From Eledone cirrhosa (lineage: Eukaryota), in assembly GCA_964016885.1 (NCBI GenBank), contig OZ024740.1, positions 97,650,001-97,714,000 of the forward strand: a DNA stretch of 64,000 nt, in the 5' to 3' direction. A program made the translations under genes and the position numbers. Under the pieces are notes generated by a model. The model did no database searches and had not been told where the DNA came from. It saw only the letters and a list, made by a program, of their open reading frames with translations. Positions within the stretch are counted from its first letter, which is position 1, and each line of letters opens with the position of its first letter. Shown piece by piece: positions 1 to 64,000 of this stretch.

Positions 1-673
1 GTTTCTTTTGAAGTTGGGATTCCCACTTTTGTTGATCTGTCTTCAAGTCTAGAAGGGCAAACTTGTGTTTGATATATTTCATTTAACTTTAGGATATTTT
101 GATTTGTCTTTGGAAATTGGGACCTTGGGATTGTTCCTGTTGAATAGCTACAGCATAGCCTTTTCTCTTTTTAGTAATAGGTTTTCAAAAGGGTAAACTT
201 TTTTTAATTTCTCCTCATGATTTGAAAACCAATTTTACCTTTTTATTCTATTTCTGAAAATATATCACTTCATCATACTCACATTCTTGTAGACTTGATC
301 TAGTAATTTATCCATCGAATTTTTTTCTTAGTTTCAAATTTCATTTGTTCATCAATGTCCTCGTATGTCTGGTAATTTGTATCTCCACACAGTTTAGCAT
401 TTTATCAAGAGATACATTTATTGTAGAATTCTATGTTCTGATTTTTCAAGTATCGTTTTAAGTTGTACTTTGCACAATAAGTGGGGCTGGAGTTATGCAG
501 CATTCATACATTTCCACTTTGTTGTGAATCCTCTATATATTCAATAAAGTGAACATTCTTGCATAAAAATGTTTATTTCATATATAACATATTCAGTGTC
601 TTTTAAGAAAAGCAGTTCTGGGAATATTTTCAGAAAATTTAAGGGAAATTGAATTCTGTTTGTCTTGGCTGAG

Positions 674-708
<35 letters not shown>

Positions 709-1370
709 TCTGCACTGATTACATCTATTTTTCATTTATGTAACAACATGTAGACATGTAGGTGCTATTGAAATAAGTATAACAGGTTTTGTATAAGAAA
801 TTAATTATAGTGAAGTAAAACCTTATTTCCGTCTACTCCGTTATACCTGTATTTTTCAACCATTTTATGATTTGACTAATATGCTAAAGATGGAGTGACT
901 TGCATGTTAGGCCGCTGAATTGTACATATACAGGAATATTTAACTAAGAATATAGGCAAAATAACTACATGATATGGTCAGATAACTTACTAGATATAAT
1001 CAATATAATTGGTGATTGAATGTTTTTGTAGTTGTCCATTGGATAGACTTTTGATCTTGTGATTGTTGCAAGCCTGTTTTGATTGAGTATGCCTATAGTC
1101 AAATGTGTTCCAAGCATGAACTTATTATTGTTTAGCACCAAATCAGTCCTGGTGAAGCAGAGCAATAATCAAAGACATTTCAAGCATGACCATGTTTTTA
1201 TTGAGGCCCAGGTTAACCTTAATTAACTATATCTATGACCAAAAGGGTTCCACTGATGCCGATGACATTTAGCTCCACATCAATCCTGAATGAGAAAACC
1301 TATGAAGACATGTTTAAATACTAATATGTTCTTCCATTTTTACTTATAGTAATGTGTGATTTGAAGCATA

Positions 1371-1797
1371 TGTAGTAACTATGGCGACAGTGTGTTGACT
1401 ATAGCAACGCAGTGTCGCCACCTGTGGGTAACACAAAAAAATAGCGAATTACTTCCCTTATCTCGGCGTTCTCTACAAGAAGAGACGCCAATGTAAAACT
1501 CAAGAGATTTGGTTTTCAATTCCAATCGCCTTTGTCCTGCCACGTGGACGTACTTTGTAAAAAGGCCTGTTTTTGACCAAGAGATTTTCATATCTCTTCT
1601 TGAATGTAAGAATTAAGCCATTGCCGTTTAGCTTGCAGGGTATGTCCTATGAATGTAATTATTATGTTGTGTTTTATTAAATGAATCATTTAATAAAAGA
1701 TTAGCCTTGTTATCGTTAAAGCCCTTCTGTTTTAATTAATAATCTTAGAGAGATGAGATGTCGTTCACACACCTGGACGATATATCATTTTTGTAAA
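1371..1797 (+). repeat. 5' LTR
   Basis: TGTAGTAACT...TTTTTGTAAA; differs from the 3' LTR by about 3 substitutions and 2 small indels (by eye). Confidence 0.96.
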
Positions 1798-1798
1798 T

Positions 1799-1811
1799 TG
1801 GTGACCCCGAC
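1799..1811 (+). promoter_or_regulatory. Primer-binding site, tRNA-Trp type
   Basis: TGGTGACCCCGAC 1 nt after the 5' LTR; matches the start of the avian retrovirus tRNA-Trp PBS (TGGTGACCCCGACG). Confidence 0.85.
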
Positions 1812-2474
1812 TAAGAACAACTCTTAAAATTCTTCTGTGTTTAAAATTCTTCTGTATTGCTGAATTGTATCTCCTTCTGACCTGCCTTGCAAGCATAGTT
1901 TGATAAAAACAAAAAAATTATCACAACTCATCCAGCGTTTTATCAACAATGATATTTATTTTATGTACAAAGTGTGCGACGCTGCACATATATATATGGA
2001 ATTCAGGCCCGTTGTTGTTTGGCATCTTGTCTTTGAGTGAACAATATTTTTCCTTTTGCATCAACTTCTCTCTTTAAAAAAAAAAAAAAAAAAAAAAAAG
2101 GATTTCTCTGGATATAAAATTTTGCTTTCAACCTTCTGTTAAAATAACAAAATGGAGACTCAAAAATGTTGTTTTCCCGCGTACAGCTTGTCTTCAATCC
2201 CAGCCATCTGATTGGCTGCATCGTGCCATATGGCGGCTTCTTCATCACAAACACATTTTTCAATCAGCCATCTGGGGATTTTCTTACCAAATAATTTTCA
2301 TTGAAAATAATTTTTTTTATTATGCAAATTTTATTTTGGCCGGCGTGAATTTTCAAAAAGAATTTCGGTTGAATTCGCGTGAATAAGATTTTGGATTCCA
2401 GTGTCATTTTTTGGTCGCATAGCTGCTTCGAAGAAATAATTTGGCCTTAAAAATTCATCAAATCTTTGGGCATC

Positions 2475-3344
2475 ATGAATCAACATCATTTGCCGTCCTT
2501 CGCAGGCGACATCAAGTTATGGTTTTTGTAGGTTGAATGCTATTTTGATTTAACCAAAACCAAAGAACAGCATAAACTGAAGGTACTAGTTAGTGGCTTG
2601 CCTGTGTCGTTGGCATATTCCGTGAAGGATGTGGTAACCAATTTAGCCGCAGACGTTACTTATGGCTCGTTGAAAGGGGAAATTATTCGGAGGAATACCA
2701 AGTCAGCGGAAAGTCGTTTTCGGGAATTGTTAGATGATGCGCAAATGGGTGACAGGACGCCAAGCTCCTATTTGCGACATCTGCGGGAATTGAGCGACTT
2801 CCAGGGGATGGACACTCCATTCCTCAAACAACTATTTTTCTCTCGTTTACCGCCAAGTGCGCAGATGGTCTTGGTCAATAATTTGGAGAGGGAATCGTTA
2901 GATCAACTTGCCGCATCCGTGGATAGAATACTAGAGGTGGACTCTAACAGCAGTCGGCATAATCCTTGTGTGGCTTCTTCTTCTGTTCCCCCACGCAATT
3001 CTTCTGTGGCCGACAGCAAACTGTTGGAGATGATCGAAGCGCTCACCCAAAAAGTGGAGGATTTGACCGTACAACACAGTGAGCCTTCTCAACGTTTGAG
3101 GTACCGTTCGCCTCCGTCTGCTATTCCTCAAAACCGCTACGAGTACCGTTCGCCTCCGTCTCCTATTCCTCGAAACCGCTACGAGTACCGTTCGCCGCCG
3201 TCTTCTATTCATCGCCAGCACTACAACGCAGACAACAATAATTCTTCGTTTTGTTGGTATCATGCTAACTTCGGCAGTAGGGCACAACGTTGTCGCACGC
3301 CCTGTAATTACAAGAGATCGGAAAACGCAAAGCAGAGCCACTAG
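2475..3344 (+). pseudogene. gag: Gypsy Gag (premature TAG at 2529)
   Basis: ATG 2475 is in frame with ORF 2598-3344; reads LPSF..DIKLWF*VE; GDRTPS; C-terminal CWYHANFGSRAQRCRTPC Cys/His motif. Confidence 0.88.
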
Positions 3345-6310
3345 GGGCGGCTAGTGAACTCTGGGAAAATCGACCAAACCGCTCTCTTTTCGTATACGAC
3401 CTGCGGTCGAAAAAACTTTTCCTTGTCAATACTGGCGCGTCGCTGAGTATTTGGCCAGTCAGTTATCTAAAAAAAAACCCATCTGAATCAAATATAAATT
3501 TACGAGCAGTCAACCACACGGCCATTCGAACGTACGGGCAAATTTCGCTTCCTCTTCGGTTAAAAAATTTGCGTCGTGAATTGAAGTGGAAGTTTACTAT
3601 CGCCGACTTGCCATACGCCATTTTGGGAGCGGATTTTCTCCACCATTTTTCCTTGTCGATTGACATCCGCAGACAACGACTTTTTGATGCTAATACAGGC
3701 CTATCGTTCGAGGGTACAAAGCCGGAGATCGCCAGAGTAAGCTCTGCTTTTTTCTTGGCTGAAGTGGGTAACCAGTATCACAGTTTGTTAAAATCATTCC
3801 CACAGCTGACGCAAGGAAGATTACGAATTGCTAGTCCGGATCATGTGATTGAACACTTTATATCCACTACAGGTCCACCTGTTTTCTCACTTCCTCGAAG
3901 ATTATCTATAGAGAAGTTGAAAGCTGCACGGTCTGAATTCGACCACATGCTGGAATTAGGAATAATTCGGCGTTCCACAAGTCCTTGGGCATCGCCTCTA
4001 CATATGGTACTTAAATCTTCTGGTGATTGGAGACCGACGGGTGACTACCGACGCTTAAACGCGATTACTGTGCCTGACCGTTATCCAATCCCGCATTTGT
4101 AGGATTTCGCTTCTTCATTACAAGGTTGCACAATTTTTTCTAGGCTCGATTTGATTCGTGCTTATAATCAGATTCCGGTTAAAAAGGAGGATATTCCGAA
4201 GACTGCTATTGCCACTCCTTTTGGATCTTTCGAGTTCCTAACTATGCCTTTCGGGCTAAGAAATGCGGCTAGTACCTTCCAACGATTTATGGATGATGTT
4301 ACTCGGGGCCTGGATTTTGTGTACACGTATATCGATGATGTGTTGATTGCTAGTTCTTCTCCTGAGCAGCATTCAAAGCATCTGGATCTCGTATTTCGTC
4401 GTTTACAGAGATATAATGTTCGTATTAATGCTTCCAAGTGTGTTTTCGGCTCGACTTCACTAACATTTTTAGGCCATCTGATTGACGCCGATGGTATTCG
4501 ACCTCTTGCTGAGAAGGTTAAGGCAGTATCGGATTTGCCTCCGCCAAGTTCACTGCGACAATTGCGTCAATTCTTAGGCCTTGTAAATTTTTATAGGCGA
4601 TTCGTACCTAATTGTTCCAACTTGCTGTTCTCGTTGACAGAAATTTTTAAAAATTGCCGGCGTAAGAATGGGGACATTTCCTTAAATAAAACGCAGCTTG
4701 AGGATTTTAAAAAAGTGAAAAAGGCGTTAGCGAGCACGTCTTTGCTCGCCCACCCAGTACCCAAGGCCGAGCTATCGCTCTGTGTTGATGCGTCGGATAC
4801 CGCCGTGGGCGCAGTCTTGCGATGGTTTACAAGTGCGATGGTTTACAACAACCACTGGAATTTTTTTCGAGAAAGCTAAAGCCTGCCGAAAATCGTTGTA
4901 GTACTTTCGGGCGTGAGCTTTTAGCAATTTATTTATCTGTGAAACATTTCTCCCATGTTCTGGACGGGAGAGCGTTCACTATTTTCACAGATCACAAACC
5001 GTTGATTTTCGCTTTAAGATCAAAATCTGACAAATATTCGCCTAGGGAAACTAGACATCTGGATTTTGTTTCCCAATACACCAATGATATTCAACATATT
5101 CCGGGTGCTTTGAACACTGCGGCAGACGCCTTGTCTCGTCTCCCGATAGCTTCGATCTCGTCGTCTAACGATATAGATTTGCGTCAAATGGCCATTGACC
5201 AACCCTCGCTTGAATCATTGGATTGCACATCGCCGGAGTTCATTAACTGCAATATGAAATACCTTCCTTTATCAACCGCTTACGGACAGATACTTTGTGA
5301 TATCTCGTTGGACTCACCACGACCTCTCGTCCCAGTTGGTCATCGACGAACTGTATTTCTCGCTTTGCATAGCATTTCTCACCCAGGAGCTACAGCCTCG
5401 GTAAAACTCATAACAGCCAGATTTTTCTGGCCAGATATGAGACGTGACATTGCCGTTCCTGTGTCGCTTGCCAAAAGTCAAAAGTTCATAAGCACGTTAA
5501 AACTCCTCTCGGAACTTTCACCTGTCCTGATGCCAGATTTCGTCACATTCATGTGGACATCGTTCGGCCCGTGGCCGATTAGTCGTGGTTATTCGTATAT
5601 TTTGACGATCGTTGACCGTTTTTCGCGTTGGCCTGAAGCCATCCCTATGACAGATATCACTGCTGAAACGACAGCGCGTACTCTCGTATCTGCATGGATC
5701 GCTCGTTTTGGAGTACCAACCACAATAACGACGGACCGCGGTCGTCAATTTGAATCGAACCTCTTCCGTGAATTAACACAAATTATTGGCGCTACTCGCA
5801 TAAGAACCACGGCATATCATCCAGCATCAAACGGAATGGTGAAATATTTCACAGACAGCTTAAAGCCTCTTTAAGGGCTTCAATGGACTCTTCACGTTGG
5901 AGTGAGTACCTACCTATTGTGTTGTTAGGTATTCGGTCGACAATAAAGGTGGATCTTGGGTTCTCCCCGGCCGAATTGATTTATGGTACTCCTCTTGCGT
6001 TACCGGGGCAAATGCTTGCTCCTGTTGATCTTGCTTCGCAGGATCCCGCTTCCTACGTGTCCCGACTTCCTTCTTACTTCCAAGATTTACCACCGATGGA
6101 CACTAGGAAGTAAACTGTAAAAACTGCCGTCCCAAGGGATATTGCCTTGTGGACACATGTGTTCGTTAGAGACGACGCTGTGAGACCCCCTCTCACACGG
6201 CCGTACTCTGGACCCTATCGTGTGCTTGCTCGTACAGAGAAACATTTCACAGTGGACATTAGGGGGTCCAGGGAAACTATTTCCGTTGATCGCCTCAAAC
6301 GAGCCAATCT
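3320..6310 (+). pseudogene. pol: Gypsy Pol (PR-RT-RNase H-integrase), disrupted
   Basis: Frame -1 relative to gag. Protease FLVNTGA (catalytic D->N at 3428) and ILGADFL; [20 protein letters not shown]; RNase H DAS and TDHKPL; integrase HSISHPG, TDRGRQF, YHPASNG; GPY. Stops at 4100 and 6111; frameshifts near 4820, 5455, 5565 and 5845. Confidence 0.95.
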
Positions 6311-6977
6311 GGACACTGACACAGTGACACTTGAACCACAAATGCCCCCTTCTTTTTCTTCGCCACATACACTCGTTTCTTCGTCGTTGCCCCCCCCCCC
6401 CCCCCCCCCCCCCCACCCCCCCCACCCACCCACCCACCACCAACATACAGAAATACGACCCGTTCAGGTCGAAGGGTGCATTGGCCCCGTAAGCTATGCA
6501 GTACTCTCAACTTCTGAATTGTATTCTTTTTTCTTGCAGTTATTTTTACTGTATATTGAATTTGTTGTATTTTGTACCCTGACTGCCTTTGGTATTTTTA
6601 AGGCATATTATAATTTTTCATTGCATTTTGTAACCTTACTGCCTATGGCATTTTCAATGCCTATTGTTTTTTTTTATCGCATTTGCGACCCTTACTGCGA
6701 ATGGTATTTTTAATGCATTTTGCATTTATTGCTGCATGTGTATAATTATTGCATTTGTTGTATATTTTTTTGTGTAATGCTTGCATGCATTAACCTATTT
6801 CACCTCTATATTGTTCGTTTTGAAACCGGTTTCAACAACTTGTAAAGAGTACCTTGTAAGGCTTTGGCTTCATTGTTATATACTACAGGAATTTTTCTTG
6901 CACCAATTTACAACTTCTAGTTCCTCCATGCCATCGTTTGTTTTAAGATTTTTATTAAAAATCTGGTCGGAGGTGAT

Positions 6978-7401
6978 TGTAGTAACTATGGCGACAGTGT
7001 GTTGACTATAGCAACGCAGTGTCGCCACCTGTGGGTAACACAAAAAATAGCGAATTACTTCCCTTATCTCGGCGTTCTCTAAAAGAAGAGACGCCAATGT
7101 AAAACAAGAGATTTGGTTTTCAATTCCAGTCGCCTTTGTCCTGCCACGTGGACGTACTTTGTAAAAAGGCCTGTTTTTGACCAAGAGATTTTCATATCTC
7201 TTCTTGAATGTAAGAATTAAGCCATTGCCGTTTAGCTTGCAGGGTATGTCCTATGAATGTAATTATTATGTTGTGTTTTATTAAATGAATCATTTAATAA
7301 AAGATTAGCCTTGTTATCGTTAAAGCCCTTCTGTTTTAATTAATAATCTCAGAGAGATGAGATGTCGTTCACACACCTGGACGATATATCATTTTTGTAA
7401 A
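6978..7401 (+). repeat. 3' LTR
   Basis: Direct copy of 1371-1797, preceded by a weakly purine-rich tract (GGTCGGAGGTGA) and followed by CATA. Confidence 0.96.
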
Positions 7402-9129
7402 CATACATGGCTGCATTGTCTAGCAGTTTGTACGTCCATATTTGAAGCCATTTCCTTGGTTCAGGGACCGAATTGACAAGACCCCTAACTTCACTTGCTT
7501 ACCAAATATTTCTATTGGTCTTTTCAATTGCTACTACTATCTACAGGCTGTAGCTCCTGGCAGAAGGAGAAATGTGAAATAAAGTTTCTTGCTCAATGTC
7601 ATAACGCATAGCCTAGCTTGGGAATCGAAGTCACAAACTCATGATTGTAAATCCAACAAACATAATATGATGTTTTATGTTTCTGCCATATGTACCTGGA
7701 ATAAGATGAAATATTTCTTTGGAGTGGTGTTAGTAAGATTTCACCAGAGGGAGAATCCAGATAAGTAGTTTTTCTACAAGTTTATCAAGGTGGAAAATAA
7801 GACTAGGAAGTGGCAAGAGAGTGGATTAAATTTTTGATAAAACTCGTGGCAGATCACCATAAAGAACTTTGTTGGTAGTGTAACTTTGCCACTTAATGTT
7901 GAACAGCACATGTAGAATCTTACAGTAGGAACCTGTCTTGAGTGAGTAAAATCTCTTGCCACTGGATGTAAATCACTTAGTAGGACGTCTAAACATAACC
8001 ATCAGGATTCTGTTGGTAAGTGACACTGGCTTCACTGGATGGGATTTTCGTACTGTGATGAGTCTTGGTAAGTCTGGAACAATAACTTTGTTCATGCTTC
8101 ATCTTTGATAGAAGGATAACTTAAGAGGAGAGAAGAGATTTCACATATTATTAATGTTTTTAAAGGTTGATGAACTGGAGGTAGAGGGGACTCATAATTC
8201 TTGTTGAAAACATGTCAGCCACATTATTGTGAGTGCCATGATGAAATGCATCCAATATACAATAAAACCATGTCAAAATTTGAAAGCTATGTGTATGACG
8301 TGGTCCTCTAATCTGTCTAGCAGGTCAGTAACTCCAAATATGAACTGGCTTGAACTGTGATAACCCATCCAAACACCACCTGCATGGGAAATAAATGCAA
8401 AATTTTGACAATCACAATGAAGATGATGAAGATATGTTACTAAATGTGGTTTTATTGAGGCTTGTTGTGTAGAAGAGGAAATATTCTTAGTAGAAAATAA
8501 TAATTTTAAAGCAAAATTCAAATAAAACAAAACTAAATTAATCTTCACCTGTAATCACATCCATAAATCATAGCTGTCAATTTTCACAAGTTCTAAATGA
8601 GTCACAGCTGTGAAGATATATTTTTAATCTATTTTCTATTTAAATCACATTTTGTGAACAATATTGTTACTGATTCTTAATGGCCTAATCATTGCTCCAT
8701 TGCATTTACGAAATCAAGGGTGACAAAGAACTATCTGTGCAACTTAGTCATAATTAATACCGTACGTGGTATTATGCTTTAAAAATGTTACTGGTTTCTA
8801 GCTAATGTTAGCATCTTTCACTGATATACAATACTGAAAAATACATACACACTCACACGCGTATATAGATATAATGAATTTCTGCTGTTATCAAGTCAAC
8901 CTCCTACCAACTTCAAGAAGCCAGCTAGCTACCTGATCACCTATCAATCAGGCACACTCACAAGCCAGATAAACTTTATACATGTTAGAAAACAAGATAG
9001 ACAGATGGTTATAAATGTTCAGATCTTCACCGGGGAAGAATGCAATGCCTTACATAGGTTTGTTATTAGTGACATCAGAATATCCACAATACAGATAAAA
9101 AAATGCAGGTAAATTTGGAGGAGGCAAGT

Positions 9130-10380
9130 TTGAAAGCTACAGGAACTCTCTGTTATGTATTGGTACAATAGAGCTGTGTGTGCTGCATATGTTTTGGAAG
9201 AAGGTGAATTGGATACATATGATGCTGAAGGGGATCAGAAGTTCCTACATGACAATCTACTACAGAGCAAAGTGCTAGTGAGACAGTGTGTGACTAGGTA
9301 GTGGAAAAACATAGTAGAGAGAGCCATTAAAGTCAGTAGAGGGGCATAGAAAGACTGGAAAAATTACCAGCTAACAAAACTAACAGTTATAGGGTCAAAG
9401 AAGCAATCAAGGAGATAAAAAATCGTATAGCGGTTAGAATGTCTGAGATAGATTTTGAAATGCTGAAAGCATCTGGGGAAGAAGGAATTCAACTTGTCAC
9501 TTCCATAAACAATCATGTAATGCAAGAGGAAATCATACCCAATGGCTGGTGTAGTAATATACATGTTAATAACTACAAAGAAGCTACTACATGGGAATAA
9601 AACTAAGGGATACCTAAGGCACAACTAATTAGTGAAAGAGTCAAATTAGGTAAGACGAAGTTTGGTCTTGTGGGAAGGTGGAACACAACAGATACCCTGT
9701 CTTAAGGGAGACAACTGCAAGAGAAGTTTCTATCTAAGAGTACGCCTCTATATCAAGCTTTTATTGATCTAGAGAAAGCCTTTAAGAAAGTAATATAATT
9801 TGTCATCTGGTGGTCCTTAGGAAATTAAATGCAGAAGAGTGGCTTATAAGAGTAGTGCAAACCAAGTACATTAGATAATAGGAAGTGAGTTTAATGAGGA
9901 ATTCAAGGTACAGGTGGTTGTGCATGAATGCTCAGTTCTCAGCACTCTGTTTATTATAGTCCTCCTGTCCATAAGAGATAAGAATGGAGTTTAAGACTAG
10001 CTGTTTGTGCGAATATTTGTATGCTGATGATCTCATTCTAATAGCTGAATTAGTGGAAGAAATAGAGAATAAATTCCAGCTACAGAAACAGAATAAACTT
10101 AGCAAAATTGGAAAGTGATAATAAGTAGGGTAGGAGACAGAGCTCTTATCTCATCAAGGACATGGCCTTACTCAATATGCACAATGTACAAAATGAAAAT
10201 TTTGGGTATACAGTATGTGTAGTGGGACAGCAAGCAGGAAAGGAAAAATGTCTAACAGGAAAGGAAGTAGTGCTCTGAGAGCATAGTAGCTAAAATAATG
10301 ACAGGGTGAAGAAGAGTAGAGAGCAGGGGATTAAGACAAACATTTTCTCCCTACGAATGAAAGATCAACTGTAATGACAG
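9130..10380 (+). mobile_element. Degraded RTE-clade LINE fragment
   Basis: Broken frames give EMLKASGEEG, AFIDLEKAF and LYADDL; many stops. Boundaries approximate. Confidence 0.7.
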
Positions 10381-12758
10381 TGAAATGCCTGTATCCATTA
10401 TTACTGCCATAGTATTTAGGTAGATATAACCGGATCACAGCTTAAAATGCTCAGTTTATTTTACATGGACAAATTGTTTATGTGCTTGTATATGCCGTTA
10501 TTCTAAATCATGTTAAGTTAGTGCTATCACTAATTAATACAAGTTGGTCTATATATATATATGAGCCTTCACCAAACTAGTTTAATTACAGTATTTGGGC
10601 ACATGTAAGTGAGAATTAATGAGTTTTTATGACAGTGAAATGCATCCATCACTCTTTCTCCAACACTGAGGTGGCTGTTATTTGACCACAACATACAATA
10701 CTCGCAACCAGATGAAATGCATGTTTATTACACATAAACATGTTGTATATGACTTCATCTATGAATTTATTCTAGTTATATACTTCACTTGCTATATATC
10801 TCCTGCTGAATCTATTATTTCTAAGCAGGATTTGAATTTGGTTTTCTAGATTTTTACACACTATACTAATAAAGTAGAGTTGACATTTCAGTAATTCATG
10901 TTCGTAAATATATTTGAAAAGAACCATGTTTATATTGCTAAGAATAGTATTTGGTAAGAAATAAAATGTTTTCAACGCAAAGTTAAAAGAAACAGCAAAA
11001 AAAGAAAATGATAATAACAAATTTGGATTAACCCCTGCCTTATAGTCACATACAGGAATCTTAACTGTCAATTTCTATGATATGGAACCAATAATTGGAA
11101 TTAAGGAGTATCGTAAACTTGAAAGCTTAGTAAATAATTCCACCATGTCTTCACATACACGAATGCTCCAATGAAACCAATTAGATTAACAACTGCTCAG
11201 TTACCAGCAATGAAAACCTTGTGCAGATAGTTATTAAATATAAATACACACACTCACCAAACACATATGTTGAATCACATTAATGTTTGTGCAGAGTATT
11301 GAAAAAAATATATGTACACATACAAATTCATGTTTACACACATTCATATATATATATATATAAGATTGCATGTCTTTCTATATAAGTAACTTTACTAGAA
11401 CGTAGCTAAGATGTAAGGCAATTATGTGAGGCTACTAATACACATTTGAAAGTATATATCAAAATTTGAGATCCTTGCCAGTTGAAGTGTGGCATCTTGG
11501 TATTTGGCTTCACTACTGATGTTATTATATATTGAGGGGTCAGACTTTTGTATTTTGACGTTATAGATTTGTGTATTAAGTGATGTAAGTAGGATGGTCA
11601 ATTTCCTTGTTTCTACAAGAGTGCTCCCTCACTCAGATGTTCATGTAGAAAGCCAGCATCATGTCCTCCACAGCAACAGTGTAAACACCCGCAGTCGTCT
11701 ACGAGCCGATGTTACATCCACCCGGCAGAAAGAAAAGCAAAATCTGAGGACATGTGTGGGTATTTAGGAAGGCCAGTTTAAAAAAGGCTTCCTTAATCAT
11801 GTGATGACCTTTAGACACCCAGGCAAACTATTGAGCACAAAACTAGCAAGCCAGCTAGGGTTACTCAAGGATGGAGGCGTGAACTTCTCCATCAAATTGA
11901 ACATTTTAAAGTAACCTAGACTATATGTAAACGGATCTAAGACATGCAGATTTTACTTAGACTAAAGATAAAATATCCAAAAGACATTACGCAACAACAC
12001 TTGCTTTAAAATAAGAGCTGATTGTTTAAACTGCTGCCCCAACACCACAATGTTTGTTATGTAACTGGAGGGACTCAGGATAACCATAAGATTGATGATA
12101 TCCTGTGCTAAATTATCACAAGACGTCATTCTTCAAAGGTTATATCCCACACAATAGGCTAATTAGAGTTTTCTCTCCATTACGGATATGAAAACTGACC
12201 TCTTCTGCGCAGAATCCATCCAGTTCAAAAATACTTCCGTCCACACTATAACCATACACATGTTGAACATTTTCATAAGTGGAACACATGTTCTCAAGTA
12301 TGGTTTAGTAATTGTTGTGGAATTAACTATATATATATATATAAAGAAAAAAAAAAGGAAGTTTCGTTTACATGTTTTTCTTGAATATTGGCCAGTTATA
12401 TTATTGACATGTTAAAGTAAAAATCTGAGAAATGCATTGAAAAACTTCATCATACAAAAACAAATATGTTTATATCTTCACTATATTCTATCGGTTTCAT
12501 TTGTTTAAAATATATTCATGGTAAAGAGGAAAATGATAGAAATTAAATGCTTATAAATCCATTAGAGAATCTCTGCATTCATTATTTATATGATGAGATT
12601 GTAACTAATGTTGTTGAGTATGATGTTCAAGTGCAGCTGGGTGACAGGGAAGTAACAAATTAAAGATAAAATATTTAATGCTCTTGTTTCTTATTGGCTG
12701 TTTATCTTTTTTACAAGATAGAGAAGATTCGTGTAGTTATCGTCATCTTTGTAGTACA

Positions 12759-12940
12759 GTGGATTGGCAGTATTGGTAGAGGGTCGGAAGCTATGCTTTG
12801 CAGCATAGAGTTACGGCCCTTTATGGTCTGAGTTCAAATCCCGCCGAGGTTAACATTGCCTTTCATCTTTACGAGGTCGATAAAATAAAGTACCAGTAAT
12901 GTACTGGATAATTGCTGGCCTTGTGCAAAAAGTAGAAATA
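12759..12940 (+). mobile_element. tRNA-derived SINE family A
   Basis: B-box GAGTTCAAATCC; core GCCTTTCATC...GGTCGATAAAATAAAGTACCAGT (resembles the Meta/MESC-type domain); TTGCTGGCCTTGTGC tail then (ATT)n. Confidence 0.85.
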
Positions 12941-12963
12941 ATTATTATCATTATTATTATAAA

Positions 12964-13165
12964 GGCAATGGATTGGCAGTATCAGTAGAGCGTCGGACAC
13001 CATGATTTGCAGCGCCTTTACAATCTGAGTTCAAATCCTACCAAGGTTAGCATTGCTTCTCATCCTTCCGGGCTCGATAAAGTAAAGCACCATTAATGGA
13101 CCAGTGTCAATTGAATCAATTATCCCTTTCCCAAAATTACTGGTCTGATGCCTATTGTAGAAATT
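12964..13165 (+). mobile_element. SINE family A (second, adjacent copy)
   Basis: Same head, B-box and core as 12759-12940. Confidence 0.8.
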
Positions 13166-13169
13166 ATTA

Positions 13170-13230
13170 TTAGTAGTAGTAGCAGCAGTAGCAACAGCAA
13201 CATCAGTAGTAGTAGTAGTAGTACTACTAC

Positions 13231-13298
<68 letters not shown>
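13170..13298. repeat. (TAG)n microsatellite
   Basis: Long AGT run; source of the poly-Ser and poly-Thr ORFs. Confidence 0.95.
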
Positions 13299-14191
13299 CA
13301 GGTTGTAGTAGGTGGCACCAGAAGCATCAGTAATAGTTGTAAATGCAGCAGCAGAAGTTGATCTATAATTTGAAATTATCATAATTTATTTACTGATGCT
13401 CTGTTGTTTAGATATTCCAGCAGTACCTAATGTGTTATAATGGGAAAAGGTTTTGTTGTCTTGCACCAGCACATGTATCTATGTGTTTAGTGAAGGATAT
13501 CTGTCTGTAGTAAGTTATTGGAATTTAGTGTTTATCAAGTTTCATTCTTTTCACTAAAACTATTCCAGTTTACTCTACATTTTCTCCACATCTTGAACCT
13601 GTTATTATGTAAATTAGGTTTCCAGTTGCCCAGGATTCATGGCCATAGGCAAGAATCTTGTGAAATGACTTAAAGTATATTATCGCGAATACAAGCAGCC
13701 AAGAAGGGGTTCCATTAAGGGTCTTTGGAGTAACACTATTCATTAAAGTACATAGCGTCAATATCAGTGAATCACTCCAGGTAAAGACTTTACTGCTCCA
13801 AATTGAGTGGTCACAGCACCCATATTACAGACATGAGGTTAGAATGTCCCAGGATAGAATCGCTGAACATATTTTATAAACAAAACCAAATACATGTTTT
13901 CTTGTTGATGATTAGTTGACAAACCTGTCTGGCGAAGGGGCTCCAGTATGATCAGCAAATCATTTAAATATGTGTATCACTTATTTTTCAATTTACGGAG
14001 AAATTCGTATTTTCTGGCCAATGTACATGCCTGAGTATCAAATATGTGTATATATTCATACAAATTGGTGCATTCTTGGATACTCACTCTATATTTATAT
14101 AGATGTAACTTTATCATATATATATATATATATATATATATACAAATATATACATATATATGTACATACAAATATATACATATATATATAA

Positions 14192-14247
<56 letters not shown>

Positions 14248-14275
14248 AGTGTAATTTTCTACACAAAACGAAGGT

Positions 14276-14874
14276 TATAGAGAAAATTGAGGTTGGTAAT
14301 GGCACATGGAATATATAAGAGACAGAATACTTTTTTGTGAAAAAACATAATTTTATAAGGTAAGGAAATAATAAAGGGTATAAAAAATGACCGGTTTCGA
14401 TGGGTCTGCAAAAGCCATCTTTTCAAATGTTGATTAATATTAAGAAAAATTAATAATACGAAGAGTTAAAATTTGAGACTTGAAAATTCAAGTATAAAAT
14501 TCATTGTGGGATTTCATAGCAGTTTTCATCTAGGTAGCAACAACAGGTTGACTGCTGTGTCCCTTTCTGGTAGTGAATCACTACCAGAAAGGGACACAGC
14601 AGTCAACCTGTTGTTGCTACCTAGATGAAAACTGCTATGAAATCCCACAATGAATTTTATACTTGAATTTTCAAGTCTCAAATTTTAACTCTTCGTATTA
14701 TTAATTTTTCTTAATATTAATCAACATTTGAAAAGATGGCTTTTGCAGACCCATCGAAACCGGTCATTTTTTATACCCTTTATTATTTCCTTACCTTATA
14801 AAATTATGTTTTTTCACAAAAAAGTATTCTGTCTCTTATATATTCCATGTGCCATTACCAACCTCAATTTTCTC

Positions 14875-14878
<4 letters not shown>
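14276..14878. repeat. Perfect ~301-bp-arm palindrome (1-nt centre at 14577), Penelope pseudo-LTR-like
   Basis: ...TTTCTGGTAGTGA-A-TCACTACCAGAAA...; arms match to 14276/14878; (TA)n on both sides; an HHR-like motif in each arm. Confidence 0.93.
14724..14768 (+). ncRNA. Minimal type-I hammerhead-like motif, U3-A8 core (mirror copy on minus strand ~14386-14430)
   Basis: TTGAAAA-GATGG..CCATC-GAAA-CCGG-TC; stem I weak. Confidence 0.6.
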
Positions 14879-14937
<59 letters not shown>

Positions 14938-14939
14938 CA

Positions 14940-15235
14940 TGCAGTAATACCGAAGACCCGACTTCCCACGGGAACGAGCCGAAGCTGAAGCATATAGACA
15001 ATATGCCCCCATCCCCTCCTACTGTAAAATGGTCGTGTAGGCGCCATGGAAGAAAAGCACCCAGCACTCACTGTGAATGAGGTTGGTGTTAGGAAGGGCA
15101 TCCAAGTGTAGAAATCAAGCCAAATCAGTTCCCGTATGAGCAAAACAAGGTCACCCGACCTGGCACAGCCGACAACAGTTCAACCCGTCTAACCAATGCT
15201 AGCATGGAAGAATGGACGTAAAACGGTGATGATGA
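14940..15235 (+). mobile_element. SINE family B (RTE-like tail)
   Basis: GGTGTTAGGAAGGGCATCCA...GCTAGCATGGAAGAATGGACGTAAAACGGTGATGATGA shared with many copies in the window. Confidence 0.85.
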
Positions 15236-15849
15236 TAATATATATACATATTTTGTTCTATCCTACACCATCTGATGTAGGATAGAACAATGGAGAGTCG
15301 CATAAAATAACATCCTAGTCACCGAGGTGGTCACAGAATGTGGACAAAATGGCTTTCACAATATATAAACAACCTTCCAGTTATCAAACTAACAAACCAG
15401 CCCAAAACTTATAATAAATTCAAGTGAAAACCAACATATATAAATATTAATATATACATAAATATATATATACATAAATATATATACAGAGTTTTTGAAT
15501 AGTTATAATAACATTCGATTCGTATTCAATTATGCAAACAAGCCTCATTTTTAAAGTCATGTCAGTAGAATGGTAGAATGAACCCTTCATTCTTGCTCTT
15601 GTGTTGGCATGTAAACAGAACTGCAGACACTAATGTTTCTGGGTATTGCCCTTTGTCAGTACAGTTCAATGTTCACCTGCCAACTGTCAGAGCTAATGAA
15701 AATATATGCTATTTTCTAAAATATACAGTGACTGATCAGCCTGAAGAGTCACATCCACTGATCAGCCAGATTTGCATATCAACAGACTGGCCAGTCAGTT
15801 TCCTAAATATGAGCGTTAAATGGCCGGATTTGCCATATTCAAATTTAAA

Positions 15850-16112
15850 AAAAAAAAAATTTCGCTCTAGCCAAAGCATTAGAATTCGCTAAAAATTACA
15901 TTAATATATCCGATTTAGAAGAGGATGTAATTTTACATGCCTGAAAAACTCTACTTTTTGCCAAAAATGAATCTTGGGTAAAAAATCTAACCCTTTTGGT
16001 GTCTCTATGGGTTCCTTTCACAGTGCCGATGTGTGTGATTTCGTCCGTTTGTTCCTTCTACATACAATGAGGGAAAAACTTCCAGGTCACACCATCGGTC
16101 TATATCGAGAAA
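15850..16112 (+). pseudogene. Naiad-like Penelope RT fragment
   Basis: Translates to KTLLFAKNESWVK..PFGVSMGSFHSADVCDFV..GLYR, matching the PLE RT pattern FDV.MGS.DGAE.C.LVG...GLYRDD. Confidence 0.7.
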
Positions 16113-16129
16113 ATCGATGATTAAAGTAG

Positions 16130-17790
16130 GCAAACTGACGACCAAGTACCAAACCAACCTCACACTAAAGGAAATCAATTACTTAAGCAACTTCGAAATG
16201 AAAACCAGTATTTCTATGGTTTACCGAAGGTTCACAAATGCAGAGAAATCCAAAACAACATAAAAGGCAAAAATGCATCATATGTTGAAGACCAAAAACC
16301 GACAGATTTAAAATTACGCCCAATTGTTGCTGGTCCAGCCTCAAGAACACAACATCTAAGCAACCTATTAGACATCATATTGAAACCCTTATGTAAAAAA
16401 ATGCCAAGCTTCATCAGAGATGATATGGAATTCCTGAAATATATCACCCAGAAAGTACACCAAGAAACAATCTTAGTTAGCTTTGACGTAACACGCTTAT
16501 ATACTAACATCCCACACGACTTATGATTTGAAGCTGTTGACTTCTGGATTACAAAACACCCAGATTACATTTCAGAGAGATTCGCCAAAAAACTGATTTT
16601 GGAAGGACTCAAACTAGTACTGGAGAACAACCACTTCCTTTTTAATAATGAACTATTTACAAATAAAAGGAATGGCCATGGGTACCAAAGTGGCCCCAGT
16701 ATATGCAACACTCGTTACGGGCCACCTAGAGGCAACATTACATTCCAAACTGCAGGAAACATTCAGTCATGACTTCACCAGCTACATTAATCACAATTGG
16801 AAATGCTACCTAGACGACTGCTTCCATATGCAAATATTCCATTCCATCATAAACAATCTTCACGAAGAAATAAAAATCGCCATGGAATGTAATAAAAAGG
16901 AACAACCATTACTGGATATCCTTATCATTAAGGAAGGTGAACATATCAAAATGGACTTATTTTACAAACCAACAGACACACACTGATACTTGAATTTCCG
17001 TTCAGCACACCCCTCACATACCAAAAGGAACATTCCTTTTAACATGGCAAGACGCATCTGCACCATAGTAACACACCCCACACTACAGGAAAAAAGGTTA
17101 TATGAATTAAAAGAATTCCTTAATAGACAAGAATATCAGGTGAACCTCATCAACACAGCCATCTCCAAAGCCCAGAACAGTGACAACACTGAGAAAAACA
17201 AAGCAACAAAATAGAATGGAAAAACAGTTATCACTTTTGTCATCACTTACAATCCAAGGAACTTCAACATTGTGAAAGCCGTTAAACAATATCTCCTGAT
17301 TCTCCAGCAGTCCCCTAAAATGAATGCACTCATAAAAGACGTACAAATTATATATAGTAGACGCAAAGTACCCAACCTAAAGAAACTGCTTACCAAGGCA
17401 AAATTTACGTCTAATAATGAAGCAATCCAAGTTAAGAAATGTGGGGACCCTCGATGCGGAACTTGCGAAGACATTGAAGAGGGTGAACAAATCTCCTTTA
17501 AAAACAAACAGTTAATGCACACATTATATGCAAAACCAAAATCTGTGCAACCTGCCCACAATGGTGAAACCGGAACGGGTCTACATGACAGAGTTCGAGT
17601 ACATAAACAACAAATTAGAGACCCCTCTGTCAGAAACAACACATGCAGTGAACACTTCCCAACATGCAGAAAAGGGAAAATTCACAATTTTCCCCTTCTT
17701 TAAAATATGGTCGGACAACGAACATTTCTGAAAATATAAAGATGAATTCTTTATTAGAAAATACAATCCGCTACTGAACACAAAAAAGTG
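16130..17790 (+). pseudogene. Penelope-like element (Neptune-like) RT + GIY-YIG endonuclease, disrupted
   Basis: FYGLPKVHK, LRPIVAG, LVSFDV..LYTNIPH, QIKGMAMGT, YLDDCF, FYKPTD, SAHP.HTK.NIPF, KCGDPRCGTC, GETG..L..R..HK; several stops and frameshifts. Confidence 0.9.
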
Positions 17791-17984
17791 ATATTCCATC
17801 TTCAAGTAACGGGATTCTCCCCTTCTCTTTTCTTTAAAAACATCTCATATTGAAAAAGAAAGATAGTTGATGACACCCGTACTTTCAAACATTCGATTGC
17901 TGAAGAGAAGAAAAACCCTCAGAGGTTCAATAACATTTCATTAATTCCCCGTTCCTCACACCAATGTATATGTGAACTTAAACA

Positions 17985-18177
17985 CTTGTGTAGATGTGTG
18001 TACATATATGTATGTATAGATGTGTTTATATATATATATATATGTCTGTAGGTGTACAGATATGTGTGTACATCTGTATATGTATGTGTACATGTGTGTG
18101 TGTGTATATATGTGTATGTATGCACGTGCGTGTGTGATATATATATATATGTGTGTATGTGTGTGTGAATATATATG

Positions 18178-18214
<37 letters not shown>

Positions 18215-18430
18215 CTGTGTATATATGTATGTATATATATATATGTGTGTATGTTTGTGTATACGTATGTATGTACATGTATGTGTGGGTGTATGCATGT
18301 GTGTATATATATATATATCGGTGTATATATATGTATATATATATATATATATATGTGTGGGTGTATATATGTGTGTATATATATGTGTGTGTGTGCGTGT
18401 TTATGTGTGTGTGTATGTATTTAATATATA
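17985..18430. repeat. Mixed (TA)n/(TG)n microsatellite
   Basis: Direct reading. Confidence 0.95.
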
Positions 18431-19123
18431 TATCGACTGTAAATATATTTACATATATGGAAGTGAATATGTGAGCTAGCATATCCCCACTCCCACATTT
18501 CCTCTCCCAAACCAATATCAACGACATACATTTTTTTTAAATGCTCCAAAATAATCCTTCTTTTTTTCTCTTTTTACTGTCATCCCATTCTTATCAAAAG
18601 ACATGTATCTTACACCTCATTAAAACCCACCACTATCACCAGACACACACCTAAATCCATCTTTGATATAGAAATTTGTAGAAGATATTCTTGATAAATT
18701 TAAGAGAGTTGATTCAGCTATAAGAAACGAATTTTAAAAACACCCTGCCATTATATATTCATTAAAGGTCATCTATTGAAATAAAACCAGCAGGAGGGGA
18801 TGTTTACAACAACCTTCTCAAACAGCCCTATTTTGATGTCAACCTCACCATTTTCTGAGTGTATATATGTATGTGTGTGTGCGTGCATATGTGTGTATGT
18901 GTGTGTATGCTTTAATTCCTCCCAATCTTCATCAACACTCATTAACACCCCACCCCACACCCAGACACATCCAAATCTCTCTCTCATATCTAGAGACACA
19001 TCACAACAGAACCTGATCTCAGTTTGACAATCGCCACCGAATAAAGTTAACCAGGAATCTTTAAAATTCTTCCCACCGAAGTTCACAAAGAACTTACTAG
19101 ATCTACCAACTCATAATATTAAA

Positions 19124-19147
19124 TCTATATATATAAAACTGGGGATG

Positions 19148-19223
<76 letters not shown>

Positions 19224-19795
19224 TTTGAATCCCTAAAACTCGAGAAGTACCCAAGTGATTTTTTTCAGACTTTACATGTGTATTACTTATGTTTCAGGGA
19301 GTGTCATGCACATAAAAAAATCAACTTTTTGATCCCCAAGGGCCCGCATTAGGTGAAAAACTGCGATTTTTCAGCTTTTTAGGTTTTTTTTTAGGCATTA
19401 CGTCAGACCGATTTCCTTGAAATTGTAACTATGTATTAGTCAGTTTCTTCTTCATACCGTGAGCAAAGACAATCCAACTATTTTATGGCCTATTAGGTGA
19501 AAAACTTCATTTTTTCAGCTTTTAAGGCTCTTTTGACGTGTTACATCTAGCCGATTTTCCTGTAATTTCAAGGCATATTATGCACATAAAACAAATTCAT
19601 TTTCTTGATCCCTAGGGCTCGCATCAGGTTAAAACCTGCACTTTTCCTGCTTCATCAAGGAACATTTTAAAGATTATCCAGCCATCAGAGTATTCGGTTT
19701 ATTTTCTTTACATATTGTCCAGGCATGCAGTTTTTCCACGATTAGGTCTGTTGATGACCCGCGTTCCAAAACACTTTATCCCGTGCAAAACTAAA
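19124..19795 (+). mobile_element. Probable non-autonomous Helitron, 3' end damaged
   Basis: 5' A|TCTATATATATAAAACTGGGGATG+(TG)n resembles the 37415 Helitron start; internal ~140-bp subrepeats (AGGTGAAAAACT); CCCGTGCAA half-hairpin near 19780 but no CTAG. Confidence 0.5.
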
Positions 19796-20847
19796 TCAAA
19801 ACTATATCAAATTATTTAAGACTACAATTGAAGTCATTCTTTTCATTTTTTTCAAATACATATATATATACATTCATAATACATATATTCCAATTATTGT
19901 TAGGTTCTTTTATCTATGAATTCTGAGAAGGGTGAAGACCTAAATCCAACCAATGTCTCTAATATTTATTAAAAACATTAATAATTTCCATTCAAATTGT
20001 TATATTTATCAGGAAAGCAAGAACAACAAATAATCTTTCTATAAATATATGAAGGTTAATGACCTCAAACCAATATCTGAGATATCTAGTTACAATCAGA
20101 ATATAGATCTACATTCTGATTGTATTATTGGTCAACTAAAACAAAATATAGTATATTGTATAACTGGCTGTTATTGTGCTTTAATGTTCATGCGAAATTT
20201 CAAACATTGTTTCTTTATATTAATATTATTTACTGATATGAAGATTATTTTATCAAATAAATTTCAAGATCTTTAGAATATTGGCCATATTTCCGAAGCT
20301 ATACATAAATTAACACTTCTGTTTTCATATTTCTAATAAATGACATTGCTTGTGCTTTTTAGATAATTTTGAAAATATTTAAGAATTACAAAGAATTTAG
20401 TAAAATAACTAATTTTGTTCTTATTTATCTGATGTTTGGAACACAACATCCCAGAGGTTCTTAGATCAAATTTAATAATTTTAGATAAATATAAATAGTT
20501 TTGTATACTTGAGTCAGTTGTGGCTTCAAGCACTTTGTATCAAAATAGTTAATGTCTCTAGAAAAGATAATTAAGCCAGTGGTGATGATGATGATGGGAA
20601 GATAATTTAATCTGACTGAATTATAATTAAAAGATAGGGTTAACATCTCCAATAAACAGTTGACCACAGATATCCTGCAACTCCAATAAAGAAATGTTCT
20701 TTATCTTTATAACAACACATTCTATATTTCATTGAGAGAATAAATCCCCTTTAAAAAAGATATCTTCTCCAATTCACTTGCTTCATTGCATTAGAGTTAG
20801 GACTAAAGTTACAGCTGGTTTTTCAAACTGGAATTGGTTATATACAC

Positions 20848-21185
20848 ATCATCATCATCATCATTTTACGTCCGTTTTCCCTGCTTTCAAGGGTGGGATG
20901 GGAACTGATTCTGGCTTGTTTTCTACAGCTAGATGCCCTTCCTAACACCAACCTCATTTACAGTGAGTGCTGGGTGCTTTTTCGCCATGGCACCTCTACA
21001 ACCACTTTGCAGTGGAATGATATGGACCCGAATCCCTATCCTCTCATTTCTACAGCTGAGTAAACTGGAGCAATGTGAAATAAAGTGTCTTGCTGAAGGA
21101 AACAACACATCACCCGGTCTGAGAATTGAACTCACAACGTTTCGATTGCAAGGCTAATGATCTAACCACTAAGCCATGTGCCTCT
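20848..21185 (-). mobile_element. SINE family B with tRNA head and CORE-like domain
   Basis: Minus strand: A-box TGGCTTAGTGG, B-box GTTCAATTC, GCAAGACACTTTATTTCACATTGCTCCAG core, family-B tail ending (GAT)n. Confidence 0.85.
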
Positions 21186-21997
21186 ATCATACACATATAT
21201 ATATAACAATAATCATCATTTAATGTCTGTTATCCCTGCTAGTAAGAGTTGGATAAGTGATTAGAGACCATGTCTGTACTTGATGGGAATTACTGTCTTC
21301 TCAGATACACAAGGGACATGCATCTTGCATATATCACTACAATGTGCCACAAGTGATTTTCTATGACACCAGCACTAGAGAGGTTGTCATGTCTTTGATA
21401 CAAAGTGTCCTCTCAGCCCTGTATTTGGAAATATTTTTTCACAGACAGATATCCATACATGTATGAAAAGCCATGCTCATCGCCACCCCATCAACAATAC
21501 TGCCAGATGTCAGTCCCTTCCCATAAAGCCAACCCATCCTCTCTATAGTACCAGCAAGTCAAAACCCTGATGTTGTCTCTCCCTGATACTCACTATCACT
21601 AACCTCCCAAACTGGCCATGGTTGCAAGTGCACTATTATTGAAATACAGTTGTACTGGTATCACAATACAAAATGCTCTCAAACAACTCCAGCAGATGAA
21701 ATTGCTAGTGTTACAATAAATTTCATCCAGCCCATTCTATATTGTGGTTGTGCAGATGCCACAAAAATCACCCATTCCAACATGTCAGGTGGTAGCGGTG
21801 GCACCATAAACAAACAATCCTGTTACATGCCAGGAAGTGGTTGCCATAGAAACCATGCCCAAATGGTATATGTGAGCCAAATACCATCGTCTGCCCTACC
21901 TGTTTAGCCTCTGTGTGACAACTCATTTAACCCATGCAAATGATGAAAATAGATGTAAAATGGTAATGATGATATATGTGTATATATATATAAATAT

Positions 21998-22033
<36 letters not shown>

Positions 22034-22055
22034 TTATGCATATATATATATACAG

Positions 22056-22366
22056 AGAAGCATATAGACAATATGCCCCAACACCCTCCCACTGCAAAGT
22101 GGTCGTGGAGGTGCCACGGCAAAAAGACCCAGCCCACACTGTAAAGTGGACGTGTAGGCGCCACGCAAAAAGCACCCATCACTCACTGTAAATGAGGTTG
22201 GTGTTAGGAAGGGCATCCAGCTGTAGAAATCAAGCCAGAATCTGTTCCCATATGAGCAAGGCATGGTCAGCCAACCGGACACTGCCCACAACAGGACAAC
22301 CCGTCTAACCCATGCTAGCATGGAAGAACGGACGTAAAACGGTGATGATGATGATGATGATGATGA
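22056..22366 (+). mobile_element. SINE family B
   Basis: Family-B tail and (GAT)n; internal ~47-bp subrepeats. Confidence 0.85.
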
Positions 22367-25300
22367 TACATATACACATATGCATACATATATACATATG
22401 TATATTGTACATTAATGAGTTTTCAGTGAACAGATTCTCTCTGTCATAACTGTACTGATTACAAATAAAACATTATTAGGAGCATTAGTAAATGAGAGAA
22501 AAGGTTAGTGAGGGAGGGAGATAATGAGAAAGCACATGATGCTTAACGGTATGACATTAATATTCATATATATGGCAAATTTTAACGTTTTAAACAACTT
22601 ATTCCAAACTGCTTCTATTAAAGTCCTCTAGACTAACCCCTTTGTTACTATATTTGTAATGAATGTCACCAACTATGATTTTCAAATGATTGTCAAGAAT
22701 TTGGGGGAATTTAGTAATATAACTAACTTTCTCGTTATTAAGCTTTTGTTTACAACATAACTTACCAGATGTTACAAGTTCTATTGTAAAACATGGGTTG
22801 ATTTCAGGTAGCTTGGTATTATAAAGATTAAGTTCAAATATTGGACGGAAATCTCAGATAATTTTAGATTTCAGTAGTAAATATTTGCATTTTATTTAGT
22901 TGAAATTTAATTGAATCACTAAAGTTCTCATAATTCATATTTATGTTGATCATTTAATAGAACAACAGTTTATTCTTATGAAAACTACTGTCACAAAAGG
23001 GTTAAAGAGATGTGGTTTAGTTAAAGTTGAGTAATATCCCATAGGTGGGATTCTCCACAGTCATTAGTAGTTAAGTATGTGCATATGCGTGCATGCATAT
23101 GGGATTGGAGGAAATTATGCAGAAAGGCAGCTGGGATTATGTCCAAGAAACATAACTTAGTTATATCTCCAATTACAGATGTAACAGAGTATGAAATTTT
23201 TGTAAATGCTTGGCATTATGAGAGAGGAACTAAATGAGAAAATGTCAGGGAGAAAGAGATGTAAGAGAAGGAAGCAAAAAATAGAAAGAGATGGAATGGG
23301 ATAGAAGATATTGAATGTCAGTGGATGCATGCTTATCAGAGAACCAATTAAATTGGCAGAATTGTTCCTTTCTGCTATATAGAGAGAAGACAAATATATT
23401 AACCTTATTAATACTAACAGCCTGAGACAGCTTCTGGTTCCCTGATATAAAACATCTCATTTGATTACACCAATTTGTAAAGTGATGCATATTTATTTTT
23501 ATTCATTTCATAAATTATTTATGTATAAATTAAACCTCCCATTATTATATTCCGAAGGCAACATTCTTTTAGTTATCATTCTGACACCAACTTAATAGTG
23601 AAAGGTAGTTAAGTTTTACCCAAAGCCCAGAAGCATATCAGGCTAGAGTTCACCCCAGTTACCCTGGCTTATATACCTGAGAGTATATGTCCTTTCTGGA
23701 CAGAATGCCAGTCATTCACAAAGTTAACACCCAGCTAATGTTGGTAGTCATTGTTCAGATGAGTAGACTGGAGTAATGAGAAATAATAAGTACTTTGCTC
23801 AAGACCACAATGTGCTACTCAATTCCAAAATTGAATCCATAAGTTTTATGATTGTGAATCCAACAGCATAATGACACAGTTGAGACCCTTCACTTCAGAG
23901 CAAAATATCCCTATAAATTCCTATTTTTAATTCGAAAATAATTTAAAACTAAGGCCAAAGATTTTTACTGTAACCTAAAAGTGGAACATTTCTAATGAGA
24001 ATAAGATATGTAAAACAGAAAAAGCTGATCAAACAATCACTTGAAACTGGCTTTTGTAGACAGGGTGTATCAAATCTCTGTCTATTCTGATTCCTATGCT
24101 GTACAGTAAACCAGGCTATATTTAGCTATATAGGATTCATGTGACTCTATGTACTTTTAGTGGGAATATTGATAATCTGCCTGTTACCTTATTATTGAAG
24201 GCTGGGGTAAAAGGCAGTCATGAACATATTGCAGTTAATGTTAAATCATACAGGTATTGTCTGTAAACTAATGTGATATGATGCCTTACATATTTAATCT
24301 GAATATTTAGGAAGCAATTATTTGCAATGCATTTGACACAATACATCATTTATGCCCGATTGTTACTCCTTTTTCTAGCTGACAAATTATAGTTCCAAAA
24401 TAGAACAATCATCATCATGACATACATTCAAGCAATAAATCATGTGGCAAACAAATAGAAACAATGCATGAAATACAAATGTGTAAGAATACAAGCTGAG
24501 GTAGTTAGTGTTGACAAGGGAAATAGAAAGCATATCATCATAAAAGAATGAAGGAAGAACAAGGTATAAAGTAGGACAATGATGAATACTATGAAAATTC
24601 AGCTTTACAAATATATGACCACACGTGTCTTCATAATTATATCTATATGTGTAAGTACTATTATTATTATTAAAGCATTGGATAAAATGCTTTGTAGCAT
24701 TTGGTTACAACCTTCTGAGTTTACATCCTATCAAGATCAAGTTTACTTGTCATCCTTCCAAGGTCAATAAAATACCAGTAAAGTACTGGTGATAATATAA
24801 TTGACTTTTCTTTCCCTTCAAATTGCTGCAATTGAAAAGATGGTTGCAAAAGTGAAACCTTATAGCGCTATTTCATAAGCCATATAGTGTAGCTTAAAAT
24901 CAATCTATGTAATCCTTCATCGAAGAAATCAATCAATATAATCGATCATTGAAGACAAACTATCATTTGTATTTAAACCACAAGAGGCTTGGAATATTCA
25001 GCAGAGGCTAGTCTCACCATTCTAAGAGAGATATAGAATCAAAATGGTACATAAGACAATGTACATCCCAAAATCAGCAGCGAAGTCCAATGCAACCATC
25101 GTGCTGAAAAGCACATGGTGAAACCATGTTAAACGCAAGATAAATAGATATCAACACGGTGGACGTTAACTCCGCAGGAAATAGGAGCAGGCATTATAGC
25201 AACCAAGCTCTACAAGTTAAGAGACTTGGATCTGTTAAATCCAAATAATAAATCAAAGCAGTGCTATAAGGTTTCACTTTTGATTCCACCTGTGTACATA

Positions 25301-26479
25301 TTTTTCTATACAATATGTATTTTAGTATATATACAATATACTGTGTTTCTTATATAGCTCTTTTTTATATGGCTTTTTCTCTCTCTCTCTATATATATAT
25401 ATACATATATCTTCATATATATATACATGTTTGTGCGTGTGTTATATCAGCCGCAATTCACATCATAAGGGTTAATTAAACACTTTGAGGCAAGCCAATA
25501 ATATGCTCGCAGCATTGCCATGGGTGATGGCAAGGCTAAGGCACTGAAGCAAGTAGGCACCCTCACAGGCATCACCTGACATCTTAGAAAACCGAGTATC
25601 CAGCGATGACGCAGACTTTGCTGGCAGTAACCCAACTCCACCAAAACCTTTCGAACACCACGGGCTGGCAAAATAATAACTACATAATTCCATGTATTTG
25701 CAAATGTTATTCCGTTTGGCAAAGGAAGCAGTGATGAAGCAAAAGAGTCACTGAATGTGGCGAAGCTTCCATAATTTTTGTATTATTTTTCTGAATATAT
25801 TCTATTAATGTTAATCTCATAATTGTTGTTACATCAATTAATAAGTATTAAACTTACATGTTCTAGTTGTATTCCTATAACAATATTTTAGTTTGTACGA
25901 TATATGTATTATTGTGTAATGGTGCAGCAATATATTTTTAGTCACTGCACATTGTATATTTATTACTAATAACTTTCTAATTGCGAGTTTAGCCTTCCAT
26001 ATGGTTTTAACGTTTTCCCGACTATGTTTCAAATCTTTTAGCGTTTTCGGAATTGTAAATATTCATGATATTTATGTTGTTTCATAGATACTGAAGAGAT
26101 CAATACAGTAGAAATGAATATTCCAGTTGTATTGATTGAAACATTCGAAAATCAATTAAATGATTTAATGTAATTTAATCCTGGAGATCTTTATTCATAG
26201 CTGTTTAAACGGCCAGAGCTCAGCCGTCAGGGTCCTGAATATGTTTATATTACCCATGCTACTACCCCAAGTATCAAGTACTTTTGTGGGTTATGGTCCA
26301 CCTGGATTTTTTACCACACTATATATGATTAATATATTTATATATATATACGTATGTGTGTGTGTTACTATCCGTCTCTCTCTCCATATATATATATATT
26401 TACGACATATTTTAACACATACATAGAGATACGTGTGCACATACTGTACAAACGCACACAACTATATATATATATATAC

Positions 26480-27839
26480 ACACACATCAACACGGTCTGT
26501 ACCTCTCTGGCTCATGAAATCCACCCAGCTTATGCTGACCGGACAACCATGTTGCTTGTTTATTTTCCTATCTTCGGTTTGCTTTTATCCTTCTATGTTG
26601 TTTACTTGTCCCTCTCGCCTTACGCGAATTCTGGTCCCAATAATTTTTTTTAGTTATTTCTCGCACCAACCTGAAGTATCTGATTTTTAATGCGATGTAA
26701 TACCAATGATGGTTGGAAAATCACTGACGAAGGACTATTTTTATCATATGTAACCCATGTGCAAACCACGCAGTATTCTTTCTTCTCGTGTTTTTTATAT
26801 ATATTTAACCCGGCTGCGTTTGTCTGTTTCTCTCTTACTGCTTCCCCGCTTTCTCTGTTTCTCTCACCTTCTTTCGCCCCTCTGTCAGTTACACTTTCTC
26901 TCGACTGACCTCTTCCTCAAACTTCCACTCACTCACTGTTTCTCCCCTTCTCACTTCCTCTCGTTTCGCTTGTGTGGGTCTCTTCTTGCTCACATCTCAC
27001 ACACATCAACACGGTCTGTACCTCTCTCGCTCATGAAATCTACCCGGCTTATGCTGACCGGACAACCATGTTGCTTGTTTATTTTCCTATCGTCGGTTTG
27101 CTTTTATACTTCTATGTTGTTTACTTGTCCCCCTCGCCTTACGCGAATTCTGGTCCCAATAACTTGTTTTAGTTATTGCTCGCACCAACGTGAGGTATCT
27201 GATTTTTAATGGGATGTAATACCAATGATGGTTGTAAAAATCACTGACGAAGGACTATTTTTATCATATGTAACCCATGTGCAAACCACGCAGTATTCTT
27301 CTTTCTTCTCATGTTTTTTATATATATTTACCTCGGCTGCGTTTGTCTGTTTCTCTCTTACTGCTTCCCCGCTCTCTCTGTTTCTCTCACCTTCTTTCGC
27401 CCCCTCTGTCAGTTACACTTTCTCTCCACTGACCTCTTCCTCACACTTCCACTCACTCACTCTCTGTTTCTCCCCTTCTCACTTCCTCCCGTTTGGCTTG
27501 TGTGGGTCTCTTCGTGCTCACATCTCACACACATCAACACGGTCTGTACCTCTCTCGCTCATGAAATCCACCGAGCTTATGCTGACTGGACAACCATGTT
27601 GCTTGTTTATTTTCGTATCTTCGGTTTGCTTTAATCCTTCTATGTTGTTTACTTGTCCCCCTCGCCTTACGCGAATTCTGGTCCCAATAACTTTTTTTAG
27701 TTATTGCTCGCACCAACCTGAGGTATCTGATTTTTAATGCGATGAAATACCAATGATGGTTGGAAAATCACTGACGAAGGACTATTTTTATCATATGTAA
27801 CCCATGTGGAAACCACGCAGTATTCTTCTTTCTTCTCAT

Positions 27840-27840
<1 letters not shown>
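26480..27840 (+). repeat. Tandem repeat, ~2.6 units of ~520-527 bp, with a structured hammerhead-like module
   Basis: CACACATCAACACGGTC at 26481, 27000 and 27527; CTGACGA at 26724, 27244 and 27771; bounded by (TA)n. Confidence 0.93.
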
Positions 27841-27935
<95 letters not shown>

Positions 27936-28229
27936 CATACAAACTAAGATACATAGAACATATACAAATAAATGCATTTAAGCTTATAAAAGAATATGAC
28001 CCAGAAAGAACTATTGAATAATAAATAATAAATATAAACTAAAAATATATAGTTTTGTTTATGTTACCAACGTTTATGTTACCAATGTTTGGAATGTGAA
28101 TAGTAAGTAATCTACTAGAAAGATCTAAAGAAATGGACATAAGTGTAAAAACTAGTCTAGATCAAATTGGTTTAGACACACAATCAGAAGTTCATTCCTA
28201 TGATTTACGATTTGACATGGCAGCATAAT

Positions 28230-28416
28230 AATTGTTTCTACTTTATGCACAATGCCAGCAATTAGCCAGTACATTACTGGTACTTTATTTTACCAACACC
28301 GTAAGGATGAAAGTCAAAGTTAACTTCGGCGGGATTTGAACTCAGACTGTAAATGGACGTAACTATGCTAGAAAGCATGGCGTCCAACCCTCTACCGATA
28401 CTGCCAAATCACCGCC
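28230..28416 (-). mobile_element. SINE family A
   Basis: Reverse complement of the family-A head, B-box, core and tail. Confidence 0.82.
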
Positions 28417-29986
28417 CTTGGGAGCATAATAATGTCATATGGTTCCAAAAGACAACGTCCACACGAGTGTCTACCTCCACCATATGCCTTGGCCAAGCTT
28501 ATGATCTACTATTGTAGATCAAACTAGTTATAACTTCATGTTAATGTAAAATTGAATTGAGCTAAGGAGTTTACCAAATTCTCTTTCTTATAAATAGGGA
28601 TTGTAACTATTTTTAAAGGAGTTAACTGAGGCTCCTATGCAGAAATTGGTTGATCTATGAGTAGAAACAATACATTTATACACTATTTTTTTCATTAAAC
28701 AATAGCCATTTAGGGAACAGTTACAGTGTCTGTATTATTACCTGAAGTTATGCTAGATTCGTTATGAAGTGGTGTTTTGTTATGAGTATACATATGGTCT
28801 TTCTCTTTGAGTAGACCCTAACAATGAATCAGAATATGAGGGGTATGATTATTTATGCAAACAGAGAACTGCACAGAGAAAGGGTAATTTCTGAAGATCA
28901 GACCTAGGAAATTATATTTTTGATGTTTTTAATTTTTGCTAACACAATCCGTTGGTAGTAATTCCTGCTTATTTTGGGTAGGGATCGGGGAAATATGATT
29001 TTAATGTACAGAAACAGAATAAAGCATTTCATCTATTCATTTGAATTAATCTGTCCATCTACAAACTCTTAATTGACTAGTGAAAAGCAATGTTGGATTG
29101 GAACTCAATCGGAATTGTATGCAGAACAGAGAGTGTCAGAAAATTATCTCAAATATTCTTTCCAATACCATAATATTTTTTCAATTCACCACTTATAAAT
29201 TACACAGAAACATAAATGTATATACACAATCAACTCTCTCAGCAAATAGATTTTTCCAATCTACCAGAAATAATCGGAAAATAGAAATTAATTTATCACA
29301 GCAAACAATAAATTATTTCTTTTTAATACATTAAACATAGATAATTCCATTGCTAGTATGGATGGGCGGATTCATTTGACATCAGAGGTTTTTTCAGTAG
29401 GACACTCTTCAAGGTCCAGCAATAATAGATTACAACCAGTTTTCATTTGGATCAGCTCCAAATCACAATTGTTTTTGTATTCCTGGTTTATTTTAATTGC
29501 CTCGTGTTTGCAGTGTGAGTTTGCAGACATATGTATATTTATGAATGCAATGATAAACTCTTTATTTTCACATCCAGTTTCTCAAATATACATTATCAGT
29601 ACATAAATGCATGCACAATGCCACCCACATATATATATATAAAGAGAAAGATTTATAGAATGAACATTATTATTGAGATTCCCACTCAATTAAGTAACTA
29701 GTTGTACACAAACACACATGTACATATAGTCTAGCAAATTGCATGTCAATCATTCTAAAGCAGGTGGCATTGTAAAATATACTCATTGCACTTTGTAATG
29801 TGGTTGGTATGAGGAAAAATATACAGCCATAGAAACCATGCAAACATAGAGACCTCTGATCCATCTCTAAGTGAAGTGACTGATATGTCACATGAAGAGA
29901 CATCAAAGCCATAGCAGCATAGAAATATGAAAAGCAGAATTGAAGTAATGATGAAATATATAAGCATACAAACATATATATATATA

Positions 29987-30033
<47 letters not shown>

Positions 30034-30238
30034 GCATATATATATAGGAAGACGCAGTACAGGTATACCACGAAAAACATGGGCAGAGGTGTGAGAGCAG
30101 AACTCAGATAGCTTAAACTCACCGAGGAGATGACGAAGGACCATGACAAGTGGAGAGATGCTGTGCTGAATAGGAACCGTCCAACCAATATATGTATATA
30201 TATATGTATATGTATATATGTATATATATTGGTATATA

Positions 30239-30318
<80 letters not shown>

Positions 30319-30608
30319 TATATATATATATATGTATATATATATATGTGTGTGTGTATTATTATCCTTTCCATAAACTCATTGAGAACTTAAATTATGT
30401 TAGTTTTTATTCTAATTATTCTAAAGGTGTTAAGAATGCAATAGTCAACAGTGTGCATCAACGAATATCCAGACTATCTGCTGATAGATCCATATTTAAT
30501 AGTAAAGCCGTATATTATAATGAAGCTTTACGTAAAGCTGGATATAACAATAATATTGCGTATATAGAAAAAATACTGAAAACAATATTAATTATAATCA
30601 CAATATTC

Positions 30609-30659
<51 letters not shown>

Positions 30660-30676
30660 TAATATTATTATTATCA

Positions 30677-31910
30677 TTCGCAGAGTAAGGAGCGTATTAA
30701 AGTCACATCTGAACAGTAGGAATGCCACAAGTGTAGTAAATACCCGAGCTGTGTCTATTATTAGGTACAGTGCGGGAATTCTGAGATGGAATGTTGCTGA
30801 ACAAAAAGAAATGGATAGGAAGACTATGAAGCTATTGACTATCTACAACATGTTCCACAAGAGGAGGGATGTCAATAGAGTCTACTTAAGGAGATCTGAA
30901 GGTGGAAGAGGTCTTATCAGCATAGAGGACTGTGTTCAGATGCAGAAAAACAACCTACACAAATACGTACGTGACTGATAGTAAGAAGCCAATGCTCGGA
31001 ATTGTACTGAAGGGTAGGACAATAGACCAGGGGATGTTTCAAGGAGGAAATAACAACGAGAAGAAAGAGTAGCCTCCATGAAAAATCCCTTCATAGTACC
31101 TTCTTTGAGAAAACTGATTTCAGAGATCCACAGACATGGAACTGGTTCAGAAGAGAAGACCTTAAAAAGGCTACAGAAGGAATGCTAATGGCTGCGCAAG
31201 AGCAGGCCCTCAAAACGAAGTGACTGAAACACCATATTTACAAGGAGGAGGCTAGTCCACTGTGCAGGATCTGTGGAGTGAGGGAGGAGACTGTGGCTCA
31301 CATTGTATACGAGTGTAAACACCTAGCCCAGACTCACTATAAAGGCTGGAGACATGATGTGATGGGCAGGGTGATCCACTGGCACCTATGCAATGTAAAC
31401 AATTTACCACATTCTGAGAAGTGGTATGAGCATAAGCCAGAGTCGGTGATAGAAAACGATCAGGTGAAGGTGCTGCGAGATTTTAGGATACAGACGGACA
31501 AGAAACTGGAACACAATAGACCTGGCCTGGTGGTTTTGGACAAGGAAAAAAGATCGTGCCTGATTGTGGATGTGGCCTGCCCATTCGACACGAGAGTGCA
31601 AGAGGAGAGGGAGAAAATTAACCGATACCAGGACTTAAAGTGGGAGGTAAAAAGGATTTGGAACTGCTATGAAGTCAAAGTGGTCCCGATTGTTATAGGC
31701 GCACTAGGTACTATCTCAAAAATTTTCCAGGGATGGTTAAAGAAAATTGGCCTCGCCCCGCTTTTTTGGAACACCTCAAAGGCATACTTGCTGGGAACGG
31801 CAAGAACCCTTCGATACGTCCTGGATATCTGAGGCTGCAGGTACCGGCTTGATATTCATTTCAACAAACTTTCCAGTTAAATAACATCAATGACTGAAAC
31901 TCAAAGAACA
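30677..31910 (+). mobile_element. 5'-truncated R4/Dong-clade non-LTR retrotransposon (REL endonuclease)
   Basis: RVYLRRSEGGRGL; CRICGVREETVAHIVYEC (CCHC), RHD, RPGLVVLD (RPD motif mutated), IVDVACPFD, KINRYQDL, VPIVIGALG; stop at 31832; flanked by (AAT)n. Confidence 0.92.
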
Positions 31911-34048
31911 ATAATAATAATAATAATATTAAAAATGACTATAACATCAACAACTTGAGGAATAATTCGGTGAAATAAATATGACCTAGATCTACAATTT
32001 GGTATGCTCCGCCAGCATCTTTACCTATTAAAACACCTTTAGCACACTTATTTTTTAAAGCCTTGGATAAATGCTTCCCTAGATCACATAAATATTACTT
32101 TATCTCCAATAGACACAGTTAAACTCTCTTATTCAACAGCTATGAATATTGCTCAAAATATAGCACAAATAAATAGTGAACATCTTAATTTGAACCAACA
32201 AATAATTAGCGATAATAACAATAATAATAATAATAATACATTAGTTAATGGGAAGAACAATAATAATAGTTTAAATACGAATAATAGTAGAACACCTTTA
32301 AATAATAATAATAATAATATGAATAGTTTAGGGTAACATCGAGAAGAAATGTAACTGTAGAAGGAAGTCAGAATGTCCCTCAGAAAATAACTGCCTTGAC
32401 AAGAATCTAGTATATAAATGTACCATTAAGACAAATAATAATATATATAACTACATTGGTGCCACTTCATCTAAATTTAAAGATCGTTTGTACAATCATA
32501 AACATTCCTTTTCTAAACCAGATAAACAATTTTCAACCTCACTCTCACAATCAATATGGTCTTTAAAGGACAAGAATATTAAATACTCCTTCTCTTGGAC
32601 TCGGTTAAAGATTGCCAATTCCTATCGGAACGCATCCATTTCGCTAAATTGCAATCTTTGCAATCTTGAGACTCTATTGATAATTACAAATTATGACAAT
32701 TTAATAAACAAGAGAAATGAATTATTCAGCAGCTGCCAACATAAAATCGGTAAAACATTCCAGGCATTGTACAAGTTTCGATAAAATATTGACAATTAAT
32801 ACATTTAAAAATATATATATAATTTTTGCCTTACTGGGGTAATAATTTATTGATGTTTTATCTATTAGAATTATTTCATTAAGAGTCTCTGTATCCTATG
32901 TTTTTATTAGGACAGTTCAATATTTAACTAGACAATTGTTGATTTATGGTTTTGAAATATCACTAGATTTCAGAGTAGATACATGGTTTAAATGTTGACA
33001 TATGGTGAATGAGTTATCTTCTCTTTGTTTACATTCTTCGTAAATATTTTTATTCTGTTTGAATAGCTTGCTAAATTATATTTGACATGAATTATGCAGT
33101 TTAATAATATAAGAATATCTTTAAAAGGAAACTATAATAATATGTAATTACAGAAGTAAATATAAATTAAAGAAATAAAACGTTTGAGAGTAAATATAAC
33201 TGAAATTTAATCCTGTAATTAAATGATAATTAAAGAATAGAAATGATTTTATAAAGAGAATATCCTAATTAAATTAAATAATTCGGATAAAAAATGATCT
33301 TAATATATTATATATATATATTGATGGTGATATATGCATGTATTTTAATATATATTTTAATACATGTTTAATAATTATTTAAATATGCTTTAAAGATAAT
33401 TTATTTTAGAAGTTGTAACAAAATACTTAAGGAATATATTAACTAAACCAAATATTATAATCTATAATGAGTTAAATTAAATTATGTAAATTTTTAATTA
33501 AACTAAATATGTGACGGCTATAAAAAGTAATGTATATTGATTAATTTTGATATAATATATAAGTATAATTAGCTTAAGCATAATCAAATACAAGAGATAT
33601 TCAATGGTTTATGGCAATTGATTGGCTGTCTCAATTGACCTAATATTTGAAAACAACGGTTTTTTATATCTATCCCCTTATATTTGATGGTCCTGTGTTT
33701 TTATTTACACTCCCCTTCCTTTTACTTTCCAAACACATTCCCTTTCTTTTGTGGTTATTTCTTCTTTCTTCTTATTTCGTTTTTTAATATATTTCTTCCT
33801 CTATTCATCCATCCATCCATTTATTTAGTTATGTTTATTTAAATATTTATGTATGTATTTATTTTGTCTTGCCTTTACTCCTCTTTACACCCTCTCTTAT
33901 ATATCTAATTCGCTCCACGTCCTTGTCTTATTTAAGCTTATATTATTATTTGTGGTATATAAATGTTGAGATTTGATGAATAAATCACTGCCAATATAGG
34001 TATTGAACTATCAAGACCGTAGAGGTATGTCATATATCAAATCATATA

Positions 34049-34110
34049 TTTTATCTGATGAGGACATACTGAAGAAACAACACAGTACCTTCAAAATATA
34101 TATAATAAAG
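34049..34110 (+). ncRNA. Degenerate type-I HHR in Penelope pLTR
   Basis: TTTAT-CTGATGA-stem II (TACTG/CAGTA)-AAAA (G12->A)-TATATATA-ATAAA. Confidence 0.5.
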
Positions 34111-34173
34111 CATATATTTTGATTATGTGAATATCTAAATTTGTTAATATTTTGAATAATATATATGTATATA

Positions 34174-34220
<47 letters not shown>

Positions 34221-34641
34221 TTTATTTCCCTTTTACAACTATCTTTTCCTAAAATTGATACCATTAAGTATACATATATACTGTTTTAATTTCAGGTTAT
34301 GGATCTATGTTCCTTGTAATCTCTATATATTTGTTATTTCTCACTACTAATTTTAACCCCCCCCCCCCCAATAAATATATCTTTTTTATTTCCCCTCGGT
34401 TTTAACAGGACTCTTCAATTACATCTAACTCTTATTTATCATATCTATATGCATTAATATAATGTTATCAATATAAATATACCTATCAATTTAATTAATT
34501 TATTTTATTTTATTTTCATAGATATAAATTCCATATATTTTTTTCACTAACACTTTTATCGTAACATTTTAGTCTCCTTAGATATTTACAATGGTATTAT
34601 TCTTTTATAACAACAATTTTTCGTGTACCTTTTACCGACCC

Positions 34642-35110
34642 GACCTATTTTCACCCCTAAAATAACCTTTTCTTTCGTCATACTCCTTCCATTCAAAACT
34701 GAAATCTGCCTTCTTCTACCCCTAAATTAAAGTTCCATTACTACTATTATACCATTTGGCCAGTTATTACCTTTCTACTGGTCAATTCAAAACCTGTTCC
34801 CAAACAGACCTATTATATTAAATCTTTGTTGGTTTTATTCAATGAACAAATATAATTATTTCTGAAGACAGCATATGACCTATTCTCATCCCTAAAATAA
34901 TCTTTCATTTATAATATTCTTTCCATCCAAAACTGAAATCTACCTTCCTCTACCCCTAAATTAAGGCTCTATTACTACTATTGTACCATCTTGACCTTCA
35001 CTATCTTTCTATTGGTCAATTCAAAACCTGTTCCCAAACAGACCTATTGTATTAAATCTTTGTTGGTTTTTTTCAATAAACAAATATCATTATTTCTGAA
35101 AACAGCATAT
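34642..35110. repeat. ~235-bp imperfect tandem duplication
   Basis: GACCTATT.TCA.CCCTAAAATAA at 34642 and 34877; both copies end TATTTCTGAA(G/A)ACAGCATAT. Confidence 0.88.
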
Positions 35111-35226
35111 ATATGTGTGGGTATGTATATTCCTTCTGATAGTTTGTAAAAATTTTACATAGATCTATATGATATGCATACCAACACTAACACATATATA
35201 TCCTAGAAACGATCGTAAAATGATGA
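35087..35226 (+). ncRNA. Type-I HHR-like motif with ~100-nt stem II
   Basis: Stem I TCATTATTT/AAATGATGA; core CTGAAAA (CTGAAGA in the upstream duplicate); stem II ATATATATGTGT/ACACATATATAT plus GGTATGTATAT/ATATGCATACC; GAAA-CGATC-GTA. Confidence 0.62.
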
Positions 35227-35505
35227 ATTTTTTTATATAAGGAACTGTTTCTATGTTTATTCATTATTTTTATTAATTTATCTTGACTCTGTTTTCCTGT
35301 ATTTTTCATCGAAAAAATTTTTTGAATACATCTCTTTTCATGATATTCGGATTACATTGAGTTCTTCATACGGATTGGACACTACCGTACATTTTGGTAG
35401 ATTTATCTACATATATATATATATATATATACATATATACATATATACATATATTCATATATATATACACATATATGCATATATATATATACATATATAT
35501 AAATA

Positions 35506-35557
<52 letters not shown>

Positions 35558-35966
35558 CATAAGTTGAAAAAAATGAAAACGAAATTTCATTTCTCACTCT
35601 TAGTATGGCACTTACTTAAATGTAAGTATGTATGTATACGTACATACATATATGTATACAGACGTACAGTAGCATGCATATACATATATATATATATATA
35701 CATACATATATATACTTACAGGTACACATACATATATGCACGCATCAGTTTAGCGGAAGCTTATTATAACGCCGCTTTGTTCGTTTGTCAACAAACTGAA
35801 CAGCCTGAATTTATGCCATACGGTGTTTAGGCAACCACGTCACCTTAAGGCAACCACGTCACCTGACCGATTTAACTCACTCAATATGCAAATTAGGCTG
35901 CTCAGCCGTTAATTTTCATAAGGAAAGTATATACTTTCGAACGTTCAACTATCTGGCAGATGGGTA

Positions 35967-36011
35967 AACGGTGCTGATGATAGCTAACAAGCTTGAAACT
36001 AGTACATCGTT
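35967..36011 (+). ncRNA. Minimal type-I hammerhead ribozyme, unit 1
   Basis: AACGGTG-CTGATGA-TAGCT AACA AGCTT-GAAA-CTAG-TA^CATCGTT: 7-bp stem I, full core, palindromic ACTAGT stem III, GUA site at 36002-36004. Confidence 0.82.
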
Positions 36012-36436
36012 CCTGTGTCAGTGTTGAACAAAAAGGTGACGTGGTTGCCTTAACACCGTATGGCATAAATTCAGACTGTTCAGTTTGTTGACAAACGAAC
36101 AAAGCGGCGTTATAATAAGCGTCCGCTAAACTGATGCGTGCATATATGTATGTGTACCTGTATGTATATATATGTATGTATATATATATATATGTATATG
36201 CATGCTACTGTACGTCTGTATACATATATGTATGTACGTATACATACATACTTAAATTTAAGTAAGTGCCATACTAAGAGTGAGAAATGAAATTTCGTTT
36301 TCATTTTTTTCAACTTATCGTTTTCGGTATGCCTGACCGATTTAACTCACTCAATATGCAAATTAGGCTGCTCAGCCGTTAATTTTCATAAGGAAAGTAT
36401 ATACTTTCGAACGTTCAACTATCTGGCAGATGGGTA

Positions 36437-36481
36437 AACGGTGCTGATGATAGCTAACAAGCTTGAAACTAGTACATCGTT
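36437..36481 (+). ncRNA. Minimal type-I hammerhead ribozyme, unit 2
   Basis: Identical motif 470 nt downstream. Confidence 0.82.
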
Positions 36482-36906
36482 CCTGTGTCAGTGTTGAACA
36501 AAAAGGTGACGTGGTTGCCTTAACACCGTATGGCATAAATTCAGACTGTTCAGTTTGTTGACAAACGAACAAAGCGGCGTTATAATAAGCGTCCGCTAAA
36601 CTGATGCGTGCATATATGTATGTGTACCTGTATGTATATATATGTATGTATATATATATATATGTATATGCATGCTACTGTACGTCTGTATACATATATG
36701 CATGTACGTATACATACATACTTAAATTTAAGTAAGTGCCATACTAAGAGTGAGAAATGAAATTTCGTTTTCATTTTTTTCAACTTATCGTTTTCGGTAT
36801 GCCTGACCGATTTAATTCACTCAATATGCAAATTAGGCTGCTCAGCCCTTAATTTTCATAAGGAAAGTATATACTTTCGAACGTTCAACTATCTGGCAGA
36901 TGGGTA

Positions 36907-36951
36907 AACGGTGCTGATGATAGCTAACAAGCTTGAAACTAGTACATCGTT
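36907..36951 (+). ncRNA. Minimal type-I hammerhead ribozyme, unit 3
   Basis: Identical motif 940 nt downstream. Confidence 0.82.
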
Positions 36952-37218
36952 CCTGTGTCAGTGTTGAACAAAAAAAAAAAAAAAAAAAAAAAGGTGACGT
37001 GGTTGCCTTAACACCGTATGGCATAAATTCAGGCTGTTCAGTTTGTTGACAAACGAAAAAAGCGGCGTTATAATAAGCGTCCGCTAAACTCATGCGTGCA
37101 TATATGTATGTGTACCTGTATGTATGTATATGTATGTATATATATATATATGTATATGCATGCTACTGTACGTCTGTATACATATATGTATGTACGTATA
37201 CATACATACTTACATTTA

Positions 37219-37274
<56 letters not shown>

Positions 37275-37414
37275 TTATCACATACATAAAATTAAATTAA
37301 ATCAAATCAAAGATATATATATGCGTTGCAACTGTTCACTTTTAAGCTCAATGAAGAATTAATAAATTAAAATCAAAAAATCAGAGCATTATAGAGATTT
37401 TATATATATATATA

Positions 37415-38881
37415 TCTTTATATATATAAAAGCGAGGATGTGTGTGTGTCTGTGTGCAACATTGCATGCTTAAGGCTTTCACAATTACGAACTGAATTTG
37501 ACCAAAGTTTATGTGCACGTTGCACAGGTCGCTAAGATTGTCACATCACAAATATTTTTCAAATCGACCCACGTTTAGCAATAAAAAATCGATATCAAAA
37601 TTATCGGTAGAAAAATTGATATAAGGGAGATAACAAACTTTATTGACAATCCTTATAAAAAGGGGAGATAACCAACTTTTCAGAGATATAAACATCACAT
37701 TCATTTGAAGATAAATCACTAATATTATCGTTTGATTCTTGTTTATTCTTTGTTGCACTTTCAAAGTTAAAAAAACACTCGTTGCTTTAACTTGTTTCAC
37801 TATATTAAGTGTTAATTTTCGCATCACGGTTAGCTGTATTAACGATCAGCTTCTTCAGCTTCTTCCTGGATGTCCACGGATATATAAATCTAGTGATACC
37901 GTATGTGATCCACAGGATGCGGTCAATTATCCAGTTGAATTTCTAAATTCTTTAAATCCTCGTGGTTTACCTCCTAATATATTGGTTCTGAAAGAGGGAA
38001 CACCAGTTATTTTGCTGAGAAATATCACTCCTCCAAAACTATGCAATGGTACACGCCTTGTGGTTAAAAAACTGTCTTCACTTAGTATTGACGCTACCAT
38101 TCTATCCGGATGTGGAAAAGGCGAGGATGTGATAATAACAAAAATTAGCCTGACTACATCAGGCGTGGATACTCCCTTCTCCTTTCGCCGAACCCAATTT
38201 GCCCTTCGTGTTGCCTTTGCAATGTCCATAAACAAGTCGCAAGGTCAAACTGTGTCCGTCGCTGGAATTCACTTGGATCAACCTTGTTTTTCGCACGGAC
38301 AATTCTACGTTGCTTACTCACAAGTTGGCAGTCGATATAATCTCTTTGCGTTTGTTCTGAAAGAAAAACAAAGAATATCGTCTATCCTGAAGTGCTTTAT
38401 TGTTAACAAAAAAACTTATTACAGCTCTGCCTTGACTTCACCTTACTCATTACAAAACATACCAATGAATATGTCATGCAGGATATTTTGGATTATAAGT
38501 TACAAATTTAACCATACACAGCAAAGGATGCTCTCAAAGAATATATTTTCTCTTATTCTACTCTCATTGTTTTTTTGTTTGTATACAACTCTGCTTTCAT
38601 TACAACTTTTTGTACTTTAGCAAAACTGCCTGTTTTTTTACAGATGTGCAACGTGTATTGTCTTTAATTATTTGTATAACTACATCCTGTTCAGTGTTTT
38701 CCTTCATTATTAGCATAGTTTTATGTGTACAAAGAAAGCACTAAATTTTCATTTGCATTAATTATTGAAGACTTCTGCTTATTTTGACAGGTTGGGGACA
38801 AATAATGTTCTTCTTTTACTTCCGAGCTGTATATTCTTAGCATAATTTCAAATCCCGAACAACGCCGGGTAAATCTGCTAG
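37415..38881 (+). mobile_element. Non-autonomous Helitron (~1.47 kb)
   Basis: 5' A|TCTTTATATATATAAAAG; 3' hairpin CCCG-AACAACGC-CGGG followed 8 nt later by CTAG|T; no TSD; carries a PIF1 fragment. Confidence 0.92.
37830..38365 (+). pseudogene. Helitron RepHel C-terminal PIF1-like helicase fragment
   Basis: YPVEFLNSL...GLPP, PVILLRN, LCNGTRL, QFALRVAFAMSINKSQGQT, FSHGQFYVA; no Rep domain or Walker A. Confidence 0.92.
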
Positions 38882-38964
38882 TATATATATATATGAAAAA
38901 TTTCAGGACCCCGCCCACAGAGCGCAAGCCGTTTCGACGGATATTTCTGAGTCCAGCATTGTCC

Positions 38965-39200
38965 AACAATAAGCTTGAAACTGGTACAGCGTTCCTTTGT
39001 CAGTGTTGAACAAACGAGCAACGATGGTTGCTGGACACTGCGGCTTAATGCGCGATGTTTGTTTACAAACACACCGAGCATTATAATAAATGTTCGGTGA
39101 ATACATACGTACATATATATATGTGTGCATGTATGTATATATATATATATACATACTACTGTACGTCTGTATACATATATGTATGTACGTGTACATGCTT
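38965..39200 (+). repeat. Diverged partial copy of the 470-bp HHR repeat family
   Basis: AAGCTTGAAACTGGTACAGCGTTCCTTTGTCAGTGTTGAACAA...TACTGTACGTCTGTATAC. Confidence 0.75.
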
Positions 39201-40497
39201 ATATATATATACATATATATATATGGCTTTTTGCAACAATATTTTCTATACCTTTCATTTATATATATATATATATATATATTCATACAAACACACACAC
39301 CTGTGTGCACGTTCAACTTTGGGTTCAAATATAAATTCTCCACATTGTAATTATGTAAATCACGTTGTATCAAGATACTTTAAGAATATTGATTTCTCTG
39401 CCTATCTAGCTTCAACACCTTCCACTCTTTTAAGAAATGAAACGCCCTCACAACACCCCGCCTTCACCCCACAGCCTCAACAACTACCGCCAACAGAACC
39501 TCTACTAACAACAACAACAACAACACAACTTCTCTCTACCATCACAATTACCACCACCACCACTTCTTCCAACACAACTATCCTCTCCTAAGCTACCACC
39601 ATTACTACTGCATCTAACATCATCACTATCACAAGAATGATAGATAAAAAAGAAAAAGAAAGATAGAGAGATGGAGTGAGAGATAAAATTTCATTTGGAA
39701 AATACTGGAATGAACAGTATGATGATATGACACCAATATTTATATTTATTGTTTTTTTTAAGATTAATCTTACCTTTAATTTGGTTTTTATTTTTCTCCC
39801 AACAAAACGTATAATTTAATTTATAACTATTCAATGTTAAGAAATAACAAAAACAACAACAACAATTACAAATATGCAATAGTAAGACTATAAGAAAGAA
39901 ATTTAAAAAAAGATCCATAAATAATGGAAAAGAAATTGCAAAATAATCAATAAATAAATATATAAATAATTGAGAAATAAAGTAAAATCTTTTTTTTTAT
40001 ATCAACAAAATACTATAGATATGTAAATAAATATATAAATATATAATAAGCAAAATTTAAGAAAAACGTTTTGGATTTTTCTTTTAGATTATCTATCCAT
40101 AATGTTATTTATTTTGGACCTAGATCAAATACAATATCATTTACTGCAATTTATTGATTCAAATAAGATTAGGAGAAATGTAGAATACATATTTCTTACA
40201 AATCAATAATATTAGAAACAATATATTGAGTATAGAGAGTCATAAAAAAGCTCTCTCTTTCTGTCTCTCTCAATTTATCCCTCTATCTAGTTAGTTCTCT
40301 CTCAATGACTTTGTTAATATATTACCTCAACTAAGGAATTTTGATTTTAACATTGTTTTTGTTTATCTTTTTTTATTTATATCTCTGTACCGCCCCACCC
40401 CTTAAAATTTTGTTTGGTTTTGGCAATTAGAACTCGGTGAATTTGCTAAGAGGTAAGCATTTATAATCTTCCACCTATCTCACATGGACAGGGTTTT

Positions 40498-40533
<36 letters not shown>

Positions 40534-41695
40534 CAGTTAGTGGTCTAGATATGTACCTAAAACTGCAACGCCCCCATACAAAACAGCTTTAATGTAACAT
40601 AGAGATACCAACTCAATATGATATTTGTAACAGTGATAACCAAACAATTAAAAATTACATTTCCAGTAACTTGATGATGCACCCACCAACCACTTACTAA
40701 TCTTAGATAACCTCACACAATGTGATGTCACACATTGCAACCTACACTTATTATAAAATCAAGAAACAAATTTAATTATAATCTAATGTTATAATAAAAT
40801 TATGAACCTGGTTAAATTAATCAACTTTAATCTTGAGTACAGCCATTACTTCAGGTGAAAAGCAGCAGTGATAAATGGGATAGAGGAGGTTGGATCAACG
40901 AAGTGCTGAGCCATGCTGCTGCTTTGCATATTGTTTTCTTTTTCAAGAATGCATTTAATGCTGTGTGTGTATTTATGAGTCTTATGTCGTAAAATAGTTC
41001 TTGTTAGCATATTTAAAATAAACCTCTTTGGTTTCCTGCTTTTCTACAAGTCAGATGTAATTATTAGTAAACTGATTTATGATTTGCTCAATATTGGTGG
41101 TGTATTTACTACGGAATTATTCAATAATACGAACTGTTTCTGGTGTTTCTGTTTCTATATTTGAATCTTCAGACTTATTTTAGATGCATTGCTAAGTGAA
41201 CTCCTACAGTTCACCAATTTTTACTATGAGATTCTATTGACCCCTCCAAATCTTACACATTGACATTTTTCTTCCCCCTTCATGAACTAACTCAACAACT
41301 CAACAATTTTATTGATGACTGCTGGTACTATTTTATTGTTAAATTTAAGGAAGTCATTACACGGCTTTAGCTTTCTCCAAACTCTTCTCAAGCAGTTCTG
41401 GGTCACTTTATCTCAGGCTTTTTTTATATCATTTATGGTCTTTATGTTAAAACATTATTGATCTTGGCCATTTGTTTCTTCAACAAGTTGTTTGGAAGAG
41501 GGATGAAGACAGAAAGCCTTGACATTAGACTTTGCATACATATCCATAGACTGGAGTAAGGAAGCATTGTTTGGTGCAAAGTAAACTACTTTGAAATAAG
41601 TATAAGTTTCATTGCTGCAGTCAATCTAATTGTGGCCTAGGTTATTAGCAATTACTTACAATGCCTTACTTTATGAAATATTATTTCACTATTGA

Positions 41696-41880
41696 GCGGT
41701 GGATTGGCAGTATCGGTAGAGGGTCGGACGCCATGCTTTGCAGCAAAGAGTTACGTCCCTTTCCATTCTCAGTTCAAATCCCGCTGAGGTCAACTTTGCC
41801 TTTCATCCTTATGGGGTCGATCAAATAAAGTACCAGTAATGCACTGGAGAATTGCTGGCCTTGTGCCAAAAGTAGAAACA
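41696..41880 (+). mobile_element. SINE family A with ~16-18-bp TSD
   Basis: ATTATTTCACTATTGAGC at 41680-41697 and 41881-41898. Confidence 0.92.
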
Positions 41881-42477
41881 ATTATTTCACTATTGAGCAA
41901 GTGTTTGAAAGAAAAATGCTGGAAACTTCAAATGTCACCCAAGCCATCTCATGTGATTCCAAATGATTGACACATGTATTTATTTTATCACTCGCATTGG
42001 TTGTAGTGCTTCTGAATGATGAGTGAGTACTGGCATAAGTTTGAAGGCTCCTGAAGCATTATTGCAAACAGTCTCTTTTGACGTTGAAACAAGATTTTTT
42101 TTTATTTTCTTTCCTGGAGATGAAGGTTTGGATAGCATTTTTTCCCAGGAAAACCCATTTCATCTATCTTGAGAAAATGTTGTGTATAGTAGATGTCATG
42201 CTCAATGATACTCTTAACCCTTTTGATGTTATGTCACAACGACCATTTAATAATTGGATACATTTAGTCCATTCTAAAACACTTGATCAAGGGGCAAGAT
42301 GTTGTTAACTGATTGATCAGGACTTGGAACATGACAAAGTCTCCAACACATACTATGTTCGAGAATGTATATGTAAACTGATTATGATGACACTGTTAGA
42401 ATCCATCATAGATGATATGAAGAAAAGAAAGTACTTGCAGGAAAGTAAATATGAATATGAAACTGAAATGTAGACTT

Positions 42478-42890
42478 CATCATCATCATCATCGTTTAAC
42501 GTCCATCTTCCATGCTAGCATGGGTTTGGACGGGAATTTTCCCACTTGAGGCAAGATTGGTTGTCTTGCTCGCATAGGACTGTCTGGCGGGTTTTCTACG
42601 GCGGGATGCCCTTCCTAACACCAACCACGTTTACAGTGTGGACTGGGAGGTTTTTACCGTGTTACCTACACGGCCACATTACAGCGTGGACTGTGTGTTT
42701 TTTTGTCATGACACCTACATGCCCTCATTTGTTTTGGACTGGATGCTGTGGTACCAACATAACTTTACATTGGAAGGGGTGGTGTGGATGGGGTGGGGGT
42801 AGTGGAGCCGGGGTGTATTTTGTTAGTGGTGCCTACTGACTGTAGGTTTCGCTTTGTACTTAGGCAAGGCGGGTCTTCTGTATTACTGTG
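42478..42890 (-). mobile_element. SINE family B subfamily
   Basis: (CAT)n-CGTTTAACGTCCATCTTCCATGCTAGCATGGG...GGATGCCCTTCCTAACACC; sister copy at 46842-47246. Confidence 0.85.
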
Positions 42891-45800
42891 TATCACCAAA
42901 GATCTCGGTCCAGTGACATTGTCTTATATTCCAATAACAATAAAAAATCTGCTCTCAACTAACTGTCAGGTACTGAAAATGTACACAGGATGTAATGAGC
43001 ATCTTAAATAAACTGTTACTATAAATATTAGCCAAATACTATAAATAATGCCATATTATAAAACATGGTATCTTTAACTGACTTCAATATATTTCTTTAT
43101 GAATCTGTAGAGGATTATCAGATTCTATTGCAAACTGCATCTACCTGAATCCTTAAACACTGTTATTATTTGAACTCAGTTTGGAGTGAAGAATATTTTA
43201 CATAATAGGTAAACCAGTATCTATAATCAATTGACATGTGTGTAGGTGTGTTTTCACAGCATTTGATTCTGTTTATCAACAATCATGTCTCTTTGAATTG
43301 GAATTCTCTACAGATATAACAGATTAATTAAGAACTTTTGGTTTGTCACCATTAGGTTTTGGGTTTGATAGCATGGGCTAGCATTTTGTTAAGTGTATTC
43401 ATCATGATCATCATCATTTAACGTCCATTCTCCACACTAGCATGGAGAGCACAGGCTGTCCTTTTGTGAGAGATCAAGTTGGAGGACCACGTTTGCTCAC
43501 GCAGAACTAATTTTGGCTTTGTTTCAATGACTGAATGCCAACCACTTTACAGTGTGGACTGGGTCATTTTTGTCATGTCACCTACACAAGTAATTTACAT
43601 TGTGGACTGGGCACTTCTGTCATGACACTACACTATTGTTAATGAAAATATTGGGTTAACCAATGCCTTGTGAGTGAACCTTTGGAGACAAACTGCACAG
43701 AGCATTCTCTATAAGTGCTTCTTTGGGTATTTATGTTTACCAGTGTAAACTGATGAGTCATGTTGTAGCTATTTATTTAAGTTACAGAAATTCAACCTTT
43801 CAATAAATACAGATCATTCAAATAGACTGAAGCAAGCACAGTAGTAGATAAGATTATGTAAGTGATTGAAAGCTGTTGACCCAACAAGGTAGATAACCCA
43901 ACAAGTTTGATAAACACAACCAATAAACCAATAAAAGATAATCACATGTTTTGGAGAAATCATTATCATCATCCTCATTATCATTTGACATCTGTTTTCC
44001 CTGCTAGTAATCATCAGAAAACATTTAAAGTTAAGACTAATTCTAAAGTTTATATTTCTATGAAATATAATGTAAATTATATGAAGAATAATAAGGAATA
44101 AGTGAATAGAATTTACTAATTGATATGGTATTACAGTAGCGTTATCAATAATATGTAAATATGAGAGAAATAGGAATGAAACTTGGATAGACAGTGGAGT
44201 TCAAAGAACGTAATTTCGTCTATTTTGTGATACAGGTTCACAAAGTTCTAGAGAGCAGTGGCATCTCTTCTTATTCTAAAGACATGATTTCTTTGTCATT
44301 GTTAGTGCAAATATTTGTGGATTGGCTCAGGATGACTGAGAGTAGCAGAAGACAATTTGTTAATTAAAATCTGGAAAAGAATCTTCAGTCACACCAAAGA
44401 CATGATTACATTTTGTGCTGTTGCCATAATAAATAGCACCCAGTACACTGTAAAATGGTTGCATTAGGAAGAGTACCCAGTCATGGAATTGATGATAAAA
44501 CTGTAATGGAAGTAAGCAGGTAATGCTCTCTTGGCCCATCTAGGAGCATAGTAGCTCCAACTAAATATTAACTGGATCTATAATGAGCCATCAAACCTAT
44601 ACCAGCTTGAAAAACACACATAAAATGATTTGAAGAAGTAACCAAATTATGTTTACATAATTGTACAAAGTTAACAGTTAGGCAATATTCATTAGCACAA
44701 CACTACAGCATATTACTATGAATCACAAAATTTATGAATACGTATTTAATGTTGCTGGCACTTTAGAAACAACTGAGGTACAGTTTGACTTTGAGATATC
44801 TATATTTTTTTTTATATACCAGTTTGTGAACAACAGCATCATTGGTTATTAACAATTATTAACTATTTAGCATTTATATTACTTTATATATACTATTATA
44901 TTTTCAGAGTAAAGGCATTATCCCACATAATTATCTCACATGATATCGAATCTATGAGATTTTGATATTATTCATTTTGATAACAATACCTTAACATCAG
45001 TATGAGCAGCCAGTTACAGCCAGTTTGAACAGAATGATGTGAGAGATTTCTGGCCAGATATGGCTGGTTTAAATGCTAAAGGGTTAAATAATGTAGCAGC
45101 GACAGTTTAGTGTAAATTTTGTATGGGAGGAGATGCAGCTAGAGAGGATATTCAGTTGGATCTTATGAATGGGCGGAATATGGAAGATGGGATGCTAATA
45201 TGAAGAGGAGTGTCTGAATGGAAAAGAGACAAGTTAATGGTGTATGTGTGAAAAGTACCATGAATTATGGAAGCAAGATATGGATTATAAATATGGAACA
45301 CCAGAAGAAGAGAAATGAAAATAGTTTGGTGGATGAGTTGAGTATTGCTTAGAAAGAGATGGTGGGAGTAGATCCAGTGATGAATTCTGTGAAAAATAAT
45401 GGAATTAAATGTTTGGGTCATATGTTGAGGAATAATGAGAGCAGTGATGACAGTGAATATGCTAGGAAGTAGAGGAAGAGATAGATAAAGATACACATTG
45501 CAAAATATGGAGGAGGAAATGAAAGTGAGTGGTTGAGGAAGAGGGATGACGACAACAATAGGGGAAAATGGAGAATCATGTCATGGTGCCCACAATGATA
45601 AACCATGCATTTGCTAAGAAATTTGGTTTATAAGCATAATGTTATTTGTCTCATCATAGCTATCAGAAAAAGATATATACATATAAAAGTTGTAACCAAA
45701 GTCATGATCACAATTGCTCTCTTGGTGTTGGAGTTAATACACCCAAATGCATCCACATACACACACACACACATATATGTGTATGTATGTATCATCACTT

Positions 45801-46841
45801 TATGTCCATTCTCTGCAAATGGAGCATTACAGCCCATTTCATTACTTATTCTAAGTTACTTCCTTCCTAGATGGGTTGAGGAGCTTATATCACCAACATG
45901 TCCTATTTTTGTCATGGTTTGTACTGCTGGATAGACTTCCGAACACAATCCTCTTTATAGTGTGTGTATTGGGTACATTTTATTATGCCGCCGACATGAT
46001 GTGTCTTTGCTAACCTACCACATTACTATTCATTCACCAACAAAATTACAACATGATCTGGAGACAATTTATCATGGCCCCAACATTAAATAGGCTGTCT
46101 TGTCTTTTGAAATCCTTAAGAGATACAACTACTTTCTATTGATGTCAATCTTTTCAAACTGAGCAATTGAAGTGATAGCCAAAGATGAACAGCAAGTGAT
46201 GAACAAAAAAGAGAATATGGGTGTTAATATGAGTTTTAGATGACAGATGAGGGAATAATGGTGGATAGCATTATAACTGCGAGACAGTTGTTGGCAGGCA
46301 CTGTGTGAGCACTATAAAGAGACAGCAATAAATGTGTGTCATAGTTAAGAGTAAATGGGAGCAAGAAATAAATAACAACAGAGCCAGGTATTAGTGAGAG
46401 GGGGAGATGACATGTATATATGTGTGTTTAGTATAAGGTTTCCAAAAACAGTTTCCATTGAAATATAATATTAGTAGTATTGGAGTCAGGAGATAATGCA
46501 TATGAACTGATAGAGTTTTGGTATTTCTGAGTAGATTTTTTTTATAATTCAATATTCTTGCAATTTTATCATCAGGATTACCACCAGCCCTCACCCCCAT
46601 CAACACCACCACTATAAATCCTATCTTCATGCATTTTTTTTTCTTTCCAATATATTACTATAGGTTTTGTTTTTCAAATATTGGAGAAGAAAATTGACAG
46701 GATTACATATATACATATATACACAGGCCTTACCAGTAGAGAAGATGGATGTTAAATTGTTAAATGATGATCACTATTATTATGATGATGATGTTGTTGA
46801 TGATGATGAGAGTACCATATATTCTATATATAAATATATAT

Positions 46842-47241
46842 CATCATCATCATCATCGTTTAACGTCTATCTTCTACGCTAGCATTGGTTTAGACGGAAA
46901 TTGTTCCACGGGGGGCAAGATTGGTTGTATTGCTCGTATTGGACTGTCTGGCAGGTTTTCTATGGTTGGATGTCCTTCCTAACACCAACCACATTTCCAG
47001 TGTGGACTGGGAGGTTTTTACCATGTTACCTACACGGCCACATTACAGCGTGGACTGTTTATTTTTGTCATGACTCCTACACAACCTAATTTATTTAGGA
47101 CTGGATGTTGTGGTACCAACATAACTTTACATGGAAAAGGGTGGTGTGGATGGGGTGGGGGGTAGTGGGATGGGGGTGTATTTTTGGTTAAGAGGTGCCT
47201 ACTGACTGTAGGTTTCACTTTGTACTTAGACAAGCCGGGTC

Positions 47242-47246
<5 letters not shown>
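46842..47246 (-). mobile_element. SINE family B subfamily
   Basis: Aligns along its length with 42478-42890. Confidence 0.85.
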
Positions 47247-47284
<38 letters not shown>

Positions 47285-47325
47285 CGAAACATAAATCAAT
47301 TGCATGAACTCATAATCCTTTATTT

Positions 47326-47381
47326 ACTGGTATATATATTTCGATGATAGCCATTGAATGGCTATGACCTCATCAGGCAGT
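47326..47381 (-). ncRNA. Type-I HHR-like motif
   Basis: Minus strand: ACTGC-CTGATGA-stem II (ATAGCCA/TGGCTAT)-GAAA-TATAT-ATA-CCAGT, then AATAAA. Confidence 0.65.
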
Positions 47382-47440
47382 TTGTCAGTTCTTAGATATG
47401 CCAGCTCTGTGTTTATAGTGTTGATGGTATTAGAGCCTTG

Positions 47441-47484
<44 letters not shown>

Positions 47485-47914
47485 CAATACTAATAATAAG
47501 TATGGATGAGGTGTCAAATTTTCATCACATTTATTCAGGTGAGATGCATGTTTTGCGATTGATCAGCTCAAGGATTGATGTACATTGATTTGGCCCGACT
47601 CTGGAATCAAAAGATCATCAGAGTTCTGTTAGTGCAATGAAGTCTGATGACTGTTTGATTTCAGAGTCGGGCGCAATCGATACAGTTTGAACGTTGAGCT
47701 GAACAATTGCGGAAATGTGTGTCACACCTGAATAAATGTAATGAAAATGTTATGCTTATTTTTAGTATTACACTCTGCTTAGTACAAGACCAAAGTACAC
47801 ATCGATTGCTCACTTTGGAGAACCAGCATTTACTTGATGTTACAGTCCCTACAGTATGTATATATATATATATATATGAGAAAACAATGTTGTCTCTGAT
47901 CGAGACGAAGTGAG

Positions 47915-48390
47915 ACATATAGAAGTGAGAAAATTCATCACTAGAATAGCCATTAAAACAGCTAAGTTCTTTCAAAGACAACTATGGGTAAAAGTGCCTC
48001 AGAGGATAGAGACCAGTGGCCAGTGGTCAACAGAGAGACAATCCACAAGGTTGGTGACAGGCAGATGAAATATAGAAAAGATTGAAAGAGGGGGGGGGGG
48101 CAAGGGGAAGCATGCCAGCAAACAGATGTGACCGGAAGAAGGAAACAAAGAAAGGTGATGCATAAGACAAGTCTACGCACACACAAATTCACCCTCATCA
48201 GCTCTCAAACCAGCAAACAGGTTTAGCACTATTTAATTGAGAATACCATTTTAAAATGATGGATTGTGCAACAGAAAAATAAATCTTTCTTCTGGTCTCT
48301 ATCCTCTGAGGCCCTTTTTGCCCATTGCTGTCTTTGAAAGTATTTAGCGGTTTTAACAGCTGTTCTCTTGATGTGTTTTCTCATTTATAT
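47915..48390. repeat. Imperfect ~100-bp inverted repeat (47915-48016 / 48292-48390)
   Basis: GCCTCAGAGGATAGAGACCAG versus CTGGTCTCTATCCTCTGAGGC and flanks. Confidence 0.8.
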
Positions 48391-48392
48391 GA

Positions 48393-48429
<37 letters not shown>

Positions 48430-48431
<2 letters not shown>

Positions 48432-48700
48432 AAGTGGTCGTGGAGGTCCCATGGCAAAAAAGCACCCAGCCCACACTGTAAAGTGGACGTGTAGGCGCCA
48501 TGGAAAAAAAGCATCCAGCACTCACTGTAAATGAGGTTGATGTTAGGAAGGGCATCCAGCTGTAGAAATCAAGCCAAAATCAGTTCCCATATGAGCAAGT
48601 CATGATCAGCCGACCGGCTACTGCCCATGACAGGACAAGCCGTCTAACCTATGCTAGCGTGGAAGAACGGATGTAAAACGGTGATGATGAAGATGATGAT
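48430..48700 (+). mobile_element. SINE family B, 5'-truncated
   Basis: Family-B subrepeats and tail. Confidence 0.85.
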
Positions 48701-49270
48701 GATATATATATGAATTTCATATATCTAAAGATATATGGTATGTTTAGTAAATAAACATTTTGAAGTCTGATGGCAGTGCCATCGAATGGAGTCCCCAGCA
48801 GATGCAAGTGGGATAATTATCTATGCATTTTGATGTTAAATGGGTCTCATCAGGACAATGCTTCCCTTTTCCTACTGCTGGATTTTGAAACTGGTGAAAA
48901 TATCTAGTTTTTTGCCTGTGTAAATGGGCTGATTAGCTGTAAATATGTGCTAACCAACAACATTTTAAGTTGAATTTTGGCAAAAGAAGATCAGTGGCAC
49001 TTCTTAACAGGTGGTCTTTTTAACTGTCATAATTGACAGCCCATGCAGTGGCAATACCTGTGACTGCTATTGACTGCTATCATACATGAAGGAGCTTTTG
49101 GGTGTATCGTGGGTGAGTGCAAAATCATCTCAATTGGTGTAGTAAGATTGCCATAAGTTAAATAACGAAATTTTTAGGAATTAGACGATTTGATCGCAGA
49201 GGCACAACAGCCAACAAACTCATTATATCATTCATATATCTACCTATCTATTTATCTATCTATCTATCTA

Positions 49271-49478
<208 letters not shown>

Positions 49479-49499
49479 GGGGGGTGCATGTATATGCAA

Positions 49500-50435
49500 A
49501 CTATGGCAACACAAGAGGTGTAGTGGGATTTCTGGTAGCTTAGCTAAGAAAGTAGCTTTTACATGTGCCATCGGAATGGAGCAGTAAGTAGCAAATGACA
49601 ACAGGAAACAAGAGCTATGGAATTCTGGGAAGGTTCAGTAGTTGTGGTTTTGAAAGTACAGTAGCTAGAGTGGGGACAGGATGGAAGAAGTTCAGGGAGC
49701 TACTGCCATTGCTACAAAAGCCTTTCCCCTCAAAATGAATCGAAACAAATGAAGCTTGCATGATTTGATGAATGTGTAATACTATTATATGTCAATGGCA
49801 AAATATAAGCAAATTCAAAGAGAAACTAGGCATAAGTAGAATTACATGCAGTGTACAAGAGAAGAGATTGTATTGGTATGGACATGTGATGGGTATGAAG
49901 GTTGTCAGCTGTATAAAAAGATATAGAGCACTCAAAGTTGTGAAATTCAACCTCACAAAGGTGATGACACAGGACCAAGATATGTGGTATTTTGCAGTAA
50001 TACAGAAGACTCACCTTCCCATGGGTAGAGTCGGACACATATATATAGTATTTACACACCACCATATACCCCCCATGGGCACAAGAGGAAGCATACATCT
50101 GGTGTGCACCACACTCATCTTCATCCCCCCTCCCATGTCCTGAAACTGCACTTCACACACGCTTATATACCCACATCCCTAATCCCCACACACCCTTCCT
50201 ACCACAAACTCCAGCCCACACTCAAAAGTGGTCATGTAGGTGTCACGACATAAAGCACGCAATAGACACTGTAAGTGTGGTTGCTGTTAAGAAAGGCATC
50301 CAGGTATAGAAACCAACCCACAAGCAGTTTTATATGAGCAAAACATGGTCATCTGTCCTGGTTGGTCTCACAAAAAAGACAGCTCATCTAATCCATGCTA
50401 GCATGGAAAATGGACGTTAAATGCTTGTGATGGTG
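49500..50435 (+). mobile_element. Degraded RTE LINE 3' end joined to a family-B-like tail
   Basis: ARVGTGWKKFRELLPL and VQEKRLYWYGHV; tail CCATGCTAGCATGGAAAATGGACGTTAAA. Confidence 0.6.
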
Positions 50436-50819
50436 ATATATACATGCATACGCACATGCACAAATATAGCTCTTTTTACAAAACCTTTTTTTTTCCATTT
50501 CAGGTAGACGCGCTCCATCATCCACTTTTCTAAAAAAAAAATCATACACAAAACGCCAGCATCAAGAGTTTTCCAAGAGATGTCAAGATGAATGGACCTT
50601 TTTTTTTATATAAAGATTTTTTTTCCAATTCAAACCCAACTATCCGTTCAATCTATCTTATTTCTAATTCTTTCTTCTGATGAAGGACTAGCATCCAAAA
50701 CGTGAAGACCCTCTTCCTGCTATTTCAAGCGTTAACCTAATATATTCCTTCCATATACTGTACCGATTGTGTTGTTATTGCTGTTTTCCTTTTACACACA
50801 CATATATATATATATGTAT

Positions 50820-52445
50820 ATAATATAAGATCAAAAGATGGTTAAAAGAGTTCCAAGTATTTTATTATGCGCATTTCAAAATCAAATATCATCATGGGAT
50901 GATATTTGCGTTCTCATCAGATAAAATAGGGAGACATGATATGAAGCTTAAAAAACACTTGTGAATAGTGAAGTTTTAAATCAACATATGAAAAATAAAT
51001 TAATATTGATGTATGCGATTGGGAAAAAGTGAGGGGGTGGGGGTGGAAAAGGTAAGAAAGAGGAAGAAATAAGAGTAAAGGATGGTGGGGGAGGAGTATA
51101 AGAAGGAAGGATGAGAGAGGAGAAGAGAAGGGTGATAGATAGAGAGATAGCCTTTACAAGTGAGAAAAAAATATATTGTCTCACAGAGAGAAATTAAAAA
51201 GCCGTTGGGAGATAATAGATAATTTTAAAGATTTTGAAATTAAAAGTTAATGAGGTTTATGCATGAAGAAAAAGGAATTAATGAGGTTTATGCATGAAGA
51301 AAAAGGAATTAACGTTTGTATATTGAAGGGTTTAATAATATGTGCGAGGAAAAGAATTTATTAATATGTATTATTAAAATAAAAATATTAATGATATTAA
51401 GGATATAATGTGAAAAGAAGGAGAAGAATGAATAAGTTATGAATTTAGAGGAATTAGTTAGGGTTTAAGTTTGTTTTTATGTAATGTAATATGTGTACGT
51501 AAATAGTTTGTTTAAAATGAGCGCGGAAGGAACGAAGAAAAGAATGTTTAAGGAAGAAAATATCTAACATCAAAAAGTATATATGTTTACGAAATATTTT
51601 CTAATGGTAATAATATAATATATTAAAAGAAATTAGTTAGGGTTTAAGTTTGTTTTTATGTATTGTAATATGTAAAAGTAAAATTAAGTAGTAGGTTTAA
51701 AACGAGCATGAAAGGATGGAAGAGAAATACCAACTTAAAAGAACTAACACAGCACTCTCGTAACTCATATGGTCCTTGAAAGACAAAAATATTAACTATA
51801 ACATCTCTTGGAGGAAGGTTTGTTCAGACTTTCCCTACCTGAATTCTTCCCTATCCAGAACATGTAATCTCTGCCTAGCCGAAAAATTTACCATTATATC
51901 TAATTTCAATTCTATAATAAATAGACGCACGGATTTATTTTCTCTCTGCTTGCATAAATTCCAGAGAACATTCCATAAAGTATACAGCTAATATCGTATT
52001 ACCTTACTAGTTTAAAATCCTTTTTCTCAAAGGCTTATATATCTTTTACAAATATACCTATCTTTCTACCTTATTTCAATATTATATATTATATAATCAA
52101 ATTTACTCATTCTTTATTATTTTCCTTTCTTCCTTTTTTCTTTTTAATTTCTAACCTCTAATCTATACTTTTTCTTCCCAACTACTTCTCAATTCTTATT
52201 ATTACTCACCACAACATTATCCATTCTCTCCATATTTCCTCATATCATTGGACATAAAAATTATTCTTTCAATACCTTATAATATTACCATTAGAAGTCC
52301 TTCGTAAACATATAAATTTTTGACGTTAGATTTTGTTCTTCCTTAAATTTGTTCATATCTCTTCCATCCTTTCATGCTCGTTTTCAACCTACTACTTAAT
52401 TTGACTCATACATATTTCAATACATAAAAACAAACTTAAACCCTA
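50820..52445 (+). mobile_element. Naiad-like PLE 3' fragment with inverted pseudo-LTR
   Basis: 51740-51991 IWSLKDKNINYNISW...CNLCLAEK...IINRRTD...CLHK; 51560-51726 is inverted relative to 52270-52445; HHR on the minus strand at 50860-50926. Confidence 0.8.
50860..50926 (-). ncRNA. Type-I hammerhead ribozyme motif
   Basis: Minus strand: TTTTAT-CTGATGA-stem II (CAAATATCATC/GATGATATTTG)-GAAA-TGCGC-ATA^ATAAAA; palindromic ATGCGCAT. Confidence 0.75.
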
Positions 52446-52809
52446 ATGATGAGGTTGTTGTTGCTGGTTGTTATTATGATTGTGGTAATGGTAATGATGA
52501 TAGAGACAGTGATAATAAAAATAATAATAACAACACCAACAACAATAATGATGAATAATTAAATAAATTAAGCAAATCAAATTGGGGAAGAAAAGAAATT
52601 GAAATAGACAAAGTGAAACTAAAGACTTATAGCAAGAACTGATTTGACAGCACAACGTACTTAAACACCCGAATGACATCAGTACGTATATATATACATA
52701 CCTATAAATACATACCTATATGCATACATACATATATATGCACACACATATATACAAAGACTAACATATACACACACACAGACACACACACACATATGTA
52801 TATATGTAT

Positions 52810-52895
<86 letters not shown>

Positions 52896-52967
52896 GGTGT
52901 TTGACGCTTAAAGCGTCCGTATGTAGTAGGCCGTATGAGCACTCGATGCCCTCGTAGAGCAGAGTAT

Positions 52968-53280
52968 GATATCTCAGAAAAAAGAGAATCAGTATTGCAA
53001 CGAAAGGAATTTATTGGACATATTACAATTGTTTCTCGGGCGACCAGCTCGAGGCATGATCGGTGATAAAACCTGACTCTGAAATCGCGCGGTCCTTGGA
53101 AACGTCTCGATTCTACGAAGCATATTTTCCTATAGGAATCGAGACATATCCGAGGACTGCGCGATTTCAGAGTCAGGTTTGATCACCGATCGTGCCTCGA
53201 GCTGGTCGCCCGAGAAACAATTGTAATATGTCCAATAAATTCCTTTCGTCGCAACACTGATTCTCTTTTTTCTGTGATAT
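52968..53280. repeat. ~145-bp inverted repeat (pLTR pair) with a short spacer
   Basis: 52968-53113 is the imperfect reverse complement of 53136-53280. Confidence 0.9.
53143..53232 (+). ncRNA. Type-I HHR-like motif, C4 core variant, long stem II
   Basis: GACATAT-CCGAGGA-stem II (GCGATT/GGTCGC)-GAAA-CAATT-GTA^ATATGTC, then AATAAA at 53234. Confidence 0.62.
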
Positions 53281-53344
53281 GTATATATGTATATATATAT
53301 ATATATATATGTGTGTGTATATATATATACAATATATACACACA

Positions 53345-55007
53345 TTTTTGGCACTTCATGACAACAATACAAACTATATGCCATAAGGTTGTCCTGGAGA
53401 AAAAGGCCAAACAGACACAAAAATCTTATTCCCAGAGCCAGGAAAATCCTTATAAGACGAAGAAATATATTCTCAAAACAGTTGAATGCACAACAAAATA
53501 ACAAGAAGGAATCCTATCTGAAACATGCACTACTTGAAATTGAAACTTTACTTAAACTTTCCCAAGAAAAGGAGAGGGCAGAAAGAGAAAGCAGGGCCAT
53601 AGAAAATATTAAAACAAACCCTAAGGCCTTCTTTAAATTTGCAAAAGAGACTGCCACGGTACTGCAAGATTGGGTCACTCTTCCATAAACATGGTTGATT
53701 AACCGAGGATCCTCAAGGGATAAGTGAAATACTGAATGAACAGTAAAATAGTGTGTTCACACCCCGACTGAGGCACATGCAAATAACAAAGCCAGAGGAT
53801 ATCTTTGATGCCACAACACCCAGAGAGCTAAAAGTAGGCACAATATGACCTATCCATAAAGGAGGAAGCAAAGTGGAGGCCAGAAACTACAGGCATGTCT
53901 CCCTGATATCAGATATCAGTAAAGTCATGGAACGAATTATCAGAAAGAAACTGATCACGTTCCCCGAGGAATATGACCGCCTAACTAACAGGGGGAATGG
54001 CTTTTTACCAGGAAGAAGCTGCCTTACACAGCTGCTACAACACTATAACTGAGTAATGAAACAATTTCTAGACAGCTCACATGTGGACGTGATATATCTT
54101 GACTATGCGAAGGCCTTTGACAAGGTCGACCATAGAATGAAACTACAAAGATTTGGCATAATTGGAAAAGTAGGTGAGTGGCTGCATGATCTCTTAAAAA
54201 ACAGAAGCCAGACAGTTTCAGCCACTGGGGCCCTCTCAAAGGAAACATCAATAACAAGTGGGGTGCCTCAGGGCACAGTCTTGGAACCACTAGTGTTTTT
54301 GGTGGCTCTCTCAGACACGCCCTCTGTAGTACATACAATATCCCTCACTAGCTATTCTAATGACACAAAGGTAGCTCAGGCAATCAAAAATCCAGCTGAT
54401 ACTGGCCATTTACAAGATCTGGATACCTTATACAAGTGGTCTGAGGACAACAACATGAAGTTTAATGCTGGAAAATGTCAAGCCCTACAACACCAGCCTG
54501 CAAACACAAATACAATACAACACTGCTACACTGGACCAGAAGGGATCGAAATTCCCATGTCAAAATCTATACGAGACCTGGGAATAGACATGAGCGACGA
54601 TGCATATTTTTCTTCGCACATCTTGAGGGTGGCAACAATGTGCAGATGACTTGCTGGCTGAATCTTGAGGACTTTCCTGACTAGAGACCGAGAGACCATG
54701 TTCATACTATGGAGGATATTTGTCCTAAGCTGCCTGGACTACTGCTCTAGCTGTGGTTACCCCATAGTATCAAACTAACCATAGAGCTTGAGGCAATCCA
54801 ACAAAGCTACACCAAGAGGATTGCCACGATGAAGAAGATAAGTTACTGGGAGTGACTAAAAGAATTGAAATTCTACTCCTTGGAACGAAGAAAGAAGAGA
54901 TGCACAGTGATATACATATGGAAAACCCTGGAGGGACTAGCACCAAACTGTGGCATTGAAAATTTGACCAACTATGAAGAGGACGTCACTGTGTGGTGCC
55001 AAATGTC
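53345..55007 (+). mobile_element. CR1-clade LINE ORF2 relic
   Basis: IKTNPKAFF, NYRHVSL, VDVIYLDYAKAFDKVDH, SGVPQGTVL, YSNDTKV (from YADD), WSEDNNMKFN, YSLERR; many disruptions. Confidence 0.88.
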
Positions 55008-56122
55008 CCGATACAAAAATTCTAGTGCAAACTACATAAATGCTCGTACGAAGTATATGAAAAATTTGATACGGAAAATTAATTCAGAATCCCCCACCCC
55101 AATCCACCCCAAAAAAATAAATACTGATATACGAGAAATTAAAGCAAGGATACCACTAAGAAATGTAGAAAGCACGGAAAAGGGGCAGCCATCGGATAAG
55201 AAAGCAAGTATCCGGGGTCTATCACATTTGCTATAAAAAGCGGAGTCGGCCAATTATATCATAGAATAGGAGAAGGGGTGGGGGTATTGAGGCTACAAAG
55301 GACCGAGGGGCTGCCTCGAGTGGGCGAGAAAATGAAAAGGACGACGACAAAGAAAGAGGACTGGGGTGGAAGGACTAGGAAGGGATGGGGGGAAGAAGGA
55401 AATATAGAGGAAGCGATAAAAAGATACGTACGAGCATTTATGTAGTTTGCACTAGAATTTTTGTATCGTAGCGGCACCTTTAGAGATAGTATTAGTATTC
55501 TTTTTCGGGATTCTGAATTATTATTTCGTATTAGTTTATTTTTTGCACTGGGTGGTTGCTGGCCTTGTGCCTGGGGTAGAAACAATTATTTCGTATTAGT
55601 CTCGGGACTCTGAATTATTATTTCGTGGTAGTGTCTTTAGTATTTAGGCGCCCCACTTGTTGACCCGTCACCGTAAGATATACACGCTTGATTACTACTA
55701 CCTCTTAAAAGGGTCTAATTATAATTCCGTCCCACCTATAGTAAAGTTTTCTATAGTCTAGCAGTACCAGTGAGAGATTTGATGGCTGTCGTTAGGGAAT
55801 AGTAACCAGAAATTGCTTTTTGATATTTAATTGTTTTTTTTTAACATTCTCGGTATTCTTCTATATATTTACCCCATATTGTTTTACTTATTGTTTCGAC
55901 TTCCTCCCCCTCCCCCTCACTAGTATACTTCCTTGATCTCCTGCCCTGCTGTAGTTGGCACTATCAACGCACGACTGGGTTTCCTCCCCCCCCCTCCCTC
56001 TTTCTTCCACTGGCAGGTTCAGCTACCCCTTCCTTCCACAAATTGCCATGATAGAATTATGTGTTTCAACAACAAATGGTTGACCAATCCGTGTGACAAT
56101 CACTTTTACCATATATAGAATT

Positions 56123-56218
56123 ACCCCTTGAGAGGCTCGGCTATTCATATACCAGGATAAAAATTTTCATTCAGTCCAGAATTAGCCGTCGAGACGGCTT
56201 GAGCTCAGCCGTCGGGGT
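56123..56218 (+). ncRNA. Degenerate type-I HHR with a full stem III
   Basis: ACCCC-TTGAGAG-stem II (CGGCTA/TAGCCG)-GAGA-CGGC..GCC-GTC^GGGGT; relatives near 26200 (+) and 38903-38940 (-, intact GAAA). Confidence 0.55.
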
Positions 56219-56226
56219 CCTACTCG

Positions 56227-56966
<740 letters not shown>

Positions 56967-56967
56967 C

Positions 56968-57020
<53 letters not shown>

Positions 57021-57107
57021 TATATATATATGTATATATGTAAGGGAAAATGATGAAATCGAAAATGCAACTGGAGTCTTTTTTAAAAGAATATATATAT
57101 TTATTTG

Positions 57108-57150
57108 GCTCCTTTACCGGTTTCGCAGTTCTTCTGCTTTTCAAAAGTAG
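57108..57150 (-). ncRNA. Minimal type-I HHR, U3-A8 core
   Basis: Minus strand: CTT-TTGAAAA-GCAG AAGAA CTGC-GAAA-CCGG-TA^AAG, then AATAAA. Confidence 0.72.
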
Positions 57151-57232
57151 AGTTGAGATGGAGGGTCTGTGGTTTTTCTCACATCTCGCTGGTTTTTGAA
57201 TGGTACTTGTTTTATATGGAAAAAAGTGGCTC

Positions 57233-58068
57233 GAAATGCCAGGTTTTTATAGAAGTAATTTGATTGGTTGGTGAATAAGTATAATAAATTTCGCGCCAGT
57301 CCGCGTTACTAAGTTCTTCAAAGAAAGGGGTGGGTGTGCTCAGGTTGTTTTTTCATATATGAATGAAGCTTCGTCGGTTGATACAGTCACGTGAATAAGC
57401 ACATCAGCTTTCGCGCCAGTTTGTGTTTGAATTTCTTGTTACTTATCTGAATTCTGACATCCCAGGGCACCAGCCATATTCACTGAAACAGAACAATTCT
57501 CCCCATCCCATTTCTCTTGACCATTATCTTTTGTTTGGCACAAAATTCTCTAAATGGCTACAAAGTAAATTCACAAATACGGGCGCGAAATTGAATGAAC
57601 CTGTTTACGTGACAGTCATAATTTCATATATAACCAATCAAATTACATTTCAGCACATCAATCATACTCAGAACAACTCTTTCCATCCCTTTTTTCTTGA
57701 CCATTATCTTTTGTTTGGCACAAAATTCTCTAAATGGCTATAAAAAATTCCAAAATACGGGCGCGAAATTTAATGTACTTGTTCACGTGACAGTCATAAT
57801 TTCATTTGTAACCAATCAAATTACATTTATAAAAAAAAAAAACCTTCGTGAACCACATTTTTTTATGTAAAAAGAAACTCAAACACAAACTGGTGTGAAA
57901 GCTGATGTGCTTATTCATGTGACTGCATCAATCAACCAAACTTCATATATGAAAAAACAATCTGAGCCCGCCCCCGTTGTTTGAAGAACTTTGTAACGCG
58001 AACTGGCGCGAAATTTGTTATACTTATTCACCAACCAATCAAATTACTTCTCTAAAAACCTGGCATTT
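57233..58068. repeat. ~200-bp inverted repeats enclosing a 180-bp tandem duplication
   Basis: 57233-57438 versus 57872-58068; internal repeats at 57489 and 57669. Confidence 0.88.
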
Positions 58069-59116
58069 CATCGCTTTAAAGACCATGTACCTCCGGTTGG
58101 TGCGAGCAACGGCTAAAAAAAGTCGTTGGGACACGTAAATAAAGGGGACGCGAGGGTAAACAAACAAAATGGTGAAGCAACAGAAAGTGAGGAAGAAAGA
58201 GACAAGTCCCAGATTTCTATGAATTTAAATTCGGTGAAATCGTGAACGAGAGAATAAAGACCATCAAACCTGGTTGAAATGTGAGCAAGGAAGGAATTTC
58301 GCACAGGTCTAACGGGAGGAAGAAGGGGTCTGGTCTGCGAATTCGGTAAACTTAAGTTCTGTGAAATCGTAGACACCAACCAGAGGTATATGGGCTTTAA
58401 AGCGATGAAATGCCTATGATGGTTGGAAGATCACTGATGAAGGACAAACTTTTTTCATATGTAACCCATTTGCAACTCCGCAGCGCCCTTATTATCATAT
58501 TTACACATATTTTTTCCTCTGCTGCTACACGTCTTTTTCGTTCTATGTATCTTTACCCTTTCTAGCAGTCTCTCTCTCTGTTAGCCTCTTCCTCACCCTT
58601 CACTCACTCATTCTCTGTCACTACCTCTCCTCCTCCTCTTTCTTCCCGTTTGACCTGTGTGTAATTCTTTTCTCCCGCACGCTGGCCAAGCTGGTATGAA
58701 TTTTTTCTCTCTCTCGTCTACGATTTCACAGAACTTATGTTTACCGAATTCGCAGACCAGACCCCTTCTTCCTCCTGTTAGACCTGTGCGAAATTCCTTC
58801 CTTGCTCACATTTCAACCAGGTTGGATGGTCTTTATTCTCTCGTTCACGATTTCACCGAATTTAAATTCATAGAAATATGGGACTTGTCTCTTTCTTCCT
58901 CACTTTCTGTTGCTTCACCATTTTGTTTGTTTACCCTCGCGTCCCCTTTATTTACGTGTCCCAACGACTTTTTTTAACCGTTGCTCGCACCAACCGGAGG
59001 TATATGGTCTTTAAAGCGATGAAATGCCTATGATGGTTGGAAGATCACTGATGAAGGACAAACTTTTTTCATATGTAACCCATTTGCAACTCCGCAGCGC
59101 CCTTATTATCATATTT
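58061..59116 (+). repeat. Relative of the 26.5-kb family: inverted 5' piece plus direct repeat (614-bp spacing)
   Basis: 58061-58374 is inverted relative to 58717-59028; CTGATGAAGGAC at 58434 and 59048. Confidence 0.88.
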
Positions 59117-59900
<784 letters not shown>

Positions 59901-60903
59901 ACAAACAAACAAACCGAGAATTATAATAATGTTTAGTAAGTATTAATACGAAATGCACTTCAACCGAATTCTATATTATAAATTCACTTAAATAATTATT
60001 GTGTCCTCTTGAGTTCGTTATGAGTCTCTTTTTTTTATAAAAGGATGCCACAGAGTGTACGATAGATAATGATTACAATATTTTTGAGCAACAACACCAG
60101 TCCCACACTTTTGAAGCTTTATTATAACATTCTGTGGCTCTTTTGAGCTTGTGCATTTTTCAGGTCTAGTTTAATATTTGTTTAAGGCAATGCTTGTAAT
60201 AATATCGTTGTAATGTAATTAGATTATATAATTGTTATTTTATAAATGATCTTATAAATATTATTGTAAGATGTATAAAAATGTTTTCAGACTTTTAATA
60301 GTTTATATAAATTTAAAAAATCATATATAAATTAACAATATAACTTACCAAAACGAGAAAAATATTTTGATGATAAAACGACGAAATACTGGAGGAATAT
60401 TCGAAAGCGAAACGATAAATAAACGTGGAAACAAAGTGGCGGATGCTTTTGAGCAACAATTACTCTCGTTGGTCGATTAGACGATGAAATTAGCCAATAA
60501 GACGATACATTACAAAAGATGTTTGGGAGGCATCACCACGGCCAGCGATACCCCTTGAAATATTTATTCACAAATTACGCATGTATGTCACATAACAACA
60601 TCATGTCAGACACGCAGACTTAAAACATTCTGTTGTTAGTCACTGCGTGTCTAACAGATATATAAATGAAAGGATTACAAAGGAGAATATGTACTGTTAG
60701 AACATGTTTACGGTATACAAAACACCTACGTACGTTTCGCCCGAAAAGGGCTTCTCAAGGGTATACAAATCTAGAGAGTCTACGGTACGGGGCCCAGGAG
60801 GGGTTTTAGGGTGATAATCACATCAGAATTCATTCTTAGATCAAACAGGCATGCAGTTATTGCCACAGAGCAAGGGGAGTAATTCTGGCCGGTGTTTGAA
60901 TAA

Positions 60904-62412
60904 ATCTCGAGGCTTTCCGCCAACGAAGACATCTTCAGCCAAGCGGCTGACTACTACAATAAAGCCTTGATAGATGCCGGATATAACCGAAGAATCTCCT
61001 ACCTCCTTAACGCTAACTCTAGAAACCACCCCCATCATAGGACTAATGTTATAGTAAGCCATACCTATAACTGAATACGCAGTGGCCCTGACGGAGTAAA
61101 TAATTATAGTATAGAGAATCGCCCTAAGAAACACGGCCGTACCGTTAACTACATGTGTGGTGGTGTAGAGGACCTACCCCATAATAAGGGCAATGATACA
61201 GGTAACGGTAGCTGCAGTAGCCTACTAGAATTATTCCCTACCTATAAGATTAACAATAGCGATGGCCTATTACCTACACCCTCTAACCAGCGTTTAGCTA
61301 CATGTGAACGTAACGGAAGGAAGGCGAGTGCACCCGAACATAAAGCGAAGGGGACGCGCAATAGACTGCAACAGAGTAGCAACAATAAGAAAGGTTACCT
61401 AGCCAACTCGATCCGTAGCAAGCCCACAGTTACGCGTAACCGCCAACGTAATGTCCTATGGTTCCATCCTCCCTACTCTTGGAGTGTGGCCTCTGATTTA
61501 CCTAGGATAGTCTTCGAAGCCTTAGAGAAGAACTACCCACCCAACCATAAATACAGGAAAATCCTCAATAAGAACAATATTAAAATATCCTTCTCCACTA
61601 CACCTAATCTAGCAGACATCATAGGGATAACCAATTACAGTAAGGTCACCAAAACACAACACAATAGCAGAAGTAGGTCTAGACTTGACAGCAACCCTAA
61701 TAGCCTTAACGTTTCCCTAGGAGCACCCGATAGTGTTGGCGGCAGCTCCAACAGATGCAACCGACATAACCGCGGCGAGACTGGGGAGCATGCTGGTGAC
61801 CTGTATGGGTCATGAGGCGGCAATAGAAGGTGCTGTGGCGTGTGGGGTAATAATTGTACTACCCCGCATGCCCTATGATATAATAGTACTAACTACAGAG
61901 ATAGAGGCGGTGGCGTGGATAACAACATAGGTAGCGATAGTAATAGCCTTACTTCGGGCACTAGGGGCGACCGCGACCGACAATGCAACTGTCGAGATTG
62001 GGGAGACTGCCCGCTCAGGGGAAAGTGCCTGACAGATAATTTTATTCATAGGTACACCGTAACTAGCTATAATAGTGTTAAGCATTATATAGGGGCCACC
62101 TCTGGCTCGTTCAAAACTAGATTTAGAACACATCTCCAATCTTTTAGAAACAAGAAACTAAGATACTCCACGTCACTCGCCAATTACATCACAACATTAA
62201 AAGACTCCAACATCAGCTTCTCCCCATACTAGGAATTTGTCAGCAGGGCAACACCGTACAACTTCAAGAGGAAATGCGAGCTCTGCCTCATGGAACTTTA
62301 CCATATCGTAAGAGCACCCCTTGAACTCATCAACAGCAGAGTAGAATCGGTGATAAACTGCAGACACAGAATACAGCAGTCCTTTTTTAGTTGGAACCCG
62401 GTTGAGACCTGA
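60904..62412 (+). pseudogene. Naiad-type RT thumb, linker and GIY-YIG endonuclease
   Basis: One frame: ISRLSANEDIF..YYNKALIDAGY, RNVLWFHPPYS, IKISFSTTPNL, CNCRDWGDCPLRGKC (CxCx5Cx5C), HYIGATSGSFKTRFRTH, KCELCLME, LINSRVE..NCRH; in-frame TGA at 61072, 61813 and 61876, TAG at 62230. Confidence 0.9.
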
Positions 62413-62737
62413 ACACCATGAACTGGGTCCCTCTGCAACAAACCACAACGCGCCGGTGGGTAGGTTGCACAAATAAACATCTGTACACCAACTATGCCTC
62501 TCAGACACGGCCCGAATGGACAATAGTAAAGTAGCACCCATAAAATAGTAATGGAAAACAACCATCATGTGAAAGGATAATAAGCCATTTGGGGACATTT
62601 ATTCAAACACCGGCCAGAGTTACTCCTCTTGCTCTGTGGCAATAACAGCATGCCTGTTTGAACTAAGAATGAACTTTGATGTGACTATCACCCGAAAACC
62701 CCTCCTGGATCCCGTACCGCACACTTTCTAGATTTGT

Positions 62738-62779
62738 ATGCCCTTGAGAATCCCTTTTCGGGCGAAACGTACGTAGGTG
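62738..62779 (+). ncRNA. Minimal type-I HHR, U3-A8 core (better-paired mirror copy on minus strand 60723-60763)
   Basis: CC-TTGAGAA-(G/T)CCC TTTTC GGGC-GAAA-CGTAC-GTA^GG; palindromic ACGTACGT; stem I imperfect. Confidence 0.72.
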
Positions 62780-63481
62780 CTTTTGTATTGTGGTAAAATG
62801 TATGTATCCTATTTGGATTGTTCATTGACATAGACGTGAGGGAAGGTCCCTCGTCTATTTACCATTTTGTGTTTGTGAGAATTATAACAAAGTGAGTGAG
62901 TGTGTGCGCAAACAAGACAATAACCACAACGAGAGTTATATTCAACAATTGTAAATAATGGTGATGTTTATTTATATTACAAATGGAACGTACCAAATGT
63001 TGACGTGGTCAGTTGTGGTGAAAGGAACGTATTACCATTACAAAAGTATTGTGGGGTTTGTTGATTGCTGTTCCCTTGGCTGCTTTCTGTGGCGTGGTAC
63101 AGAGACTATTTTCTGGCGTGTGTTTAGTCTGCTTTCTAGTGGCTGTCTGTTTACTTCTCGTGTTCTCAACCAGCGGGAGATAACTATTGTTATGTTCTAT
63201 TAGATAACTAGGGTTGTTCTATTATCCGACAGGGGGTGTGAGGCGTCTTACTACAGTATAAACATGTTCTAACAGTATATCTTCTCCTTTGTAATCCTTT
63301 CATTTGTAACCGCTCTGCTTATATTCTCGCCTGCTAAATATTAACGCTTTTGATATTTAACCCTGTAGGCACAAGTATTGAGCACAAATGCACCAGCTTT
63401 TGGCAACTAACTATATGTATCGCTTATCCCTTTAAACCTCTACTCTCACACGATACTAAAATATTCTATATACATATATAT

Positions 63482-63513
<32 letters not shown>

Positions 63514-63617
63514 CATCATCATCATCATTTTACGTGCGATTTTCTCTGCTTGCAAGGGTGGGACAAATATATATATATATATAAATATACATATATACAA
63601 ATATATTAATAATTACA

Positions 63618-64000
63618 TTGCAATCGAAAGGTTGTGAGTTTAATTCTCGGACCGGGTGATGTGTTGTTTCCTTTAGCAAGACACTTTATTTCACATTGCT
63701 CCAGTTTACTCAGCTGTAGAAATGAGATGATAGGACTGGATCCTTATCATTCCACTGCAAAGCGGCAAAAACGCACCCAGCCCACACTGTGAAGTAGACG
63801 TGTAGGCGCCACGGAAAAAAAGCACCCAGCACTCACTGTAAATGAGGTTGGTGTTAGGAAGGGCATCCAGCTGTAGAAATCAAACCAGAATCAGTTCCCG
63901 TATGAGCAAGACAAGGTCAGCCGACCGGACACTGCCCACAGCAGGACAACCCGTCTAACCCATGCTAGCATGGGAGAACGGACGTAAAACGGTGATGATG
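63618..64000 (+). mobile_element. SINE family B with CORE-like domain
   Basis: B-box-like GAGTTTAATTC, GCAAGACACTTTATTTCACATTGCTCCAG, family-B tail running to the window end. Confidence 0.88.

Follow-up and report, generated by a model that had tools for sequence, protein, structure and literature searches.

The window, a stretch of 64,000 nucleotides of the Eledone cirrhosa genome (assembly GCA_964016885.1, 3.0 Gb; contig OZ024740.1, here C1, positions 97,650,001 to 97,714,000), carries at 35559-37216 a single insertion made up of an inverted arm and 2.8 tandem units of 470 nt, with (TA)n on both sides (Table 1). Tandem Repeats Finder placed a repeat of period 470 at 35862-37218 (2.8 copies, 96% matches), and a type I hammerhead descriptor matched three times within the array. 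An original prediction made from the letters of the window had described a retrozyme-like array here, and its coordinates and anatomy hold, namely the 470-nt period, the three hammerheads, the inverted 5′ piece and the (TA)n on either side. Its 'three near-identical units' are correct as to the hammerheads, but only two of the units are complete, and its 'exact 470-nt units' are a property of the window array, whereas sampled units of the same family (family 1) range from 420 to 551 nt. The further claim that 470 nt is longer than typical has to be withdrawn, as this length lies just over the 150-450 bp given in Cervera 2020 (PMC7229834) and within the 51-972 bp given in Li 2026 (10.64898/2026.07.22.740005).

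The insertion is oriented with end B on the left and end A on the right. It terminates not in LTRs but at fixed internal sites that abut (TA)n, and because both ends lie within (TA)n a target-site duplication is not readable. Open reading frames in the unit are short and of low complexity (the longest, 85 aa), no tRNA gene was found in the unit, and GC content is 0.33 over window positions 36001-38000. The two full units have two changes in common that are missing from the third unit and from the inverted arm, and these two equal units probably arose by local duplication.

Table 1 Features of the insertion and of separate copies in the window; unit positions are numbered from the predicted cut site
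Feature	Position	Strand	Basis or detail
Left (TA)n target tract	35411..35558	.	Sequence, repeat analysis
Inverted 5′-truncated arm, unit positions 29-314	35559..35846	-	97.6% identity to unit; long fixed end B faces outward
Filler of 15 nt at the head-to-head junction	35847..35861	.	Repeats adjacent arm end (microhomology-type join)
Partial unit (positions 328-470) opening the direct arm	35862..36004	+	Contains 5′ part of hammerhead 1
Type I hammerhead 1	35967..36011	+	Core start 35974, predicted cut after 36004; stem I prolonged via internal loop
Monomer 1, 470 nt from cut site to cut site	36005..36474	+	Predicted branched fold bringing both ends together
Monomer 1, internal TA-rich hairpin	about 36134-36250	+	
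Monomer 1, fixed ends	A about 36254, B about 36317	+	
Type I hammerhead 2	36437..36481	+	Core start 36444, predicted cut after 36474
Monomer 2, 470 nt	36475..36944	+	3 positions differ from monomer 1; two private substitutions in common with it
Type I hammerhead 3	36907..36951	+	Core start 36914, predicted cut after 36944
Last partial unit, positions 1 to about 254	36945..37216	+	A-run grown to 23; short fixed end A faces outward
Right (TA)n target tract	37217..37272	.	
Separate truncated copy, another subfamily	38965..39200	+	First core half missing; 4 of 6 private changes A>G
Separate older copy, intact hammerhead	56330..56850	-	Core 56830, GUU site; ends at B in (TA)n; short repeat interrupts near 56500-56695
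Separate older copy, 1.5 units	59215..59900	-	Core letters kept, stems damaged; ends at B in (TA)n

Two of the separate copies had been predicted to keep the core. The one at 56794 (minus strand) does so and passes the descriptor with its GUU site; the one at 59495 retains the core letters, but stems I and II are damaged and the descriptor failed. The copy at 38965 does not have the first half of the core. The window also contains three broken Penelope-like elements (PLEs) of at least two families (15700-17800, 31900-32800 and 60800-62400), broken LTR-retroelement-like gag-pol frames (2532-6713), two non-LTR reverse-transcriptase relics (31224-31832 and 54053-54649), a Helitron-like Pif1 helicase fragment (37736-38620) and a 234-bp two-copy tandem (34642-35110). 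Clustered direct and inverted repeats with hammerhead-like half motifs at 57100-59100 are probably truncated PLE termini.

Ribozyme build, conservation and abundance

As matched by the descriptor, each hammerhead combines a GUA triplet with a 7-bp stem I, a 4-bp stem II with a U.U at its base and a stem III of 2 bp carrying a palindromic hexamer; the original prediction had recognized the 7-bp stem I, the U-U mismatch, the palindrome and the GUA site. No hammerhead model was matched in an Rfam scan of the window even at E<=1; the 138 weak matches, none at the gathering score, were nearly all to miRNA models on TA-rich sequence and were discarded as TA-repeat artefacts. The label 'minimal', also part of the prediction, does not fit when terms are used as Cervera and de la Pena (2014) defined them: there the minimal PLE hammerhead (min-HHR) has a helix III of conserved nucleotides only, a long helix II, a short helix I and G10.1-C11.1. 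The Eledone ribozyme has a 2-bp helix III with a loop, a 4-bp helix II with U.U and a 7-bp extended helix I and is, judged by its sequence, a metazoan type I hammerhead of the canonical form, its palindromic helix III being weak.

Patterns of change across the family argue that the ribozyme is under selection, with a conserved core and covarying helices. All 11 core positions are the same in three lineages that are 78, 61 and 62% identical elsewhere (chance of three-way identity about 0.002), in line with the original prediction, which had named core conservation and genome copy number as checks. Double-sided changes were counted in 8 of 22 hammerhead pairs among 12 variants, a level reached by 0 of 500 shuffles and compared with 0-4 in slid controls; the 12 rows are related and no probability is therefore assigned. 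Over the whole monomer, 22 of 126 consensus pairs have double-sided changes (6 rows). The monomer folds with a z of -9.7 against shuffles and, with the TA block removed, the three lineages give -3.5, -4.7 and -10.4; each is predicted to take a similar branched shape in which the monomer ends are joined through stem I. Such strict conservation of the core and of the end-joining fold implies that the ribozyme matters for spread.

With a U.U where stem II starts and a helix III of 2 bp, the ribozyme is nevertheless predicted to have weak activity. Axolotl ribozymes of the same build showed 6-22% cleavage as monomers, and axolotl HHR_Amex2 has the same U.U at the base of stem II (Cervera 2020, PMC7229834). 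Hammerhead repeats of newt and salamander satellite 2, as described in that paper, likewise have a weak palindromic helix III needing a dimer, but their units are of about 330 bp and belong to a different lineage and sequence. Of nine predicted retrozyme dimers of Xenopus, only one cleaved (Li 2026, 10.64898/2026.07.22.740005).

Genome-wide, the core pattern has 24,602 exact matches, a 3′ motif 30,501 copies and the tag of one young subfamily 4,461 matches, each against 0 for its reversed control, all of these being counts of units and not of insertions. Multiplying the core count by unit length, the family would occupy about 11 Mb, or 0.4% of the genome. The description of the family as young suits the window subfamily, whose best 40 matches are 99-100% identical to it, but not the group, in which lineages are 78% and 61-62% identical. 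A sister family, found in a flank, has 466-nt units of about 61% identity, 4,241 cores and a G-C at the base of stem II, and keeps the core and fold through compensatory changes; one of its arrays (C1:5738327-5752443; L233-L252, L325 and L326) has 31 units in one arm.

One RNA run gave 0 reads on the unit, but unique host exons were likewise without cover. Runs labelled as three other organisms (kind unrecorded) contained 65-73% of the unit's words, which is no sign of expression; several subfamily variants were present in one of them, and related species may also harbour the family. The main text of the Octopus vulgaris repeat annotation does not use the words 'ribozyme', 'hammerhead' or 'retrozyme', although repeat libraries or supplements may list the family as an unclassified SINE or Penelope fragment. 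No paper on a cephalopod retrozyme, on edited retrozyme copies or on a two-end rule came up in our literature searches. The family is predicted to supply octopods with an abundant structured RNA and ADAR substrate that repeat annotations have seemingly missed.

Fixed insertion ends and A>G hypermutated copies

Insertions of the family follow one plan, in which two arms meet head to head with their 3′ ends outward and the outer ends lie at unit position A (about 250) or B (about 314), two fixed sites about 64 nt apart that each sit just 3′ of a conserved hairpin, one site being used per insertion end. One A and one B end were present in 63 of the 67 insertions with both ends classifiable (4 exceptions; p 1e-14), out of 96 junctions examined, of which 29 were unclassified or at a locus edge, and with one row pair being a segmental duplicate. 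These 63 include the sister family, where all 8 two-armed loci of 8 obeyed the rule, their tail measuring about 70 nt; locus L013 was B/B by one method and A/B by another. The loci were chosen by sequence patterns, not randomly, and lie mostly on contig C1 and, for the greater part, within C1-C4. Ends run into (TA)n in 123 of 134 cases. The inner 5′ ends of the arms are scattered, with 0 of 192 at positions 1-3, that is, the cleavage site was read through, and the arms mostly join with an overlap or gap of a few bases. A pile-up of arm starts at positions 1-5 was a query-start artefact that disappeared on realignment.

An inverted 5′-truncated copy, a one-sided tail and a (TA)n bias are traits of PLEs (Craig 2021, 10.1101/2021.04.23.441226; Arkhipova 2013, PMC3846280), and the Eledone insertions carry this type of footprint, with an inverted 5′-truncated copy and a tail at one end only. 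Endonuclease-bearing PLEs as described in these two papers resemble them in the head-to-head inverted copy, the one-sided tail and partial tandems, and the (TA)n preference is stated for Naiads. The Eledone family differs from them in having no ORF in its unit, a tail of about 64-70 nt as against 30-40, a near-invariant A/B rule and a canonical, not minimal, hammerhead. The tandem and inverted structures of PLEs are called unexplained by Craig 2021.

Edited copies bear on the template strand. Among 314 segments, one locus (both arms) had 18 of 22 changes as A>G on the ribozyme strand and none had at least 5 T>C. A pattern requiring two A>G in the core gave 6 matches, all with further A>G (5 loci, two of them probably one duplicated locus), and its T>C mirror gave 0; other searches added the edited loci L254, L319 and L324. 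Since the core is lost through some of these edits, they cannot be put down to selection, and because the clusters occur on the ribozyme strand only, we infer that ADAR-edited sense RNA was reverse transcribed. ADARs disfavour an A that follows a G, and in one arm of L254 none of 20 private A>G changes is preceded by G (this and the per-arm edit counts below are hand counts). ADAR genes are present in the genome, the ADAR2 deaminase region being 95% identical to that of O. vulgaris and 75% to those of gastropods, which places the host among the octopods; coleoid editing of repeats is documented (Albertin 2022). A reading of background changes was dropped as proof, since the A>G over T>C excess (118 vs 72 without the hyper-edited locus) comes from units that are not independent, and G.U-tolerant selection yields the same bias. 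Hypermutated genomic copies were seen at L254 (C1:313896034-313899064), L078, L316 and L319; they also show a few A>T changes at edited sites, which misreading of inosine during reverse transcription could explain.

Fixed 3′ ends, scattered 5′ ends and strand-specific A>G clusters together indicate dispersal via an RNA intermediate. Arkhipova 2013 (PMC3846280) proposed self-priming on an antisense PLE template and left the question open; the edits seen here favour a template of sense polarity.

Proposed mobilizing enzyme and form of the template

That the element is a retrozyme mobilized by a Penelope-type enzyme, as the original prediction proposed, is supported by the genome-wide data, and we hold this with high confidence. 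By its sequence the element would join the known metazoan non-LTR retrozymes of coral, mussel and axolotl (Cervera and de la Pena 2020, PMC7229834), with which it has in common non-coding, AT-rich tandem units with type I hammerheads in thousands of copies, a predicted highly paired circle and PLEs in the same genome. Cleavage and circular RNA were demonstrated for those retrozymes and are predicted for the Eledone family, which is known from genome sequence; conversely, two-armed insertions fixed at both ends in (TA)n, a (TA)n hairpin inside the unit and edited genomic copies do not feature in the results and discussion of that paper. Vertebrate retrozymes are alike in having tandem type I units (51-972 bp), from monomers to long multimers (Li, Clavereau and Pollet 2026, 10.64898/2026.07.22.740005); the sampling described there includes no molluscs. 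Their link to PLEs consists of pLTR homology and co-occurrence, whereas that of the Eledone family is the integration footprint, with no homologous pLTR found. PLE mobilization of retrozymes has had the status of a candidate model (de la Pena 2020; Cervera 2020, PMC7229834). What is new here is the strict two-ended insertion rule together with editing scars, which make PLE-type integration testable.

Autonomous PLEs occur in the same genome. One family, which we take to be Neptune-like, has an intact 796-aa reverse transcriptase (RT) plus GIY-YIG frame in several copies (L199-L202, for example L200:2259-4646, minus strand), and the closest named relatives of this protein are bivalve proteins. 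At two loci its insertions were seen to be two-armed and TA-flanked, with a spacing of about 40 nt between the two ends, and the descriptor found no canonical hammerhead in it. A coding-like stretch lies upstream of its frame and its 3′ region is very long and TA/TG-rich. The 3′ regions of two PLE families (60 loci) showed no homology to the unit and no continuous ORF was found beside units in 152 loci; among the two PLE families examined, the unit does not appear to be the pLTR of an autonomous PLE. An apparent unit-PLE fusion at L013 is more simply an insertion into a PLE. Several other hammerhead-bearing repeat families were seen, at window position 50920 (minus strand), in L204-L231 about 1.1-1.4 kb past the GIY-YIG region and in L050; some of these lie at the 3′ end of the second PLE family, and one minimal-type motif occurs as an inverted pair in (TA)n.

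The mechanism that we favour has array transcripts self-cleaving, best as dimers, and being ligated to mostly monomeric, sometimes dimeric circles, from which a Penelope-like RT/GIY-YIG enzyme would make DNA copies at (TA)n targets. The nuclease would open (TA)n, and each target end would pair with a UA located immediately 3′ of one of the conserved hairpins (at A or B) and prime cDNA on the sense RNA; the RT would then make a varying number of rounds of the circle, and microhomology would join the two 5′ ends. Arrays later also lengthen or shorten through local DNA duplication, as that of the window probably did. Taken as a whole, from retrozyme to Penelope-type enzyme and circular RNA template, we consider this explanation likely, the circular template being favoured over the others and not proven.

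A pool of monomer and dimer circles fits the edit and array data best. The variant 16A>G, with 50 occurrences genome-wide, is carried by each of the 10 units, in both arms, of one insertion and by each of the 5 units of another. Young arrays contain up to 15-19 units, near-identical within and between arms, with locus-specific microsatellite alleles common to all units of both arms. At L254, 16 of 19 edits around the ribozyme occur in both arms, as do 6 of 7 at positions 205-305 (hand count), a region that precedes the cut site in one arm and follows it in the other. At L324, two successive units have five private A>G in common, and in one 14-unit array of ABAB pattern the alternating unit types differ by three A>G only. 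At L316 the edits of the two arms, read by eye, agree downstream of the cut site and differ upstream of it, and these unshared upstream edits, which a single monomer circle could not yield, argue against such a circle there. Two independent edited loci have 11 of 27 edit sites in common, and a strong ADAR site preference weakens the argument from L254. ABAB arrays as general proof of dimer circles were rejected, as several of them show mixed change types.

A more specific reading is that both cut (TA)n ends prime on the same sense RNA circle, at two structure-defined sites, and that ADAR inosines copied into DNA are molecule barcodes proving rolling-circle reverse transcription of monomer and dimer circles. 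The shared circle would account for the two arms and for the tail at one end, and the genome would be a fossil record of individual Penelope-type integrations. We offer this tentatively and give it somewhat less than even weight; if true, it would settle the template strand, the origin of the tail and circular intermediates for retrozymes and, by extension, for PLEs. Tens of thousands of short young copies with two fixed insertion ends, and strong host RNA editing that marks template molecules, make such models separable by counting in one assembly.

The main rival to circles is a linear, uncut multimeric array transcript of the same element, copied by a Penelope-type enzyme, with cutting rare and circles mere by-products. 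It accounts for read-through of the cut site and for the unshared edits of L316, would let ABAB patterns be inherited from source arrays, and suits the weak build of the ribozyme and the existence of long arrays as sources. We nevertheless consider it unlikely, because the longest uninterrupted 16A>G array has the variant in every unit and both arms while no longer uniform source exists among the 50 matches, because no single offset on a linear multimer gives the edits common to both L254 regions, and because strict conservation of the core and end-joining fold implies a role for the ribozyme in spread. Even less probable is a cleaved linear monomer as template, with the RT jumping end to end at the cut site and tandem units stemming from different molecules. 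End-to-end template jumping is known for some non-LTR RTs, and the arms of L316 are alike downstream and unlike upstream of the cut site as it would have them, but the lack of any pile-up of arm starts there (0 of 192), the uniformity of rare variants over 10 units and the microsatellite alleles common to both arms of young arrays all speak against it. A satellite or fold-back DNA repeat with a relic hammerhead, dispersed purely at the DNA level (through extrachromosomal DNA circles, unequal exchange or MITE- or Helitron-like moves), could draw on the local duplication in the window, a mosaic 50-kb array and the inverted ends, but is very improbable and as a mode of dispersal largely refuted by the strand-specific A>G clusters, the fixed 3′ ends with scattered 5′ truncation, the compensatory changes in the ribozyme and termini that, being unequal by about 64 nt, are unlike terminal inverted repeats; it remains valid for array growth after insertion.

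The unit appears to carry its own target. At L149 and L151 (C3:200075267-200084700), a 14-unit ABAB arm has seemingly been inserted in the (TA)n tract inside an older copy. At C3:12272000-12323500, an array of about 50 kb has roughly 100 units, is mosaic for one variant and shows a single orientation at the ends seen, as in satellite-like growth of a retrozyme insertion.
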